Of a stretch of DNA of 64,000 bases, positions 1 to 64,000 are shown piece after piece (the first letter of the stretch is position 1; each line of letters starts with the position of its first letter). Where the stretch lies: assembly GCA_027623675.1 (NCBI GenBank), contig JAQBVF010000009.1, positions 32,001-96,000 on the forward strand. Direction: 5' to 3'. A program made the translations under genes and the position numbers. A model generated the notes under the pieces. The model was not told where the DNA came from and searched no databases. It saw only the letters and a list, made by a program, of their open reading frames with translations. The DNA comes from Chloroflexota bacterium (lineage in GTDB: Bacteria; Chloroflexota; Dehalococcoidia; Lucifugimonadales; UBA3495).

Positions 1-2
1 AC

Positions 3-407
3 TTTGAACTGGAACTGATCGGCGCACGGGCCGGCGAAACCATCAGGCTGTCCGACCTGCGCGGCAAGGTCGTGATGGTCGACTTCTGGGCTTCCTGGTG
101 CCAGCCCTGCCGCATCGAAGCCCCCATCCTGACCAAGGTGTACCAGGAGTACCAAGGACAACCGGTGGAGTTCATCGGAGTGGACATCTGGGACAGCCCG
201 GGCGATGCCGAGACCTTCATGCAGCAGGAGAGCACGCCGTATCCCAACGGGCACGATGCCACCGGCGCCATCGCCGTCAATTACGGTGTCCGTGGTATCC
301 CAGAGAAGTATTTCATCGCACCGGACGGTTCCCTGGTCAAGAAACTGTCGGGGCCATTGACTGAAACGGTCCTGCGGAACACGATTAACGAGATATTACA
401 GAGATAG
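3..407 (+). CDS. TlpA/ResA-like thiol-disulfide oxidoreductase (5' partial)
   Basis: Open from the window edge; LSDLRGKVVMVDFWASWCQPC and YGVRGIPE motifs. Confidence 0.9.
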   Translation, partial: FELELIGARAGETIRLSDLRGKVVMVDFWASWCQPCRIEAPILTKVYQEYQGQPVEFIGVDIWDSPGDAETFMQQESTPYPNGHDATGAIAVNYGVRGIPEKYFIAPDGSLVKKLSGPLTETVLRNTINEILQR

Positions 408-429
408 CGGGTTCCGGTAGGGGGATTTA

Positions 430-1431
430 ATGAGTACGCCACGGGTAGCCATAGCCATGGACTGGGGAGGGACCTGGACCAGGGTCGCAGTGATTAACCA
501 ACAGGGCGAGACCCTCTGGCAAACCAGGGAGCCCAACCCCCAGGGCAGCAGCAAGGAAGAATACCTGAGAAACGCCGAATCTCTGCTTGACACCGCCATT
601 CAACAGGCCGGCGGGTCCGTGGCCGGCATCGGCGCCGCCTTGGCCGGCCCCATTGAACCCACCACCGGCACTTTCTATCAACCGCCCAACCTGCCAGTGC
701 TGGACGGCGTTTCCTTCAAATCCCTGTGGGAGAAGCGGTTCTCACTGCCCGTTTGGGTGGGCAACGACGCCAACCTGGCCGCACTGGGCGAGTATCAATT
801 CGGGGCCGGGAAGGAGTCAGCCGACAACGGCCGCCCGGTGAAAACCCTTTTCTACGTGACCGTCAGCACCGGAGTCGGCGGCGGGCTGGTGGACAATGGC
901 TCGGTCTTCCTCGGGGCGAACGGCCTGACCGCTGAGGTCGGCCATACCCTGGTCGACTCATCCGATAGCGCCCTTTCCTGCAATTGCGGCTCCAAAGGCT
1001 GCCTCGAAGCCATGGCCTCCGGTACCGGCATCGAACGCATCGCCAGGGCAAAGCTGGCTTCCGGCGCTCACCCCGGCTCAACCCTTGCCGAACTGGACGA
1101 AGACCAGATCGACTCCGAGGCGGTCTTCGACGCCGCAGGTAATGGCGACGCCTTAGCCATCTCCATCCTAGACGGCGCGGTGGCCGCCCTGGCCATTGGC
1201 CTGACCAACATTGTCCACCTGTTCAACCCAGACATGATCGTGCTTGGCGGCGGTGTAACCGACGGCCTGGTGAAGCTGGACCTTCTATCAAAGATCCATC
1301 AGCAGATACTAGACCGCACCATGAGCGAACTGCATAAGGAGTTCCAATTCACCTCAGCCCGTTTGGGCGACTCGGTGGGTCTGGCCGGGGCCGCCGCTCT
1401 GGTCTGGGCGAAGTTGGAGCAGCAGAGCTAG
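430..1431 (+). CDS. ROK family sugar kinase (glucokinase-like)
   Basis: DWGGT, NDANLAALGE, GVGGG, EVGH and CNCGSKGCLE motifs. Confidence 0.9.
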   Translation: MSTPRVAIAMDWGGTWTRVAVINQQGETLWQTREPNPQGSSKEEYLRNAESLLDTAIQQAGGSVAGIGAALAGPIEPTTGTFYQPPNLPVLDGVSFKSLWEKRFSLPVWVGNDANLAALGEYQFGAGKESADNGRPVKTLFYVTVSTGVGGGLVDNGSVFLGANGLTAEVGHTLVDSSDSALSCNCGSKGCLEAMASGTGIERIARAKLASGAHPGSTLAELDEDQIDSEAVFDAAGNGDALAISILDGAVAALAIGLTNIVHLFNPDMIVLGGGVTDGLVKLDLLSKIHQQILDRTMSELHKEFQFTSARLGDSVGLAGAAALVWAKLEQQS

Positions 1432-1517
1432 CAGATCCCCGCCGCCCCATAGCCATCTGCCCGGTTTGTGCTACTCTAATCGCTAAATCTGCGATTCGCG
1501 CGCCTTGGGAGTGAGCC

Positions 1518-2195
1518 ATGTCTGAGGTCACCCGGCTTGAAGACGTCGTGGAGTTTGCCGAGAACCCGGAACCGCGGTGCCCCTGCGTGCTGCTCCTAGA
1601 TACCTCTGGCTCGATGCAGGGGGCGCCCATCGAGGCCCTGAACCGCGGCCTCCAAACTTTCAAAGACGACCTGATGCGCGACCCGGTGGCCCCCAAACGT
1701 GTTGAAGTTGCCCTGGTAACCTTCGACAACGACGTAACGGTGGTACAGGACTTTGTCACCGCCGACCGCTTCGAGGCCCCGAAACTGGATTGCCGGGGCA
1801 TGACTCACATGGCCGCCGGCATAAACACCGCTCTCGACATGGTCCAGGCGCGAAAAGACCGCTACAACCAGTCGGGAGTCCCCTATTACCGCCCCTGGGT
1901 TTTCATGATCACCGACGGCCGTCCCCAGGGGGAGATGCCCGACTTCGTCGACCTGGCCGCCCAGCGCATCCAGGAGGAAGAGGCCACGAAGCGGGTGGTG
2001 TTCTTTGGCGTCGGCGTGGAGGGCGCCGACATCCCGGTCCTATCCGAGATTGTGGTGCGCACTCCCATGCGGCTTCGCGGACTGAATTTCAACGAGCTCT
2101 TCGTCTGGTTGTCCCGCAGCATGCAGGCGGTGTCCGGCTCCAAAGTGGGCGACTCGGTGGCGCTGCAGCCCCCAGGGTGGGCGGCGGTCGATTGA
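1518..2195 (+). CDS. TerY/YegL-like vWA domain protein
   Basis: PCVLLLDTSGSM MIDAS, YYRPWVFMITDG, FxxLSxSM and C-terminal PPGW typical of TerY. Confidence 0.9.
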   Translation: MSEVTRLEDVVEFAENPEPRCPCVLLLDTSGSMQGAPIEALNRGLQTFKDDLMRDPVAPKRVEVALVTFDNDVTVVQDFVTADRFEAPKLDCRGMTHMAAGINTALDMVQARKDRYNQSGVPYYRPWVFMITDGRPQGEMPDFVDLAAQRIQEEEATKRVVFFGVGVEGADIPVLSEIVVRTPMRLRGLNFNELFVWLSRSMQAVSGSKVGDSVALQPPGWAAVD

Positions 2196-3022
2196 TCGCC
2201 AAGAGCCTTAGCTGGCTTAGAGACCGCCGGTCCGCCAGCCCCCGCTTTCCCGACGGCTTGGCCCCCTGGCGGGTGGTCGGAGCAAGCACTGCCGGCACCT
2301 CCCACCAAAAGTTGGGGCAGGCCTGTCAGGACGCCGCCGGTTGGGCGCTGGGTCCGGAGCGCAGCCTCATAGTTGCCGTGGCCGACGGCGCCGGGTCGGC
2401 ATCCCATGGCGGCGAGGGCGCCCGCTTGGCCGTGTCCACCGCGGTGAACTTTCTCTCCAACCGCCGGACCCTTGGCTCGCCAAACGCTCAGAAAGACGCG
2501 CTGGTCTCAGCGTTGGAGCGTGCCCGGTCTGCGCTGCAATCGGATGCCGGGCGCCGGGGAGTTACGGCCAGGGACATGGCGACCACGCTGATCCTGTTGC
2601 AGGCCACGCCCGATTCCGTGGCCGCCCTCCAGGTGGGCGACGGCGCGGCGGTGGTAAACGCCCGGCAGAACGGGCCAACGGGCGTCACCAGTCCGCAGAC
2701 CGGGGAATACATCAACGAGACCATGTTCATCACCGCGGCAGACGCCATGGATCACCACCAAACTGTCTGCCACGGATACGGCCTCACCGGCGGCGCGGTA
2801 TTCTCCGACGGCCTGCAGATGCTGGCCCTGAAGATGCCGGAGGGAACGCCCCATCCGCCATTCTTCGGTCCATTGCTACGGTTCGTTGCCGATGCCACCG
2901 ACGCCGGCCAGGCTGACGCTGCATTAAGGTCGTTCCTGGCCTCCCCGCGCGTGACCGGCCAGACCACTGACGACCTGACCCTGGTGCTGTTCGCTTTGGA
3001 CGCAAGTCCGGCTGGCGAATAG
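2192..3022 (+). CDS. PP2C-like Ser/Thr phosphatase (YegK-like)
   Basis: GTSH..CQD, VADGAGSA, QVGDG, GEYINET, SDGL and TTDDLTL motifs; TTG start overlaps the TerY stop (start inferred). Confidence 0.85.
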   Translation: MIAKSLSWLRDRRSASPRFPDGLAPWRVVGASTAGTSHQKLGQACQDAAGWALGPERSLIVAVADGAGSASHGGEGARLAVSTAVNFLSNRRTLGSPNAQKDALVSALERARSALQSDAGRRGVTARDMATTLILLQATPDSVAALQVGDGAAVVNARQNGPTGVTSPQTGEYINETMFITAADAMDHHQTVCHGYGLTGGAVFSDGLQMLALKMPEGTPHPPFFGPLLRFVADATDAGQADAALRSFLASPRVTGQTTDDLTLVLFALDASPAGE

Positions 3023-3037
3023 GCAAGGGCGGTTGAT

Positions 3038-4498
3038 TTGGCTTTTCAACTAAAGCGAGGGTCCACCGGCGAAGAGCTGGTTTTGCACGACGAAAACACC
3101 CTGGGAACCGGCGGCGAAGCAACCGTATATTCCCTGCCGAGCCACCCGTCGCTGGCGGCCAAGGTGTACCTAAAACCCAGCCCGGAACGCGCCGGCAAGC
3201 TGGTGGCGATGACCGCCCATCCCCCGGCTGAAACATCGCCTGCGGCCAACCCAGATATCGCTTGGCCCACGGACCTCCTCTGGACCACCGGCCGAAAGAG
3301 CCAGATCGCCGGATTCCTGATGCCCAGGGTTGAAGGTATGGCCCCCATCATAGACATCTATTCACCCCACACCCGGATCACCGCCCGCCCCTGGTTCGAT
3401 TACCAGCTCCTGCTCAAGACCTGCGTCAACCTGGCCGAGGCGGTTGAGACGGCGCACCGGGGCGGCTATGTGATCGGTGACCTGAACCACAGCAACGTCT
3501 TGGTGGCCGACGACGCACGCGTAACTTTGATCGACACGGACTCGTTTCAGGTGCGGGACCAAAGCGGGCAGGCGGTCTTCCTGTGTCCCGTTTACACGCC
3601 TGAATTCACGGCGCCGGAGCTGCACGCCCAGGGTCTGATCAAGACCGAACGCTCTTTGGCACAAGACAGTTTCGGCCTGGCAGTCCTAACGTTCTTGATG
3701 CTCATGGGCGGGGTGCACCCCTTCGCCGGCGTCCACCTGGGCAAGGGAGAGGTCCCGCCGCTGTTTTCGCGCATCGCATCCGGTGACTTCCCCTACTCCC
3801 GAAACCGCCGCCCGATGATTTCTCCCGCGCCGGTGGCTTTGCCTTTCGAGACCCTGGCTCCGCCCGTGCAAGACCTATTTCGCCGCTGCTTCGAGATCGG
3901 GCACGACGACCCCAGCCAGCGGCCCACACCCGTGGAATGGCGGGATACGCTGCTTTCGGCAGAGCAGGAATTGGCGGTCTGCGAAACCAATACACAGCAC
4001 CGATTCAGCCCGCACCAAACCGCCTGTCCCTGGTGTATCCGAACGGCTCGATTGGGCGGCCGGGACCCGTTCCCGTCCAGCGAGGCGGTGTTGAACGGCC
4101 TACACAAGCGGCCCATACCGGTCCGCCGCACCCTGCCCCACGACCGGGTGCCTGGATGGCGGGTCCAAGAACGTCAGATGCGCCGGGCGCGTGTCCGCAC
4201 GCCCGTCAACATCAAGACCTGGCAATGGGCCGCGTTGGTCAGCCTTCTGTGGGTGGTGCTGCCCGGCATGTGGGCGCTGTCCTCATTCGTAGTTTCGGGA
4301 CTGCTGGCTGCGACGGCATTGTTGGCGGCCATCTTCTACGGCATGACGGCGGCCATGGTCCCCGTCGCGGCCGGGATGGTCGGCTGGCGGAGCGTGGTGT
4401 CCGCCAGAAGGGGCGGCGGATGGATCGCCGCGTCAGTCTTGGGTCTGGCGGTCGGAAGCGGCCTGATCGGGCTGACATCGGTGCTGGCGTTTTACTGA
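3038..4498 (+). CDS. YegI-like Ser/Thr protein kinase with C-terminal transmembrane helices
   Basis: LGTGGEATVY, AAKVY, IGDLNHSNVLV, IDTDSFQ, FTAPE motifs; C..H..CPWC knuckle; hydrophobic C-terminus. Confidence 0.85.
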   Translation: MAFQLKRGSTGEELVLHDENTLGTGGEATVYSLPSHPSLAAKVYLKPSPERAGKLVAMTAHPPAETSPAANPDIAWPTDLLWTTGRKSQIAGFLMPRVEGMAPIIDIYSPHTRITARPWFDYQLLLKTCVNLAEAVETAHRGGYVIGDLNHSNVLVADDARVTLIDTDSFQVRDQSGQAVFLCPVYTPEFTAPELHAQGLIKTERSLAQDSFGLAVLTFLMLMGGVHPFAGVHLGKGEVPPLFSRIASGDFPYSRNRRPMISPAPVALPFETLAPPVQDLFRRCFEIGHDDPSQRPTPVEWRDTLLSAEQELAVCETNTQHRFSPHQTACPWCIRTARLGGRDPFPSSEAVLNGLHKRPIPVRRTLPHDRVPGWRVQERQMRRARVRTPVNIKTWQWAALVSLLWVVLPGMWALSSFVVSGLLAATALLAAIFYGMTAAMVPVAAGMVGWRSVVSARRGGGWIAASVLGLAVGSGLIGLTSVLAFY

Positions 4499-4567
4499 TT
4501 ATGCTTCTGGAATCTTCGGAAGCTAGCCTAGACTTTGCTCAGGCCTGTGTATTATCATCTGATTACA

Positions 4568-6793
4568 GTGGTTGCTAAAGATCAGGTAACTTCGAAAGGC
4601 ATCTCGACCCTTATCGAACGGGTCAGTACCTACCTGCCTGAAGACATCACCCGAGTGGTTGAGCAGGCTTATTGGTTTGCGGACGAGTGCCACGAAGGCC
4701 AGATGCGCCAGTCTGGCGAACCATACATCGCCCACCCCCTAGAAACCGCCCTCTTCCTCGCCGACCTCCGCCTGGATTACCACACCATCGTTGCGGCCCT
4801 GCTCCACGACGTGGTTGAAGACTGCGACTGTTCACTGGATGATATTACTGAACGGTTCGGGCCGGAGGTGTCCAAGCTGGTGGATGGGGTCACCAAGCTG
4901 ACCCGCATGGACGACAGGCTCCAACCCCCCGCCGAAGATGTGGCCGGCATGATTGACCATGCGGAGCATCTACACGCCGAGAGCCTGCGCAAGATGCTCG
5001 TCTCCATGGCGGAAGACATCCGGGTGGTGTTGATCAAGCTGGCCGACCGCCTGCACAACATGAAGACCCTGGACGCGCTGGCTCCGGAAAAGCGGAGACG
5101 AATCGCCCAGGAAACCTTGGATATTTACTCTCCCCTGGCCCACCGTTTGGGCATCTGGGAGATCAAGTGGCGGTTGGACGACTTGGCCTTCCGGCACCTG
5201 AACGAAGAGAAATACCATGAGATCTCCAAGATGCTGGCCTCCAAGCGCACCGAGCGTGAAGAGTACATCGAGAAGATATCCTCCACGTTGCTGAAAGAAC
5301 TGGCCAACTACGGGATCACCGCCGAGGTTACCGGCCGGCCCAAAGGCATCTACAGCATCTACCGCAAGATCCAGAAATACCAGCTCCAGGGCAAGGCCAT
5401 CGGAGACATCTATGACCTGTTCGCCCTGCGTGTCTTGGTAAACGAAACCGCCGATTGCTACCGGGCTTTGGGTGTGGTCCATCAACTGTGGCACCCCATC
5501 CCAGGGCAGTTCGACGACTACATCGGCAATCCCAAAGAGAACATGTATCAGGCCCTGCACACCACCGTCATCTGCGAAGGCGGCACCCCGTTGGAAGTGC
5601 AGATCAAGACCTATGAGCTGCACCGGATCGCGGAGTACGGCGTCGCGGCCCACTGGTCCTATAAAGAAGGCGAATCCGGCGACCAGCGCTTCGAAGAGAA
5701 GATGACCTGGCTCCGCCAGCTGCTGGAATGGCAGCGGGAGGTGACTGGAACGGCCGAGTTCATCGAATCGGTCAAACAAGACATCTTCCACGACCAGGTT
5801 TTCGTCTACACCCCCAAGGGACGGATCGTTGAACTTGCTTCCGGCTCCACACCGGTGGACTTCGCCTACAAGATTCACACCGAGTTGGGTCACCGCTGTA
5901 TCGGCGCCAAGGTAAACGGCAAGCTTGTCTCCCTGGACACTTCCTTAGAGAACGGAGACACCGTAGAGATCATCGCCTCCAAGACCGAACGCGGTCCCAG
6001 CTTGGACTGGCTCAACCCCAACCGTGGTTACGTCCGCTCGGCCGGTGGCCGGCAGAACGTGCGCGCCTGGTTCCGCAAGCAGGAACGCAGCGCCAACATC
6101 CAGCGTGGAAAAGAAGTCATGCGGCGTGAGCTGCGGCGGCTGAACCAGAAGGTGGATGACGATGACATCGTCGCCCTGTTCAAGGTCGATTCCATGGACG
6201 ACCTGTTGGCCAACCTGGGTTCCGGCAACATCGCCGAGAGTTTGCTGTCGCACCGGCTGGCCGAGATCGGTCACGAGACCGCGGAACCGCTGTCCCAGCG
6301 GCGCAACGACCTGCCCCTGTCCAGTCCCAGCTCCGGCATCACCGTTCTCGGGGTTGGCGACCTGCTTATACGCATGGGCCGTTGCTGCAACCCCATTCCC
6401 GGCGACGAGATCATCGGCTTCATCACCCGCGCCCGCGGCGTGACCGTCCACAAGAAGGACTGCCCAAGCCTCCGCAATGAGGACGAGCCGGAGCGCTTGG
6501 TTGACGTTCAATGGGGCCGCGAACAACAACTCTATCCCGTTCGGGTCACCATGAAAGCCTACGACCGGGTTGGGCTGCTCCGCGACCTGACCGCCCTGGT
6601 CTCCAGCGAAGGCGTGAACATCGCCTCCGTGGTCACCGAAGAGTGGGCCGACGGCACGGTAACCATGGCCCTCACCTGCCACACCACCGGCCTGGACCAG
6701 CTCAACAAGCTGTTCTCCAAGCTGGAGGGCGTGCGTGGCTGCATCTCGGTAACCCGAGACCGTTCCAGCATGCCTGCCCCGTCCCGCAGCTAG
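4568..6793 (+). CDS. relA: Bifunctional (p)ppGpp synthetase/hydrolase RelA/SpoT
   Basis: HD domain (LLHDVVED), KLADRLHNM, synthetase domain, TGS (TPVDFAYKIHT), CCNPIPGD and ACT domain; start uncertain. Confidence 0.95.
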   Translation: MVAKDQVTSKGISTLIERVSTYLPEDITRVVEQAYWFADECHEGQMRQSGEPYIAHPLETALFLADLRLDYHTIVAALLHDVVEDCDCSLDDITERFGPEVSKLVDGVTKLTRMDDRLQPPAEDVAGMIDHAEHLHAESLRKMLVSMAEDIRVVLIKLADRLHNMKTLDALAPEKRRRIAQETLDIYSPLAHRLGIWEIKWRLDDLAFRHLNEEKYHEISKMLASKRTEREEYIEKISSTLLKELANYGITAEVTGRPKGIYSIYRKIQKYQLQGKAIGDIYDLFALRVLVNETADCYRALGVVHQLWHPIPGQFDDYIGNPKENMYQALHTTVICEGGTPLEVQIKTYELHRIAEYGVAAHWSYKEGESGDQRFEEKMTWLRQLLEWQREVTGTAEFIESVKQDIFHDQVFVYTPKGRIVELASGSTPVDFAYKIHTELGHRCIGAKVNGKLVSLDTSLENGDTVEIIASKTERGPSLDWLNPNRGYVRSAGGRQNVRAWFRKQERSANIQRGKEVMRRELRRLNQKVDDDDIVALFKVDSMDDLLANLGSGNIAESLLSHRLAEIGHETAEPLSQRRNDLPLSSPSSGITVLGVGDLLIRMGRCCNPIPGDEIIGFITRARGVTVHKKDCPSLRNEDEPERLVDVQWGREQQLYPVRVTMKAYDRVGLLRDLTALVSSEGVNIASVVTEEWADGTVTMALTCHTTGLDQLNKLFSKLEGVRGCISVTRDRSSMPAPSRS

Positions 6794-6951
6794 TCCCACC
6801 GCTCCAATGCCGCTTCCAGCAGACCTCCCGCTCCTTTGACCGGCGCGCCCCCCGGCATTATGTCTCACTGGATATGTATTGGGTATGTATAATGCGCCTC
6901 TGAGACATTGATAAGACATCAACTCGAAACGATCCACTTGGAGGTAGCGTT

Positions 6952-7341
6952 ATGCCAGACAGAAAACCTGTGGTCCCAGCCGGGAGCACCCCCAACCCCG
7001 CCCTGTCCGCCGGAGTAGTGGTCGGCGATCTGCTCTTCGTCTCGGGCCACGTGGCCATAGACGGCAGCGGCAAAGTGGTCGGCGTGGGCGACGCCGAGGC
7101 CCAGACCCGTCAGGTGATGGACAACATCAAGGGAGTGGTATCCGCCGCCGGAGGCAAGATGGAGGATGTGGCCAAGATAACCTGCTTCCTGACCGACATC
7201 GCCAACTACGGCGCCTACAGCAAGGTCCGGGCCGAGACCTGGCCCAAGGACCCGCCCGCCAGCTCCACGGTGGTGGTCGCCGGGCTCGTCCGCCCGGAAC
7301 TGCTGGTCGAAGTAGAGGCGATCGTCCGCCTGCCTGATTAA
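6952..7341 (+). CDS. RidA/YjgF family protein
   Basis: LFVSGHV, VAKITCFLTD, PASS, LVEVEA motifs. Confidence 0.9.
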   Translation: MPDRKPVVPAGSTPNPALSAGVVVGDLLFVSGHVAIDGSGKVVGVGDAEAQTRQVMDNIKGVVSAAGGKMEDVAKITCFLTDIANYGAYSKVRAETWPKDPPASSTVVVAGLVRPELLVEVEAIVRLPD

Positions 7342-7358
7342 CCAGACCCGGCTCTAGG

Positions 7359-7400
7359 AAAGGTCCGTCCAGATCTTGATTCTGGACGGACCTTTTTGTT
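7359..7400. terminator. Intrinsic terminator between convergent genes
   Basis: AAAGGTCCGTCCAGA-loop-TCTGGACGGACCTTTTT. Confidence 0.8.
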
Positions 7401-7425
7401 TTCTAACGACAGCGGCCTGCCATTA

Positions 7426-8913
7426 TCAGCCGGACCGCGCTCCCTTTGCCTGGTCCGGAAGCCAGGTCGCCAGTTCTGGGAAGGCAATCACCAAGCCAAT
7501 GACAACCATCATGCATAGCATAAATGGCATGACGCCCACGAAGACGTCGTTAATCGTGCCCGTCTTTGCCAGCACCCCTTCATAGAGCGACAACTCCCGG
7601 TCGGTGTCCTGCCGCGCCCCGTGGAGCACGTAGAGAGCCATGCCCTGGGGAGGGCTGATCTGGGCGGCCTCAAGCAGGATGACCATGATTATCCCGAACC
7701 ACAGCTTGTCCACCCCGGCCTCGTTCAACACCGGAATCAGGATCGGCAGCGTGGTCAGCATCATGGAGTAACTCTCCATGAACGTCCCCAACACCAGGTA
7801 GAACACCACCAAGACCAACACCAACTGCACCTGGTTCAGGTCGAACTGGGCCACCCATTCAGGCATGTCCACCGATATCCTCACCGCGGCAAAGGCGAAC
7901 TGCAATGTGAACGCCGCCATCAGGATCAACGCGATCATGGCGGAGGTCCGGACGGTCGAGATGGTGGCCTCCCGCAGGATGCGCAGCATCTCCCCCAGGT
8001 TCTGGCGGACCTGACCGGGGTAGACCGGTCTGGAAGCCCGGATCTCGGCCAGCCACATCATCACCGGCCTCGGGAGGAACGGCAAGCTCAACAACCAACC
8101 GGCGGCCAGGCTCACGAACAACATGCTCGAATTCCCAGCGAAGGCCAACAGGAACGCTCCGGTCACTCCGGTCGCCGCCGCCTCGGTGGGCGTGGCAATG
8201 CCAAAGTAGATGCTGCCCAACACTGCGAAGACCAGAAAGCCGATGGGGAGGAGGCTGAACAGACCCACGAACCGCAACCGCCAGGAAGATGGTGATTCCC
8301 TGGGCGCGATGCCCGGCCAGATCTTGGCGGATATGCCGATCATGATCATGTATGAAACGGCCAATATAGCCCCGGGAACGAACCCGGCAAGGAAGAGCCG
8401 TCCCACCGATTCGCCGACCATCAACCCGTACAGCACCAGTCCGATGCTGGGCGGGATCAGGATGCCCAAGGTGCCGCCGGCGGCGAGAGAGCCAATCACC
8501 AAACGCTCGTTGTAGCCCCGCTGGCGGAAGGCGGGAAGGGCCACCCGGCTGATGGTGGCGGCGGTGGCCACGCTGGAACCCGCACAGGCGGCGAACACGG
8601 CACAAGATGCGATATTGCTATGGATCAGCCCGCCGGGGATGAACGTCAACCACCGGGACAGGACAACGTACATCCGCTCGGCGATGCCGCTGCGGAGGAC
8701 CAATTCCCCCATTAGGATGAACAGCGGGATGGCGATCAGGACGAAGTTGGTGCTGCCTTCCCACGCCCGATTGCCCATGATATTCCAGAGGTTGGGGTTT
8801 CCAAGGTTGAAGAACTTCATGATGAGCAGCGCCAGTGTTCCCAGCGCACCGGCGACATACAGGCCGCCCATGAAAAAGGCGCCCATCATAGTAAAAGCGG
8901 CCGCGATCGCCAT
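7426..8913 (-). CDS. TRAP transporter large permease (DctM family)
   Basis: AIPLFILMGE, GSSVAT, GGTLGILIPPS, GIATPTEAA, ISPP motifs. Confidence 0.9.
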   Translation of the reverse strand: MAIAAAFTMMGAFFMGGLYVAGALGTLALLIMKFFNLGNPNLWNIMGNRAWEGSTNFVLIAIPLFILMGELVLRSGIAERMYVVLSRWLTFIPGGLIHSNIASCAVFAACAGSSVATAATISRVALPAFRQRGYNERLVIGSLAAGGTLGILIPPSIGLVLYGLMVGESVGRLFLAGFVPGAILAVSYMIMIGISAKIWPGIAPRESPSSWRLRFVGLFSLLPIGFLVFAVLGSIYFGIATPTEAAATGVTGAFLLAFAGNSSMLFVSLAAGWLLSLPFLPRPVMMWLAEIRASRPVYPGQVRQNLGEMLRILREATISTVRTSAMIALILMAAFTLQFAFAAVRISVDMPEWVAQFDLNQVQLVLVLVVFYLVLGTFMESYSMMLTTLPILIPVLNEAGVDKLWFGIIMVILLEAAQISPPQGMALYVLHGARQDTDRELSLYEGVLAKTGTINDVFVGVMPFMLCMMVVIGLVIAFPELATWLPDQAKGARSG

Positions 8914-9160
8914 CGAAAGTTCGTCTCCGGACCTGCGGATTCGGTTGCTCTAACTGGGTATACCGGCTTCGGGTCAAGAGGTACGGGACTCGTTTATTAC
9001 GAGGGGAATGCCTGGCGAGTGCCCCACGGCGATCGCTGACAGGACCATACAGGAACGGTACGGATGGAGACAGCCGATTGTCAATGACATTTGTTGTCGG
9101 CGTGGGACCCGAAACTGCGCCTCATACCATCGGCGGAACGCCATTCGGCCGGGGAAAGGG

Positions 9161-10486
9161 TCAGTCGTCGGCCGGGGCCGGGGCAGGGGTGGTTGAAATG
9201 GTGTCTTCCCAGTTGGGAATCAGTATGCGGTTGGTCGGTTCCATCGACATGATGACTGTGGCCCCGGCCAAGCTGGTTAGGGTGGAGACCAGGATGGTCG
9301 CGGTGTAGGAGTCGAACAGCCAGAAGAGGGCGCCGCCCACCCAGGCGCCCATGGCCATGCCCGAGCCGGCGCCGAACTGTTGCCAGCCGAAGGATGAACC
9401 CATCGGCCCGCGGCCAAAATACTGGCGGTTTATCACAGGGAAGGCCGATCCCTCGCCGCCGTAGCCGATGCCGAAGATCACCGCGAACATGTAGAACTGC
9501 CAAGGCTCCTGCGCCCAAAAAAGCATCAATACCGGCAGCCCCTGCCACACAAAAGCGGTGGCCATGGTGCCCCGGGCGCCGATGTAATCGGAGATGACCG
9601 GAGTAAGGAATCTGGTGGTCACGCTAACCAGGGCCAAGGTGCTGAGGACTCCCGCGGCCGTCACCTGATTCACACCCGCCAGCACGGCGATGGGGATGAT
9701 GTATATGATGACGATCGCGTGGCTAACGCAACCCAGGAAATGGATCGACACCAGCTTCCAAAAGGTGTGCGTCGATTGCATACTGGTGCGGAACGCCTTG
9801 ACCCGTGCCCGCTCTCCCACCGGGTCCCGCTTCGTGATCAGGGGTTCCGAGTCAGGCGCGCCGAAAGCCCTGCCGCCGATGTCCGAAGGCTGGTTCCGGA
9901 AGAAGGCCATCAAGAGCACCATGATGATGCCGCCGACGACGGCGATGGACCAGAACGCCGATTTCCAGGAAGCTTCCGTAAGCAGAATGCTGACCACGAT
10001 GGCCATCACCGCCGGGCCAAGTCCGTGGGACGCCTGTAGGAAGCCCACCCCATAACCGAGGTGGGTGCGGAACCAATAGGAGGCGGTGGTGATGATCGGG
10101 ACGTTGAAACAGGCTTGGGCCACCCCCAAGAACAGTCCGTAGGATATCCAGAGGTGCCAAACTTCGGACACAACCCCGGTCATCGCCGCCCCGACGGCGA
10201 AGGTGAAAACGCCAACCATGATGACCTTGCGCGCGCCGTAACGGTCGGTGCAGATGCCACTGAGAGGCGCCAATAGCGCGCCGGTGATACTGGCCAAGGA
10301 GTAGGCCAAGGTGACGGTGGCCGGGCTCCAGCCCATATCATCCTGCAACGGTACGATGAGCACGCCGAACGCCTGCCGGATGGACCCGCCAGCCATGTGC
10401 ATGAAAGCCGCGATGGCGATGACGATCCAGGCGTAATGGATCCGGCTGGTCAGGCCGAACGCAGCTTTATTTGTGATTCGTAACAT
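9161..10486 (-). CDS. MFS transporter (OFA/MCT-like)
   Basis: HYAWIV start, DRYGAR motif, about 12 hydrophobic segments; start uncertain. Confidence 0.85.
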   Translation of the reverse strand: MLRITNKAAFGLTSRIHYAWIVIAIAAFMHMAGGSIRQAFGVLIVPLQDDMGWSPATVTLAYSLASITGALLAPLSGICTDRYGARKVIMVGVFTFAVGAAMTGVVSEVWHLWISYGLFLGVAQACFNVPIITTASYWFRTHLGYGVGFLQASHGLGPAVMAIVVSILLTEASWKSAFWSIAVVGGIIMVLLMAFFRNQPSDIGGRAFGAPDSEPLITKRDPVGERARVKAFRTSMQSTHTFWKLVSIHFLGCVSHAIVIIYIIPIAVLAGVNQVTAAGVLSTLALVSVTTRFLTPVISDYIGARGTMATAFVWQGLPVLMLFWAQEPWQFYMFAVIFGIGYGGEGSAFPVINRQYFGRGPMGSSFGWQQFGAGSGMAMGAWVGGALFWLFDSYTATILVSTLTSLAGATVIMSMEPTNRILIPNWEDTISTTPAPAPADD

Positions 10487-10496
10487 AAACAGGGCC

Positions 10497-10551
10497 ATTC
10501 TGCGCCTACCGTATACCCATGTCAATATTGATAAATCGGCATTATCAATAT
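10497..10551 (-). promoter_or_regulatory. Sigma70-like promoter with adjacent palindromic operator
   Basis: Minus strand TTGACA-17-CAGAAT; inverted repeat ATATTGATAA-N7-TTATCAATAT at 10525-10551 abuts the -35. Confidence 0.55.
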
Positions 10552-10663
10552 CAATTCGCCAGCGATTACATCGTTACGCCGGCGATTTTTGTGACATCGG
10601 GTATGATTCCCGGCAAGGCAGACCGCGACCTAACGGAAGAACAAGCCTAAGGGCCGGCCACGC

Positions 10664-11431
10664 CTAGAGCGCGGCTTCGACCCGTTTCTTGAAATCTTCG
10701 CCGGCCAGACGAAGCAGGCCCTGGGATGAAACGGTAATGAAGTCGGCCCCCAGGTTGATGAACTCGGCCACTCCAGCGGCGTCGGCCGGCGAGTTGCCTC
10801 CGGCCCCCACATGTTTTCCCGAGCTCTTTATCTTGGGGATGACCTGCCCCATCAACCTTCGGACCTCGGCAGCCCCTGGATTGCCCATGCTCTGTCCCAA
10901 GTCACCGGCAGCCACGTGGAGCACGTCCACGCCGGGAACCGCCAGGATGGCATCCAGGTTATCCACCGCTTCCGTTTCCTCGACCATTGGAATCACCAAG
11001 ACCTGAGAGTTGATCCACTTGGCGGATTCTTCCCGGCCAACTCCAACCCCGTAGTCGTGGGCGCGCCCGCCTGCCACGCCCCGGCGTCCCTCCGGGTAGT
11101 AACGCGCGGCCTGGGCCACCGACTGGGCGTCTTCGGCGGTGTTGATGTGAGGCACGATGATTCCCTGCACGCCCCGGTCCAAGAAACGCAGTATGGTAGC
11201 GTCGGCGTGGTCCGGGATCCGGGCGATGGGGGTGATGCCGAAAACCTCCGCCGCCCGGACCATGTGCTCCACCTGGTCCAGGTCCATGGGGCCGTGCTCG
11301 CAATCGATCATCACGAAGTCGTAGCCGATAGCGCCGAATATCTCGACGATGTCTGGGGCGAAGCGGCTGACAATGGCGCCGTAGACCACTTTGCCCTCGG
11401 CCAGTTTTGCCTTGGTTGTGTTGGTTCGCAT
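10664..11431 (-). CDS. HpcH/HpaI aldolase family protein
   Basis: DFVMIDCEHG, LDRGVQGIIVPH, RYYPEGRRG, MVEE motifs. Confidence 0.9.
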   Translation of the reverse strand: MRTNTTKAKLAEGKVVYGAIVSRFAPDIVEIFGAIGYDFVMIDCEHGPMDLDQVEHMVRAAEVFGITPIARIPDHADATILRFLDRGVQGIIVPHINTAEDAQSVAQAARYYPEGRRGVAGGRAHDYGVGVGREESAKWINSQVLVIPMVEETEAVDNLDAILAVPGVDVLHVAAGDLGQSMGNPGAAEVRRLMGQVIPKIKSSGKHVGAGGNSPADAAGVAEFINLGADFITVSSQGLLRLAGEDFKKRVEAAL

Positions 11432-11508
11432 GGTGTGTGGAATCCTCTCCGATGATTGAAATGTTATCTCTATAATTTCTGGTATCTATGAGCCCCAGAC
11501 TCAAACAG

Positions 11509-11538
11509 TTGACAAGATGTCTTCCCGCATGCTATGAT
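11509..11538 (+). promoter_or_regulatory. Sigma70-like promoter with no downstream ORF
   Basis: TTGACA-18-TATGAT with extended -10 TG. Confidence 0.6.
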
Positions 11539-11542
11539 AGCG

Positions 11543-11638
11543 GAGCGTTGTCACAAATTGGTGGCGGCGCTCTTTTTTTGCCCTTTTATCTGGCGCTTAC
11601 ATCTGCTCACTCAAGTCCCTCAACCGAGGGGCTTTTTT
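11543..11638 (+). ncRNA. Candidate small RNA (about 95 nt)
   Basis: Follows the promoter; 5' hairpin GAGCGTTGTCAC/GTGGCGGCGCTC plus U-run, and a 3' terminator AAGTCCCTC/GAGGGGCTT-TTTT; no convincing ORF. Confidence 0.4.
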
Positions 11639-11651
11639 GTTGGCCGGGATC

Positions 11652-12651
11652 CTACTGATCGGTGGCCGATTCGGGGCCGCCGGCGAACCCAGGCATCACG
11701 TCCTTGGCGAAGCGCCGCAATGTGGGGATACTGGCCGGACAGTTCAGCAACACGTACTCCACCCCGATATCGTGGAGGGCCTGGATCTGTCCGCTAACGT
11801 GGTCCGCCGACCCATAGATGGTCCCCGCCTCGGCGCCCTCGCGCGTGTCTTGGAAATTAGCCTGCTGGGCCAGAGCTTGGGTCCGGCGGCGGGCGGCTAT
11901 GCGCGACTCGATGGCCCGGTCGTAATCGGACTGAGATTCGATGATATTCACGGAACGCGCCACCGCCACGCTCATGGGGTCGAAGGTGCGCCCCAGGGAC
12001 TCTACCTCCGCTTTGAAAAGGGCGACTTCCTCGGCAATCATCTCGAATGAATCGAATTGGCCCAGCAGCATGTTGAACCCCAGCTTGGCGACCTGCTTGA
12101 TGGACCTGGGGCTGCCAGCCCCCATCCGCAGCTGTGGATGGGGGCTGCTGGACGCTGGGCGGCTCGACCACCACGTCGTGGTACCGCCAGTAGGTCCCTT
12201 GGTGCGACCACGGTGCGTCCGACGTCCAGGACTTCAGCAGCACCTCCAGGCACTCCTCGAAGCGAGCGTCCGCCTCATCCATTGACATGCAGAACCCCTC
12301 GAATTCGCTGCGGCGGTACCCCTTGCCGATCCCGGCGTCGACCCGGCCGTTGGACAGCAGGTCCAGTGTGGCGATCTGTTCCGCCAGCAGGACCGGGTTG
12401 TGCCAAGGAAGCACGATGACCGCCGTGCCCAAACGCAAAGTGGTCGTGCGCGCCCCGATCCAGGTGAGCAGGTTCAATGTCGCCGACACCTGCCCAAAGC
12501 CGGTGAAGTGGTGTTCCACCAGGAACGTGCTGTGATAGCCCAGCGACTCTGCCTCAACGTTGCGCTCGACAAACTCGCGGAATCCCGCGCCGCTATCCAC
12601 ATTTGGCCCGCCGCGGCCCGCCTGTGCGCTCCCGAACATCCCGAATCGCAT
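11652..12651 (-). pseudogene. LLM class flavin-dependent oxidoreductase, frameshifted near 12140
   Basis: N-terminal half (EHHF, LAEQIATLDLLSNGR) and C-terminal half (MGAGSP..GSADHV) are in different frames; one extra C in a C-run. Confidence 0.8.
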
Positions 12652-12699
12652 GGTCTCTCCTGATCTTGGTGTACCGCCTATTGGTCTGAGAGCCGGGCG

Positions 12700-14487
12700 T
12701 CAGCCACCGCTGTGCTGCCGGTAGCGGTTCACTATGGGCAGGCGCCGGTCCTTTCCGAAGGCCCGGTGGGTTATCTTGACTCCCGGTGCGGCTTGGCGGC
12801 GCTTGTACTCGTTGCGGTCGACGGCGGCCATCACCTGGCGGACCACCTGGGGGTCCATCCCCTGGTCCACCATGTCCTGATAGCTGAGGTCATCCTCCAC
12901 GTAGGCCTGCACCACTGGGTCCAAAACCTCGTAGGGCGGCAAGCTGTCCGAGTCCAGTTGGTCGTCGCGCAGTTCGGCGCTGGGCGGCTTGTCGATGATG
13001 CTGGCCGGAATCACGCCGTCCCGAGTCCCGAAAGCCTGGCCCTGACCATTTCGCCAGCGGCATAGCTCGTAGACCTTGGTCTTAGGCACGTCCTTCAACA
13101 CGGCAAAGCCGCCGGCCATGTCGCCATATAACGTGGCGTAACCCATGGCCATCTCCGACTTGTTACCCGTGGTGAGCACGATCCACCCGAATTTGTTGGA
13201 CACGGTCATCAGCACGTTGCCCCGCACCCTGGCCTGTACGTTCTCCTCGGCCACGTTTGGGTCTGTCGCCTTAAACCGGTCCTTCAGCATGTCCTCGAAG
13301 GCGCGGTGGGCCGGCTCGATGGGCACCTCCCATAGCTCCATGCCCAGGTTCTTGGCCAGCGTTTCCGAGTCGCCGATGCTCCCCTGGGAGGAATACCGGG
13401 ACGGCATGGTGATTCCGACCACGTTCTCCTTGCCCAAGGCGTCCACGGCGACCACGGCGGTCAGGGCCGAGTCCACCCCGCCCGACAGGCCGACGAGCGC
13501 CTTGGAGAAGCCCGACTTTCGGAGATAGTCGCCGGTGCCCATGACCAAGGCGCGGTAGACCTCTTCGGGGCCGTTGATGGCGTCGGCGATGGTCTTGCCC
13601 GGCAGCGGCGTTTTACTTGCGGTTCCGGGGCCGGAGACGGTCATGGCTTTGGGCGTGCCCACGGCTGCGACAGCCGCGCTCGTAACGCCGGCCGGACCCT
13701 GCTTCCGGCTGGCTGGAGCGTCCTGGAATTCCAGGTCGGTCACGATCAGCGCCTCTTCGAAAGAGGGGCCGCGGGCCAACAGTTCGCCGGCCGAATCATA
13801 GATGATGCTGCCGCCGTCGAAGACCAGTTCATCCTGCCCGCCAACCGTGTTCACGTAAGCGACGGTCAGTCCGTGGTCCACGGCGCGTTGGGCGATCATA
13901 TCTTCCCGAAATGCGCGTTTGCCCGCCTGGAACGGCGAGGCGTTGATGTTGACGATCAGTTCGGCCCCGGCTCGGCACTGGACCGTCGTCGGCCCCACCG
14001 GATACCAGATGTCTTCGCAGATATTCACCCCGATGGACACCCCCTCGACGCGATACACCGGACAGACCGAGCCCCTCTGGAAATAACGCTGTTCGTCGAA
14101 CACGCCGTAGTTGGGCAGAAATATCTTGTGGTAGGTGTCCACGACCCGCCCGTCATGGGCCAGGGCGGCGGCGTTGGCGATCGGAATGCCCATGTCTTCG
14201 GGCCCGCGGTCATGGGAAAGTATGTTCACGTAGCCGATGACCGCCGTGATGCCCTTGGCGGCGGCGGCGATCTTTTCCATGGCGCCCACGTTTTCGGTCA
14301 GGAAAGAGGTCTTGAAGAGCAGGTCTTCGGGAGGGTAACCCGTGGTGGCCATCTCGGGGAAGGCAACCAAGTCGGCCTGGGCCTCGCGGGCGCGTTCCAG
14401 GTACTCAAGAATCTTGGCGGTGTTGCCGGCGATGTCTCCGACAGTTGGGTTGATCTGCGCCAGCGCCAGGCGTAAGGTCCGTGCCAT
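12700..14487 (-). CDS. nadE: Glutamine-dependent NAD+ synthetase
   Basis: Nitrilase domain (FPE, KIFLPNYGVFDE, ICEDIW) plus GLSGGVDSAL, TTGNKSE, PPSAEL. Confidence 0.95.
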   Translation of the reverse strand: MARTLRLALAQINPTVGDIAGNTAKILEYLERAREAQADLVAFPEMATTGYPPEDLLFKTSFLTENVGAMEKIAAAAKGITAVIGYVNILSHDRGPEDMGIPIANAAALAHDGRVVDTYHKIFLPNYGVFDEQRYFQRGSVCPVYRVEGVSIGVNICEDIWYPVGPTTVQCRAGAELIVNINASPFQAGKRAFREDMIAQRAVDHGLTVAYVNTVGGQDELVFDGGSIIYDSAGELLARGPSFEEALIVTDLEFQDAPASRKQGPAGVTSAAVAAVGTPKAMTVSGPGTASKTPLPGKTIADAINGPEEVYRALVMGTGDYLRKSGFSKALVGLSGGVDSALTAVVAVDALGKENVVGITMPSRYSSQGSIGDSETLAKNLGMELWEVPIEPAHRAFEDMLKDRFKATDPNVAEENVQARVRGNVLMTVSNKFGWIVLTTGNKSEMAMGYATLYGDMAGGFAVLKDVPKTKVYELCRWRNGQGQAFGTRDGVIPASIIDKPPSAELRDDQLDSDSLPPYEVLDPVVQAYVEDDLSYQDMVDQGMDPQVVRQVMAAVDRNEYKRRQAAPGVKITHRAFGKDRRLPIVNRYRQHSGG

Positions 14488-14662
14488 CTACATCCTCATT
14501 TGGGCTTGAGCCGAGTATACAGACTTCCAAATCGACATGCCAATCCAACCGGCCTTCGGCCCAGCGGCGGGCCGGTGGTGGACAAGCATTGCCTGCCAAG
14601 GCTAACATTCGGACACCGAATACGGACGCCGAGCACGGGTACAAACACACAGGAGAAGAACC

Positions 14663-15058
14663 ATGGAATACGCCATCAACCATGTCCACATCAGGGCCGC
14701 CGACCCCAGGGCGTCCGCAGCCTGGTACGAGAAGATATTCAACGCCAAGATCGTTTCGGAGCGCGAGGTAATGCCCGGCACCGTCACCATCGGCATGCAG
14801 GTGGGCGGCCCGACCCGGCTGAACATCTCCTCACAGCCCCAGGGTTCGTCACCCAAACGTGCCTCCGCCGAACTCAACCAGTTGGGCCTGGAGCATTTTG
14901 GATTCCATGTGGAAGACCTGGCGGCGGAGATGACGCGGCTGGAGGCCGAGGGTATCCGCGTGGTGCTGCCCCTTACCGTCACGCCCCAGGGCATCAAACT
15001 CGCCTACATCGAAGGCCCGGACGACGTCCTGATCGAGCTTGTCCAGGCCGCCGCTTAA
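14663..15058 (+). CDS. VOC/glyoxalase family protein
   Basis: NHVHIR, EHFGFHVED, GPDDVLIEL; GGAG RBS. Confidence 0.9.
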   Translation: MEYAINHVHIRAADPRASAAWYEKIFNAKIVSEREVMPGTVTIGMQVGGPTRLNISSQPQGSSPKRASAELNQLGLEHFGFHVEDLAAEMTRLEAEGIRVVLPLTVTPQGIKLAYIEGPDDVLIELVQAAA

Positions 15059-15106
15059 CAACTAGACCCGCCTAGATATAGATATAGATTAATAAGGTTG
15101 GATCCA

Positions 15107-16777
15107 ATGTCCCAAATGATGACCGGCAAACAGGCGCTGCTGGAGATGCTGAAAGTGGAGGGAGTGAAACACATCTTCGGCAATCCCGGCACCAGCGAAG
15201 CTCCCATAATCGACATGCTCGGCGACTACCCCGAATTTCAGTACTTCCTCACGCTGCAGGAAAGCGTCGCCATGGGCATGGGCGAGGCCTACGCTAGAGC
15301 CACTGAGAAGCCGTCCTTCGTTAGCTTGCATGTGGACAGCGGGCTGGCCAACGGCATCGCCATCATGCTGGACGCCCTGAACACGGGCACGCCCATGGTG
15401 GTGACCTCCGCCAACTACGACGCCCGCAAGATCAACGAGACCAAGACCGATCTGGCGGAACTGGTCCGCCCGGCCACCAAGTGGTCGGTGGAACTCAACC
15501 TGCCGGACCAGATCCCCTCGGCCATCCGCCGGGCGTTCATCGAGGCCAACAGCCACCCCAAGGGTCCGGTCTACGTCGGGTTCACCGCCAACGCCCTGGA
15601 GGGTGAGGCCGAGATGAACATCGTGCCGTCCAGCAAGGTACACGACGCCTACCGGCCCGACCTCCAGGCCATCGGGGAAGCGGCGTCGCTGCTGCTGGCG
15701 GCCAAGCAGCCCATGCTGATCGTCGGCGACCGGGTGTCCGAGGACCACGCCAACGACCAAGCGGTGGAACTGGCCGAGCTGCTGGGCCTGCCGGTCTACC
15801 AGTCCCGGGGCGCCGAGGTTTCCTTCCCGACCACCCATCCCCAGTTCTTCGGCAACCACACCCTGCGGGTCGCCCGGGGCCGTGAGGTGCTGGAGGAGAT
15901 GGACCTGGTGCTGGCCGTGGGCATGGACGCCATGGACGAATTGTTCTATTGGGGTGACATCATCCTTGGCCCCAACACCAAGTTGATCCACATCGACCCC
16001 ATCCCAGGCCGGGTTGGCCGTTCGGAACCCACCGATGTGGGCATCATTTCCCACTGCAGGCTGGGCCTGGAAGACCTGCTGGCCGCCATCAAGCCCCAGC
16101 TCACCCCGGCCCTGGAGCGGGAGATTGAAGCCCGCAAAGCCGAGGTCACGGCGGAGGCGGCGGCCAAGCGGAAGGCCTTCGATGACTCTGTCGCCGCCAA
16201 ATGGGACCAGAAACCCATGACTCCGGCGCGGATGATGTCGGAGTTGGCCGACGCCATCCCCGACAACGCCATCGTGGTGGACGACTCCATCAGCAACCGG
16301 GCGACCATGCGCCATTACTTCCAGGGCCAGAAACGGGGCGACCTGCGGGCGTTCCGGGGCCAGTCGATCGGCGGCGGCATCGGCACGACCATGGGCACCC
16401 AGGTGGCCAACCCCGGCCGGCCCGTGTTCGGCATCATCGGCGACGGCAGCGCCATGATGACCATCCAAGGCCTGTGGACTGCGGCCAACGACAACATCCC
16501 CTGCATCTTCGTCATCTGCAACAACGGCATGTACCGCGTCTTGAAGGTCAACTTCGACGTGTACCAGCGGGACGTGTTGCATCAGGAGGAATCGGCGGGC
16601 GCCAACCTGCCGTACTCCGACTTCCCCACTCCCTTCGACGTGGCGGCCATCGCATCCAGCATGGGCGTCCACGGCGAACGCATCACCGACCCCGCCGAGA
16701 TCGCTCCAGCCGTGCAGCGCGCCGTGGCGTCTGGCAAACCGGCGGTGCTGGACATAGTCATCGACGGGTCCTTCTAG
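15107..16777 (+). CDS. Thiamine pyrophosphate-dependent enzyme (benzoylformate decarboxylase-like)
   Basis: FGNPGTSE, LQESVA, GDGSAMM..NNG motifs. Confidence 0.9.
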   Translation: MSQMMTGKQALLEMLKVEGVKHIFGNPGTSEAPIIDMLGDYPEFQYFLTLQESVAMGMGEAYARATEKPSFVSLHVDSGLANGIAIMLDALNTGTPMVVTSANYDARKINETKTDLAELVRPATKWSVELNLPDQIPSAIRRAFIEANSHPKGPVYVGFTANALEGEAEMNIVPSSKVHDAYRPDLQAIGEAASLLLAAKQPMLIVGDRVSEDHANDQAVELAELLGLPVYQSRGAEVSFPTTHPQFFGNHTLRVARGREVLEEMDLVLAVGMDAMDELFYWGDIILGPNTKLIHIDPIPGRVGRSEPTDVGIISHCRLGLEDLLAAIKPQLTPALEREIEARKAEVTAEAAAKRKAFDDSVAAKWDQKPMTPARMMSELADAIPDNAIVVDDSISNRATMRHYFQGQKRGDLRAFRGQSIGGGIGTTMGTQVANPGRPVFGIIGDGSAMMTIQGLWTAANDNIPCIFVICNNGMYRVLKVNFDVYQRDVLHQEESAGANLPYSDFPTPFDVAAIASSMGVHGERITDPAEIAPAVQRAVASGKPAVLDIVIDGSF

Positions 16778-16853
16778 GCCGGAGCGGTCCGGTGAAAGGG
16801 TGTCAGGACAGAAACAGATGACCTAGGCAGGCGGGGGTAGACAGAGGTAAACG

Positions 16854-17351
16854 ATGGAAGCTGAGTTGGATATCTTTCAGACCGTGGTAGCCAAGGCGGC
16901 CGGCATCTCACCCGGCGGCCCATTGGCAGCGGTTTTCGCCGGCCGCCGCGACATCATGGAGTTGACCGAGCGGTCCCACAACGCCTCGCTCAAGCCCAAC
17001 AACCCTGGCGGGCTGAGCCATTCCGAGCGGGCGGCGCTGGCCTGCCGCATCGCCAAGCTGAACAACGAACCAGAACTGGCCCGGCACTACGAAGGCCTGA
17101 TGGACGGCGAGAACCATGGCCTGGCCGATACCGGGTTCGACGGCGGAAGTGACGCCCGGTTGAAAGCCATGCTCCGGCACACCGACTTGGTGACCCTGGA
17201 TCCCAAGTCCGCCGTGGCAAGCGACGTATCCGCACTCCGGGCGGTGGGAATGAACGACCCGGATATCGTCCGGCTGTCCCAGTTGATTGCCTTCGTGAGC
17301 TACCAGATACGGGTGGTGGCCGGCCTGCGGCTGATGGAGGAGGTGGCATGA
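16854..17351 (+). CDS. CMD-domain protein (non-catalytic AhpD-like)
   Basis: LSHSERAALA and DIVRLSQLIAFVSYQIRVVAGL motifs; ATGA overlap with the next gene. Confidence 0.75.
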   Translation: MEAELDIFQTVVAKAAGISPGGPLAAVFAGRRDIMELTERSHNASLKPNNPGGLSHSERAALACRIAKLNNEPELARHYEGLMDGENHGLADTGFDGGSDARLKAMLRHTDLVTLDPKSAVASDVSALRAVGMNDPDIVRLSQLIAFVSYQIRVVAGLRLMEEVA

Positions 17352-17941
17352 CCGAGCCGCTACGAAGATTCACCACCGTCATCCCCTTCTGGGAGCCCAG
17401 GGTTAAGCCGGTTGTGCTGGAAGAGGCAACCGCGGAACAGTTGGAAGCCATGAAGGTGACCGTCTCGGACACGTCCATCGGCAATTACACCCTGACCCTG
17501 GCCCTTGACCCCGAAACCCTGAAAGAGCGCACCCCTCTCTTCAACGGGATCATGTACGGCCGGGGCGGGCTGTCCCGTCAGGAGACTGAGATGGGGGCGG
17601 TGGCGGCCTCGGTGGTTAACCGCTGCATCTACTGCGCCGCCGTCCACGCCAACCAGTACAACCAGTTGACCAAGGGCGAAGCAGTGATGGACAGCATATT
17701 CGCCTCCGAAAAAGGCGACGGCGCCGGGGAAGCCGATATCGACTCTCGCCAATCGGCGCTGATGAACTTCGCCACCAACCTTTCCCGATCTCCTTCCCAA
17801 GCCACCAGAGAAGACGTGGAGCGCCTGGTAGAGAATGGCATGGGAATGGATGAGGTCTTCGACCTGGTGCTGTCGGCATCCCTGTTCGGCTGGGCCAACC
17901 GCCTGATGCACGTTCTCGGCGACCCCCTGCCCCAAGATTAA
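17348..17941 (+). CDS. AhpD-like alkylhydroperoxidase
   Basis: ASVVNRCIYCAAVH motif; FGWANRLM. Confidence 0.85.
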   Translation: MTEPLRRFTTVIPFWEPRVKPVVLEEATAEQLEAMKVTVSDTSIGNYTLTLALDPETLKERTPLFNGIMYGRGGLSRQETEMGAVAASVVNRCIYCAAVHANQYNQLTKGEAVMDSIFASEKGDGAGEADIDSRQSALMNFATNLSRSPSQATREDVERLVENGMGMDEVFDLVLSASLFGWANRLMHVLGDPLPQD

Positions 17942-17946
17942 AGCCG

Positions 17947-19320
17947 GTGAACTTCGCCCCGTTCCGCGCCCGGATCGCCAATTGGCTGCCGTTCTATTAC
18001 GGCTGGGTGATTCTGTCCACTGTCTCGGTGCCCAGTTTCGGAGCAAGGCCGGTCATGGCCGTGGCCACCCTCTCCGTGTTCGTGGTGCCCATGACCAACG
18101 AGTTCGGTTGGTCGCGGGGGCAATTCTCCGGCGCGGTCAGCCTGGGAGCCCTCTTCGGACTCATCGTCTCGCCCTACGCCGGCAAGCTGGTGGACCGTTA
18201 CGGCTCCGGGGTGATGCTCTCGGCTTCGTCGGCAGTGGTTGGGTGCTGCGCCATCGGACTCTCCCTGATCTCGCCGATCTGGTCTTTCTACGCGCTCTAC
18301 GTCCCCGGACGGGCGGTGTTCTCCAGTCCCCTTGAGTTGGGCACGTCCACGGCGGTCAGCAACTGGTTCATCCGCCGCAGACCCATGGCGCTGGCCTACA
18401 TGGGCATCATCCAGGGTGTGGGTCTCACCATCTTTCCCCTGATCGCCCAGGTGCTGATCAACGGCTGGGGCTGGCGCACGGCCTGGTTGGCGCTGGGGAT
18501 CTTCACCATCAGCAGTGGCATCGCCCCGGCTCTGGTGCTCATGGCGCGCCGTCCCGAGGACATGGGACTGGAGGCCGACCCCGATAAGAAAAACTCGAGT
18601 TCGGCCATCGAAACGCCGGTCTCTCAAGTACAGCCAGCCCAGGATGATTCCATTCCAGCCGGATCTGGCCAAGACCAGGCCAGCCATCGAACCGAATCCG
18701 ACTACACGGTCAAGCAGGCTCTGGCGACCAGGGCATTCTGGATATTGGCGCTCTTCTCGGTGTTCGGCTTCGTGGTGCAGGCCGGAGTCAGCCTCCACCA
18801 GGTGCCCCACTACATCGAACAGGGCGTGCCCACTCATCTGGCTGCATTGACCGCCAGTGTGTTTGCCTTTGGCCAGGTGCCGGGAGGGCTGTTTTGGTCG
18901 ACGCTGGCCCGGCGTGTCCCACTGCGGATATTGCTGGCGGCCTCGGGAGGCGCAATGACCGTGGGGGCCATTGGCACGGGTTTCAGCAGCACGTTATCCG
19001 CCGGACTGCCCATGGGGTTCTTGCTGGGTTTCGGGGTCGGCGGCATCCATCTGCTGCTGCGGCTGACCTGGGCCGACTACTACGGGCGGCTGCACCTGGG
19101 GGCCATTCGAGGGCTGACTCTCCCCGCCCAGATCGGCGGGCAGGCCATGGGACCCATCTTCGCCGGGTTCATGTTCGACGCCACCGGCGGCTATCAGGCG
19201 CCCTTCCTCGTGTTCGGCATCATCGTGGCCATCGGCGGGGTGATGGTGCTCGCGGCCACGCCACCCGGACCGCTCCCCCGGACCAGTGTTTCGGAACAGC
19301 CGGCGGTCAAGCCTGCTTAA
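17947..19320 (+). CDS. MFS transporter
   Basis: YYGWVI, GKLVDRYG, ADYYGR motifs; hydrophobic helices. Confidence 0.9.
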   Translation: MNFAPFRARIANWLPFYYGWVILSTVSVPSFGARPVMAVATLSVFVVPMTNEFGWSRGQFSGAVSLGALFGLIVSPYAGKLVDRYGSGVMLSASSAVVGCCAIGLSLISPIWSFYALYVPGRAVFSSPLELGTSTAVSNWFIRRRPMALAYMGIIQGVGLTIFPLIAQVLINGWGWRTAWLALGIFTISSGIAPALVLMARRPEDMGLEADPDKKNSSSAIETPVSQVQPAQDDSIPAGSGQDQASHRTESDYTVKQALATRAFWILALFSVFGFVVQAGVSLHQVPHYIEQGVPTHLAALTASVFAFGQVPGGLFWSTLARRVPLRILLAASGGAMTVGAIGTGFSSTLSAGLPMGFLLGFGVGGIHLLLRLTWADYYGRLHLGAIRGLTLPAQIGGQAMGPIFAGFMFDATGGYQAPFLVFGIIVAIGGVMVLAATPPGPLPRTSVSEQPAVKPA

Positions 19321-19958
19321 GGCCAGCTAGCCCGGGCCTTACGGCTGATCACGGCGAACATGGGGTCGTCGGGCGGGCTGGTCTTGGCGTTCAGGAAATT
19401 GCCCTGGATGTCCTCGAAGTTCTCCGCCGCCTCCATGTAGGTGCCCACCAGGTCGACCCGGCCCCGGTCGGTGGAGTTCCGCCAGATCAGCACGGCCTTG
19501 GTGGCGAACATGCGGTTGGAAAAACTGACGATGAAGACCCCGCCCGGCCTCAAAATACGGTTGACCTGGGCGAATGTCTCGATGGGCTTGGTCAGGTATT
19601 GGGCGGAGACGGTAATCACCACGGCATCAAATGACTCGTCGTCAAAGGGCAGTATGGGATTATTGTTCACGTTATGAACAACGATGCTGTCCAGGTCCGG
19701 ATTGTCCATCATCTCGACCTGGTTCAGGCCCAAGCCAACCAGGCGTTTCTTGGGGTGGCCGGCGGGCCAATGGGAGCGCCAACTGCTCATCAGGTCCAAC
19801 ACTTCCGAGTTCTCCGGTATCTCGTCCCGGAAGCACTGGGACACAGCTGCGATGGCCCCCGGGTCGATATGCACCACCAGGCGGGGAGACTGGTAGAAGA
19901 CGCCGTCATCCTCCTCGTCCTCGCGCTGGAAAAGTTCGGGTGTCAGTCTATTCTCCAT
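19317..19958 (-). CDS. Class I SAM-dependent methyltransferase
   Basis: FYQSPRLVVHID, VLDLMSSWRSH, LPFDDESFD, FSNRMF motifs. Confidence 0.9.
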   Translation of the reverse strand: MENRLTPELFQREDEEDDGVFYQSPRLVVHIDPGAIAAVSQCFRDEIPENSEVLDLMSSWRSHWPAGHPKKRLVGLGLNQVEMMDNPDLDSIVVHNVNNNPILPFDDESFDAVVITVSAQYLTKPIETFAQVNRILRPGGVFIVSFSNRMFATKAVLIWRNSTDRGRVDLVGTYMEAAENFEDIQGNFLNAKTSPPDDPMFAVISRKARASWP

Positions 19959-20183
19959 GATTGAATCTCCGTATCTCTCACGGACCGCATGAAGCGGCCC
20001 TTTGGTTGCGGTTCAAACGTGCCCCCTGGCACCGGCGGATTGTACCACGGCCTTGGCCGGCTCCAGATGGCTGGTGGCGCAGGCGGTCAGGGATTACAAT
20101 CCCGGCACTCTCCGTCCAAGTGGAGCGATTGAAGTGGAGCATCGGACCGGAGCACGAATCAGATTAACAAAGAGGTGATTGCC

Positions 20184-20561
20184 ATGGCTGAAGAGACCAA
20201 AGAGGAGATGCTGAAAAGGATCTCGGAGAACCGGGGTTACTCCCTGGAGATGCACCGGATCATGGCTGAGGTGGACCTGGATTGGGTCACCGCCTACAAC
20301 CAGTTCATCGACGCGACCTACACGGGGCAACGGCTATTGGACCGGAAGACCAAGGAATTGTTGCAGGTGGCGGTGGAAGCCGCTCTGAAAGCCGACGTTG
20401 ACCAGATACAGGCCCACATCCACGTGGCGATACAAGAGGGCGCCTCACCCATGGAAGTGCTGGAAGCCATGCAATGCGTGATCATGCCCATGGGCGCCCT
20501 GGCCTACCGCCGCGGCCTGCAAGCCTGGTCCGCGGAGACCGGCATCGGCCTGGACAAGTAG
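20184..20561 (+). CDS. Carboxymuconolactone decarboxylase family protein
   Basis: LDRKTKELL..HIHVAIQEGAS.EVLE pattern. Confidence 0.8.
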   Translation: MAEETKEEMLKRISENRGYSLEMHRIMAEVDLDWVTAYNQFIDATYTGQRLLDRKTKELLQVAVEAALKADVDQIQAHIHVAIQEGASPMEVLEAMQCVIMPMGALAYRRGLQAWSAETGIGLDK

Positions 20562-20593
20562 GACATTACTCAGGTTGAGACCACGTTAACCAG

Positions 20594-20630
20594 TAAGGGG
20601 CATCCCGAAACTATCGGGATGCCCTTAATT
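20594..20630. terminator. Intrinsic terminator hairpin
   Basis: GGGCATCCCGA-loop-TCGGGATGCCC between convergent genes. Confidence 0.7.
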
Positions 20631-20701
20631 TCTCCGAGGAAAGACCAGCGGAGACACACTCCCGGCGAGGTGCCTTGCCCCAAAACTATCATTCAGACGA
20701 G

Positions 20702-20774
20702 TGAGTCATTCCGCGGAAGGAAAGAATCTGCCAATCATCAACTTGGCAGACCCTTCACTACGTTCAGGGTGACA
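20702..20774. repeat. REP-like palindromic repeat
   Basis: TGAGTCATTCCG..GAATCTGCC..GGCAGACCCTTC..CAGGGTGACA; shares TGAGTCATTCCG with the element at 29849-30120. Confidence 0.45.
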
Positions 20775-20857
20775 TCTAAGCAGCACACTTCATGCCCTAA
20801 ACCGTTGCTGTTAGGGCAACGCCCCCGGCGAAGCCGGACCAACCCCGGCCGTGCCGG

Positions 20858-21640
20858 TTATTTTTGCCAGTTGACCTTGTTGGTCAGCGTGCCGATGTCG
20901 TTGATGGAGATGGAGCAGACATCGCCGTCGACCATGTTCTCGGTGGCGCCGTCGGTGCCCATCCACAGCACATCGCCGGGCACCAAGGTCAGGTACTCGC
21001 TCATCTTGCTGATGAAGGTACGCACGCCGAAGATGGCCGTGGCCACATCGTACTCACCCACTATGCGGTCATTAATCTTGATCACCACGTGCAGGTCGTC
21101 GGGGTTCAGATCGGTGACGATCCAGGGGCCCATGGGCTTGAAGGTGTCGGTGTTCTTGGCCCGCCACATGGTGCGGTCGCCCCGCTGCCAGGTGCGCTCA
21201 CTCACGTCGTTGCCGATGCTGTAACCCAGCACGTAGTCCAGCGCCTGGGCTTCGGTGACGTTGCGGCAGGTCTTGCCGATGACCACCACCAGTTCGCCCT
21301 CATACTGGAGCATCTCAGTGGCGTCCTTGGGCACGATGATGTCATGGCCGTCGGGCACCAGGGCGTTGATGGCCCGGTAGCCCACATCAGCCTGCTTGGG
21401 CAGGACCGGCTCTTCACCGCGCATCTGGGCGGCCCAGGTCACGTGTTCCGGATAGTTGATGCCGGCGGCATAGAATGTGGGGGGAATAACCGGCACCTCC
21501 AGCTTCACCGCGTTCAATTTGTGCGACTTGCTGGTTTTCTTGTAGCTGTCGAAGGGGCTTCCTTCAACCGCGGTTACGGTGTCTCCCTCGATTATCCCGT
21601 AGGAGATGGGGCCACCGGTGGAGAATCTGCACCATTTCAT
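20858..21640 (-). CDS. Fumarylacetoacetate hydrolase family protein
   Basis: GINY, YEGELVVVIG, GNDVSER, RAKNTDTF, PGDVLWMGT. Confidence 0.9.
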   Translation of the reverse strand: MKWCRFSTGGPISYGIIEGDTVTAVEGSPFDSYKKTSKSHKLNAVKLEVPVIPPTFYAAGINYPEHVTWAAQMRGEEPVLPKQADVGYRAINALVPDGHDIIVPKDATEMLQYEGELVVVIGKTCRNVTEAQALDYVLGYSIGNDVSERTWQRGDRTMWRAKNTDTFKPMGPWIVTDLNPDDLHVVIKINDRIVGEYDVATAIFGVRTFISKMSEYLTLVPGDVLWMGTDGATENMVDGDVCSISINDIGTLTNKVNWQK

Positions 21641-21763
21641 ATCGTTCACCTCGTTTGTTGGCGATACCCAAGGCCGGTCCATCTCGCTGCCGGGCCGTGA
21701 GTCATGCAGGCCAATTTTACACCGCGCTCCGGCCCGGTCAAGCTGACGCCAACATCCTCTGGT

Positions 21764-21803
21764 TCACGGGTGTCTCACGGATGTCTCACGGATGTCTCAT
21801 GGA
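21764..21803. repeat. 11-bp tandem repeat in a divergent promoter region
   Basis: TCACGGGTGTC TCACGGATGTC TCACGGATGTC TCATGGA. Confidence 0.8.
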
Positions 21804-21896
21804 ACCCGCCGAAAATGGTAGAATCTAGCCCGCCAGACCTCAAATGCTCTGGGCGGCGGGGCCGGCAACGATACTAGAAACCAAGGTGGATGTGCC

Positions 21897-22667
21897 ATGC
21901 GACTGGAAGGAAAGACGGCCCTGATCACCGGCGCCAGCCGGAACATCGGCAAAGAGATTGCGTTGACCTTTGCCCGTGAGGGCGCCGACCTGGTTCTGAA
22001 CACCCGGAACAGCGAAGCCGAACTGGAAGAGGTGGCCAGCGAGTGCCGGGAATTGGGCGTGAAGACCCACACGGTGATCGCCAACGTCGCCGAATCGGCC
22101 AGCGTCACCAAGATGGTGGCAGATGGGATCCAGGCGTTGGGCAAGATCGACATCCTGGTCAATAACGTGGCCGTCCGCCCCCACAAACCCATCTTGGAGA
22201 TAACCGACGAAGAGTGGCACACCACGCTGGGAATCAACCTGCACGCCGCGTTCTACCTGTGCCGGGCAGTGCTGCCCGGCATGATGGAACGGCAGAGCGG
22301 CAGTATCATCGCCCTGGGCGGGCAGTCGGCCATCACCGGCCGCCCCGGAACCAGCATCGTGACCACCGCCAAGACCGGGGTGCTGGGCCTGATTCGCGCC
22401 GTTGCGGCTGAGATGGCACCCTACAACATCCGGGCCAACATGGTGAACCCCGGCTCCACCGACACCTCCCGGGGCAATCCCGAGTGGTATCCCGAGTTCC
22501 AAGCCGGCACCGACCGAGGTTCGTCGGAGCACCTGAAATCCATCCCCATGGGCCGTCAGGCGACCGTGCAAGACATCGCCAACGCCTGCCTGTTCTTCGC
22601 CTCGGACGAGTCGGGCTACATCACCGGGGACAGCGTGAACGTCATGGGCGGCCGCTACATCTTCTAG
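21897..22667 (+). CDS. SDR family oxidoreductase (FabG-like)
   Basis: TGASRNIG, LVNN, NIRANMVNPG, YITG; catalytic YxxxK altered to VTTAK. Confidence 0.88.
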   Translation: MRLEGKTALITGASRNIGKEIALTFAREGADLVLNTRNSEAELEEVASECRELGVKTHTVIANVAESASVTKMVADGIQALGKIDILVNNVAVRPHKPILEITDEEWHTTLGINLHAAFYLCRAVLPGMMERQSGSIIALGGQSAITGRPGTSIVTTAKTGVLGLIRAVAAEMAPYNIRANMVNPGSTDTSRGNPEWYPEFQAGTDRGSSEHLKSIPMGRQATVQDIANACLFFASDESGYITGDSVNVMGGRYIF

Positions 22668-22809
22668 CCAGGCTGAGCCTGGACCCGATTACCTCCGGAG
22701 CCCCATCTCGCTGCGCCGCACCGACAGAAGTCCCCCATTTCGTAAAGTGGGCTAGGGGGATTTTTCCCTGGTAGCGAAATGCCCCCTAGCGCGCCCACCA
22801 ACCCACTAC

Positions 22810-23373
22810 CTAGATGGGCAGCGGCAGCTCCGTCAGGTTGTCGGGAAGGCCCACATCGAAGGCGTTGATGTTGAAGGCCAAGGCCGAGTAGTACCCCATC
22901 AGGTTGGTCAGTTCCACCAAGCCCAGGACGCCGAACTGCGCCTTGGCCGCGTCGAACGTTGCCTGGCTGACCCTGTGAGTGCGGAAGAACTCCCGGCCGT
23001 AGTTGACCACCGCCGACTCCTGGTCCGAAAGCCCCGTCAGTTCCTTCTTGTCGCGGAGATTGTCGACCAACGCGTCGCTCACACCGGCCTTGCGGGCATT
23101 GGCCGAGTGGGCGTTCCAGATGAACTGGCAGTCCAACTCCCGGGCGGTCAGTATCATGGCAAGCTCCCGGACGTTGGCCGGCAGGGTGATCTCATCTCCC
23201 CGGAAGTAGGCCCGGTAGTGCTCGCCGCGGCTGGCCAACTCGGGGCCGTTCAGCATGATGGCCACGGGGCCGATGTCCGGCACCACGCCGCCGCGTGACT
23301 TCACCAATTCGTCAAAGGCGGCCAGTTGGTCTTGTGGCACGCTCTCTCTACTGACTATAGGTATTCTCGACAT
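22810..23373 (-). CDS. Carboxymuconolactone decarboxylase family protein
   Basis: RELAMILTARELDCQFIWNAH..ARKAGV and LVELTNLMGYY. Confidence 0.85.
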   Translation of the reverse strand: MSRIPIVSRESVPQDQLAAFDELVKSRGGVVPDIGPVAIMLNGPELASRGEHYRAYFRGDEITLPANVRELAMILTARELDCQFIWNAHSANARKAGVSDALVDNLRDKKELTGLSDQESAVVNYGREFFRTHRVSQATFDAAKAQFGVLGLVELTNLMGYYSALAFNINAFDVGLPDNLTELPLPI

Positions 23374-23494
23374 TTGATCCTCCCGATCTTCACATTCCTG
23401 ATACCCGCCAACGTCGGGCGGGCACCACATGATACAACAGCCCGCCGGCGTCCGGTGTGACAAGCGATCCGGAACTAAAGTAACCTTGTCCATT

Positions 23495-25012
23495 ATGTCT
23501 TCGACCGACCTGGACCATGCCGGCGGCACCTCCCTGACCCGCAGCCCAAACTACAAGTATTGGGTCTTTGGGGCCTTGGCCATCGGCACGTTCGCATCGG
23601 TGGTGGACCACGGCAGCGTCAACGTGGCCCTGCCGACCATCGCCACCAGATTCCAGACCGACCTGCCGACCATCCAATGGGTGGTCATAACCTACGCCCT
23701 CACCATCAGCGCGCTGCTGCTGCCCATGGGGCGTCTCTCGGACCTTATCGGCCGCCGTAAGGTGTACATCGCAGGAATGGCGGTGTTGGCCATCGGAGCG
23801 GCATTGGCCGGGCTGTCACCCAACCTGGAGATGCTGTTCCCGGCCCGGGTGCTGCAGGGCGTGGGCGCCGCCATGACCCAGGGCACGGGCATGGCCATCA
23901 TCACATCAGCATTCCCGCCCAACGAGAAAGGCCGGGCCATCGGACTGATCATGACCATGGTGGGGGTGGGCGCGGTTGCCGGTCCGGCCATCGGGGGGCT
24001 GGCCGTCGACGCCTTTGGCTGGCGCGCGGTGTTCTTCCTGACCATCCCCTTGGAGGTCATCGGCGTGGCCGTCACTCTGTGGGTGATGCGCGGCTGGGCG
24101 GACGTTCGGGAATCCGGGAGAGCCCGGTTCGACTGGTTGGGAGCCACACTGTCGGCGGGGATATTGGTGGCCTTGCTGATCACCATGACCACCGGCAACA
24201 AGACCGGCTGGTTTTCGCCGGTCATCCTGGCCGCCTTCGCCGGGTCCGCCGCCATGCTCGCCACCTTCATATGGTGGGAATTGCACACCACCGCCCCAAT
24301 GTTGGACCTGCGGCTATTCAAGGGCGTAACTTTCTCGCTGGGCGTGTCGGCGGCTTTCCTGACGTTCCTGGGGTCGTCGGCGGTCCTATTCCTGATGCCC
24401 TTCTATCTGCAGAACGTGTTGGGCTACAGCGCCAAGACCGCCGGCTTTGTCGTGGTGCCCGGAGCGTTATGCATGGCGGTGCTGGGGTCGGTCAGCGGGG
24501 TGCTCTCCGACCGGTTCGGGTGGCGTCCATTCACGGTGGGTGGCCTGGCGTCTTCGGCCACCGGACTTATCATCCTGTCGCGGGTCACCGAGACATCGCC
24601 GCTATGGATGGTGGTGCCGGCGCTGATGCTGATGAACAGCGGCATGGGAACCTTCTATTCGCCCAACTCCAGTTCGGTGATGAACTCGGTCAGTCCCGAC
24701 AAGTACGGCGTGGTGTCCGGGTTCTTGAACCTGGTGCGAAACGCCGCCAACGTCACCAGCATCGCCGTCGCCACCATCATCGTCACCGCCACCATGGGTT
24801 CATTGGGCTTCGAGCCAAGCTTGGAAGCGGTCCGGGGCGGCAGCGAGGGGGTTGGCCACGCATTTACCGTGGGACTCCGCTACGCCTTCTTGGTGATGAT
24901 GGGGATGGTTCTCTCAGCCATGACCATCTCCGCCCTGCAACGGGGACGCTCCGGAGAGGAGGCCGCTGACCCGGCGGCCGACGCCCTGGGAAGGTCCCAG
25001 GCCGACGATTAA
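23495..25012 (+). CDS. DHA2 (EmrB/QacA-like) MFS efflux transporter
   Basis: VNVALPTI, QWVVITY, GRLSDLIGRR, GPAIGG motifs; about 14 TM segments. Confidence 0.9.
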   Translation: MSSTDLDHAGGTSLTRSPNYKYWVFGALAIGTFASVVDHGSVNVALPTIATRFQTDLPTIQWVVITYALTISALLLPMGRLSDLIGRRKVYIAGMAVLAIGAALAGLSPNLEMLFPARVLQGVGAAMTQGTGMAIITSAFPPNEKGRAIGLIMTMVGVGAVAGPAIGGLAVDAFGWRAVFFLTIPLEVIGVAVTLWVMRGWADVRESGRARFDWLGATLSAGILVALLITMTTGNKTGWFSPVILAAFAGSAAMLATFIWWELHTTAPMLDLRLFKGVTFSLGVSAAFLTFLGSSAVLFLMPFYLQNVLGYSAKTAGFVVVPGALCMAVLGSVSGVLSDRFGWRPFTVGGLASSATGLIILSRVTETSPLWMVVPALMLMNSGMGTFYSPNSSSVMNSVSPDKYGVVSGFLNLVRNAANVTSIAVATIIVTATMGSLGFEPSLEAVRGGSEGVGHAFTVGLRYAFLVMMGMVLSAMTISALQRGRSGEEAADPAADALGRSQADD

Positions 25013-25028
25013 CCGGCTGACAGTCAGC

Positions 25029-25364
25029 CTATAGAGGACTTTGTCCCAGCAATCCCGCGAACCGCAGGCCCCACAAGACTCCAGCCAGTCCCGTGGACAG
25101 TATCAACGTGACGGTCGCCCGGTTCTTCCACGCCGACCCCCACCAGCTGCCATGAGACTGCGCCAGCCACCAGCCCCGCGCCAACATGAGCACGGTTAAA
25201 GCCAAGAAAGGCCAGGTCATCACCCGCAACGCGGGCGCCAAGGCCAACCCGGCCGACGTTCCCCCCAGAACACCGAGCAGGCCCGGGACCACTCATCACC
25301 AAGGAAGCGGCAACAGTCCACTGAGCAGGCTTACGAACGGCTTTTCCAACGCAAATAGTTTCAT
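25029..25364 (-). CDS. MerT-like mercury transport membrane protein, putative selenoprotein with tandem UU
   Basis: ATG at 25364 with a purine-rich RBS reads MKLFALEKPFVSLLSGLLPLPW-TGA-TGA-VVPGLLGVLGG.. in frame with the track ORF; TGAs at 25293-25298 sit where MerT has CC (CCLGPLVL); hairpin at 25254-25275; downstream of merA. Confidence 0.7.
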
Positions 25365-25503
25365 TGTTTCCCCAACTCTCTCGTCAGATATCTGCCACGC
25401 ACTACGGCTGCTCCGGGTGAGTAAACTCAAGGGCAGCGGTGGAACGGCCAGTCAGATCAGATTTTCCCAAGGCCCGCTGTCTGAAACTCAAGCGCAGGGT
25501 CAC

Positions 25504-26940
25504 CTACTCGACGCAGCAACTCATCTGAGACACATCCCGCGTGAAGGCTTGCGCCGCTCGCTTTATACCCTCGCTCAGGGTCGGAAATACGTGGACGGTA
25601 TCGATTATGTCGTCGATGGTCAGGCTGAATTTCACCGCCATAGTGGCTTCGTGAATCAGGTCCGCGGCATGGGGCGCGACGATGTGAACGCCAAGCACCT
25701 TGGAGTTACTTGGATCGATGACCATCTTGAAAACGCCACGGTCATCCTTGGTGGCCTCTGCCTTTGGGACCGCGTCCATGTAGATGGTGCGGCAAGCGCA
25801 GGCTTTGGTCCTGCGCATCAGCTCCTCTTCAGTGATGCCAACCGACCCCACCTCAGGGTCCGTGAAAACGGCATGGGGCACTTCGTCATAGTTGATGCTC
25901 CTACGCGCGGAAGTCAGCGCATTGTCCGCGGCCAACGCCCCTTCTTTGGCCGCGACCGTCTCCAACGCCATCTTTCCGACACAGTCGCCGGCGGCGAAGA
26001 CGTCCGGGTTATCGGTCTGGTAATACTCGTCGACCTGGATGAAACCGTTTCCGTTGGCTTTCACACCGGCTTTCTCCAGCTGTAACGCGCCGGTATTGGC
26101 CTGGATGCCCGCGGCCAGCAGCAATTGGTCCGCCTCCAGGTCGGTTGCCGTTGTAACAAGACTTCGGTTCCGTTGGACCCCGCTGCCGCCCCGGACCGTG
26201 ACGATCTTCCTGCCGTTCCGTTCAGCCACCTTGTCCACCGTTACACCCACGTGAAACTCGATCCCCTCGTTCTCCAGGTTGCGTTGTAGTTCGGCGGCTA
26301 CCTCCGGCTCCTCACGGGGCAGAATTCGGTCCATGGCCTCCACCACGGTTACCTTCGTGCCAAAGCGAGCGAACATCTGGGCGAATTCCAATCCCAAGGG
26401 CCCGCCGCCAATAACGATCATTGATTCAGGCAGTTCTTGAAGCGCGAGCGCCGAGACGTTGTTCAGCCAGCGAACTTGGTCGATGCCGTCGATCGGCAGA
26501 ACCCTAGTGGAAGACCCGGTGGCGATGATTATCTTCTCCGCTTCGTAGGTCTGACCGCCGGCTTCCACGGCATTCGGCCCAACGAAACTGGCCACAGCCT
26601 CTAGCAGGGTAACCGTATCCAGGCCATCCAGAACGTTGCGGTAATTCCTCTGCCGCAAAGCGCCCACAAGCTCATCCTTTTCTTGGATGGCGGTCTTAAA
26701 ATCGAAATCGGGGCGGCGCCCATTGGAGATAGAGTTGAAATTTGAGTGGGAGCTGTAAAAAAGGTCATTGCCCACGCTGAGCAGGTGTTTACTGGGAACA
26801 CAGCCAACGTTGACGCAGGTGCCGCCCAGGGGCAGGCCGCTGTTGATCATGAGCGCGCTCTTGCCAAGATCCGCCGCTTTGGTCGCCGCTGCGAAGGCCG
26901 CCGCTCCGCCTCCGATGATTATCAGGTCAAGCTTATCCAT
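25504..26940 (-). CDS. merA: Mercury(II) reductase, core enzyme without NmerA domain
   Basis: [13 protein letters not shown] redox centre, HVFPTLSE and C-terminal MSCCVE Cys pair; in a MerR operon. Confidence 0.9.
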
Positions 26941-27147
26941 GGTCGCCTCTCAGTTATTGTTGTTTTAATCAGGTTAGTTTGGCTTTTGACGAGGGGACAT
27001 TTAGCTCAAGGATGAACACATCCTAAGTGCGCTATTGAAGACTCGAGGCATACCCTCTCTCCACGAGTTGCTTCAGCAATGTTTCGGCGTTACTGGACCG
27101 AAACTTTCCCCCACTGTCTGGATTCCGATAAACGATCGAGGCCTTGA

Positions 27148-27672
27148 TCACAGCGTCCGTTCAATCTCGGTCTTCAAAACGTCGTACGACGTAGCGCCGC
27201 CGTCACGGTAGGAGACGAGTCCATTTCGATCCAGGATTATGGTCGTGCCCAGGCTCGTCACTCCGAACTCCTTGACCAACCGGCCGCCGGTATCGTTTGC
27301 CCAGGTCACATCTTCAGCCCCCTTGCTATGCCAGTAATCGCGCCATTCCTCCACGGAGACCCAGGCGGCGGTATTGATGGCCAGAACCTGGACTCCCTGG
27401 GACTGAAATTCCCGTTGCGCCCGCCCTAAGGCTGGAGCCTCCAGCCCGCAGGTGGGTCAACCGGGAAACGAGAAGTAAAGGACCACGGTTTTACCCAGGT
27501 AGTCGTCCATCGCCAAGGAGACTGCTGGAACAGCTCCGCCGGGTCCGTCGGCGGCCGGAGGGCCGGAATCGTTCGCCCCTGAGACGGCCGTGTTGCCTCC
27601 GCAGCCGGCCAGCGCGGCGGTCAATGCCAACATGATCAGAAAAGCGAGCGCCCTGGGGTAGGTTGATCTCAA
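27148..27672 (-). CDS. TlpA/thioredoxin-fold lipoprotein, putative selenoprotein (UPTC)
   Basis: Two track ORFs join in frame through TGA at 27457-27459: LAGC lipobox..GKTVVLYFSFPG-U-PTCGLEAPAL..GVQVLAIN..FGVTSLGTTIILDRNG; hairpin at 27430-27446. Confidence 0.85.
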
Positions 27673-27687
27673 ATCAGCTCCGGAGGG

Positions 27688-27852
27688 TCAACTTGGAATA
27701 TGGTGGTCAAGCGAAGCGGTCGATCCTGGTACCGGGTCTGGTGTTTCGGGTGGCCCGCTTGGGGACCGGCGGAACACCATGGCGCCCAGCCCGATCATGG
27801 CCGGGATCAAGATACAGCAGATAACCGGAAATGCGGCCAGGAAAGCTCCCAC
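27688..27852 (-). CDS. Small membrane protein with CC motif (54 aa)
   Basis: GTG start after AGGT; MGAFLAAFPVICCILIPAMIGLGAMVFRR..; within the mer operon and below the ORF-track cutoff. Confidence 0.55.
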   Translation of the reverse strand: MGAFLAAFPVICCILIPAMIGLGAMVFRRSPSGPPETPDPVPGSTASLDHHIPS

Positions 27853-27940
27853 GATTACCTGCTTCGCCTTTCAGAAGTAGTCCATGAAACCGACCGCGGC
27901 TTTTGGCTCCGGTAGAACGCCAATTTCGGTGGTGCGGCCA

Positions 27941-28177
27941 CTATTCAGCCAGCAATTTTTCGAAGCGGGCGCGGTCAAATCCCACCACGACCTCGCCGTC
28001 GATCACGGTAACCGGGGTGGTCAACACACCCAGCTTCATCAACTCGTCCATTGCGGACTTGTCGTTCATGACATCCCGTTCCACAAAAGGAACATCCCGT
28101 TGCAAAAGATAATCTTTTGCCATCTCACAGAAGTGTCAACCGTCGGGTTGGGTGTAAACGAATATCTCGCGTGTCAT
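27941..28177 (-). CDS. Glutaredoxin/NrdH-like protein, putative selenoprotein (UHFC)
   Basis: AAGGAG RBS and ATG at 28177: MTREIFVYTQPDG-U-HFCEMAKDYL..TTPVTVIDGEVVVGFD; TGA at 28136-28138; hairpin at 28102-28120. Confidence 0.88.
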
Positions 28178-28227
28178 GAACTCTCCTTACTAAACTGATG
28201 GCTGGCTAAACACCTGAGCGTGGCGTA

Positions 28228-28671
28228 CTACCGAGGACGTTTGACGGCTGGGGCGGTCCGACGGTGTGCGACGTCGCTCTGTTCGATTATCGAGCAGATC
28301 TCCCCTCCCTCGGTCTTGCAGTCGACCAGGCCGATCGAGTGCTCTCTTAGCTCGACCAGGTCGCCTTTGAGGGCTTTCAGGTCTTCTATTGATGCCTCAA
28401 CATCCGATATCTTTTGGTCCAACAGGTCGCGGACGTGGATGCACGTCGCTTCTTTCGCGTCATGCAATCGAAAGATTCCCCGAATCTCATTCAAAGAGAA
28501 CCCCAATCGCTTCGCTTTAAGGATGAATTCCAGCCTACTCAACGACTCCCCATCGTACGAACGGTAGCCCCCAGTTGTCCTTGGGGGCTCCGGCATCAGG
28601 CCTTCGGCCTCATAGAACCTGATGGTCTTGGTGTTCGTGCCGGTGGCGCGGGCCAATTCGCCAATCTTCAC
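28228..28671 (-). CDS. merR: MerR family heavy-metal-responsive regulator
   Basis: IGELARATG..TIRFYE..GYRSY HTH; Cys in EATC plus C-X7-C (DCKTEGGEIC), the three-Cys arrangement of divalent-metal MerR sensors. Confidence 0.85.
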   Translation of the reverse strand: MKIGELARATGTNTKTIRFYEAEGLMPEPPRTTGGYRSYDGESLSRLEFILKAKRLGFSLNEIRGIFRLHDAKEATCIHVRDLLDQKISDVEASIEDLKALKGDLVELREHSIGLVDCKTEGGEICSIIEQSDVAHRRTAPAVKRPR

Positions 28672-28700
28672 TGATCGCTCCTGGATAGCTGCTGAATCCG

Positions 28701-28732
28701 ATTCTAAACCTTCCAGTATACTGGAATGTCAA
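28701..28732 (-). promoter_or_regulatory. MerR-type promoter/operator
   Basis: TTGACA-20 bp-TAGAAT; the spacer holds the perfect palindrome TTCCAGTATACTGGAA (28711-28726). Confidence 0.9.
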
Positions 28733-29036
28733 GCAGCATTATAAGCTATACCGGTACGGGGTTATTTGTTGTAAACAATGTCCGGGTCATCAGATTTGCC
28801 AGGCCCAACAGTTAGACCTCCGGCTGATTGTCCCTTTGATGATTGATGCACTCGGCGGCCGTCCTCGCCGGCATGGTCTGGCCTCCGTTGACCGAGTGCG
28901 CGATTCCGGGTGGTCGACTCCGGCGGTGGGATCCAACCAAGGGCTGCCACAACCTCGTTGCCCCGGACCGCCAAAGGCGTTAACATTCGCCTGCTGAGGC
29001 TTGGAACTCGCGGCAAGCGATAAAAGGAGAATCAAA

Positions 29037-29354
29037 ATGTACGTGGTAATCGTGCCCATACAGATCATGGAAGGACACCGGGACGAGTTCCTGGAAGCAC
29101 TGATGGTAGACGCCAAAGGGGCCAACAACGACGAGCCGGGGTGCCTGCGGTTCGACGCGGTCCAAGACGCCGAAGACGACCACCGCATCTGGCTGTATGA
29201 GGTATACAAGGACGAAGACGCCTTCAAGGCCCACCTGGCGGCCCCCCATTTCGCCGTGTTCAAAGAGGCCGCCGACAAATGGCGGGTAGAAGGCATCCAG
29301 GGTTCCGCGCGGGGCAGCAAGAACCTTTGGCCCACCGACGCCGACTGGCGGTAG
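29037..29354 (+). CDS. Antibiotic biosynthesis monooxygenase (LsrG/YgiN-like)
   Basis: EPGCLRFD, LYEVY..AFKAHLAAPHF; AAGGAG RBS. Confidence 0.88.
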   Translation: MYVVIVPIQIMEGHRDEFLEALMVDAKGANNDEPGCLRFDAVQDAEDDHRIWLYEVYKDEDAFKAHLAAPHFAVFKEAADKWRVEGIQGSARGSKNLWPTDADWR

Positions 29355-29410
29355 CGGTACGGGAGTGATGTCCAGCAGCATCAAGATTGAGACGAATCTG
29401 GAGGATAGCC

Positions 29411-29806
29411 ATGGCTAAAACCATCCTTCAAAGCTCTAGGGTGTCCGCGCCCGCCGGGATAATGTCCCAGGGGGTGGAGGTCCAAGCAGGTAAGATGGTG
29501 TTTGTGTCGGGTCAGGTAGCACGAGACTTGGACGGCAGTGTTGTGGGCGTGGGCGATGTCGCGATGCAGACCAGAAAGGTGCTGCAGAACATGCAGGCGG
29601 TGCTGGCCGAGTCCGGGGCCACCATGGACGACGTGGTGAAGGTCACCGTGTTCGTCACGAATCTGGAAAAGCATTTCGCCGATATCCACAAGGTGCGCGG
29701 CGAGTTTTTCAAGAGCGACTACCCCGCCAGCACCATGGTGGAGGTGAAATCACTGGTCCACGAGGACATGCTGATCGAGATCGAGGCCATCGCGGTGATG
29801 CATTAA
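29411..29806 (+). CDS. RidA/YjgF family protein
   Basis: VFVSGQV, DVVKVTVFV, YPASTMVEV, LIEIEA. Confidence 0.9.
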   Translation: MAKTILQSSRVSAPAGIMSQGVEVQAGKMVFVSGQVARDLDGSVVGVGDVAMQTRKVLQNMQAVLAESGATMDDVVKVTVFVTNLEKHFADIHKVRGEFFKSDYPASTMVEVKSLVHEDMLIEIEAIAVMH

Positions 29807-29848
29807 GAGCCGCCGGCCAACAGCTAGCAACCCTTTAGGTAATTAACC

Positions 29849-30120
29849 TGAGTCATCCCGGAGTTTCATCGCGGTCGGCACGCTTCCGGGCAGATGCCGT
29901 CATTTCAACTTCCGTAGAAATGACGCTCGTGCCTAGCAACCACACTCGGTACCTGTCATTCTGATCCTTCCGCAGAGGGAGAAGAATCTCTTTGCTTGAC
30001 TTCAAAGTTGCTAGCGTTCCGCCGGACCAGCAGTTGGTCTACCATCAGCAACGAGATTCCTCGCATCGCTCGAAATGACCAACACGGCGGCATTCACCCG
30101 GCCAACTCCGGAATGACTCA
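29849..30120. repeat. Nested inverted-repeat element (REP/MITE-like)
   Basis: 17-bp outer inverted repeats TGAGTCATCCCGGAGTT / AACTCCGGAATGACTCA (one mismatch) enclosing inner GTCATT..AATGAC and GAATCTC..GAGATTC palindromes. Confidence 0.6.
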
Positions 30121-30474
30121 TGTTTGTTGGCGTGCGAGAACAGGTTCACTGGGCGATGCCATTGGTCCCGCGGCGTCTCGTGGAAGCACTCGATGCCGTG
30201 ACCGCCGGTATTGGGTTTACTGGGGTCCGGGGTTCTTTGCCGTACCTAGATGTTGTTCGAGTCCATCGCCCGAACGACCGGGCAGCCACCCGAATAACCC
30301 GACTGCCGAATACCCCAGGTCTCGAGGGCAAGTCGCCCCATCGTCGAATCAGGGCCGCCAGCCTGGGTCGAAATGATACATGGTATTACGATCGCGGTCC
30401 ATGTCTCCGGTCAGGCTCGGGTGATACAATGAACCAGCCGGAGCGATAGACTCGGCACCCCCCCTTTCCTCGAT

Positions 30475-30547
30475 GGGCCGTTAGCTCAGTTGGCAGAGCA
30501 CCGGACTTTTAATCCGGGTGTCGTGGGTTCGACCCCCACACGGCCCA
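30475..30547 (+). tRNA. tRNA-Lys (TTT)
   Basis: GGGCCGT/ACGGCCC acceptor stem, D arm, CCGGA-CTTTTAA-TCCGG anticodon arm, GTTCGA T-loop; CCA not encoded. Confidence 0.97.
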
Positions 30548-30782
30548 CTTCTACTTCCTCGGTTTTGACAGACACCTAGCCACTGCTTGGTCTGGAGCAT
30601 CAGGCCATACGGCTCGGCGCCCATTGGCTCCCTCCTCGGTGTCGTCAACGGTTCTTTGATAAACGTTGGATCACCCGGTCGCCACGGCGACTCATCCATT
30701 GCAAAGACATCACGATAGGCAGTAGTCATCCGTCCGGGGAAAGACGGCGAGTCAATCTGGCCGGGTAGTATCATATCGAGAC

Positions 30783-31253
30783 ATGATTCTGATAGTGAAG
30801 TTACTATTTGTCGCCCTCGCAGTAAGCCTGCTTGCCGGTTGCGCGACATCCAGAACCATCTCCGGCGCTCTCGATTCCGAAGCAACGAACAACATTGAAG
30901 TAGTCAGGATTATCGACGGCGATACTCTAGATGTCTTGATCTCCGGCGTCCCGCATAGGGTCCGGCTATTTGGGGTCGACACACCTGAGTGGGGAGAGCC
31001 GTGTTACCAGGAAGCAAGCGACCGCCTGCGGCAACTGGCCGGTGACGTAGCGCGTATCGAGGCTGGGCCGAGGGCTGAAGATACCTACGGCAGACTGTTG
31101 TTCTATCTTTATACTCTAGACGGAGAAAGCATTGACGCGACGCTGATCTCAGAAGGCTTGGCTAAAGCCCGGACCGGCGACGGCCAGTACCGAGACCTTC
31201 TGGTCAACCTGGAGGAGGAAGCTAGGACGCAGGGAGTTGGTTGCCTGTGGTGA
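30783..31253 (+). CDS. Thermonuclease (SNase) family lipoprotein
   Basis: LAGC lipobox; IIDGDT, VRLFGVDTPE, DTYGRLL and terminal GCLW. Confidence 0.9.
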   Translation: MILIVKLLFVALAVSLLAGCATSRTISGALDSEATNNIEVVRIIDGDTLDVLISGVPHRVRLFGVDTPEWGEPCYQEASDRLRQLAGDVARIEAGPRAEDTYGRLLFYLYTLDGESIDATLISEGLAKARTGDGQYRDLLVNLEEEARTQGVGCLW

Positions 31254-31278
31254 TTTCGGCGGCCCGGAACGAATTCTG

Positions 31279-31317
31279 ATACGAAAGCCCCCGATGTGAT
31301 ATCGGGGGCTTTCGTAT
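31279..31317. terminator. Bidirectional intrinsic terminator
   Basis: ATACGAAAGCCCCCGAT-loop-ATCGGGGGCTTTCGTAT. Confidence 0.8.
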
Positions 31318-31361
31318 TTCTGCTGGAGATCTGGCCCACTGCCCGGCGACGGGGTGCCCCG

Positions 31362-32804
31362 CTACGACTCGGTGCCGGACAGCATGTACATCTTGCCTCC
31401 GGAGGCGACGGCGACCCTGCCGGTATTGGCGCCGACCGCCAGGCTGGTGATTGGACCGCCGAGATATACCTCCCACAGCTTCAGACCCTGGCTGTCGAAT
31501 AAGAACACCCTCCCATCGGAAGACCCGGCCGCCATGCGAGTGCCGGCGGGGTTAATAGCCACGGCCGTTATCGACGTACCCGCGACATCCACCTGGTTGA
31601 TCAGTAAGCCTTGATTGTTCAGCAGGTAGATCGTGCCGTTCGCCGTTCCAGCTGCCACTCTGGCCCCCGCGTCGGCGACCGCAACATCGTTGACCGGGCC
31701 GTTGACGGCGAGCGAGAAGATTGCGGCGCCGTCGTTGTTCAGCAAAAAAACCTGGCCCGCTTGGGAGCCGACCGCCGAGCGCGTGCCGTCGCCCGAAACA
31801 GCGGAGCCGTTAACCTGCCGGACTTCACCCGCCGGCGTCTCAAATATCCAGCGCTGCAGACCATCGGCGTTCAGAGAATGTGAATTCTGGTTCGCTGTCC
31901 CAACTGAAATCCGGCCCCCGTCGCCGGAGATGCCAACGTCGCTGACCGGGCCGCTCACCGCGACCGACCATAATTTGAACGGTCGTTCGTCCAGGAGATA
32001 CGCCGTGCCGGACGTGGTTGCCGTCCCTTGATCATCCGAGAATCCAGCCAAGATGCGGTTGCCGTCCAAGTCCATAGCCAGGCCAGTGACACTGCGCTTA
32101 ACAACCCCAGGCGAAGCGTCTGCCGCACCGTCGTAGGTCCAACTCAGGACCCCGTTCGCGTTCAGATAATAAACGGCGCCGGATGATGTCCCGGCCACCG
32201 AAGTCTGTCCGTCACCCCTCATGCCCACCTGTCCGATAGTTACCCCTGTGCCACTGGCCTGGAAGGTCCATAGCAGTTGGTTCGGCGTTGGGGTCGGTCC
32301 CGGCACAGGCGTTGGAGTAGGCGTGGGCGCAGGCGTTTTGGTCGGTTCGGGAGTACTGGTTGGCGAAGGCGTGGGTGTATTCACCGGAGTGGGCGCTGGA
32401 GTACTGGTCGGCAGCACGATGGTCGCCGTTGGCGTAGGAACCGGGGTGTTGGTGGCCAGCGGCGTGGGCACATCCGTGGGCTCGGGGGTGTCGGTTGGCG
32501 ATGGCCCGGTAGTTGGTTCGGCAGTCGGTTCGGCGGTTGGGCGAGGCGTTGGCTCCATCGTGGCAGGGGATGTCGGAACCGCCGTCGCCCCGCCGCCCGC
32601 TGTCGGCGCCGGGGTCGATGAGTCCACGGTTGGCGTCGGCGCCAGCGTTCGATCGGCAACGCCAGTCGACGGAGGGGGCGTCTGGGTGAACAAGGCGTTC
32701 GACCCACTGCCGCAGGCAGCGGTGAATAATGCCAGGAGAACGGCTGAGAGGCCGAGTCCCATGGACCGTCTAGACACCACTCTCAGAACAGGAATTCTCA
32801 ACAT
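31362..32804 (-). CDS. Lipoprotein with Pro/Thr-rich linker and WD40/PQQ-like beta-propeller
   Basis: TAAC lipobox, long PT repeats, repeated V..DG..AGS..G.V.L....G..LW blades; start uncertain. Confidence 0.75.
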   Translation of the reverse strand: MLRIPVLRVVSRRSMGLGLSAVLLALFTAACGSGSNALFTQTPPPSTGVADRTLAPTPTVDSSTPAPTAGGGATAVPTSPATMEPTPRPTAEPTAEPTTGPSPTDTPEPTDVPTPLATNTPVPTPTATIVLPTSTPAPTPVNTPTPSPTSTPEPTKTPAPTPTPTPVPGPTPTPNQLLWTFQASGTGVTIGQVGMRGDGQTSVAGTSSGAVYYLNANGVLSWTYDGAADASPGVVKRSVTGLAMDLDGNRILAGFSDDQGTATTSGTAYLLDERPFKLWSVAVSGPVSDVGISGDGGRISVGTANQNSHSLNADGLQRWIFETPAGEVRQVNGSAVSGDGTRSAVGSQAGQVFLLNNDGAAIFSLAVNGPVNDVAVADAGARVAAGTANGTIYLLNNQGLLINQVDVAGTSITAVAINPAGTRMAAGSSDGRVFLFDSQGLKLWEVYLGGPITSLAVGANTGRVAVASGGKMYMLSGTES

Positions 32805-33066
32805 CGCTCCTCACCGCCCAACCACACCTTTACCGGGGGTGTTTCGAGCGATTATAGCAACCTGGCACGTGCTGCCCCCGAACCGTCGCATGCACGTTTC
32901 AAGTTGAATGTTACCGCAACGCCAGGCTGTGGGGTGGGTCGCCGGCTTTGGCCGATCGCCGCTCGGCCAAGCACACCACGGTTGGAACCGTGGCCGCTAT
33001 AATCTCTTTGGGCCATCGCCCACCGAAGTCAGAGCCGGGAGACACGCGTTGGAAGCAGACCCAAAC

Positions 33067-33540
33067 ATGCAAAAGCGTCTCAACCACGCCGTTCAAACCG
33101 GCCTGATATCCGCCGCGCTGGTGGGGGTCAGCATCGGCATCCTGTTTGGCTTGACCCACTCGGTCCAGATCGGAGCGGCGTTGATCGACGCCATCGACAT
33201 CTACGGCGACTCGGCCGCCGTCACCTTTGACACCGGCTCCCCGATGATCGCATCCGTGGTGTCGATCATCCCGGCGGTGATTGGCGGCATCGCCGGAGCG
33301 GGCGCTCCGATCGGCGCGTTGACCCTCGCCAGATGGCTGAAGCTAAGCAGTGTTGTCCGGCTCTTGTCCGGACTGGTCATCGCCGTTGGTGGAGGCGCGG
33401 CGGCGGGCGCCATCATCATCGCCATGATCCCCCGATTCACTGCCGAAGGGGCGGCCCTGGGCGCCGGAGTGGGGACCGTGGCCGGCATCGTCTCCCTCAT
33501 CTCGTTCCAGCTCCATTCCGGTCCGGGCGACAGCTTCTGA
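33067..33540 (+). CDS. Hypothetical Gly/Ala-rich membrane protein
   Basis: Several hydrophobic segments, coding-like codon usage; start uncertain. Confidence 0.55.
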   Translation: MQKRLNHAVQTGLISAALVGVSIGILFGLTHSVQIGAALIDAIDIYGDSAAVTFDTGSPMIASVVSIIPAVIGGIAGAGAPIGALTLARWLKLSSVVRLLSGLVIAVGGGAAAGAIIIAMIPRFTAEGAALGAGVGTVAGIVSLISFQLHSGPGDSF

Positions 33541-33563
33541 TCCCATCTAAGACTGCGGCGCAG

Positions 33564-34949
33564 ATGGGCCGGCACGACCAATGGCCTGATGGCCGAGCCA
33601 GGCTTCTGACACCGTTCTTCCTGCTGGCGGCGGCTTTGCTGGTTGCGTCGTCCGGCTGCGGAGGCTCCCCCACGGCCACCCGTAGCGCCGCGACGCAAGC
33701 GGATCCAGCCGGTGCGTCCAACGTTAAATCTGAGCTTGAGGTCGCCTCTACGCCCACCATCTACGCCTACACTCACCAGAATCCCGACGGCAATCGATAT
33801 CTTGAGGGACGGGGCAATCTGCCCAACGCCCAAGTCCTGGACATAGAGCTTGCCGGCGCCCCCCGGTGGCTGGTGGCGGCGCCCTTCGGTGGCGGGAGCA
33901 TCTGGGTAGCAGCGCTGGAAGACAACACCACCCAGGCGTTCTTGGTGATAGACGGTCAGGCGAAGGAGACAGCCATTTCTCCCGCGTCTCTGCCCTTTGG
34001 CGGTCCTCCGTTGCTCGCCGTGTCGGGCGGCCAGGCGTTTCTGGTGACGGCGCCATCAGACGCAGCTTCGGTGATCACCCACCCGGTCCCCATGGGCGAT
34101 TCGGGCCGGCTGGCGTTCATCGAATCCGGGGGCGATCTAGTGGTCTGGGAGAACGGCCCGGACGGTTTTGAAATAGACCGGTTGGCGGTGGATGCCCTGC
34201 CCGACGCCCGCCTCCTGGTGGACGAGCAGGAACGCGTGCTGCTGCTGACCAAGCCGTCGACACGCTACCCGCACGGCATAGCGGGAGACCGGTTGGAGGC
34301 CACCGCGATCACGCTTCTTGAGACTCAGCCGACTCTGCGTGTGGTGGGCCAGATCGCCATCCCCGGCCAAACCGTGGTGGAGGGCATCTCGCCCATCTGG
34401 GCCGACCTGAACGGCGACGGTCAGCGAGAGATCATCGTCACCCAGAGCGACGCCGAGCAGGGCGCTCAGGTCGTGGTCTACGCGGAGTCGGGGGAAATGA
34501 CCGCGTCTGGGCCGGCGGTTGGCCGCGGCAGCCGCTGGCGGCACCAACTTGCCGTGGCCCCATTTGGCGTGGGCGGCGAGATCGAACTGGCCGAGGTCGC
34601 AACGCCTCACATCGGCGGGATAGCCGGGTTCTACCAACTGGACGGCAGCGACCTAGACCTGGTGGCGCAGCTGGGTGGCGTCACCTCCCACCCATTGGGC
34701 ACGCGCAACCTGGATATGGGCCTGGCGGGAGACTTGGACGGCGACGGCCAGCCCGAGTTGGTGGTATTCGATCAACGGTTCGAGGAACTCACCGCGCTGC
34801 GCCGCACCCGCGACGGAGTTGAGTTAGCCTGGCAAACGCCTGTCGGCGGCACAGCGGCGACCAACCTTGCTTCCGAGGTGTCCGGTGGCGGAATAACCCT
34901 AGGCGTAGGGCGCAAAGACAAGACACTGCGTATCTGGCTCGGCCCTTAG
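33564..34949 (+). CDS. Putative lipoprotein with FG-GAP/VCBS-like repeats
   Basis: Signal ending SSGC; ADLNGDGQREIIV and GDLDGDGQPELVV repeats; TPHIGG; start uncertain. Confidence 0.7.
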   Translation: MGRHDQWPDGRARLLTPFFLLAAALLVASSGCGGSPTATRSAATQADPAGASNVKSELEVASTPTIYAYTHQNPDGNRYLEGRGNLPNAQVLDIELAGAPRWLVAAPFGGGSIWVAALEDNTTQAFLVIDGQAKETAISPASLPFGGPPLLAVSGGQAFLVTAPSDAASVITHPVPMGDSGRLAFIESGGDLVVWENGPDGFEIDRLAVDALPDARLLVDEQERVLLLTKPSTRYPHGIAGDRLEATAITLLETQPTLRVVGQIAIPGQTVVEGISPIWADLNGDGQREIIVTQSDAEQGAQVVVYAESGEMTASGPAVGRGSRWRHQLAVAPFGVGGEIELAEVATPHIGGIAGFYQLDGSDLDLVAQLGGVTSHPLGTRNLDMGLAGDLDGDGQPELVVFDQRFEELTALRRTRDGVELAWQTPVGGTAATNLASEVSGGGITLGVGRKDKTLRIWLGP

Positions 34950-35004
34950 AGCAGCCTGGTAGCATGCGCAGCCCAGTTGGTGAAACTCCTCCCGGCGCGG
35001 CAGA

Positions 35005-36033
35005 TTAAAGCTCGGCAATCATCACCCACATGGGGCCTTTACCCACGTCATAGACATCGCCGGCCTCCAGGACCCCGTCTTCTTTGATGCGGTACGAGGC
35101 CAGTTTGCCGGTGCCCAGTCCCGCGGCGTAGAGGAAGCTGCCTTGGGGGTCGATGGTGAAAGCGCGCGGCACCGCCTCAGTGGGTGTTTGGCCGATGGGC
35201 GCGATGTGTCCGTTGTTCGGGTTTACCCTGAAACCTGCGATGCTGTTGTGCCCCCGGTTGGGCGCGTACAAGAACTTGCCGTTGGGCGTGATCTGGATCT
35301 GGGAACAGGAGTTCTCGCCGTGGTACCCGCTGGGCAGCGTGGACACGGTCTGGGCAGGGTGTAGATTGCCCTTGTCAGGGTCCAAAGTGTAGAGCGTAAC
35401 GCTGCTGCCCTGCTCGTTGGACGCGTAGACCAGGTCCTTCGTCGGATGGAAACACAGATGGCGTGGGCCTTCCATCTCCCGGTTGTTGGTCCGGGTCGGT
35501 GAGAGCGGAGTTAGCCGTCCGGTCTTCTCATTGAACTTGAACTGGAATATGGCGTTGGCCCCTTTCATCGAGCCGTTGGCGATGTGGGGAACGTAGGCGT
35601 ACCGGTTGGTAGGGTCGGTCTGGATGTAATGCGCGCCGATGTCGGTCTCGCGCCAGACCACGGGCGGATCGGCCAGAGCGCCGTCGTCGCCGATCCTGTG
35701 CACCCCAACGGACTTCTGATAGTAGTACGCCGACAGCAGGAATCTGCCCGTCCTGTCTGTGGAGATATGCACCGGGTCCCCTTGAAGCGGGATAGAACCG
35801 ATGGGTGAAAGTCCGCCATTCTTCGGGTCTATATTGAAACTTGAAAGTCCATATTCGTCGGCTTTGCGGCGGCCTGCGAAGAGGTACTTCCGGTCTGGGT
35901 CCATCGCCATGGGAGCCGGGCGTCCCTTGAGTTCCGCGTCACCTAGATGCTTCAGCTTGCCAGTCTTCGGTGTCATGCTGAAGATGGCAATACGATCTTC
36001 TTCCTGAATGGAAAGGTACATGTAGTAAGCCAA
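35005..36033 (-). CDS. Lactonase family protein (6-phosphogluconolactonase YbhE-like)
   Basis: GPRHLCFHP, GKFLYAPNRGHNSIA, PRAFTIDP; TTG start after GGAGG. Confidence 0.9.
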   Translation of the reverse strand: MAYYMYLSIQEEDRIAIFSMTPKTGKLKHLGDAELKGRPAPMAMDPDRKYLFAGRRKADEYGLSSFNIDPKNGGLSPIGSIPLQGDPVHISTDRTGRFLLSAYYYQKSVGVHRIGDDGALADPPVVWRETDIGAHYIQTDPTNRYAYVPHIANGSMKGANAIFQFKFNEKTGRLTPLSPTRTNNREMEGPRHLCFHPTKDLVYASNEQGSSVTLYTLDPDKGNLHPAQTVSTLPSGYHGENSCSQIQITPNGKFLYAPNRGHNSIAGFRVNPNNGHIAPIGQTPTEAVPRAFTIDPQGSFLYAAGLGTGKLASYRIKEDGVLEAGDVYDVGKGPMWVMIAEL

Positions 36034-36304
36034 TGCCTTGCCTCCGCCGGAGTAATGTTGCCGGGCCGGGAATGATGTTACCACTCTATCGGCGAAAATG
36101 CGTACTCAGCGGCTCCATTTTAAGCAACGCGTTGGGCAAAGCGACGCGGGGACCGCCCATGGGACGCAGACTAATAGGCCGGTCTACTGCTATACTGTAA
36201 TGAGCAACAAACGCGCGGCGCTGCCGCGAAACTAGAATGACCGTGCCCATGGGACTGAGAGTGTGACTTGGCTCGGGAACGCAGTCAAGGAGTACGCCCT
36301 CTCA

Positions 36305-38239
36305 ATGAGTTTCCAAAGGTTTTCCCTGCATCCCCTCGTCTTGGCCGGGGTTGAATCCGTGGGTTTCACCAAACCCACCCCCATCCAAGAGCAATCCATC
36401 CCCCCCGCCATGGCCGGACGCGACGTCCTGGGACTGGCCCAAACCGGCACCGGCAAGACCGCCGCTTTCGCCCTCCCCATCCTGCACCACCTGGCCACCA
36501 CCCCCGCCAAGAAAGGCATCCGCTGTTTGGTGATAGCGCCGACCCGGGAGTTGGCCGAACAGATTCACGACACCTTCAATACCCTGGGCGTCCACCTGCG
36601 CATCAAGAGCGTCTCGATCTACGGAGGTGTAGCCAAGGGACCCCAACTGGGCGCCGTGCGCCGCGGAGCGCAGGTGGTTGTGGCCTGCCCCGGCAGATTG
36701 CTTGACCACGTGCAAGCCAAGGACATCAACCTGTCGGGCGTGGAGATATTGGTCCTCGACGAAGCCGACACCATGTTCGACATGGGGTTCCTGCCCGACG
36801 TGCGCCGCATCATCAGCCACCTGCCCGAGAAACGCCAGAACCTGATGTTCTCGGCCACCATGCCCAAGGAGATCCGCTCCCTGGCCATGACCGTGCTCAA
36901 AGACCCGGAGACCGTCCAGATCGGGACCATTGCCCCTGCCAAGACTGTTTCCCACGCGCTCTACCCGGTCCCAGACAAGCTTAAGAAGAACCTGCTCCTC
37001 GCCCTGCTGGCCCAAACGCCCACCGGCCGGGCGCTGGTCTTCACCCGCACCAAGCACCGGGCACGCACCCTGGCATTGGACCTGGCCAAGGAGTCGTATC
37101 GCGTCACAGCCCTGCAGGGCAACATGTCGCAGACCGCCCGCCAGCGCGCGATGAACGGCTTTAGGGCCGGCAACTACGACATCCTGGTCGCCACCGACAT
37201 CGCCGCCCACGGCATCGACGTGCCGGATGTCTCCCACGTGATCAATTACGACTTCCCCAACACCAGCGACACCTATACCCACCGGATCGGCCGCACCGGC
37301 AGGGCCGAACAGAGCGGCGAGGCTTTCACCCTGGCCATCGCCGAGGACCGGTCGATGGTCCGCGAAGTAGAGAGGGACCTGGGCGTCACCATTGAAAGGC
37401 GACGCCTCGATGGCTTTGACTATGGAAGCTTCAAGCCCGAAGACCAGTTCCGCGAACAGCGCCCCGGCCAGCGCCAATCCGCCCCTTATGCGGGCAACGG
37501 CGCACGCTCAAATGGAGCGCGGTCCCATGCCGAAAATGGAAACGGCGCACGACAAGGCGGCCGTTCCGCGGGATACCGTGGCCAACGATCGGGCGACTCG
37601 CGTTTCAATGGCCCGCCGACCAGCGCCGGTCCAGGTCGCAACGAAGACGGCCGCACCCCCAACCCCCGCTCCAATGGGCCGGCATCCGGCGGACAGGCGA
37701 ATGCCGACCGGAACAGCCAGCGCCGAGAGAACCGTGTCGCAGGGGCGCCGGTTAACAGCCAGCCAGTCAGCCGTTCTGATGGTGATGCACCCCGGCAACG
37801 GACCACAGGCCGCGGGGCCGAGCCACGATTCAACGGCCCCAACGTTGACGGTCCTCGCTCAAACGGACGATCTAACGGCAATTCGTACAGCGAGGATGGG
37901 CCTCGCCGGAGCAGCGGCGGACCGCGCCAGAACAGCGCCAACCGCGGCCGGTCCAACGATTACCGGTCAAGCGGCCCCCCTGCGTCGGGTTCTACGCTAG
38001 GCCGCAGCGCCCGCAAGGAAGCTGAAGCCGGAAACCGGGCCAACAACAGTCCAAACGGTCGACGTCAAAACAGCTCTTCCGGCATCTGGAGTGGCCTGGG
38101 GCATTCCGGCGACGATTCCACGCGCGCGCCGGGCGGGTCTCAGAGGCCCGGCGGCAATTCGCCAACCGGACGTCCAGCCCAACCGACCAAGCCACGGGGA
38201 CGCTCCGTTGTCCGCCGCCAAGCCCGCCTGGCTAGGTAG
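36305..38239 (+). CDS. DEAD-box RNA helicase (RhlE-like) with long disordered R/G/S/N-rich tail
   Basis: AQTGTGKT, PTRELA, DEAD, SAT and HRIGRTGR motifs. Confidence 0.93.
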   Translation: MSFQRFSLHPLVLAGVESVGFTKPTPIQEQSIPPAMAGRDVLGLAQTGTGKTAAFALPILHHLATTPAKKGIRCLVIAPTRELAEQIHDTFNTLGVHLRIKSVSIYGGVAKGPQLGAVRRGAQVVVACPGRLLDHVQAKDINLSGVEILVLDEADTMFDMGFLPDVRRIISHLPEKRQNLMFSATMPKEIRSLAMTVLKDPETVQIGTIAPAKTVSHALYPVPDKLKKNLLLALLAQTPTGRALVFTRTKHRARTLALDLAKESYRVTALQGNMSQTARQRAMNGFRAGNYDILVATDIAAHGIDVPDVSHVINYDFPNTSDTYTHRIGRTGRAEQSGEAFTLAIAEDRSMVREVERDLGVTIERRRLDGFDYGSFKPEDQFREQRPGQRQSAPYAGNGARSNGARSHAENGNGARQGGRSAGYRGQRSGDSRFNGPPTSAGPGRNEDGRTPNPRSNGPASGGQANADRNSQRRENRVAGAPVNSQPVSRSDGDAPRQRTTGRGAEPRFNGPNVDGPRSNGRSNGNSYSEDGPRRSSGGPRQNSANRGRSNDYRSSGPPASGSTLGRSARKEAEAGNRANNSPNGRRQNSSSGIWSGLGHSGDDSTRAPGGSQRPGGNSPTGRPAQPTKPRGRSVVRRQARLAR

Positions 38240-38253
38240 CTGCCTTAGCCCAA

Positions 38254-38643
38254 CTAGGCCCGGCGGCCAGCCCTTGTCTTCCTGTTTCCGGTCGCGAGTT
38301 GTACCTTCACGCAGACCCACGCTTGAAACAGGAAGAGCGGCAACGCTAAAACGGCGGTGACACCCATGATTAACACGCCCACCATGGGAAATGCCAGCAA
38401 CGCCGTAGGGATGAACGACAGCAGAAGGTTGCCCTGCCTTTGGTTGGCCACGTGGACGGCGACGGCCATGACCAGCGACTCGCCTACGATTCCACCGATC
38501 CCGATCCCCAGGAAAGCGGCCTCCAGACACTCCAACCCGCCGTCACACTGAGCGCCGGCGATGAACCCGCCGGCGAAGGCCCCGACGACGGCCCCGATGG
38601 ACCCGGCGATGAATGCGGTGACGTAAAGTGTGGAGAATTGCAT
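38254..38643 (-). CDS. Hypothetical membrane protein
   Basis: GAGG RBS; about four hydrophobic segments; CDGGLEC loop. Confidence 0.6.
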   Translation of the reverse strand: MQFSTLYVTAFIAGSIGAVVGAFAGGFIAGAQCDGGLECLEAAFLGIGIGGIVGESLVMAVAVHVANQRQGNLLLSFIPTALLAFPMVGVLIMGVTAVLALPLFLFQAWVCVKVQLATGNRKTRAGRRA

Positions 38644-38769
38644 GGGCCTCTGGTGGAAAGTCTTCAGGTTGCAGGTGCGGTCGGAATCTTACTTCGATTA
38701 TACCCAGGCTCCCGGCCGCTGACGTCGTCCACGAGACCATTTATCGCCGCTATGCCTTGAAACGAAATC

Positions 38770-38801
38770 AAAAAGCGCCCCTGGAGACCGGGGCGCTTTT
38801 T
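38770..38801. terminator. Intrinsic terminator
   Basis: AAAAAGCGCCCC-loop-GGGGCGCTTTTT. Confidence 0.8.
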
Positions 38802-38834
38802 TATTAGCATCGGCCGGACCGGGAGCCGTTTTAC

Positions 38835-39299
38835 TTAGATGAAAGTTTCGTAAAGCGCTCCAACCAAAACCCCGAATATCAGGTGCAGCACCAGGAAACC
38901 AATGGCGGTGCCCATCGGGTATCCCATGGCGAACGGGCCGGGCGCTGCCAGCGTGCCGTCCTTGATCCGCGGGTGCATTGCGGGCATCATGCCCAGAGCC
39001 ATGCCGGTCATCGCCCAATGCGCCGCCCCGAACACCAACCCCCACGCTGCCAGGTTGGCCTCCAAGCCGAAAGCCTGGTATAGCCCTACGTGGGCCAAGG
39101 CAAAGGCCACGCTCATCGTGGCGTGCATCATCGCCCCCGACATATAGGCAATGGTCCGCTCGCCAAACATCATGCTGCCCAATATGTAGAGCAGATTCAT
39201 CTTCATCTGCCCCGGCATCACAAATATTCCCATATACAGAACGGCTGTCATAGCCGCACCGCCGATCAAACCGGCCCAGATCGCCGCTGGATAGTCCAT
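38835..39299 (-). CDS. Hypothetical Met/His-containing membrane protein
   Basis: GGAGG RBS; four TM segments with intramembrane His (MMH, AAHW, VLHLIFG). Confidence 0.75.
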   Translation of the reverse strand: MDYPAAIWAGLIGGAAMTAVLYMGIFVMPGQMKMNLLYILGSMMFGERTIAYMSGAMMHATMSVAFALAHVGLYQAFGLEANLAAWGLVFGAAHWAMTGMALGMMPAMHPRIKDGTLAAPGPFAMGYPMGTAIGFLVLHLIFGVLVGALYETFI

Positions 39300-39760
39300 T
39301 GGGTCCCTCCTAATCGAGACGTTTTCTGTCTCTACTGAACTTTGATGCTCGTCGCGTTAAGAGGTCGCGGACCGGCCCGCTGCGGGTCAGTACCGCGGAT
39401 GACGGAAAGTTGCACTTGGAAGAGGGGGAGTTGGCCGAGCGGGTCGTTTCTGGCGATACCCGAAAATATGGCGGCGATCTGGCCTTCCGGCGGAATCAAC
39501 ATAGCCGGGCGGCACGATTCGCCGAAGCGTCTGTTCGTGGTCTCGTTGAAAGGCCAAGCCGGGATGGTCATCAGCAACGGCACAACAATAACCATGCGTA
39601 CGGGGGAGAATGACCTTGATCGAGGATATGACCGGACCCAGCCACCGACGGCCATGGACCGCCCCTGATCGATCGCTACAATGATGGTGACGGTAGCACT
39701 GGGATGATGACGGCGGCGCTGGCCGGCCAAACGCCGGGAGCGCGGGCTATGTAGCGGCGG

Positions 39761-40690
39761 CTATCTGTTGACGAACTGGGGAAGCAGCTCTTCGCCCAGG
39801 ATCGCCAATTGGTCCATGCTCTCTTCGGCTGGGCACAAAGGCCGCATGACGAACTTGGAGCCGCCGGCGTCGATATAGCGCTGGACGTATTCCGCCACCT
39901 TCTCCACCGGACCAACGGCGGTGAACTCAGTGAAATGGGCGTCCGGGCGCTGGCGAGTGACGAACCGGCTCGCTTTCTCCGTCGCGCCTTTCACATCGTC
40001 CGAGACGTAGTAACCCATCAGAACGCCGACGTGGTCGTCTTCGATCTCACGGTTGAACTCGTTGGCGGTCTCAAACAGAATCTCGCAACCCTCTTTAATC
40101 TCCTCTGGCGTGGCGCTGGAGACCAGCCAACCGTCGCCGACACGGCCAACCCGCCGGGCGGCGGCGGCGGAACGCCCTCCGATCCAGACCGGGGTTGAGG
40201 GTTGCAGGTAGGGCTTGGGGGTTACGGTCACGTTGTGGCAGCTAAAGAACTCGCCCTCATGGGTGACGTCCTCCTCCTGCCACAGCCGGCGCATCAGGGC
40301 GATCCCTTCATCGGTACGAGGGCCGCGCCGCTCTTTGGTGACGCCACAGGCCTCGTACTCCTCCGGTTCCTCTTGGCCCAGCCCCACCGCGGGAAAGAAC
40401 CGGCCCTGGGAGAGATAGTCCAGGGTGGCGATCTGCTTGGCCAGCACAACCGGATTGCGCAGAGGCATGGCCAGCACGCTGGTGCCCACCTTTAGGCGGT
40501 CCGAGTAAGCCAGTACCATCGAGCAGGCCATCATCGGCTCCAGACTGAACTTCTCGCCAACGATGCGGTCGCTTAGCCATAGAGAGTCATAGCCGTGTTT
40601 ATCGCCGATCTCAACCAGATTCCGCAGGTAAGCTGGGTCTTCTCCACCTTCTCCGTAGGCTCCCGGCATGTAACCGATGGCGATACTCAT
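39761..40690 (-). CDS. LLM class flavin-dependent oxidoreductase
   Basis: YDSLWLSDR, RNPVVLAKQIATLD, PVWIGGRS, GDGW. Confidence 0.92.
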   Translation of the reverse strand: MSIAIGYMPGAYGEGGEDPAYLRNLVEIGDKHGYDSLWLSDRIVGEKFSLEPMMACSMVLAYSDRLKVGTSVLAMPLRNPVVLAKQIATLDYLSQGRFFPAVGLGQEEPEEYEACGVTKERRGPRTDEGIALMRRLWQEEDVTHEGEFFSCHNVTVTPKPYLQPSTPVWIGGRSAAAARRVGRVGDGWLVSSATPEEIKEGCEILFETANEFNREIEDDHVGVLMGYYVSDDVKGATEKASRFVTRQRPDAHFTEFTAVGPVEKVAEYVQRYIDAGGSKFVMRPLCPAEESMDQLAILGEELLPQFVNR

Positions 40691-40788
40691 GTCATCTCTC
40701 TAATGCCGCTTCTTGATACGGTTTCGGGGCGGCGGCTCAAACTAGGCCAATTATAACCCAAACGGTGCAAACCAGACCTAGACCTGTC

Positions 40789-41730
40789 TCAGCCGGCGAG
40801 GGTATCCAGTCCTGCCTCGGTTCGAGCGTCGTTTATGTGGTCCAGTATCCGCTGCCGCAAGGGCGCTATCTCGTAGCCGATGTCGGCCAGCATCCGGCTG
40901 TTGTCCACGTTGTAGACGTGGGGCACCAACTGATCGCCGGTAGTCACCTGGGCGCCGGGGATGATGTCCTTCACGATGTCGGCCATCTCCTTGATGCTGC
41001 ACATGCTGCCGCCGCTGATGTAAACGCGGTGGTTAAGCTTCTCGGCCACGGCCGCCCGGACGAATATCTCGGCGGCGTCTTCGGCGTGGATCATGGGCGA
41101 TTGCTCATCCTGGTGGAAGGGCATGCTCACAGGCTGTCCGATGGCCGGCAGCGACATCAGCAACCCGCCGATCATGCCGGTCATCCCCGTGACGCGTCCG
41201 TGGCCGAACACGGTGCAGATGCGCACTCCCCTTAGGTCCAACCCGTAGCGGTCGATATAACGCTTGGCCGAGAAGTCGTTAACCGACTTTGTCATCCCGT
41301 AGACGTTGATGGGGTCGTTGAGGTCGTCCTCGTTTATGGGCCGGTCGCCAAAGGTGTCTTGGACGCCATAGACCGCGATGGAACTGGCGTAGACCACCCG
41401 CTGGACGCCGGTCCAGCGCGCGGCTTCGAACACGTTGTTGGTGCCGCCGATGTTAACCTGCATAGCGTAGTGGGGCCGGTCTTCGGTATCGGGTGGCAGG
41501 AGCGCGGCCATGTGGATAATCTTTTGGACACCGTGGGTGTTGATGGCTTCCAAAAGATGGGGGAGTTGGGTAACGTCGCCACGATACATCTTGATGCGGT
41601 CCAGGTATGGTCCCAGGTTGGCGCGGGGCGGGGCCAGGTCGAAGCAGACCACCTCTTCGCCCCGGTCCAACAGCTTTCGAATGATTCTGTTGCCGATGAA
41701 TCCCGTGCCGCCGGTGACCATCACGGACAT
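40789..41730 (-). CDS. NAD-dependent epimerase/dehydratase
   Basis: VTGGTGFIG, YASSIAVYG, YGMTK. Confidence 0.92.
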   Translation of the reverse strand: MSVMVTGGTGFIGNRIIRKLLDRGEEVVCFDLAPPRANLGPYLDRIKMYRGDVTQLPHLLEAINTHGVQKIIHMAALLPPDTEDRPHYAMQVNIGGTNNVFEAARWTGVQRVVYASSIAVYGVQDTFGDRPINEDDLNDPINVYGMTKSVNDFSAKRYIDRYGLDLRGVRICTVFGHGRVTGMTGMIGGLLMSLPAIGQPVSMPFHQDEQSPMIHAEDAAEIFVRAAVAEKLNHRVYISGGSMCSIKEMADIVKDIIPGAQVTTGDQLVPHVYNVDNSRMLADIGYEIAPLRQRILDHINDARTEAGLDTLAG

Positions 41731-41993
41731 GGAAAGCCCCTCCGAATCTCTACTCGAATCTTGTGGCGCCTGCTCTTGTCACACCTACGATGCCCGGCGC
41801 CTTAAATAGCAGGCACCGTCGATGATATAGGCGATGACATGCCTCCGCAATCCCGCTGCGATCACGGCTGGTCATAATTACCAGCATAAACTGCTGTTCC
41901 AAGCCCGGTCGTGATTCAAGGTCGGTCGAACGGCGTCGGATCTCCAGTTTAGGATACGCTCGGTTAGATATCCTGATATGACATCGGGGGAAT

Positions 41994-42782
41994 ATGTTGC
42001 GAAAGATTCGACTTCCTTTAGCTATCATGGCGCTGGCCGTCGCGGCCCTCATCCTGCCGCTCGTAGCGAGCGCAGACAACTCCTGGGGTAATTACCACTG
42101 GGCGCGCACGGCTAATCCCTTGACGCTCTCCCTGGGTGACAACGTTTCGACCAACTGGGACGGAGCTTTGGCAACCGCCAACACTGATTGGAACTTATCA
42201 GCCGTACTATCTAATTCGGTGGATCCAGGACGTGCAAACCCAAAGAATTGCAAACCTGGCGATGGCCTTGTCGAGATTTGTAATAGCACATATGGTTTCA
42301 ACGGCTGGCTCGGTATCGCCGGAATCTGGGCTTCCGGTGACCACATCACGAAAGGGTACGTGAAGGTTAACGATACATATTTCAACACCTCTACCTACAA
42401 CACTCCGGCATGGCGGCAATTGGTGATGTGCCAAGAGGTTGGTCACATATTTGGCCTGTCTCACCAAGATGAGGATTTCACCAACCCGAATCTTGGCACC
42501 TGCATGGATTACACCAACAATCCCGGTCCCAACCAAGCTCCCAACCAACATGATTATGACCAGTTGGCCGCTATCTACACCCACCTGGACGGTTTCAACT
42601 CTTGGGCGCCCGCGCCCGCCGATGGTGGGTCTGGCGGTGGCAAGCCAGGTTCCATTCCCGGAGAGGATATCAGCCAGCGGGGCAAGGCGATAGGCGCCGA
42701 TGGCAAAGGTCGCCCCAACCTGTTCGAGTTAGACCTGGGCAACGGCAATAAAGCCCTGACCCACGTATTCTGGGCCAACTAG
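41994..42782 (+). CDS. Secreted metzincin/matrixin-like metalloprotease homolog
   Basis: Signal peptide; CQEVGHIFGLSH zinc-motif variant; TCMDY Met-turn. Confidence 0.7.
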   Translation: MLRKIRLPLAIMALAVAALILPLVASADNSWGNYHWARTANPLTLSLGDNVSTNWDGALATANTDWNLSAVLSNSVDPGRANPKNCKPGDGLVEICNSTYGFNGWLGIAGIWASGDHITKGYVKVNDTYFNTSTYNTPAWRQLVMCQEVGHIFGLSHQDEDFTNPNLGTCMDYTNNPGPNQAPNQHDYDQLAAIYTHLDGFNSWAPAPADGGSGGGKPGSIPGEDISQRGKAIGADGKGRPNLFELDLGNGNKALTHVFWAN

Positions 42783-42803
42783 GCTCTCGATCCAGACGAG
42801 CAA

Positions 42804-42845
42804 GTTCGAAAAAGGCCTCCCAATCACAGGAGGCCTTTTTCGAAC
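42804..42845. terminator. Bidirectional intrinsic terminator
   Basis: GTTCGAAAAAGGCCTCC-loop-GGAGGCCTTTTTCGAAC. Confidence 0.85.
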
Positions 42846-42856
42846 ACCCTTAATGC

Positions 42857-43609
42857 TCACAATGGCCGCTTGGCCGGGATGCCCACCCTTCTGGGGTAGC
42901 GATCGGGGGTCGGCCCGGTTTTCGCCACCGAGATAAGCACCCGGTCGTCGGTCAGCCCCTCCAACGCCACCGTGACCACTTTGTCGATGCGCCCGCCCAG
43001 CTCCAAAAGAGCGTTGGCCGCGGCATCAAGTTCCTGGCCGTCGCCGCCGTGCTTCAAGGCGACCAACCGGCCGCCGGGCTTGCAGAATGGCAGGCAATAC
43101 TCCAACAGCAGGGGCAATCTGGCCACCCCTCTCACCACCACCAGGTCGAACGCGTCTCTAAGGCCATCCTCCCGGCCCAGAGCCTCAGAGCGGCCTGTGA
43201 GTACCGAAACGCCTTCCAGACCCAGTATGGCCGTCAGGCGCTCCAGGAATGCCGTCTTTTTCGCCACCGACTCCACCAACGTCAGCCGGATCCCTGGAAA
43301 GGCCAGTTTCAGGGCCATTCCAGGCAATCCCGCACCGGACCCAACGTCGATTACACGCGCCTCCAGTCCGGCTAACAAGCCGCCGGCCGCCAGGCACACC
43401 GTGAGCGAGTCCAAGAAATGCTTGACCTGAACATCCTCAAATCCGGTGATGGCTGTTAGGTTGGCCCGTTGGTTCCAGTCGGTCAGTTCGCGGTAGTAGA
43501 CCTGGAACTGGTCCAGTTGGGCGCCGGACAGCGCGATTCCCAACTGGGCGGCGCCCTTTTCCAACAGTTCCATCCGCGAGTGGTTTCCTGGCGCAGTTTG
43601 GGAAGACAT
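42857..43609 (-). CDS. rsmG: 16S rRNA m7G527 methyltransferase
   Basis: WNQRANLTAI, KHFLDSL, DVGSGAGLPG, YPRRVGIP. Confidence 0.93.
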   Translation of the reverse strand: MSSQTAPGNHSRMELLEKGAAQLGIALSGAQLDQFQVYYRELTDWNQRANLTAITGFEDVQVKHFLDSLTVCLAAGGLLAGLEARVIDVGSGAGLPGMALKLAFPGIRLTLVESVAKKTAFLERLTAILGLEGVSVLTGRSEALGREDGLRDAFDLVVVRGVARLPLLLEYCLPFCKPGGRLVALKHGGDGQELDAAANALLELGGRIDKVVTVALEGLTDDRVLISVAKTGPTPDRYPRRVGIPAKRPL

Positions 43610-43661
43610 AGATGCCTATTATAGCGGGGGCATGCTGGTCTCCGCTCACGTTCCCGCCAAA

Positions 43662-43691
43662 TTGACACCATTAGAAGCAGAGCCGTAGAAT
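43662..43691 (+). promoter_or_regulatory. Sigma70-like promoter
   Basis: TTGACA-18-TAGAAT upstream of the Lrp/AsnC gene. Confidence 0.6.
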
Positions 43692-43728
43692 GACCTGCAA
43701 CACCCGGCCAGACTGGGGAGGGGGAATC

Positions 43729-43965
43729 ATGGCAACCAAAGCTTACCTGTTGATCGAGACTGCCGTCGGTAAAACGCGCGACGTGGCAAACACCTTGAGC
43801 AGCCTACCGGGCATCACCACGGTGGACGTGGTCACCGGGCCCTACGACATAATCGCGGTGGTGTCCGGCGAGGACATGACCATCGTTGGCGATCTGGTCA
43901 CCGGCCATATCCACACCGTCCCCGGCGTGGTCCGCACCGTTACCTGCGTGGCCGTGGGCAGCTAG
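43729..43965 (+). CDS. Stand-alone Lrp/AsnC ligand-binding domain protein
   Basis: AYLLI, VTGPYDIIA, PGVVRTVT. Confidence 0.88.
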   Translation: MATKAYLLIETAVGKTRDVANTLSSLPGITTVDVVTGPYDIIAVVSGEDMTIVGDLVTGHIHTVPGVVRTVTCVAVGS

Positions 43966-44003
43966 GCCGCTCTTGGCATCCAAGCACCCTTAGGAGAATC
44001 GTT

Positions 44004-45179
44004 TTGGAGTTCAAGTTCACTGCCGAGGACGAAGAGTTCCGGAGAGAACTGCGGCTTTTCATGCAGACCGAACTTCCCGATAACTGGGAGGGCGCCGGCC
44101 GCTACCCCGAAGAGGACGACTGGGACCTGAACAAAGCCATTCGCCAGAAGATGGCGGAGCGGGGTTGGCTCACGATGCACTGGCCGGAGGAATACGGCGG
44201 CCAGGCGGCTTCACCGGTAAAGTCGGCCATCTTCAACGAAGAGATCGCCTACCTGAGAGCGCCGGGACGGGACATCTTCGGCGTCCGCATGCTTGGGCCG
44301 ACCCTGATGATTCACGGGTCCGACGAACAGAAGCGGACCCATCTGCCGCCCGTGGCCAAGGGCGAGGTCCAATGGTGTCAGGGCTACAGCGAGCCAGAGT
44401 CCGGCTCCGACCTGGCATCCCTCAGCACCAGGGCGGTCCGCGACGGCGACGACCTGGTCATCAACGGCGGCAAGGTATGGACCACCATGGCCCACCGCGC
44501 CGACTGGATCATGCTGCTCACGCGCACCGACCCCGACGCCGCCAAGCACCGGGGTATCAGCTTCGTCTTGGTCGACATGAAGTCTCCCGGAGTGACCGTC
44601 CGCCCGATCATCAACATGGCCGGCGGGCACGAGTTCAACCAGGTGACATTCGACGACGTCCGGGTTCCCAGGGCCAACGTGGTCGGCGAGGAGGACCGGG
44701 GCTGGTACGTGGCCGTGACTTTGCTGGACTTCGAGCGCTCCGGCATCGACTATTCCGCCGCCGCCCGCCGCCTGCTGGACGACACCCGCGAGTATGCCAC
44801 CGAGACCAAGAGCAACGGGCAGCCGCTCATGGAGATTCCCTGGGTGCGCAACCTGATGGCCGACCGGTATATCGACTGCGAAGTGGCCCGCCTCATGGCC
44901 TACAACGTGGCTTACATGCAGTCGCAGGACCTGATTCCCACCAAGGAAGCGTCCATGAGCAAGGTCTTCGGCAGCGAGACAGTGCAGCGGGTCACCGAAG
45001 CCTCCCTGGACATCCTGGGCATGTACGGCACACTCTCACGGCAAGAGAAATGGGCGCCCCTGAAAGGCCGGGTCCAGGAACACTGGATGAACGCTTTCGC
45101 CGGCACCATCGCCGCTGGGACCTCCGAGATTCAGCGCAACATCATCGCCGGCCGGGGACTGGGCCTGCCCCGCGGCTAA
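44004..45179 (+). CDS. Acyl-CoA dehydrogenase family protein
   Basis: WCQGYSEPESGSDLASL, NGGKVWT, LDFER, TIAAGTSEIQRNII. Confidence 0.93.
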   Translation: MEFKFTAEDEEFRRELRLFMQTELPDNWEGAGRYPEEDDWDLNKAIRQKMAERGWLTMHWPEEYGGQAASPVKSAIFNEEIAYLRAPGRDIFGVRMLGPTLMIHGSDEQKRTHLPPVAKGEVQWCQGYSEPESGSDLASLSTRAVRDGDDLVINGGKVWTTMAHRADWIMLLTRTDPDAAKHRGISFVLVDMKSPGVTVRPIINMAGGHEFNQVTFDDVRVPRANVVGEEDRGWYVAVTLLDFERSGIDYSAAARRLLDDTREYATETKSNGQPLMEIPWVRNLMADRYIDCEVARLMAYNVAYMQSQDLIPTKEASMSKVFGSETVQRVTEASLDILGMYGTLSRQEKWAPLKGRVQEHWMNAFAGTIAAGTSEIQRNIIAGRGLGLPRG

Positions 45180-45327
45180 CACCACCCCTCCACCCTGGAA
45201 CCAAGAAAAAGGCAAGATGAACGGCCTTCGCTTGCCCTGGTGCTTACTTTTCAGAACCCTATGTTCCCGCTCATGGTGAGTTTGTCGAACCATCATTCCG
45301 TCACCGGTCAAATCCCTGCCTGCGACA

Positions 45328-45663
45328 TTAGTCAGCGGCGAAGGCTGCCAGTTCTTCTTGGTCCAGCATGGCGGCATCGCGGCACCGGCGCATGATCCGG
45401 AAGATGGTCCGCACGGTGACGGAGAACCGGTCGGCGGCCTCCTCGACCGTCAGGTTGTCCTGCTGAATGGCCGACCAGATCCTGAAGTCTCTGGCCAAAC
45501 GGCGGTTGCGCTGGAACCAGGCCGGGTCGTCGTATTTGCACTGGGGCAAGGGGCAGTTGAGACACGAAGCGGAGACCTCACAACCCGTATCTTCGTAATG
45601 GTAAAATTCGGGCACGGCGTCGAGAACGGGACTAGAAGTGATTGGCCGGTCGAGTGTGGTCAT
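45328..45663 (-). CDS. Small Cys-rich helix-turn-helix protein
   Basis: DTGCEVSASCLNCPLPQC followed by HTH (TVEEAADRFSVTVRTIFRI); GGAG RBS. Confidence 0.8.
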   Translation of the reverse strand: MTTLDRPITSSPVLDAVPEFYHYEDTGCEVSASCLNCPLPQCKYDDPAWFQRNRRLARDFRIWSAIQQDNLTVEEAADRFSVTVRTIFRIMRRCRDAAMLDQEELAAFAAD

Positions 45664-45702
45664 TTCCCTACTCCAAACCATACGTTCTAATATCGTTTGC
45701 CT

Positions 45703-45754
45703 AGTTTAGAACGCCTGTTCTTAACATGTCAAGGGTTTTTGGAACAGATTTTCT
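45703..45754 (-). promoter_or_regulatory. Promoter with LexA (SOS) box
   Basis: Minus strand TTGACA-18-TAAACT; AGAACGCCTGTTCT at 45708-45721 lies in the spacer; second imperfect box at 45741-45754. Confidence 0.75.
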
Positions 45755-45825
45755 AATTACCCGTTGCTCACGCTCAAATCAGCCCGGTTTTCAGAACATC
45801 ACACCTACGACCCGGAGGTAACCCC

Positions 45826-46635
45826 GTGGCCCAAGAACTCCAGGAACCCGCCATAATCACCGAATACGAGACCATGATGTACCAAAGGCAGGGAAGGATC
45901 GCCTACATCATGCTCAACCGCCCCCAGGCCTTGAACGCGGTCAATGACCAGTTTGAAGACGACCTGCACGATGCGCTGCTGGAGTTCGACCTGGACGACG
46001 AGGCCTGGGTGGCCATCCTCCACGGCGCGGGGCGGAGTTTCTGCGCCGGGGCCGACATCAAGCAGCGGTTCGTGGCCATGACGCCGCAGCAGGCGGCCCG
46101 CAGGGAGCGTGGCCCCAATCCCGAGGGCTACATGGGCCGGGCCATCAACTGGAAGCCGGTCATCGCCGCGGTCCACGGGTACGCCCTGGGCGCGGGTATA
46201 GTCCTGGCGGTCGAATCGGACCTGATCGTCGCATCGGAAGAGGCCAAGTTCGGCATCACTGAGACGCGCCGGGGGCTGCCCGGAGGCCGCATCTGGGCCA
46301 AGGTCAACGCCTTCATGCCGTCCAAGATTGCCTCGGAGATGGTGATTACCGGGGAGCATATCGACGCCGCCGAGTTGTACCGGCTGGGGTTGATCAACCG
46401 CCTGGTGCCCACCGGAGAACACCTGAGCGCCGCCGAGGAACTGGCTGAGAAGATCCTGAAGTCGCCGCCCCTAGCCACCAGGGCAGCCGTGAAGCTGACG
46501 CGCCGCCAGTGGGTCCAAACGGGTGCCGAAGCCGATATGCAGGTGCTGCCCCTAAAGCTGCACCTGACCGAGGATTTCAAAGAGGCCAGCGCAAGTTTCG
46601 TGGAGAAGCGAGCGCCCAAATACCACGCGAGGTAA
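45826..46635 (+). CDS. Enoyl-CoA hydratase/isomerase family protein
   Basis: LNRPQALNA, FCAGADIK, KPVIAAVHGYALGAG. Confidence 0.92.
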   Translation: MAQELQEPAIITEYETMMYQRQGRIAYIMLNRPQALNAVNDQFEDDLHDALLEFDLDDEAWVAILHGAGRSFCAGADIKQRFVAMTPQQAARRERGPNPEGYMGRAINWKPVIAAVHGYALGAGIVLAVESDLIVASEEAKFGITETRRGLPGGRIWAKVNAFMPSKIASEMVITGEHIDAAELYRLGLINRLVPTGEHLSAAEELAEKILKSPPLATRAAVKLTRRQWVQTGAEADMQVLPLKLHLTEDFKEASASFVEKRAPKYHAR

Positions 46636-46660
46636 AGACAATCCCAGGCGTTTCCGCCCC

Positions 46661-47644
46661 CTAAGCGAACTCGGGCATGACCTTCTCGGCGAAGAGACGG
46701 AGCGACTTGGTGGTGATGTCGCCTTCCATGCCCGGCCACTGGGAGCGGAGTATCAATTCCTCCACGCCCTGCTCTTTGTACTTGTAGATCTCTTCGATGC
46801 ACTCTTCAGGGCTGCCGATGATGAAACGGCCGTCCAAGACCTGCTCGAAGGGAACGTCGATGCGGTCGGCTTCGGGCAGTTCCTGGCTGTGCCCCAAGGC
46901 GGCACGGTCTTTGTAGAGCCACTCAACCTGGGGCCGCACCGTGTCGATGGCCTGCTGTCGGCTATCCGCCACGAAGGCCTCGCGCCACGCCGCGATGTAG
47001 CCCGGCTTGCCCGCCTCTTTGACGGCGTCCCGGTAAAGAGGCGCCTGCGTCCTGATGGTGGGCAGGGTTGACCTGGAACTGACCAGCCAGCCGTCCGCTT
47101 CTTTGGCCGCCCGCAGCACGCCTCGCTCCAGGTTGGCCGCCAGATATACCTTGGGTCCCGGCTTCTGGATGGGAGCGCCGGCGCCGGGGACGTCGTCCAG
47201 GTGGAAATGCCGGCCTTCGTGGGTGACCCGGTCCTGGTTCCACAGCTTCTCCATCACCTCCTGGACCTCGCGGAAGCGGGACAGACGCTCTTCTTTGGGC
47301 ACTTCAAAAGCCTTGAACTGGAAGTCCCGCCAGCCCAGAGCCGGGGCCAGGACGAACCTGCCGCCGGTGATGACGTCCAAGGTGGATATCTGCTCCGCCG
47401 CCTCAACCGGGTGGTAAAAAGGCAGGAGGGCTACCATGCCCAGTTCCAGGCCCGGAGCCTCCGCGGCCACACGCGCCAGCAGCATCAGGGCGTGAAAATC
47501 GTTGTTCAGGTAGCCCGCGCCGGTCCAGAGCGAGTGATACCCCATCTTTTTGGCCAATCGCGCCTTGGCCAGCCGGGCCGCCAGTCCCTCTTCCCGCGAT
47601 TGGCCCCGCCGGTCGCCCCCACCCAAGTTGATCCCAAAGCGCAT
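46661..47644 (-). CDS. LLM class flavin-dependent oxidoreductase
   Basis: YHPVEAAEQISTLDVITGGR, IIGSPEEC. Confidence 0.9.
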   Translation of the reverse strand: MRFGINLGGGDRRGQSREEGLAARLAKARLAKKMGYHSLWTGAGYLNNDFHALMLLARVAAEAPGLELGMVALLPFYHPVEAAEQISTLDVITGGRFVLAPALGWRDFQFKAFEVPKEERLSRFREVQEVMEKLWNQDRVTHEGRHFHLDDVPGAGAPIQKPGPKVYLAANLERGVLRAAKEADGWLVSSRSTLPTIRTQAPLYRDAVKEAGKPGYIAAWREAFVADSRQQAIDTVRPQVEWLYKDRAALGHSQELPEADRIDVPFEQVLDGRFIIGSPEECIEEIYKYKEQGVEELILRSQWPGMEGDITTKSLRLFAEKVMPEFA

Positions 47645-47760
47645 GGTTCCCGCCCTCTATCTCAGCCGAATCCTGTGTCAAATGCCCCCATTGGCAAGCC
47701 TGGGGAGTATAGCAGAGGGCAAACCCGCTGACCCGAGTGTGTCGATAGCGGAAGATCAAC

Positions 47761-47795
47761 AAGGCCCCAGAGGACGATCCTCTGGGGCCTTTCTT
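47761..47795. terminator. Intrinsic terminator hairpin
   Basis: AAGGCCCCAGAGGA-loop-TCCTCTGGGGCCTT, downstream of the 47829-48149 gene. Confidence 0.75.
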
Positions 47796-47828
47796 ATCTC
47801 GTGCTAATCATGTCAGAGCCGCCTTGCT

Positions 47829-48149
47829 TTACGCCCAGGAGGCACGCCGTCCCAGGACCAGGCCGTTCTCCAACTCCAATTCCGCCTTCAGGTTGCGGAA
47901 GAACAGGAACTTCTTGCTGTCGATGTTCATGGAAGTGGTGTGCCGGGCCAGGTCAGGCAGGATGAACAGTTCTACGCCGTCCTGATTTATCTTCGTGTAC
48001 GGGGTGATGTCGCGGCGTGCCAGTCGGGTATCGACCGATACCTCAGTGGAGTTGCCGCCTCAAGATGAGAAAGAGAGCAGGTCCACGGCCGCCTGGCCTC
48101 CCCTGCTCTGTATATGCTCGATCGCATCTGGCGTAAGATTGATCTGCAT
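47829..48149 (-). CDS. HesB-like / CC-Se-motif type protein, putative selenoprotein (106 aa)
   Basis: GAGAGG RBS; MQINLTPDAIEHIQSRGGQAAVDLLSFSS-U-GGNSTEVSV..YTKINQDGVELFI..FLFFRNL; TGA at 48060-48062; hairpin at 48027-48042; not in the ORF track. Confidence 0.78.
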
Positions 48150-48286
48150 CCGGTAACCTCTCTGGCAGGCAGGCTGGCCCGCCGGCATGTCTGAACCGCG
48201 GCCCTCTCTATACATATAGTAACTCCATCAGAGACGAGCCGCTTGCAATTATGATGCGACAAGCGCTATTTGGGTTCAAGACAGCG

Positions 48287-48865
48287 CTAACTCCTGAGCG
48301 CCAAAACCAGACTGTTGCGGGCTTCCACGCTGGCTGGATGGATGGTCCCGCCCCTGGCAAGACGGTTTGCCATCTCCCGAGATAGAAACTCCAACAGCGC
48401 CAGGTCCAGGCTTTCCCGGGCCATATCGCGAAGTTCGGCCTGGTAGGAATAGACCGCCGCCTTCTGAGAGTCCAGCTTGTCGGCCAGGAACACCAGCTTG
48501 CCCAACGGGTCCAACGAAGCATGGGCCGTCGAGTGCCAGCGCACCGCTTCATAAAGGCTGTCGTCGGCCAGGCCGTCCTCCCGTCGGAGCAGTTCGGCGC
48601 CCACCGGACCGTGCAGCAGCAGGGGAAAGTCTTTCTCGACCTCGCTAACGGATACGCCCAGATCAGCAGACATCTTCAGGAGGTCATCTCCGGCCACAGC
48701 GCGGCAGACATCATGGGCCAACGCGCCAAGCTCGGCGCGTTCGGCGGGAATGTTGTGACCGGCGGCCAATTCCAAGGCCACGTCGCGCACCCGGTAGATG
48801 TGCGCCTGCAGGCCGTCGGGCAGGGAAGCCAAACGCTCTTGCAGCCGCTGGAGCAGGTCGGGCAC
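48287..48865 (-). CDS. yqeK: YqeK-like HD-domain Ap4A hydrolase
   Basis: AHIYRV, LAHDVCR, LLHGPVGA, AVRWHST, FLADKL. Confidence 0.8.
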   Translation of the reverse strand: MPDLLQRLQERLASLPDGLQAHIYRVRDVALELAAGHNIPAERAELGALAHDVCRAVAGDDLLKMSADLGVSVSEVEKDFPLLLHGPVGAELLRREDGLADDSLYEAVRWHSTAHASLDPLGKLVFLADKLDSQKAAVYSYQAELRDMARESLDLALLEFLSREMANRLARGGTIHPASVEARNSLVLALRS

Positions 48866-48870
48866 TTGTT

Positions 48871-49221
48871 CTAGCCCATCGCTCCCAGTTTCTTACCGCC
48901 CAACAGGTGCATGTGAGGATGGGTGATCTCCTGGCCCGAGTCGCTGCCCTGGTTTACCACCAGCCGGTAGCCGCTGAGGGCGACTCCCTCACGCCGGGCG
49001 ATCTCCTCGGCAACCACGAACATATGGCCCATGATGGGCACCTGTCCGGGACCCACGTAGGCCAGCGAGGCGATGTGCATGTTGGGGATGATTAACATAT
49101 GCACCGGCGACTTGGGGTTGATGTCTTTAATGGCAAAGACCCGGTCGTCCCGGTAAACCGGGGCGGAGTGCATCGGGTCTTGGGCCATGTTGCAAAATAT
49201 GCATTGAGCGGTGGTGGTCAT
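48871..49221 (-). CDS. HIT (histidine triad) family protein
   Basis: CIFC, DINPKSPVH, GYRLVVN, HPHMHLLGG. Confidence 0.92.
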   Translation of the reverse strand: MTTTAQCIFCNMAQDPMHSAPVYRDDRVFAIKDINPKSPVHMLIIPNMHIASLAYVGPGQVPIMGHMFVVAEEIARREGVALSGYRLVVNQGSDSGQEITHPHMHLLGGKKLGAMG

Positions 49222-49271
49222 GCCGGGCTCGCCTCCGTGGAATTATTGGGGTGGATACCGTGTCTAAACGG

Positions 49272-50408
49272 CTATTCGTCGTCCACATGCTGCAGGGCTA
49301 TCTCTTTGTGGACGTTGGCGTCGCCGTAGGTCAACTCGTGGACCTTGGCCCGCCGGGTGTATAGCTGCAGGTCGTAATCTTTGGTGAAACCGATGGCGCC
49401 GTGGCATTGGTGCGCCGTGCCGCACACCCGCCGGTATGCCGGGCCGATCCAGGCCTTGGCCATGGCGACCCCTTTCTTGGCCGGCAGACCCTCAGCCAGC
49501 CGCCACGCCGCTTGGTAGGCGATGTTCTTGGAGCCTTCGACGTCCGTGGCCATGCGCGCGCAGTGGTGCTGCACAGCCTGGAAGCTTCCGATGGGACGGC
49601 CGAATTGGGTGCGGCCCTTGGCGTATTCGACGGTCATCTCCAACACGGCCTGGGCGCCGCCCAGCATCAGGATGCACTGGGCCGCCGTGGCCCGCAGGAT
49701 GGCCCGGTCCAAGATGGGCCAACCCTGGCCAACGCCGCCGATAACCGAGTCGGCGGGAAGTTGTACCTGGTCCAAGTTCACTTCAAACACCCGCTCGTGG
49801 CCGATCGAGCGCATGGGCATTATCTCCAAGCCGGCAGTACCTGACGGCATCAAGAAAAGGGTGATGCCATCGGCCGGGTCGGACCCTGACGATGTCCGTG
49901 CCGCGACAATCATCATATCGGCGGCCTCGGCGTCGGGAACGAACAGCTTGGTTCCGGTAACCTCATAGCCGTCGCCCTGTTTGCTGGCCGAGGCTTGTAT
50001 CCCCCAGGGTTCGTAGGTGGCGCTGGCTTCATTTAAGGCCATGGTCATGGTCAAAGTGCCGGCACAGATACGGCCCAGCAGGTCATCCTTCTGCGCCTCG
50101 GAGCCGCCGTCGAGCACGGTCATGCCGCCAAGGACCACGGTGGAGACGAAGGGGCCGGGGGCCAACGAGCGGCCGATCTCTTCCAGCAGCACACTCAGGT
50201 CAGCGAAATTCCCCCCGGTGCCGCCGTACTGCTCGGGGAAGGCCACGCCGGTCCAGCCAAGACCAATCATCTGGCGCCAAAGGTCATCGGTGTACCCGCG
50301 CGAGTCGCCTTCCATCTCCCTGACGTGGGTGAGAGGGCACTCACGGGACAGGAAATCCTGGGCGCTGGTCTTGAGCATCTGCTGTATCTCGGTTAGGCCC
50401 AGGTCCAT
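49272..50408 (-). CDS. Acyl-CoA dehydrogenase family protein (non-catalytic beta-subunit type)
   Basis: EEIGRSLAPGP, RTQFGRPIGSFQAVQH, HGAIGFT; ends YGD rather than the canonical EG motif. Confidence 0.9.
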   Translation of the reverse strand: MDLGLTEIQQMLKTSAQDFLSRECPLTHVREMEGDSRGYTDDLWRQMIGLGWTGVAFPEQYGGTGGNFADLSVLLEEIGRSLAPGPFVSTVVLGGMTVLDGGSEAQKDDLLGRICAGTLTMTMALNEASATYEPWGIQASASKQGDGYEVTGTKLFVPDAEAADMMIVAARTSSGSDPADGITLFLMPSGTAGLEIMPMRSIGHERVFEVNLDQVQLPADSVIGGVGQGWPILDRAILRATAAQCILMLGGAQAVLEMTVEYAKGRTQFGRPIGSFQAVQHHCARMATDVEGSKNIAYQAAWRLAEGLPAKKGVAMAKAWIGPAYRRVCGTAHQCHGAIGFTKDYDLQLYTRRAKVHELTYGDANVHKEIALQHVDDE

Positions 50409-50507
50409 CTCGTTTCTCCATTCCGAATCATCAACGCAGGTTCGTGCCTATGCCTGGCACGTTAAGCGCGGACAGTATAGCCCATCGCCCTGCGGCAGGG
50501 TAGGGGT

Positions 50508-50894
50508 TTAGGCCTTGGACGCCTCAACCTCAACCACGATCTCAACCGGGGTGTTGCGGGCGACGATTATCTCCATGTTTTCGGCGCCGTCATTGATCGG
50601 CTGATGGACGGCATCCGCCGGCACGTAGATGAAGTCGCCAGGGCCGATGGGCAACTCAGTCTCCAGGTTGTCGCCAATGACGAACCGCCCGGTTCCCTTG
50701 ACCACGTAGATGGCCGACTCGCAATTGACGTGGTAGTGGGCGCTGGAGGCACAGTGGGGCGGGATGGTGGCGATGGCCAGGTGGATGCCTGTGGACCCGG
50801 TAAGTTTCTCGGAAACGCCGGCCAGCCGCGTCATGGCGCCGGATTGAATCTCGACCTCCAGGCCGTCTGGATGGACCACTTTTATCTCGGGCAT
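50508..50894 (-). CDS. Cupin domain protein
   Basis: AHYH..ESAIYV and GDFIYVP..VH motifs. Confidence 0.88.
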   Translation of the reverse strand: MPEIKVVHPDGLEVEIQSGAMTRLAGVSEKLTGSTGIHLAIATIPPHCASSAHYHVNCESAIYVVKGTGRFVIGDNLETELPIGPGDFIYVPADAVHQPINDGAENMEIIVARNTPVEIVVEVEASKA

Positions 50895-50910
50895 GTCTAG
50901 AACTCCTGGG

Positions 50911-50948
50911 TGATGTCTAAAACCTGATGTCTAAATGCTGATGTCTAG
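50911..50948. repeat. Three TGATGTCTA direct repeats, 14-bp period
   Basis: Copies at 50911, 50925 and 50939. Confidence 0.75.
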
Positions 50949-52111
50949 AAGCTGCGGACCATTTTGTCCAACTGGCAGATGGCCTTCTGGATGTTCTCCC
51001 GGGAGTTGGCGTAGGAAAGGCGGACGTATCCCTCGCCGTACTCGCCGAACGCGCTGCCCGACAGCAGAGCAACCCCGGCGTCATTCATGGCCCGCTCTTC
51101 GAACTGGGCGCTGGTTAGGCCGGTCTCTTTGATGCTGGGAAAGACGTAGAATGCGCCCTCTGGCTCCGGACAATTGATGCCGGGGATGCTGCGAAGTCCG
51201 TCGGTGATCAGCCGGCGGCGCAGGCCGAATTCGGCAATCATGGCCTCGACTTCGTCCCTGGGTCCTTCCAGCGCCGCCACTGCCGCCATCTGGGTGAAGG
51301 ATGCCACGCAAGAAACGCTGTTCGCCGCCAGATTCACCAGGTGGGGCACTAACTCCTCCGGCAATATTCCGTAGCCCATTCGCCAGCCGGTCATGGCATA
51401 GCTCTTGGAGAACCCGTCCAGGATGATGGTGCGCTCCTGCATTCCGGGGATGGACGATATGCTGAAGTGCTCGCCGGTGTAGAGGATGTCTTTGTAGATC
51501 TCGTCGGCCATGACGTAGAGGTTCGGGTGCTGCTTGACCACGTTGGCGATGGTCTCCAACTCCTGCCTCGTCAGGGCTGATCCGCAGGGGTTCTCCGGAG
51601 AGTTCAATATCAGCAGCCGGGTTTTGTCGGTGATCAAGCCGGGAAGAGCGTCCAGGTCGGGGTGGTAGTCCTTCTCTTCCAGAAGCCTCATTGGCACCGG
51701 TGTGGCGCCGGAAAACTTAATCATGGACTCATAGATGGGAAAGCCAGGGTTGGGGTAGATGACCTCAACGCCGGGCTCGGCCAGGGCCAGCAGCACGTAG
51801 AACATGATGGGCTTGGCGCCGGGCGTCACCACCACGTGGGCCGGGTCGGTGTCCGTCCCGCGGACCTCACGGCTGTTCCGGGCGATGGACTCGCGGAGTT
51901 CGGGCAACCCGGCGGTGGGGCCGTAGTGGGTGAAGCCGTCGCTGATGGCCTGCATGCCGGCTTCGACGATGTGCCGGGGCGTCTCGAAGTCGGGCTCGCC
52001 GATCTCCAGGTGGATTATCTCCTTGCCCTGGGCCTCCAATGCCCGGGCCTTGGCCAGCACTTCAAATGCCGACTCCGAGCCCAGGTCGTTCATGCGGGCG
52101 GCTACTGTCAT
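50945..52111 (-). CDS. PLP-dependent aminotransferase class I/II (aspartate aminotransferase-like)
   Basis: IGEPDF, NSPENP, DEIY, GFSKSYAMTGWRMG. Confidence 0.93.
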   Translation of the reverse strand: MTVAARMNDLGSESAFEVLAKARALEAQGKEIIHLEIGEPDFETPRHIVEAGMQAISDGFTHYGPTAGLPELRESIARNSREVRGTDTDPAHVVVTPGAKPIMFYVLLALAEPGVEVIYPNPGFPIYESMIKFSGATPVPMRLLEEKDYHPDLDALPGLITDKTRLLILNSPENPCGSALTRQELETIANVVKQHPNLYVMADEIYKDILYTGEHFSISSIPGMQERTIILDGFSKSYAMTGWRMGYGILPEELVPHLVNLAANSVSCVASFTQMAAVAALEGPRDEVEAMIAEFGLRRRLITDGLRSIPGINCPEPEGAFYVFPSIKETGLTSAQFEERAMNDAGVALLSGSAFGEYGEGYVRLSYANSRENIQKAICQLDKMVRSF

Positions 52112-52326
52112 CGGTCCTCCGGGATCAAGAACTTCCTGTTTAAGATTCGCTTAAGAACCCACGCCCGCACCCGCTCACCAATCAACGATCCACGCCACAC
52201 TCCACTTGCCATCAACCAATCAACGCAAGACGCCGTTCATCCTGAGATTGTCAAAGAATCTAGCCTGTCGCGATCTGGCGCTGTGTTTCCGTGGGCGCCA
52301 TTCTCAGTCCGGATACTCAGGCCTCT

Positions 52327-53517
52327 TTATTCAGACTGGACCTGGTTCTCGGTGCGCACGGACAGCCCGTAGATCTTGATGAAACCCTCGGCTGAGCCGT
52401 GGTCGAACTCGTCGGTCCGGTCGTAGGTGGCCAGGCCGTGGTTGTACAGGGCTTTGGGGGAGCGGCGTCCCACCACCGTTGCGGTCCCCTTGTGGAGGCG
52501 GACCTTGATGTCGCCGGTGACGAACCGCTGGGTGCTCTGCACATAGGCGTTCAGATCGGCGCGGTGGGCGGTGAACCAAAGGCCGTTGTAGACCACATCG
52601 GCGTATTCCTGGGCGATGCGGGCCTTGGTTCGGGCCTGGTCCCGGGTCAGCGTCATGGTTTCAAGGGCGGTGTGGGCCGTATGCAGCAGTGTGGCCGCCG
52701 GGCATTCGTATATCTCCCGCGACTTGATGCCGACCAGCCGGTTCTCCATATGGTCGATACGCCCGATGCCGTGCTGGCCGGACAGAGTGTTCAGATGCCC
52801 AACCAGGCCGGCGCCGGCCATGCTTTCGCCGTCGACCGCCGTGGGGACGCCGGACTCGAAGTGAATCTCCACATAGGACGGTTCGTCGGGGGTTTCGGAC
52901 ACCGGATTGGTCCAGGCGTAAGCATCTTCGGGGGGTTCCAGCCACGGGTCTTCCAACTCCCCAGCCTCAACGCTGCGGCCCCACAGGTTCTCGTCGGTGG
53001 AGAACCGGCTGCGGTTGGCGTTGATGGGCAGGTTGCGTGCCTGGCCGTACTCGATCTCGTCGTCCCGGCTCATGCCCCAGTCGCGTATGGGCGCGATGAC
53101 CTCAATCTCCGGTCCCAGCGCGGCGATCCCGACCTCCAAGCGCACCTGGTCGTTGCCCTTGCCGGTGCAGCCGTGGGCGATGGCGTAAGCGCCGTGGGTT
53201 TTGGCCGCCTCCACCAGGTAGCGGGCGATCAGCGGGCGTCCCAGGGCGGTAGCCAGCGGGTATTGTCCTTCGTAGACCGTGCCGGCCTGAAGCGACGGAA
53301 AGAGGAACTCGTTGACCAGCGTGTCCTTGCCATCGACGGTCAGGGCTTCCAGCGCCCCGATACTGAGCGCGCGTTGCCGGATGGACTCCAAGTCCACCAT
53401 GCCAAGGTCGATGGTCAAGGTGATTATGTCGGCGTCGTATCTCTCCTGCAGCCAAGGGACCGCCACTGTGGTGTCCAGTCCCCCACTGTAGGCCAATACT
53501 ATCTTCGGTTTTGCCAT
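52327..53517 (-). CDS. argG: Argininosuccinate synthase
   Basis: LAYSGGLDT, HGCTGKGNDQVR, ENRLVGIKSREIYE. Confidence 0.97.
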   Translation of the reverse strand: MAKPKIVLAYSGGLDTTVAVPWLQERYDADIITLTIDLGMVDLESIRQRALSIGALEALTVDGKDTLVNEFLFPSLQAGTVYEGQYPLATALGRPLIARYLVEAAKTHGAYAIAHGCTGKGNDQVRLEVGIAALGPEIEVIAPIRDWGMSRDDEIEYGQARNLPINANRSRFSTDENLWGRSVEAGELEDPWLEPPEDAYAWTNPVSETPDEPSYVEIHFESGVPTAVDGESMAGAGLVGHLNTLSGQHGIGRIDHMENRLVGIKSREIYECPAATLLHTAHTALETMTLTRDQARTKARIAQEYADVVYNGLWFTAHRADLNAYVQSTQRFVTGDIKVRLHKGTATVVGRRSPKALYNHGLATYDRTDEFDHGSAEGFIKIYGLSVRTENQVQSE

Positions 53518-53563
53518 TAGTTAGTTAGGTTGCTCCAATAACTACGTTTCATTTCGGGCCGTG

Positions 53564-53793
53564 CTAGCGGTCAAGAATCTCCGTGAACTCAGTTGGCGTG
53601 ACTTGAGCGTCCCTTAGTATCTTCCGCATCAGCCCTCGGCCGATGTCCTGGCCGCTATGCACGCGGCAGTCACGATTCTATTATCCGGATGCCTTAGTCT
53701 CAGGTGCCTGCCACGCTGACTGATTACTCGGAAACTCGGTACCTCAAGGACACCGATGATGGGCAAAGCATGTAAGACAGGAAATCGAGCCAT
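53564..53793 (-). pseudogene. hicA: HicA toxin, frameshifted
   Basis: MARFPVL..FRVISQRGRHLRLRHPD, then a frame change to VHSGQDIGRGLMRKILRDAQV. Confidence 0.75.
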
Positions 53794-53799
53794 AAAGGC

Positions 53800-54017
53800 T
53801 TAGACTTGGATACCGCCAAATTCTGGTAGGCCGCTGTCGGACTCTTCCTCGAGACACATCCTTATAACCTCTTAACCTCTCGGATGTTAGGCACCACACC
53901 GTCAAGGGTCTTCCCCTGGGTGTAGCAGACCTTCAATTGAGGCACTTCTCCGACGAAGTACCCGTCTTCGTCTTTTTCGATGACTACATAGAATTCGCGG
54001 AATTCGCGATCTGGCAT
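53800..54017 (-). pseudogene. hicB: HicB antitoxin, frameshifted
   Basis: VVIEKDEDGYFVGEVPQLKVCYTQGKTLD..NIREV; an 8-bp tandem duplication at 53865-53880 breaks the frame before IRMCLEEE. Confidence 0.8.
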
Positions 54018-54045
54018 GACGGCCTCCAGTTCCTCGGACCCGGCC

Positions 54046-55236
54046 CTAGATGGTCGCCAGCGCGCTGCCCAAACGCTCAACCGCCTGGTCAATCTCTTCC
54101 CTGGTGACCGTCAGCGGCGGCATGAAGCGGATGGTGGTGGGCCGGGGCGCGTTCAGCAGCAAACCGGCCTCATTGGTGGCGGTCAGCACCTGGGGCGATA
54201 TCTCGCTCTCAAATTCCATGGCGGCCAGCAAACCCTTGCCGCGGACCTCGGAGATGAAAGAGAACCGCTCCTTGAGCCCGTTCAGGCTTGCCAGCAGATA
54301 CGGCTCCATCTCCTTGGTCTTGCCGGGGATGTCGTTATCGATGAGGAACCGGGTCCCCGCGTAGGCGGCGGCGGTGGTCAGCATGTTTCCGCCGAACGTC
54401 GAGCCGTGGTCGCCAGGCACCAAGGCCATGCAATGCTCCTTGGACAGGAACGCGCCGATGGGCACGCCGTAGCCCAGGCCCTTGGCCAGAGTCATAACGT
54501 CGGGCTCGATGCCGTATTCCTGGTAGCCAAACAAACTGCCCAACCGGCCCATGCCGGTCTGGACCTCGTCCAGTATCAGCAGGATCCCTTGCTTATCGCA
54601 CCAGTCCCTGACCCGTTGCAGATAGTCGGGCGCGGGGATGATCACCCCTGCTTCGCCCTGCACCGGTTCGATCATGACCGCCGCCGTCTTGTCGGTGGTG
54701 GCTTCCATAATGGCTTCCACATCGTTGTAGTCGACATGGACGAACCCTGGCAGCAGGGGGGTGAAGTTCTCTTGATAGTGGGGCTGGCCGGTGGCGGCCA
54801 CGGTTCCCATGGTCCTGCCGTGGAAGGAGTTCAGGGCGGTGATGATCTCGTAGGCGCCATCACGGTTGATCTTGCCGTAGCGGCGCGCCAGCTTCATAGC
54901 GCCTTCGTTGGCCTCGGCCCCGCTGTTGCCGAAGAAGACCCGGTCCAGGGCGCTGTTCTCGATCAGCGTTTCGGCCAACTGAAGCTGGGGCACGGAGTAA
55001 AACTGGTTGGACACCTGCACCAGAGTGGCGGCCTGATCGGCGATGGCCTTGGTCACCACTGGATGGCAATGCCCCAGTTGGTTAACGGCCCAGCCGGCCA
55101 CGAAGTCCAGATACTCTTTGCCGTCGGCGTCCCACGCCCGGGTGCCCTCGCCCCTGACCAACACCACCGGCTGGCGGCGCACGGTCTGGGCATAATACTT
55201 CTTCTCTACGTCGATCCAATCGCTGCTCTTGCTCAT
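54046..55236 (-). CDS. argD: Acetylornithine aminotransferase
   Basis: NSGAEANE, SFHGRT, EPVQGE, DEVQTGMGR, LAKGLG; in the arg cluster. Confidence 0.92.
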   Translation of the reverse strand: MSKSSDWIDVEKKYYAQTVRRQPVVLVRGEGTRAWDADGKEYLDFVAGWAVNQLGHCHPVVTKAIADQAATLVQVSNQFYSVPQLQLAETLIENSALDRVFFGNSGAEANEGAMKLARRYGKINRDGAYEIITALNSFHGRTMGTVAATGQPHYQENFTPLLPGFVHVDYNDVEAIMEATTDKTAAVMIEPVQGEAGVIIPAPDYLQRVRDWCDKQGILLILDEVQTGMGRLGSLFGYQEYGIEPDVMTLAKGLGYGVPIGAFLSKEHCMALVPGDHGSTFGGNMLTTAAAYAGTRFLIDNDIPGKTKEMEPYLLASLNGLKERFSFISEVRGKGLLAAMEFESEISPQVLTATNEAGLLLNAPRPTTIRFMPPLTVTREEIDQAVERLGSALATI

Positions 55237-55336
55237 TTCAGGTCTCCTCCCCAGGTTTCCGGCCAGTCATTCCGGCCGATCATTCCGGCCAACGATTCCA
55301 GTAGGTGTTTCACAGCCCGTCAGATCTGTTCAGGGC

Positions 55337-58072
55337 CTAAGGCTGGTTCGTGTCCATCGAGTCCCGTAAGCGGTCGACCGCATCTTGAAGCTCCTTCAGG
55401 GCTTCATCCAGTCCGGTAACCGCATCTTCGATAACCCGCAGGTCCTCCAAACTTGGAACTGCCTGGCCGTCCACACCTACCCCTCCGGCACCCGAAGGCG
55501 AACCATCAAGAGGTTCCCCGCCCTCCAGCAGCATGGCCAATCCCTCGCCGACGCTGTCAGCCATAACCACGTTGCTGCCGTCGGCCAGGATAACCTTCTT
55601 CAGCTGCGGAAATGCCAGCACTTCCGACTGGAGATATAAAGGCTCCACATAGATTATCGCATCGCCCACCGGTATGACCAGTAGCTGGCCGCGAATGATC
55701 TGAGACCCGGCCCCCGTCCACAATGTAAACTGCTGGGAGATGGCCTGATCATTCTCTATCCGGGCCTCCACCTGGCTGGGCCCGTCGACCTGCGGATCGC
55801 TGGGCACCGTGAAGGCGTTGAGCTTGCCGTAGTTTGCGCCGTCGTTCCGGGCGGTCAGCCAGCCGACCAGGTTCTTCTTCTCGCCGGCCGGGGTGAAGGG
55901 CAACATTAACACAAACTCTGCGCTATCGCCGCCGGGCATCTGCAGTATCAGATAGGAGGGGTGGATCGGCACGCTCCGCTTGCCGAACCCGGTCTGCACC
56001 GGTACGCCCCACTGGTCGGCCTGGTTGAAGAACACCAACGGATCGGTGATGTGATACCGCAGATACATGCCGGCCTGACGTGCGAACAGCCCGTTGGGGT
56101 AGCGGATGTGGGCCTGGAGGTCCTTGGGCATCTGGTCGAAATCCAAGAACAGACCGGGGAAAGCGCGGCGGTACATCTGCAGCAGCGGGTCGTTGGTATC
56201 CATGACATAGATGGACACTTCCCCGGTGTAGGCGTCAACCACCGCTTTGACGCTGTTCCTGATGTAATTGAATCCGGCTTCAGTTTGGGTGGAATAAGGG
56301 TAGCGGTCGGTGGTCGTGAAGGCGTCCTGCAGCCACCACAGTTTGCCGGCCTCGTCCACCACTGGGTAGGGGTCTTCGTCCATGGTCAAGAATGGGGCCA
56401 AAGCCTGCACCCGGTCGCTTATCTGACGCCGGTATTGGATGCGGGTATCCGAGGATATCTGGTCGCTGAGCATGATGTTGATATCCAAAAACTGCCAGGC
56501 ATAAGCCAGGCGCCGGAAGGTCGAACCCAGGGAGACGCCGCCGTCGCCATCGTAGTGGACTTCGCTTGCAGAAGGGTCTATCTCTGGCGCCGAGCTGTTC
56601 ACGATGGCAAAGGGCGCCGGCGATTCCCCGTAATACAACTCCGGCCTGACGATGGGAATCTCCCCTCGGATCGGTATGTCCTGGATCAGGAATTCGGGGC
56701 GTCCCTCGTCGGGGGTGAAACCGGTTGCCGGGCTCATGGCTACGCCGTACCCGTGGGTGTACTGGAGGCGGCGGTTCACCCAGTTGCGGGCGTCGGCGGG
56801 TAGGCGCTCCGGGTCCAGCTCGCGTGCCGCCAACAGCACCTGCCGCAGCTGTCCGTCCACAACGTAGCGGTCCGAGTCCATGTTCAGGAAGTTGTAATAC
56901 AGCTCCATGAATTGGAGTTGGTTGTAGGCGTCGCCCAGCGGCTCCGCGTCCCAGAGGCGTATGTTCTCGATGACCGACCGGTTGTCGGCGATCAACTTGG
57001 CGTCGATGTTGCCCACCGCAGGCACGGCGGTCTCTTCCACTTGGTCCAGTTGGTAGGCGGCCCTGGTGGCCTGGATGTTCCGCTCGATGTAGGTCTTCTC
57101 CCGGTCGAACTCGTTGGGGTCAACCTGGAAGCGCTGGAACAGGGCGGGGAAGGCCAGGTTTGCCAAGAGCAACATGATGACCCAAAGACTGAACGACCCA
57201 GCGATGAGCCGGAGGCCGCCGAAACGGTAGCTGATGAAGAAAGCCCCCGCACTAATAGACGCGATACCGGTCATCAGCCAGAGCACCGGGATGCGGGCGT
57301 GGATGTCGGCATACCCGGCCCCTGCCACCAGCCCTCCCGGCGTTACGACCATCTCGTAGACGTTCAGAGCATGCCCAGCGGCTATGCTCAACATCAGCAG
57401 GCCGCCCAGGATGGCTATGTGCTTCAACATCCGGGGCGCTAGGAAGAAGTTCAGCCCCCGCAGACCGTAGATCCCAGCGTAGAGCAACAGCGACATCACC
57501 ACGGAGGTGATGAGGATGCCCATCACCCAACCTTGGATGAAATTCAGCATCCGTAAGGTGACTATGTAGAACGACAGGTCGTTGCCGAATTCGGCGTCGG
57601 ACACCCCGAAGGAAACCTTGTTGAAGAACAGGAGGAAGGTATCCCAGCGTCCTTCGGCGGCCGATCCGAATATGGGCGCGGCAGTCAGGACCGTTATGAC
57701 CGCCGCCGCCGCCAATAGCGCCTGCAGCAGCCGCATTGAATCGTCGGACACGGCCAGGGAAGAAGGGCCTCTGGAGAACCGGAAAGTGAAATAGAAGTTG
57801 ACCAACAAGGCCGCGGCAGTGACCGCCGTCCCGCCGATGAAGAGCCAGACCTTCAACACCAGTATCTTGGTAAAGGCATCCCGGTAGCCCAACTCGCCGA
57901 ACCACAGCAGGTCGGTGTAGACCGTGCGCAGCCACCACAAGATCAGGAACGCAAACAGAAGCCCAACGGCAATGATGCTGCCTTTACGGACCCGCCGCAG
58001 CATTACCGCCGATATTCCCGGCAGCGCCGGTCCTTCCGGGTGGTCGGCGTCGTTTGTCAGATCGTGGCTCAT
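55337..58072 (-). CDS. UPF0182 family membrane protein
   Basis: YTDLLWF, YIERNIQATR, YTHGYG, NYIRNSVK, YVEPLYL. Confidence 0.92.
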   Translation of the reverse strand: MSHDLTNDADHPEGPALPGISAVMLRRVRKGSIIAVGLLFAFLILWWLRTVYTDLLWFGELGYRDAFTKILVLKVWLFIGGTAVTAAALLVNFYFTFRFSRGPSSLAVSDDSMRLLQALLAAAAVITVLTAAPIFGSAAEGRWDTFLLFFNKVSFGVSDAEFGNDLSFYIVTLRMLNFIQGWVMGILITSVVMSLLLYAGIYGLRGLNFFLAPRMLKHIAILGGLLMLSIAAGHALNVYEMVVTPGGLVAGAGYADIHARIPVLWLMTGIASISAGAFFISYRFGGLRLIAGSFSLWVIMLLLANLAFPALFQRFQVDPNEFDREKTYIERNIQATRAAYQLDQVEETAVPAVGNIDAKLIADNRSVIENIRLWDAEPLGDAYNQLQFMELYYNFLNMDSDRYVVDGQLRQVLLAARELDPERLPADARNWVNRRLQYTHGYGVAMSPATGFTPDEGRPEFLIQDIPIRGEIPIVRPELYYGESPAPFAIVNSSAPEIDPSASEVHYDGDGGVSLGSTFRRLAYAWQFLDINIMLSDQISSDTRIQYRRQISDRVQALAPFLTMDEDPYPVVDEAGKLWWLQDAFTTTDRYPYSTQTEAGFNYIRNSVKAVVDAYTGEVSIYVMDTNDPLLQMYRRAFPGLFLDFDQMPKDLQAHIRYPNGLFARQAGMYLRYHITDPLVFFNQADQWGVPVQTGFGKRSVPIHPSYLILQMPGGDSAEFVLMLPFTPAGEKKNLVGWLTARNDGANYGKLNAFTVPSDPQVDGPSQVEARIENDQAISQQFTLWTGAGSQIIRGQLLVIPVGDAIIYVEPLYLQSEVLAFPQLKKVILADGSNVVMADSVGEGLAMLLEGGEPLDGSPSGAGGVGVDGQAVPSLEDLRVIEDAVTGLDEALKELQDAVDRLRDSMDTNQP

Positions 58073-58124
58073 GGATTATTCAACAGATGGCCCAGGCCGA
58101 CAGCATCACGGCCAAAAATGGGGT

Positions 58125-58940
58125 TCACGGCCTACCCGGCCCCCTGGAGTTGAAGCTCCCAACTATGGTGGTGCCAGTCGATTCGCCCCGCACGCAGTCT
58201 AATACCGCGTTCGGCTGCCTTCCGTCGACGATGTTGGCCAACGGAGACTTTTCCAGCGCCCGTAGACAGGCCGACAATTTGGGAATCATGCCGCCTTGAA
58301 TCACGCCCGAGTTAAACAAGATATTGGCACGCCGCCGGTCCAGCCGCCGGATGACCCGGCCACCGCCGTCCATGACACCGGCAACGTCGGTCAGGAAGAT
58401 AAGTTGTTCCGCCTCCAGAGCATACGCCAACTCTCCCGCCACGGTATCGCCGTTGATGTTCAGCGGACTACCCGCGTTCGCCGACCCATCCCGCACGTGA
58501 ACGCCGATCGGGGCGATCATCGGGATGAACCCGTTGTCCAGCACGGCCCTGATGAGGGCGGAGTTGACGCTGGTGACCTCGCCCACGAATCCAAGGTCGG
58601 GATTGCCAATCTTGGCCTCGACCATGCAGCCATCGACGCCGCTTAGACCAACCGACCGGCCACCGAACTCGTGCATCAGGGAGACCAGTTCCTTGTTGAT
58701 CAGACCGCCCAGGACCGCGACAACGATCTCAAGGCTGGGCGCGTCGGTCACCCGCAGGCCGCCCACGAACTGGGGCGCTAGCCCTTGGCGCTGCATCCAC
58801 TGGGATATCACATTGCCGCCGCCGTGGACCACCACCACCTCCCGGCCTTCCCCCTGCAGCCGGACCAGGTCCTTTAGGCTGGTGTCGTGACTTCCCAGGG
58901 TGCTGCCACCGATCTTTATGACTATCGGTTGGCCCGGCAC
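58125..58940 (-). CDS. argB: Acetylglutamate kinase
   Basis: VIKIGG, VHGGG, GLRVTD, NINGD, GGMIPK. Confidence 0.95.
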   Translation of the reverse strand: MPGQPIVIKIGGSTLGSHDTSLKDLVRLQGEGREVVVVHGGGNVISQWMQRQGLAPQFVGGLRVTDAPSLEIVVAVLGGLINKELVSLMHEFGGRSVGLSGVDGCMVEAKIGNPDLGFVGEVTSVNSALIRAVLDNGFIPMIAPIGVHVRDGSANAGSPLNINGDTVAGELAYALEAEQLIFLTDVAGVMDGGGRVIRRLDRRRANILFNSGVIQGGMIPKLSACLRALEKSPLANIVDGRQPNAVLDCVRGESTGTTIVGSFNSRGPGRP

Positions 58941-59183
58941 CGCTTCCTCCGAAAAAACAAACTCAGCAAATCAAAATACTCGAATCAAGATGATAAACGG
59001 GAGGGAGTGGGACCGGCTGCCGGAGTGGAACCTTGGATTTGGTTCCAGGAGAAGAGCCCAAACGCTGCTCGCAAAGCGGTCAGAGTGCCGTTGGGAACGC
59101 AGATGCCACGCCCGAATATTTACTCTGTAATCGGACGCAGCCTACGTATGTTTGGACAGCAAATGTTGGGACAGCAGAAAGGG

Positions 59184-60404
59184 CTAGGTAGTGTAGGCAC
59201 TGTTGATAACCACGTACTCTTCGGTAAGGTCGCAGCCCCAAGCGGTAGCCTGCCCATCCGAAAGATTTAAGTTGACCCCAAAGGTGACTTCATCGGTCCG
59301 CATAAGGGCGACCACGGCGTCGCGGTGGAATGGCACAGGTTTACCAGATTCCATGATACAAACGCCGTTGATGTAGAGGTCGATCTTCGACTCTACGGTT
59401 TCGGCCCCGCTGCGGCCCAAGGCCATGATCAACCGGCCCCAATTGGGGTCTGCACCGTACACCGCCGACTTGACCAATAACGACGACGTAATCGTCTTGG
59501 CCGCCATTCGGGCGTCGGCCAGGTTCCTCGCGCCTTTGACCTCGGCCACGATTAATCGGGTGGCGCCCTCGCCGTCTTGGGCCAACTGGCGGGTCAACTG
59601 GACCAGCACCTCAGTCAGGCCATCCGAAAAGGTGTCGGCGTCGGCGCTTCCAGCCGATATAACCTTGTTGCCCGCGGCCCCATTGGCCAAGACGACAAGG
59701 CTGTCGTTGGTGCTGGTGTCGCCGTCAATGTCCAGCATGTTCAGGGTGCTGTCGGCGATGGCAGGGAGTATGGAGCGCAGGTAGTCTTGGTCCACAGCCG
59801 CGTCGGTGGCCACGAAGCACAGCATGGTCGCCATGTTGGGGTGAATCATCCCCGAGCCCTTGGCCACGCCGCTGATATTAACTTCCTTGCCGCCCAGATT
59901 CACCTTGACCGCCGCCTCTTTAGTGCGGGTGTCCGTGGTCATCATGGACCGGGCCAATGCGTTGCCCGCGTCGGCGGTAAGTTTTATCACTCCGACGCCC
60001 TTGCGAATCAGCGTCATGGGCAGCTCTACACCGATGACGCCGGTGCTGAAAACCAGCATTTCCTCGGGTTTAACGCCCAGGCCCTTGGCGGCCACGGCAG
60101 CCATCTCCTTAGCGTCGATGTAACCCTGCTCGCCAACTCCGGCATTGGCGATGCCCGAATTGACCACCAGACCACGTATGGGCCCGCCCGCCGCCAGGGT
60201 CTCGCGGTTCACGGTGACCGACGGCGACACCAGCGTGCTTTTGGTGAACACGCCGGCAGCCGAGCATGGGGCGTCGGACAGAAGCATACCCATGTCCATC
60301 TTGTCTTCGGAGAATGTCTTAATGCCCACGTAGGTCGCGCCGGCGCTGAAGCCTTTGGCGTTCGTGATGGTTCCGCCGTCTACATGAGTGATTGGGCCGG
60401 CCAT
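59184..60404 (-). CDS. argJ: Bifunctional ornithine acetyltransferase/N-acetylglutamate synthase
   Basis: STGVIG, MTTDT, KGSGMIHPNMATML, DTSTND, DPNWGR. Confidence 0.96.
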   Translation of the reverse strand: MAGPITHVDGGTITNAKGFSAGATYVGIKTFSEDKMDMGMLLSDAPCSAAGVFTKSTLVSPSVTVNRETLAAGGPIRGLVVNSGIANAGVGEQGYIDAKEMAAVAAKGLGVKPEEMLVFSTGVIGVELPMTLIRKGVGVIKLTADAGNALARSMMTTDTRTKEAAVKVNLGGKEVNISGVAKGSGMIHPNMATMLCFVATDAAVDQDYLRSILPAIADSTLNMLDIDGDTSTNDSLVVLANGAAGNKVISAGSADADTFSDGLTEVLVQLTRQLAQDGEGATRLIVAEVKGARNLADARMAAKTITSSLLVKSAVYGADPNWGRLIMALGRSGAETVESKIDLYINGVCIMESGKPVPFHRDAVVALMRTDEVTFGVNLNLSDGQATAWGCDLTEEYVVINSAYTT

Positions 60405-60416
60405 GGGCTTACCTTC

Positions 60417-60462
60417 CTGTAAAACGAGATCCGCCTGTGAAACGTGACCCGGCTGTAAAACG
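60417..60462. repeat. Three CTGT(A/G)AAACG direct repeats, 18-bp period, upstream of argJ
   Basis: Copies at 60417, 60435 and 60453. Confidence 0.7.
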
Positions 60463-60649
60463 AAAATGTGCGCTGATTCCGTGCCTGAGCAAGCACAGAG
60501 TATATCACAACACCAGGTGGGCCAAATACTGCCGCCGGCAGTGTCGGTTGGGTTTCTCATCACACAGTTTTGGCCGGTGGACTGGCCTTGGGGGTTAACC
60601 TATAATCGAGCTTGGTAGACACGGTTAATCCTAGTATGCAGGTGGCACA

Positions 60650-61933
60650 ATGGCATCGGTAAGCCCTTTCAGAGGATGGCGCTACAACCCGGAAAAGGTG
60701 GGAGACATGGCCTCAGTGCTGTGCCCGCCCTACGACATGATCAACGAGCAGAGCCAGGAAACCCTCAAGCGGCAAAGCCAGTACAACGTGATCCACCTGG
60801 AAGCCGGCGAGAGCTTGGACTGGAACGTCTCAGCGAAAGAGCAGTACGCCGCAACCTCCGGGCTATTCGACCAATGGAGGCAAGACGGGGTGCTGCGCCA
60901 GGACTCCGCTCCCTGCTATTACCTGATGCGCCACAGCTTCCCCTTGGGCGGCAAGAACATGGTGCGCCTGGGACTGATCGCCTCCGTGGGCTTGGAGGGC
61001 TATGAGACTCGGCAGATACTGCCCCACGAGTTCACCGAAGCCCCGGCCATCCGCGACCGAGTCCTGCTGATGGAGTCACTGTCCGCCAACATCAGCCCCA
61101 TCATGTCCATCTACCGCGACGCGGAGGGCACGCTGGACCAGGTTTTCCAGAAGGTCATGCAGGCGCCGCCGGAAGTGGACGCCACCGATGAGTCGGGAAG
61201 CGCCACCGCCCTGTGGCCCATCTCTGATCCGGCGGTGCAGGACCAGATCAGCGGCTTCTTCGCCGGCAGGCCCGTCTATCTCGCCGACGGTCATCACCGC
61301 TACGAGGCCGCCAGGCAGTACCAGCTGGACCGCCACGCCGAGGACCCCTCGGCAAAGTCGGCAGCCCTGGCCCACAACTTCGTGATGATGACGCTGATAG
61401 CCTTCGACGATCCCGGCCTGGTCGTCCTGGGCTACCACCGCACTCTCAGCGGCGTGCCCGATGACAAACTGGCCAACATCAAGGCCAGGCTGGCCGAGTT
61501 GTTCGAGTCAGCGCCACTGCCCGGCGACCCGGACTCTTTGGTAGAGCAGGTGACTCGCCGGGGCGCGGACCAGCGGCTGCTGGCGTCGGTGGACCGAGAC
61601 GGCGCCAAGATGCTCACGCTTAAGGACTCGGCGGTTGGTCCCGACTGGGGCGCATTGTCCGCGTCCGAGGCTTGGGTGTTGGAGGAAAAGGTCCTGCGGC
61701 CGGAACTTGGTGACGCTACCCTGGACCATCTGGGGTTCATCCATGACCACGATGAGGCGGTCAACCGGGCCAAGAGCGGCGACCTTCAGATGGCGTTCCT
61801 GCTCAAACCGTTCCCGCTTGACGCATTCGAGAGCATCGTGGGCGGCGGACAACGGCTCCCCCGAAAGTCCACTTTCTTCTATCCCAAACTGCCCACCGGC
61901 CTGGTGATAAACCGCCTGGACGGCGAGCTATAG
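60650..61933 (+). CDS. DUF1015 family protein
   Basis: PFRGWRY, PPYD, PHEFT, ADGHHRY, KSTFFYPK. Confidence 0.92.
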   Translation: MASVSPFRGWRYNPEKVGDMASVLCPPYDMINEQSQETLKRQSQYNVIHLEAGESLDWNVSAKEQYAATSGLFDQWRQDGVLRQDSAPCYYLMRHSFPLGGKNMVRLGLIASVGLEGYETRQILPHEFTEAPAIRDRVLLMESLSANISPIMSIYRDAEGTLDQVFQKVMQAPPEVDATDESGSATALWPISDPAVQDQISGFFAGRPVYLADGHHRYEAARQYQLDRHAEDPSAKSAALAHNFVMMTLIAFDDPGLVVLGYHRTLSGVPDDKLANIKARLAELFESAPLPGDPDSLVEQVTRRGADQRLLASVDRDGAKMLTLKDSAVGPDWGALSASEAWVLEEKVLRPELGDATLDHLGFIHDHDEAVNRAKSGDLQMAFLLKPFPLDAFESIVGGGQRLPRKSTFFYPKLPTGLVINRLDGEL

Positions 61934-62117
61934 CCTGATCTAACCCGGGCTGCCCACCGGCCTGATCGGCTGATCGCCGGCCGGTCGACTTTGTCAGTTG
62001 TTTGCGTCCGGATTTCATGGTAGGGCGGCGATTGCGTGATGTAGAATTAGAAAGCCTGCCACAACTCTAATCTCCCCAGATTACGAGTCCCCAACCTTTT
62101 CCACTCGAGGTCCGAGC

Positions 62118-63200
62118 ATGAAGCGTAAATATTGGATTCTTTTCGCAGGTCTATTCGGCCTGCTAGCGTTGGCTGCGGTCGCCTGTGGCGACTCGGCCAC
62201 CGCGACCCCAGGTCCCGATTCAGTCACACCTGAGCCGGAAGCCAAAAGCTCCCGATTGGACCTGGTCGAAAGCCGGGGCAAGCTCCTCTGCGCCGGCCGC
62301 ACCGACCTGGCCGGGTTCGGATACCTGACCTCAGGTGGAGCCAACGCCGGGTTCGACGTTGACCTGTGCCGCGCCGTGGCCGCCGCTGTCTTTGGTGATG
62401 GAGACGCCATGGAATTGATCCCGATCACCGCATCCGAGCGTGGCCCCACGATCCAAGCCGGCGAGGTTGACCTGCTGTCCCGGAACGTGACCTGGACCTC
62501 CACCCGCGACGCGCAATGGGGCAACTTCACGACGACCATGTTCTACGACGGCCAGGGTTTCATGGTCCCCAAGTCAACCGGGTTCACCAGTGCCCTGGAC
62601 CTGGACGGAGCCACGGTGTGCGTCACCAGCGGCACCACCACCGAATTGAACCTGGCCGACTATTTCCGGCAGAACGGCCTCGCGCTGGACACCGTGGTGT
62701 TCGAGGACACCGCATCCGTGTACGGCGCCTATGAAAACGGACGTTGCGACGCCACCACCAGCGACAGGTCTCAGTTAGCTGCTGTCAGGAGCGGGTTCGC
62801 CGACCCCGACGCCCACGTCATCTTGCCTGAGACCATCTCCAAGGAGCCCTTGACTCCGTTGGTCTCCCACGGCGACGACCAATGGTTCGACGTGGTCAAA
62901 ACCGTCATGTCCGTCCTCATCAATGCCGAGGAATTGGGCGTGACCTCAGCGAACGTTGACGCTATGCAGACCAGCGACAACATCGTGATTCGGCGCATGT
63001 TGGGCGCCGAGGGCGAATTTGGCCAATCAGACCTGGGACTTCGCCCCACCTTCGCGGTGGACGTGATCAAAGCCGTCGGCAACTACGGCGAGATATACGA
63101 CCGCTACATGGGTCCCAACGGCGATTCATTCACTCTGCCAAGAGGCCTGAACGAGCTCTGGAACAACGGCGGGTTGATCTATTCGCCGCCGCTTCGCTAG
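62118..63200 (+). CDS. Amino acid ABC transporter substrate-binding lipoprotein (AapJ/BztA family)
   Basis: GFDVDLCRAVAAA, FYDGQGF, GTTTE, ISKEPL, VGNYGEIY, YSPPLR. Confidence 0.93.
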   Translation: MKRKYWILFAGLFGLLALAAVACGDSATATPGPDSVTPEPEAKSSRLDLVESRGKLLCAGRTDLAGFGYLTSGGANAGFDVDLCRAVAAAVFGDGDAMELIPITASERGPTIQAGEVDLLSRNVTWTSTRDAQWGNFTTTMFYDGQGFMVPKSTGFTSALDLDGATVCVTSGTTTELNLADYFRQNGLALDTVVFEDTASVYGAYENGRCDATTSDRSQLAAVRSGFADPDAHVILPETISKEPLTPLVSHGDDQWFDVVKTVMSVLINAEELGVTSANVDAMQTSDNIVIRRMLGAEGEFGQSDLGLRPTFAVDVIKAVGNYGEIYDRYMGPNGDSFTLPRGLNELWNNGGLIYSPPLR

Positions 63201-63288
63201 GCCCTTAACCTGCCAAGCACAGCGCCGGCAGGCCCACGACTTCTGGCCAGCCGGCGTTTAGTTTCACCGACGCGAGGCGATTGCGGAG

Positions 63289-64000
63289 ATGCGCTTCCTC
63301 ACCTTTGACGGCGTTCCTATCTGGCGCGACGCTCGAGTGATTCGGGCAACTGCGCAGATAGTCTCCGTTGTAATCGTCGTCATTGTCGTGTTCTTCGTCG
63401 CCAGCAATGTGCTCGACGCCGCCGACAAGCGTGGATTCTCCCTGGGATTCGACTTCTTGGGACAGGAAGCGGGCTTCCCCATAGCCGAATCCGTAATCGA
63501 ATACGACGAGTCGAATTCTTTCCGGTACGCCTTCACGGTTGGGGTGCTGAACACTCTCAAGGTGGCCTTGATCGGCATCGTGGCCGCCACTGTCCTGGGG
63601 ATCATCATCGGGGTGGCCCGGGTTTCAAGCAATTGGCTGATCAACAGATTAGCCAACGTCTACATCGAAACTTTCCGCAACATTCCCCTTCTGGTGCAGC
63701 TCTTCTTCTGGTATTTCAGCGTCTTCTTGGTCCTGCCCACGGTCCAAGACAGCATCCGGTGGCCGGGCCCCATCTACCTCAGCAACCGCGGCCTCGTCTC
63801 CGTTTGGGCCAGCCCTACATCCTCGTTCACGCCGTGGCTCTTATTCCTGTTGGGCGGCGTTTTGTTGGCCGTTGCGGTGACAATGACGCTGGCCCGGTAT
63901 CAATCGCGCACCGGCCGGTCCACCTACCCCAACATCGGCGCACTTGCCGCGTTCGTGGTGCTGGCCGTCGCCGGGTGGTTCCTGGTTGGGGAGAGTCCGC
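63289..64000 (+). CDS. Amino acid ABC transporter permease (AapQ/BztB family, 3' partial)
   Basis: GFDFL..AGFPI, GVLNTL, YIETFRNIPLLVQLFFWY; runs off the window. Confidence 0.9.
   Translation, partial: MRFLTFDGVPIWRDARVIRATAQIVSVVIVVIVVFFVASNVLDAADKRGFSLGFDFLGQEAGFPIAESVIEYDESNSFRYAFTVGVLNTLKVALIGIVAATVLGIIIGVARVSSNWLINRLANVYIETFRNIPLLVQLFFWYFSVFLVLPTVQDSIRWPGPIYLSNRGLVSVWASPTSSFTPWLLFLLGGVLLAVAVTMTLARYQSRTGRSTYPNIGALAAFVVLAVAGWFLVGESP

Follow-up and report, generated by a model that had tools for sequence, protein, structure and literature searches.

The window examined in this study, a stretch of 64,000 nucleotides, belongs to the 91% complete genome of an uncultured aquatic Chloroflexota bacterium (Dehalococcoidia; G000 in the following). 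It harbors a chromosomal operon at positions 25029..28732, with all six genes on the minus strand in the order merR, a glutaredoxin gene (Grx), a gene for a small protein with a Cys-Cys (CC) motif, a gene for a TlpA-like lipoprotein, merA and a MerT-like gene. Four in-frame TGA codons are distributed over three of these genes, one each in the Grx and lipoprotein genes and two adjacent ones in the MerT-like gene, and a list of open reading frames based on the standard code breaks up all three. This fragmentation, as well as the gene order, the strand and an operator with a 20-bp spacer, agrees with a preliminary description of the locus. Sequencing errors as the source of the TGAs were not seen: contigs from two public runs, one covering the operon in one piece (X1, depth 52) and the other in two (X2, depth 9-11), show 0 differences from it, although this is a comparison of contigs rather than raw reads, and both runs are possibly the source of the same DNA. 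A third run (X3), which yielded short pieces only, was left out. A Pfam search detected an HMA domain in none of the six operon proteins; neither merP nor NmerA is present, in line with that description.

The operon is preceded by a MerR-type promoter (TTGACA-20 bp-TAGAAT; 28701..28732, minus strand), whose spacer contains a perfect 16-bp dyad (28726-28711, minus strand). A sigma-70 scan misses this promoter because it allowed spacers of 16-18 nt only. The same operator motif precedes the merR orthologue in seven genomes, G000 included, as well as in G960, and it is the sole site in G000 at up to three mismatches. The first gene (28228..28671, minus strand) codes for a MerR-family metal sensor of 147 aa, recognized by its Pfam MerR domains; its Cys77, Cys118 and Cys126 line up with annotated MerR proteins, and its operator lies inside a spacer in the 19-20 bp range. 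It stays under the cut-off of every NCBIfam equivalog, reaching 118 of 151 bits with the best of them, CadR/PbrR, and 104 bits against a cut-off of 150.85 with the Hg(II)-responsive MerR (TIGR02051). Among the actinobacterial plasmid matches to the regulator, however, all four that we opened adjoin merA or merB, and the dyad equals the operator ahead of Streptomyces anulatus merB in 16 of 18 bases. This likeness of operator and regulator to actinobacterial mer loci points to mercury as the most likely metal.

The fifth gene (25504..26940, minus strand) encodes a protein of 478 aa without an NmerA domain, which passes the mercuric reductase model TIGR02053 with 537.5 bits (cut-off 454.45). MerA proteins are distinguished by a redox Cys pair, equivalents of Tyr264 and Tyr/Phe605, and a vicinal C-terminal Cys pair (PMC8261052). 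In an alignment with 4YWO and 5X1Y, all of these signatures are present, namely Cys42/Cys47, Tyr100, Phe452 (the archaeal-type residue) and the vicinal Cys475-Cys476, and the best sequence match in the PDB is 4YWO, itself a mercuric reductase (E 7.8e-98). Judged by its sequence, merA thus codes for a true MerA, and we are fairly confident that mercury is the main target of the operon. Intact merA occurs in only 4 of the 61 genomes searched, and an intact UU gene, as we call the MerT-like gene for its two adjacent selenocysteine (Sec, U) codons, in 14. A genome scan by merA alone yielded one useful locus. A merA-like match in G960 was rejected, being of the dihydrolipoamide dehydrogenase type (HPTLSE, no CC); the tlpA gene of this genome is broken.

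The second gene (27941..28177, minus strand) codes for a Grx/NrdH-like selenoprotein candidate of 78 aa, which scores over the cut-off of PF00462, retains the cis-proline (Pro55) and has its TGA (28138-28136, minus strand) in the motif DGUHFC, that is, U14-H-F-C17. This motif is found in all six close orthologues (56-85% identity), each encoded immediately 3' of merR, and Cys forms occur among the paralogues (e.g. CVPC, CGPC). The third gene (27688..27852, minus strand) specifies a small single-pass membrane protein of about 54 aa with a Cys-Cys-x-x-I-P motif and no Pfam or NCBIfam match; a similar reading frame lies right before the TlpA gene in G003, G004, G005, G011 and G026. We do not claim a fifth Sec in this protein (ATG GAC TAC TTC TGA), since the upstream start is not conserved in relatives. 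The fourth gene (27148..27672, minus strand) encodes a TlpA/ResA-fold lipoprotein of 174 aa, likewise a selenoprotein candidate, over the cut-off of Redoxin/AhpC-TSA, with the lipobox LAGC24, U72-P-T-C75 and Gly142. Its TGA (27459-27457, minus strand; FPGUPTC) is kept in all seven genomes with a close match among the 61 searched and in seven further genomes of the order, and Cys homologs (FPGCPTC; P0167-P0170) exist. Lastly, the sixth gene (25029..25364, minus strand) encodes the MerT-like membrane protein, 111 aa long and free of cysteine, whose TGA TGA pair (25298-25293, minus strand; LPWUUVVP) corresponds to adjacent Sec23-Sec24, as suggested by the conservation of TGATGA and by homologs with PWCC. 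The pair is retained at 22 sites (20, plus 2 in later-scanned neighborhoods), and 15 distant homologs have PWCC at its position.

Are these codons read as Sec? The genome has selA, selB and selD over the respective cut-offs and a tRNA-Sec(TCA), with selD itself carrying one TGA. As TGA otherwise serves as a normal stop codon in G000 and the tRNA-Trp has the anticodon CCA, the codon does not stand for tryptophan. Sequence comparison yields Sec/Cys pairs at the TGA sites of all three genes, in keeping with the original proposal that the TGAs fall on metal-binding or redox cysteines. Entries with tryptophan at the UU position (P0001, P0002, P0133, P0137, P0150) were discarded as gene calls made with TGA=W, on a DNA-level basis for P0002 only, where W is also placed at the TGA that ends the near-identical copy in G028; homologs with residues other than Sec or Cys are therefore not borne out. 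Given their conservation in relatives and their alignment with cysteines, we regard decoding of the TGAs as Sec as very likely.

If the TGAs were instead true stops, the three genes would be pseudogenes or would be translated as separate short pieces. Database gene calls do begin after the UU codons (118 of the best 120 matches are 70-92 aa long), a GTG follows TGATGA here, and one hairpin, that of the Grx gene in this genome, fails the bSECIS rule. However, the codons are always TGA and stand at the same Cys-equivalent positions in several families, and selA is found in 56 of the 61 genomes. Moreover, changes in the 10 codons ahead of UU are synonymous in 92 cases and non-synonymous in 19, which indicates purifying selection, and no start codon is conserved behind it, three copies continuing with ATC GTC, GTC GTT and GTT GTT. 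True stops thus appear very improbable, and we proceed from Sec.

The hairpins, assessed with our own implementation of the bSECIS rule (PMC13188914; 10 of 60 control positions comply), vary in quality. The lipoprotein candidate (27429..27447, minus strand), an 8-bp stem whose GGC loop lies 17 nt downstream of the UGA, complies at 8 of 8 loci, with a median z of -2.0 versus synonymous recoding. The UU candidate (25242..25283, minus strand), with arms at 25283-25273 and 25252-25242 and a variable, G-containing apex 26-34 nt downstream, complies at 18 of 20 true sites, with a median z of just -1.1; its consensus stem of 11 pairs is mostly without double-sided changes. The Grx hairpin complies in three of six orthologues, G000 not being among them (loop UUA, no apical G). 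The stem-loops originally noted after each TGA are present, with stems that start about 10-16 nt downstream, but only the TlpA hairpin clearly exceeds synonymous recodings of the same peptide in stability, and the predicted SECIS support is strong for the lipoprotein only.

The predicted model of the lipoprotein matches ResA with an rmsd of 1.4 A over 119 columns, a thioredoxin fold with a CxxC-type site. At the cis-proline position, however, all 13 members of its clade have glycine, versus proline in 71 of 72 generic TlpAs. The Cys forms have Glu, Asp or Gly there in 8 of 8 Chloroflexota proteins and Glu in S. aureus; a redoxin from a Nocardioides mer region retains the proline. According to a passage in PMC2757866, which refers to Su et al. 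(2007), metal binding at CxxC is presumably blocked by the cis-proline, and the loss of this residue in the lipoprotein and in mer-linked Cys forms suggests a MerP-like metal binder. All four of the 61 genomes with a MerA over the cut-off have a UPTC lipoprotein within about 3 kb, merA is nearby in 8 of 15 Sec-lipoprotein loci, and the Cys forms adjoin merA and CcdA in six of seven other Chloroflexota loci opened. A plasmid search with the lipoprotein returned generic TlpAs only. A quick tree, which had long branches, gave no orthology with the S. aureus TlpA, and in HHalign a generic TlpA scores higher.

The modeled likeness to ResA would also suit a chain for redox maintenance. In such a chain, MerA alone would handle mercury, and the selenoproteins would pass electrons from Grx via the Sec-Sec or the small CC protein, in place of CcdA, to the surface lipoprotein, keeping envelope thiols reduced under metal stress. 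Where the lipoprotein is of the Cys form, and at some loci of the Sec form (G026, G738, G767), CcdA does stand beside it, and the G026 operon combines CcdA, a thioredoxin and an HMA protein, with the UU gene on another contig. Neither CcdA nor DsbD, which could feed a disulfide reductase, was found in the 91% complete G000, so that something may replace CcdA; a plasmid search with the CcdA-like protein of G026 gave no match. The module furthermore persists without merA, and Grx, with its retained cis-proline, is probably a redox helper rather than an Hg carrier. Nevertheless, the proline typical of thiol oxidoreductases is gone in the whole lipoprotein clade, and the UU protein resembles MerT rather than CcdA. 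S. aureus carries CcdA and MerT together, so the two are not simple alternatives. We consider this chain unlikely and lean towards a role of the lipoprotein and the UU protein in Hg capture and import.

The UU protein has no match in Pfam or NCBIfam, MerT (PF02411) included, and of its 15 Cys homologs only 4 match the MerT or MerC models, weakly (E 0.01-0.03). HHalign of the UU profile, which also retrieves canonical-looking merT genes, gives 92.9% for an annotated Bacillus-type MerT from Listeria and 4.4% for the S. aureus MerT. MerT has three membrane helices, the first with an adjacent Cys pair (CCxxP); the UU protein has UUxxP, and its modest predicted model (pLDDT 68) shows three long helices. 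Fold searches with this model returned generic helix bundles only. Tn501 MerT has a second, cytoplasmic Cys pair. Neither the UU protein nor the stretch of Listeria MerT aligned with it has such a pair. At best, the UU protein would thus work like MerT, outside PF02411.

Its distribution leaves room for the view that the UU protein and the lipoprotein act as sinks or transporters for soft metals in general (Cu, Ag, Cd, Au, or Hg deposited in the membrane as Hg-Se), with merA as an optional passenger. The UU gene is intact in nine genomes (62-95% complete) with no MerA over the cut-off (G001, G002, G004, G011, G012, G025, G028, G037, G044), and G004, G005 and G011 have merR-grx-small-tlpA-merT without merA in between. 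UU genes have among their neighbors a CDF exporter (G208) and, in G025, a P1B ATPase that contains two HMA domains, and Cys-Cys homologs adjoin CsoR, P1B ATPases, HMA proteins and RND parts. In 41 metagenomic loci of such homologs, on short contigs, MerR-like genes were found 18 times, P-type ATPase/HMA genes 13 times, and merA-like and merB genes once each; the best model of our regulator, too, is CadR/PbrR. Against this stand the operator, which matches those ahead of merA or merB, and the position of UU directly 3' of merA in G000, G003, G046 and G054. Likewise, 6 of 20 genomes, all of this genus and none with a MerA over the cut-off, have only broken UU copies, as expected for decay after loss of merA, though some breaks may be assembly errors. 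We therefore hold a general soft-metal role to be rather improbable and keep to mercury. Between solo UU genes, pN/pS is 0.15-0.34, which speaks for a long shared history but does not prove present selection.

On balance, we read the locus as a monoderm-type mercury-resistance operon, with the regulator in front, a TlpA-like lipoprotein taking the place of MerP, a MerT-like importer and MerA, in which the metal-handling cysteines of three helper proteins would be replaced by Sec. The regulator would occupy the dyad within the 20-bp spacer, and binding of Hg(II) at its Cys77/118/126 would turn the operon on. SelB-dependent read-through would then yield the full-length proteins, with one hairpin serving both UGAs of the MerT-like gene. 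At the surface, the lipoprotein may bind Hg(II) at U72/C75 as a stand-in for MerP. Transfer of Hg(II) across the membrane may fall to Sec23-Sec24 of the UU protein with its three predicted helices, possibly aided by the small CC protein. MerA would accept Hg(II) at Cys475-Cys476 and reduce it to volatile Hg(0), while the UxxC Grx might keep thiols and selenols reduced or, in replacement of NmerA, strip Hg from cellular thiols. The retention of UU without merA speaks against a strict Hg relay, since an importer lacking the reductase would be harmful. The full version, a selenium-based mercury relay of Dehalococcoidia with capture by a lipoprotein that would have given up redox catalysis in favor of metal binding, import or trapping by a near-obligate Sec-Sec protein and SelB decoding of adjacent UGAs via one hairpin, is a tentative proposal, which we rate slightly below even confidence.

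If true, the relay would be the first mercury resistance system to depend on selenoproteins, and its UU component the first Sec-Sec protein to occur naturally in bacteria; UU genes kept without merA would then act as stand-alone Hg-Se sinks. Haft and Gwadz considered reliance on selenoproteins for mercury resistance a strange design, which would fail at selenium shortage, and had met no example; the operon looks like one. It would link the mercury and selenium cycles in a widespread uncultured aquatic lineage, where the proteins, called as fragments, escape notice. Whether one hairpin suffices for bacterial SelB to decode adjacent UGAs, a point relevant to selenoprotein engineering, can be tested here on a natural case. 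The operon also suggests, for the TlpA-family gene of staphylococcal-type mer operons, a role open to testing: metal binding like that of MerP once the cis-proline has been lost.

How does the operon compare with known systems? Canonical Tn21/Tn501 mer has merP and NmerA, both of which are missing here. Closest in layout is the S. aureus plasmid mer operon (NZ_CP127020.1; merR, TlpA-family lipoprotein, CcdA, merT, merA, merB): both are co-oriented with the regulator first, have a promoter with a 20-bp spacer, a MerT or MerT-like protein and MerA, and fill the place of MerP with a thioredoxin-fold lipoprotein that lacks the cis-proline. By contrast, our operon has Sec for Cys in the lipoprotein and transporter, adds the UxxC Grx and the small CC protein, lacks CcdA, merB and NmerA, and has a different operator sequence. 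Cys-type loci with merA, TlpA and CcdA also occur in other Chloroflexota (G519, G601, G606, G624, G659, G686), in unannotated genomes rather than as a described system. They share a related lipoprotein without cis-proline within about 3 kb of a MerA with C-terminal CC, but have Cys instead of Sec, CcdA and mostly ArsR-type regulators, and no UU gene was found in those stretches. Mer plasmids of Nocardioides, Rhodococcus, Streptomyces and Dietzia carry a 41-47% identical regulator (annotated as 'heavy metal-responsive transcriptional regulator'), a near-identical operator and the 20-bp spacer; in those loci, Sec is absent and the regulator gene is transcribed divergently from merA/merB, whereas here it heads the operon.

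Selenium-based relatives are known for single elements of the operon. MerT-family selenoproteins, the CU form WP_250634603.1 (bioRxiv 10.1101/2022.07.06.499078) and the one-Sec ABB16073.1 (PMC13188914, PMC9312934), share Sec at the first-helix metal site, but have one Sec; here, two are adjacent, in a PW[UC][UC]xxP subfamily under the PF02411 cut-off and in a three-selenoprotein operon with merA. The SAO and Tso operons likewise combine several selenoprotein genes, with heavy-metal ligation proposed (PMC13188914; bioRxiv 10.1101/2022.07.06.499078), but consist of different genes, without the MerA and metal-sensing regulator found here, and SAO is argued to be metabolic rather than a resistance system (same sources). 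Consecutive Sec-Sec codons are known from the algal PDI_e (GUGUU motif; PMC7539508), which is eukaryotic and uses a 3' UTR SECIS; here, both codons must depend on an in-frame hairpin of the bacterial type, where decoding by SelB is sensitive to position. A table of 119 families of prokaryotic selenoproteins from 2026 lists no bacterial Sec-Sec pair, although review supplements and BSepDB could hold UU entries. The arrangement, initially thought undescribed, has Cys precedents in S. aureus and other Chloroflexota; what is new is therefore not the layout, but its selenium version and the bacterial Sec-Sec pair.

The operon occupies positions 28732-25029 of the minus strand and consists of one promoter and six co-oriented ORFs with intergenic gaps of 15-207 nt: a merR-family regulator (ORF 1), a glutaredoxin-like protein with the motif DGUHFC (Grx, ORF 2), a 54-aa membrane protein with CC (ORF 3), a thioredoxin-fold lipoprotein with the motif FPGUPTC (ORF 4), merA (ORF 5) and a 111-aa membrane protein with the motif LPWUUVVP (the UU protein, ORF 6), where U is selenocysteine (Sec) read from TGA. 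The operon stretch shows 0 differences to the contigs of two public runs, which are possibly the source of the same DNA. The six-gene operon with in-frame TGAs of the preliminary description is confirmed. Its GC content is 57.7%, versus 62-63% in the flanks. Nearby lie a gene for another predicted lipoprotein (31362-32804), whose linker is long and rich in Pro and Thr and whose C-terminal part is propeller-like with many repeats, and a tRNA-Lys (near 30475-30548). The sources of related genomes give their names as Chloroflexi, SAR202 or Dehalococcoidia, which makes Dehalococcoidia the probable placement of this genome too.

Judged from sequence, the in-frame TGAs are very likely decoded as Sec. 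Among the checks on this reading named in the preliminary description were the presence of selA/selB/selC/selD and of Cys or TGA at homologous positions, and both support it. The source genome, G000, encodes selA (555 bits), selB (348 bits), selD (380 bits, with one TGA inside) and tRNA-Sec, and selA lies above the cut-off in 56 of the 61 genomes searched. TGA is an ordinary stop in G000, since it terminates 322 of 1380 long ORFs. The UU gene is present in 20/61 genomes, and TGATGA occurs at 20 sites in the scanned neighbourhoods and at 2 further sites; one copy, in G007, has this motif mutated and also carries a new stop. With the window as reference, the ten codons preceding UU show 92 synonymous versus 19 non-synonymous differences; in three copies, the codon directly after UU is not a start codon. 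The lipoprotein TGA is kept in 7/7 close matches (61 genomes) and in 7 further genomes of the order, and DGUHFC in 6/6 close Grx orthologs. Cys forms exist for all three genes: PWCC in 15 full-length proteins (23 fetched of 41 profile-search matches), FPGCPTC or FPDCPTC in four database proteins, and Cys in some Grx paralogs.

Trp at these TGA positions in the public entries P0001, P0002, P0133, P0137 and P0150 is attributed to gene calling with TGA read as Trp, as demonstrated for P0002; such entries can mislead searches for Cys/Sec pairs. P0133 (PWCW) may represent a Cys-Sec intermediate.

A stem-loop had initially been noted after each TGA. In our own implementation of the bSECIS rule in PMC13188914, conforming hairpins follow 8/8 lipoprotein sites, 18/20 true UU sites (leaving out one further motif match, a non-gene hit) and 3/6 Grx sites, compared with 10 of 60 random control positions in merA. 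In a comparison with synonymous recodings, the lipoprotein hairpin alone is clearly more stable, at a median z of -2.0 (UU -1.1, Grx -0.6). The Grx hairpin is conserved in position, with one A-U to G-C change, but its loop in G000 is UUA. Given these rule counts and z values, SECIS support is strong for the lipoprotein gene and suggestive for the UU and Grx genes.

The metal handled by the operon is probably mercury. MerA lies above the TIGR02053 cut-off and has all signatures listed in PMC8261052. The regulator falls below every equivalog cut-off; it has three Cys at MerR positions, and four of four loci opened among its best actinobacterial plasmid relatives adjoin merA or merB. The operators of these relatives share its operator's form, one with 16/18 identical dyad bases and a 20-bp spacer. 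The operator precedes the regulator in 7 genomes and occurs once in G000. G044 has a second copy of the operator-promoter that belongs to the UU gene itself (L046:7877-7908), downstream of a merR bearing a premature TAG.

The lipoprotein has a ResA-like predicted structure, in which the cis-proline position is Gly in 13/13 members of its clade, versus Pro in 71/72 generic TlpAs. The Cys forms of Chloroflexota have Glu, Asp or Gly there (8/8) and the Staphylococcus aureus protein has Glu, and a redoxin of a Nocardioides mer region keeps the proline. Because the lipoprotein has no cis-proline, which may prevent metal binding at CxxC (PMC2757866), and because CcdA/DsbD were not found in G000, we infer that the lipoprotein is a putative metal-binding stand-in for MerP. 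Orthology with the S. aureus TlpA-family protein was not recovered. For Grx, in which the cis-proline (Pro55) is retained, the role of a redox helper is more likely; a MerA-like enzyme of Synechocystis depends on a glutaredoxin, according to PMC8261052. Other UxxC glutaredoxin paralogs (GUGPC, GUFSC, GUFTC, GUATC; L136-L158) occur in many related genomes, where some of them form the C-terminal domain of a longer ORF. The UU protein, probably a bacterial Sec-Sec transporter, is predicted, in a model of modest quality, to form three long helices; HHalign comparisons gave 92.9% for a Listeria MerT and 4.4% for S. aureus MerT, and the protein itself matched no MerT model. Given this model, the split matches and the missing MerT-model match, it works like MerT at best.

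A relay in which the lipoprotein captures mercury and the UU protein imports it is somewhat more likely than not. The selenium-based relay of the preliminary description is partly supported: Sec decoding, a true MerA and a mercury-type operator favour it, while the likely redox role of Grx and the retention of the UU gene or cassette without MerA weigh against it. The UU gene is intact in 14/20 genomes, 9 of these 14 without MerA above the cut-off, although these drafts (62-95% complete) may hide merA; G004, G005 and G011 keep the entire cassette with merA absent from it, and in several genomes of this genus one shared chromosomal site carries only UU. The remaining 6/20 hold broken copies only and none of them has MerA, as would be expected if the gene decays once merA is lost, although draft genomes of 62-95% completeness may create breaks. 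Furthermore, the Cys-Cys homolog was seen at 41 loci in metagenomes (Pfam run on 90 ORFs from 22 of them), which are metal-related: 18 have MerR-like genes and 13 P-type ATPase or HMA genes, but only 1 has a merA-like match and 1 merB. These findings keep two other readings alive, a redox chain of selenoproteins, which we consider unlikely, and general soft-metal handling, which appears slightly less likely still. The Cys-Cys homologs often lie in a recurring cluster with NHL-repeat, MetA-pathway-like beta-barrel and HMA proteins (L078, L079, L083, L097, L100, L101, L107), apparently an undescribed metal module.

In a literature search conducted mostly without subscription papers, neither this operon nor any Sec-Sec protein from bacteria was found described. 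CU-type MerT selenoproteins have been named, with no example of selenoprotein-dependent mercury resistance met (bioRxiv 10.1101/2022.07.06.499078), a table of 119 families includes a single-Sec MerT, UxxC Grx and redoxins but no UU motif (PMC13188914), and the first reported Sec-Sec motif is in an algal protein (PMC7539508). The literature covered also took in PMC9312934, PMC13326102 and PMC10778597, and a term search of PMC12013277 gave no match. The described CU form is seen in G066, in a canonical-looking MerT that lies ~2 kb past a mer operon of the NmerA type (L063:1440-1790).

MerA lies above the cut-off in 4/61 genomes and adjoins the lipoprotein in all four, and merA is near the Sec-lipoprotein at 8/15 loci (G000, G003, G026, G046, L027, G724, G738, G744). 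In G026, a longer operon (L058:8428-12941) comprises merR, Grx(U), merA, an HMA protein, a CcdA-like protein, a thioredoxin, a small CC protein and the lipoprotein(U), with the UU gene on another contig. At L027, the ORF at 5340-5885, which has a thioredoxin fold and the motif SPTUGYC and is flanked by an ArsR gene and merA, is one more candidate selenoprotein. Directly after the UU gene of G046, a remnant similar to the C-terminal end of MerA (its last residues CCVE) is repeated (L045:4378-4500), as if insertion of the UU gene had gone along with a duplicated merA tail.

When 401 genomes of the phylum were searched with the profile of the lipoprotein, 13 besides G000 matched; of 7 opened, 6 have a MerA with a C-terminal CC within ~3 kb, and in 7/7 CcdA adjoins the lipoprotein. 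On a plasmid of S. aureus, the mer operon consists of merR, a TlpA-family gene, CcdA, merT, merA and merB; it has no merP, and its spacer is 20 bp long. Since these loci share the layout, the arrangement, of which the preliminary description knew no report, belongs to a Cys-based mer type and only its selenium version stands as new: the operon is a selenium version of mer operons of the staphylococcal type.

Follow-up and report, generated by a model that had tools for sequence, protein, structure and literature searches.

The window, by which we mean the whole stretch of 64,000 nucleotides of Chloroflexota DNA analysed here, carries on its minus strand an operon whose last gene, 139 nt after merA, encodes a small membrane protein with two adjacent in-frame TGA codons. 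This gene, referred to below as the UU gene after the predicted pair of selenocysteines (Sec, U), is met from its other side by a converging gene for an MFS transporter. The genes of the operon and the features within its last gene are as follows:

28228..28671, minus strand: MerR-family metal-responsive regulator, the first gene of the operon, with MerR Pfam domains
27941..28177, minus strand: glutaredoxin (PF00462, 4.4e-14) with an in-frame TGA (28138-28136) in the motif QPDG-U-HFC
27688..27852, minus strand: 54-aa membrane mini-protein with a vicinal Cys pair (FPVICCILIP), no family match
27148..27672, minus strand: TlpA/redoxin-like lipoprotein (AhpC-TSA 4.6e-13, Redoxin 7e-12) with an in-frame TGA (27459-27457) in the motif FSFPG-U-PTC
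25504..26940, minus strand: merA, 478 aa, with no NmerA domain and ending in ...SCCVE (TIGR02053, 537.5 bits against a cut-off of 454.45)
25029..25364, minus strand: the full UU membrane-protein gene, from ATG 25364 to TAG 25031-25029, 111 sense codons
25293..25298, minus strand: UGA-UGA, codons 23-24 of the UU gene, predicted Sec-Sec, aligned with Cys-Cys of distant homologues
25241..25284, minus strand: hairpin 1, a predicted SECIS element of about 44 nt, 8-11 nt after the UGAs
25221..25237, minus strand: hairpin 2, CCCGCG-UUG-CGGG, with a GUU triloop and a 5-7 bp stem, within codons A-P-A-L-R-V

Gene calling with translation table 11 returns only a 60-aa piece of the glutaredoxin, from 28123, and splits the TlpA-like gene into two ORFs. 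At one other locus (L015) the interval from merR to the UU gene contains a glutaredoxin homologue that has the same U. The TlpA-like gene has a hairpin of its own, with a GGC loop 20 nt after its UGA, conserved with stem covariation at two further loci (L027 and L045), of which the L045 copy carries two further in-frame stops and may be broken. The 54-aa mini-protein, encoded between the two UxxC genes, could be a second metal carrier of the MerF or MerE kind.

Read from the ATG at 25364, the UU gene has TGA at codons 23 (25298-25296) and 24 (25295-25293), preceded by TGG (Trp) and followed by GTG at 25292, and with TGA read as U its product is a 111-aa protein, MKLFALEKPFVSLLSGLLPLPW-UU-VVPGLLG.... 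The frame, the adjacent TGA codons and the length of 111 codons without any cysteine were thus recovered from the window sequence just as the first-pass annotation had described them. Since the translated protein contains no Cys, the two predicted Sec residues would be its sole soft-metal ligands, which was also the view taken at first pass; 25 of the 27 UU proteins of the family described below are likewise Cys-free. In the table 11 ORF list, as in the databases, the gene is represented solely by an 87-aa ORF beginning at GTG 25292, and of the 64 database relatives that a word-indexed search among 5.8 billion proteins returned, 56 had been called as proteins of 83-88 aa that begin right after the TGA pair. 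Because gene callers shorten the family to about this 87-aa form, it is invisible to selenoproteome surveys. One database call of 112 aa spans the whole query and reads PLPW-WW-VVPG, as a gene call with TGA as Trp would, and the named matches carry the labels Chloroflexi and SAR202. Among three public calls (P0013, P0086 and P0074), the first two have WW in place of the pair (PLPW-WW-V), probably through TGA=Trp calling, and one of the three reads CW and then diverges. An alternative-frame ORF of 92 aa from TTG 25302 was also considered and dropped; third-position variability fits the main frame.

When 401 genomes of the window's order were searched in six frames, the UU gene was matched in 27 genomes and in 25 of 146 genera; within the window's own family, the 24 other genomes gave no match. 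From these matches 27 copies were extracted, belonging to 25 genomes, two of which contribute two copies each. TGG-TGA-TGA stands at the same aligned codons in all 27 copies inspected, with invariant frame and spacing and within an invariant motif, PLPW-UU-[VI]-x-PG. The first-pass annotation had held two independent nonsense mutations to be implausible, and the retention of TGA-TGA in frame after an invariant PLPW in every copy bears this out; judged from the sequences, the pair is neither a mutation nor a real stop. The UU gene is a real, conserved and mis-annotated gene. Protein alignments were built from 18 of the 27 copies (alignment A2), with L020, L025, L026, L030, L031, L033, L036, L037 and L038 omitted for TGA ends or uncertain starts, or as a broken copy. 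Individual copies show further irregularities. One (L025, genome G200) has a third in-frame TGA (GKG-U-RSPW) where other copies carry Trp, which may have arisen by mutation or by error or may encode a third Sec. The copy in G284 (L038/L043) is broken by a frameshift after about residue 64, and L038 enters the DNA counts but not the protein alignments. In G059 the gene is split, with an N-terminal piece bearing the TGA pair about 1.7 kb from a C-terminal piece (L039); that N-terminal piece, although tabulated with two TGAs, lies outside the 27 counted copies, and L039 enters neither the DNA counts nor the protein alignments. The one remaining match that overlaps residues 23-24, in G169 (L040, E 6e-4), was rejected as spurious and of low complexity.

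Distant homologues place the TGA pair on a pair of cysteines. A profile of 18 family members in which TGA was read as C was searched against 1.84 billion representative proteins, and it recovered 14 full-length homologues of 89-124 aa with the motif [SA][LI]PWCC[IV]xP[AG]; the other matches were truncated members of the UU family itself. In a profile-profile comparison (hhalign) the UU family aligned with these Cys homologues at a probability of 99.5% (E 6e-23, 90 columns) with UU on CC, a score to which the CC placed in the query profile contributes, although the LPW, P-G/A, LGRxxYL and ST...LW...RF blocks align too. The first-pass annotation had set against itself the case of homologues with no Cys or TGA at the two positions; the distant homologues instead carry Cys-Cys exactly there. 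In reference genomes the PWCC form was found at 19 loci (P0080-P0099, L065-L083) across many phyla, with hosts in the Omnitrophota, Nitrospira, Binatia, Acidobacteriota, Desulfobacterota, Gemmatimonadota and others, but not in the window's order. A sample of 400 genomes of the window's phylum yielded just one further relative, in genome G690 of another order (L064:352-663, plus strand), a 104-aa protein that carries the mixed form CU in SSIC-U-LGVPVF and scores 6e-4 against MerT and 4e-4 against MerC. Of the forms of the pair that the first-pass annotation had suggested tabulating, UU stands in 27 of 27 copies within the order, CC in the distant homologues and CU in the one genome of another order.

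The same homologues link the family to MerT, although at a distance. NF033560 (merT_RC607), a 97-position model with a cut-off of 130 bits, is matched over most of its length by 12 of the 14 Cys homologues, the best of them at 3.4e-9 and 37 bits. Of the 18 UU members, all show a weak match to the MerT portion of MerTP_fusion (cut-off 180 bits; best E 0.001), one matches merT_RC607 (2e-4, again below the 130-bit cut-off) and one matches NF045683 (E 0.04), while Pfam MerT is matched by none and MerC by one (E 0.03); Pfam MerT and MerC matches as a whole stay at E 0.01-0.4. For the window protein itself Pfam gave no family and NCBIfam gave sub-threshold matches only. As all these scores fall below the MerT, MerC and MerTP cut-offs, we regard the UU family as a remote relative of MerT and not as a member. 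The model search proposed at first pass thus turned up similarities solely to MerT, MerTP and MerC models, every one of them sub-threshold, and the label 'MerT-like' holds in the sense of remote homology, through Cys homologues that match merT_RC607, but not in the sense of passing any MerT or MerC model. A canonical MerT was not detected in the window's genome at E <= 0.01 with PF02411 or NF033560.

An AlphaFold2 model built from a 32-row alignment (mean pLDDT 69.5) has helices at residues 8-17, 22-40, 44-70 and 78-105. With moderate model confidence, this predicts three membrane spans, the first of which is kinked at PLPW with UU just past the kink. UU, at residues 23-24, stands at the start of helix 22-40 and, through its alignment with the CC of the homologues that match merT_RC607, at the vicinal-pair position of MerT, with Sec codons in place of Cys codons. 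The cytoplasmic loop carries a conserved S-H..W..R-R pattern. A profile search against PDB sequences found no solved relative, and a Foldseek search of the model against the PDB returned nothing below E 3.9.

The prevalence of database entries that begin after the pair invites the interpretation that the two TGAs are real tandem stops, which close a conserved 22-aa leader peptide (..LLPLPW) and are followed by an 87-aa protein translated from GTG 25292 by coupled re-initiation. Tandem stops terminate efficiently, and the codon after the pair is indeed GTG in 15 of the 27 copies. In the other 12, however, it is GTC, GTA, GTT, ATC, ATA or ATT, so that no ATG, GTG or TTG follows the pair, and seven of these 12 offer their next in-frame start only after another 16-22 codons. 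A codon that shifts in this way among those for Val and Ile varies like a sense codon, which makes a separate 87-aa gene untenable for nearly half of the family. The segment before the pair also behaves as coding sequence: most copies have an ATG 22-23 codons upstream of the pair, and variability at the three codon positions is 0.25/0.09/0.41 upstream and 0.19/0.09/0.40 downstream, the same pattern on both sides, which argues that both segments are coding and in one frame. Where the first-pass annotation had allowed for homologues that start at GTG 25292 with no conserved segment before it, the upstream segment is conserved and evolves as coding. The invariant frame and spacing in all 27 copies, and Cys homologues that run unbroken through PWCC, argue in the same direction, and in the AlphaFold2 model an 87-aa product would begin in the middle of the first membrane helix. 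We therefore consider termination at the pair highly improbable, and the hairpin evidence given below, which is confined to the UGA forms, also counts against it.

The window's genome (3.07 Mb, 48 contigs, 91% complete) encodes the machinery for Sec insertion. SelB (348 bits), SelA (555 bits) and SelD (380 bits) all score over their cut-offs, and a tRNA-SeC with anticodon tca is present. The selD gene (G000:C3:53424-54344, minus strand, L010) itself encodes a selenoprotein, with one in-frame TGA in HCAG-U-AAK and a hairpin with a GUC triloop.

Bacterial SECIS elements lie within the coding sequence at a fixed short distance after the UGA; those of eukaryotes are found in the 3' UTR, from where they act over a distance. 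Behind the TGA pair of the UU gene, hairpin 1 has a base of 4-5 bp (GGCC/GGCC), a U/U mismatch, a middle stem of 7 bp and a variable, covarying upper stem, in which sequence and register vary and pairing is retained. Its apical loop (GGGG, 25266-25263) comes 32 nt after the first UGA, or 29 nt after the second; the corresponding distance is 30 nt in this genome's selD and 20 nt in the TlpA-like gene. The shorter hairpin reported at first pass, CGGUGUUC/UGGGGG/GAACGUCG (25275-25254), 18 nt after the second UGA, is present, but it is only the top of this 44-nt hairpin and not a 22-nt element in its own right. Across the 27 sequences, the consensus pairs of hairpin 1 are formed in 92.4% of cells, a share that falls to 35-47% on sliding the partners by 1-3 columns, and its covariation score of 0.216 (0.154 in shuffles) was reached by none of 500 shuffles. 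At pair 22-57, for example, CG occurs 15 times, GC five times, UA twice and UG twice, and a Leu-to-Val change on one arm is coupled with a synonymous Leu change on the other. In 26 of 27 copies hairpin 1 is more stable than synonymous recodings that kept the protein and the codon usage of the family (mean z -2.9), and for 13 of the 27 none of 300 recodings folded as well. No such excess was seen at the same place in 18 Cys-type loci (mean z -0.3, with three of the 18 below -1.5), and a hairpin selected at the RNA level only where the pair is UGA-UGA is hard to reconcile with tandem stops.

Hairpin 2 follows closely. Its Leu codon is TTG in all 27 copies, although TTG accounts for only 99 of 497 Leu codons family-wide, its Ala codon is GCG in 26 of 27, and all four copies with the variant CCT carry a compensating CAG (CCU/CAG covariation); against recodings its mean z is -2.1. 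G-U in the loop is the feature bound by SelB in solved SECIS complexes. Hairpin 2 is possibly a second SelB site, which we put forward as a lead and not as a finding. An Rfam scan of 24900-28800 with E up to 10 gave no match to a SECIS model and only a chance match to a snoRNA.

A further reading is that the UGAs are read through, but as something other than Sec, either by a near-cognate Trp or Cys tRNA or under a genetic code that uses TGA as a sense codon; public proteins P0013 and P0086, which read WWW at the site, would fit it. Against this, TGA terminates 515 of 1,915 long ORFs of the window's genome (27%) and is therefore a normal stop codon here, and it also closes seven of the 27 family genes. 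The genome has a full Sec machinery, the other in-frame TGAs of the operon fall exactly on the first Cys of CxxC motifs, and a conserved hairpin would have no role in simple read-through. Non-Sec read-through is, in our judgement, very unlikely. The Sec machinery, the conserved and covarying hairpin and the two further UxxC genes in the same operon all support Sec decoding; Sec insertion at the UGA pair is likely, and the UU gene is very probably a Sec-Sec selenoprotein. Of the first-pass proposal that a vicinal di-Sec is decoded from a single SECIS, the Sec-Sec decoding is therefore supported, but a second conserved hairpin follows hairpin 1, so that a single element for both UGAs is not established.

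The genes around the UU copies bear on what the protein may carry. A full merA, encoding a protein 62-73% identical to the window MerA, lies directly upstream at 7 of 27 UU loci, a merA remnant at one, and a MerR-family gene without merA is adjacent at three, so that MerA and/or MerR stand beside the UU gene at 11 of 27 loci. At one locus the neighbours are an ArsR regulator and a CDF efflux pump, at 12 they are unrelated genes (purine synthesis, NAD kinase, rpoB and others), and at three the contig is too short to tell. In G018 (L032/L057) the merA upstream of the UU gene is matched as two segments, residues 1-66 and residues 66-478, whose frames differ, possibly through a frameshift or an assembly error. 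Among the PWCC loci, a MerR-family gene lies in the flanks of 13 of 19, and a MerA-like gene (36% identity) at just one.

With moderate confidence, we favour the explanation that UGA-UGA is decoded as Sec-Sec with the help of the downstream hairpin and that the product is a three-helix, MerT-like protein which uses a vicinal selenol pair to bind a soft metal, probably Hg(II); on sequence grounds, it is probably a MerT-like soft-metal uptake protein. Decoding could proceed by docking of SelB with Sec-tRNA(Sec) on hairpin 1 while the ribosomal A site is occupied by the first UGA and afterwards, 3 nt further on, by the second. The UGA-to-loop distances of both codons are of the kind also used by this genome's selD SECIS, and hairpin 2 may assist or act as a second dock. 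At the outer face the UU protein would then take up Hg(II), held between the two selenolates of helix 1, and hand it inward to MerA, which lacks a metal-binding domain at its N-terminus and carries a Cys-Cys pair at its end, and the UxxC lipoprotein (outside) and UxxC glutaredoxin (inside) would be candidate exchange partners.

We caution against the interpretation that the substrate is necessarily mercury, because 12 of 27 loci lie among housekeeping genes and one beside ArsR and a CDF pump, so that Hg is not the only possible substrate. The Sec-Sec membrane protein might not serve mercury import at all, but instead another soft metal or metalloid under control of MerR- or ArsR-type regulators, for which Cd, Pb, Cu, Au, As or selenium itself could be the substrate, or a diselenide/selenol redox relay in the membrane. 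Consistent with this, the regulator in the window scores better with the CadR-PbrR model (118 bits) than with the MerR model (104 bits), both below cut-off, the Cys-type homologues go with MerR-family regulators and rarely with MerA, and the operon neighbours have thiol/selenol oxidoreductase folds. However, a true merA precedes the UU gene in the window and in six other genomes, and no family similarities turned up other than those to MerT, MerTP and MerC models; we consider a function other than mercury import rather unlikely.

Returning to the favoured Sec-Sec, MerT-like uptake protein, a more elaborate and rather unlikely version of it would have the pair decoded by a two-hairpin signal in which each hairpin holds one SelB-Sec-tRNA, so that the second Sec would be delivered without waiting for SelB to rebind. 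The product would then be the membrane link of an all-selenium mercury relay that would run from the UxxC lipoprotein outside, through UU in the membrane, to the UxxC glutaredoxin inside and on to MerA. If true, such a relay could let Chloroflexota of ocean and groundwater capture trace Hg(II).

Adjacent UGAs raise the question of whether a single element, or a pair of them, lets SelB act twice while the ribosome shifts by 3 nt, and with UGA-UGA as a conserved natural case, simple reporters can be used to test it. As a ligand of soft metals, a vicinal diselenol buried within a membrane helix would be extreme, and Hg(II) held by two selenolates raises in turn the question of how it is handed over to the Cys of MerA. 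If the favoured explanation is true, it would describe a selenium-dependent branch of mercury resistance in a widespread uncultured lineage, the relatives of the gene being labelled Chloroflexi or SAR202.

Among known systems, MerT (PF02411; NF010314 for the Tn501/Tn21 type and NF033560 for the Bacillus RC607 type) is similar in its length of about 100 aa, in its three membrane helices within about 100-116 aa, if the moderately confident model of the UU protein is right, in its vicinal chalcogen pair in helix 1 with a Pro two residues later, and in that the UU gene of the window lies in a merR-merA operon. The UU family differs in having UGA-UGA instead of Cys-Cys and a motif of its own, PLPW-UU-V-x-PG. 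Tn501-type MerT has a second Cys pair, in the cytoplasmic loop, which is missing from the UU protein. The small PWCC membrane proteins share the length and helix pattern of the UU family, in line with the hhalign result, but have Cys-Cys, show no excess hairpin and occur outside the window's order.

Selenium in a membrane transporter of the mercury or soft-metal fold has a precedent in the 'putative mercuric transport protein' of PMC13188914 (2026), which in section 7 and Table 1 of that survey corresponds to PF02411 and has one Sec, in C/SxxU; the UU family has two adjacent Sec codons instead of one, and it matches neither PF02411 nor, beyond the single marginal match given above, NF045683. 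The same section and table cover 119 prokaryotic selenoprotein families and give UxxU as the closest Sec spacing, with no UU motif. Its bacterial double selenoproteins with UxxU or UxxxxU (an NF041115 metal-binding family, an FmdB family and TsoB) resemble the UU protein in having two close Sec residues at a metal or redox site, but none is listed there with adjacent UU. Phrase searches of the literature for adjacent, consecutive or tandem Sec or UGA and for SAR202 selenoproteins found no bacterial case. Two adjacent UGA codons read as Sec-Sec are described for the algal protein PDI_e, which has the motif GUGUU and is reported in PMC7539508 as the first selenoprotein with consecutive Sec; it is eukaryotic and a soluble protein of the thioredoxin fold. 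Measured against the literature found, the UU gene is a new variant of kinds already known.
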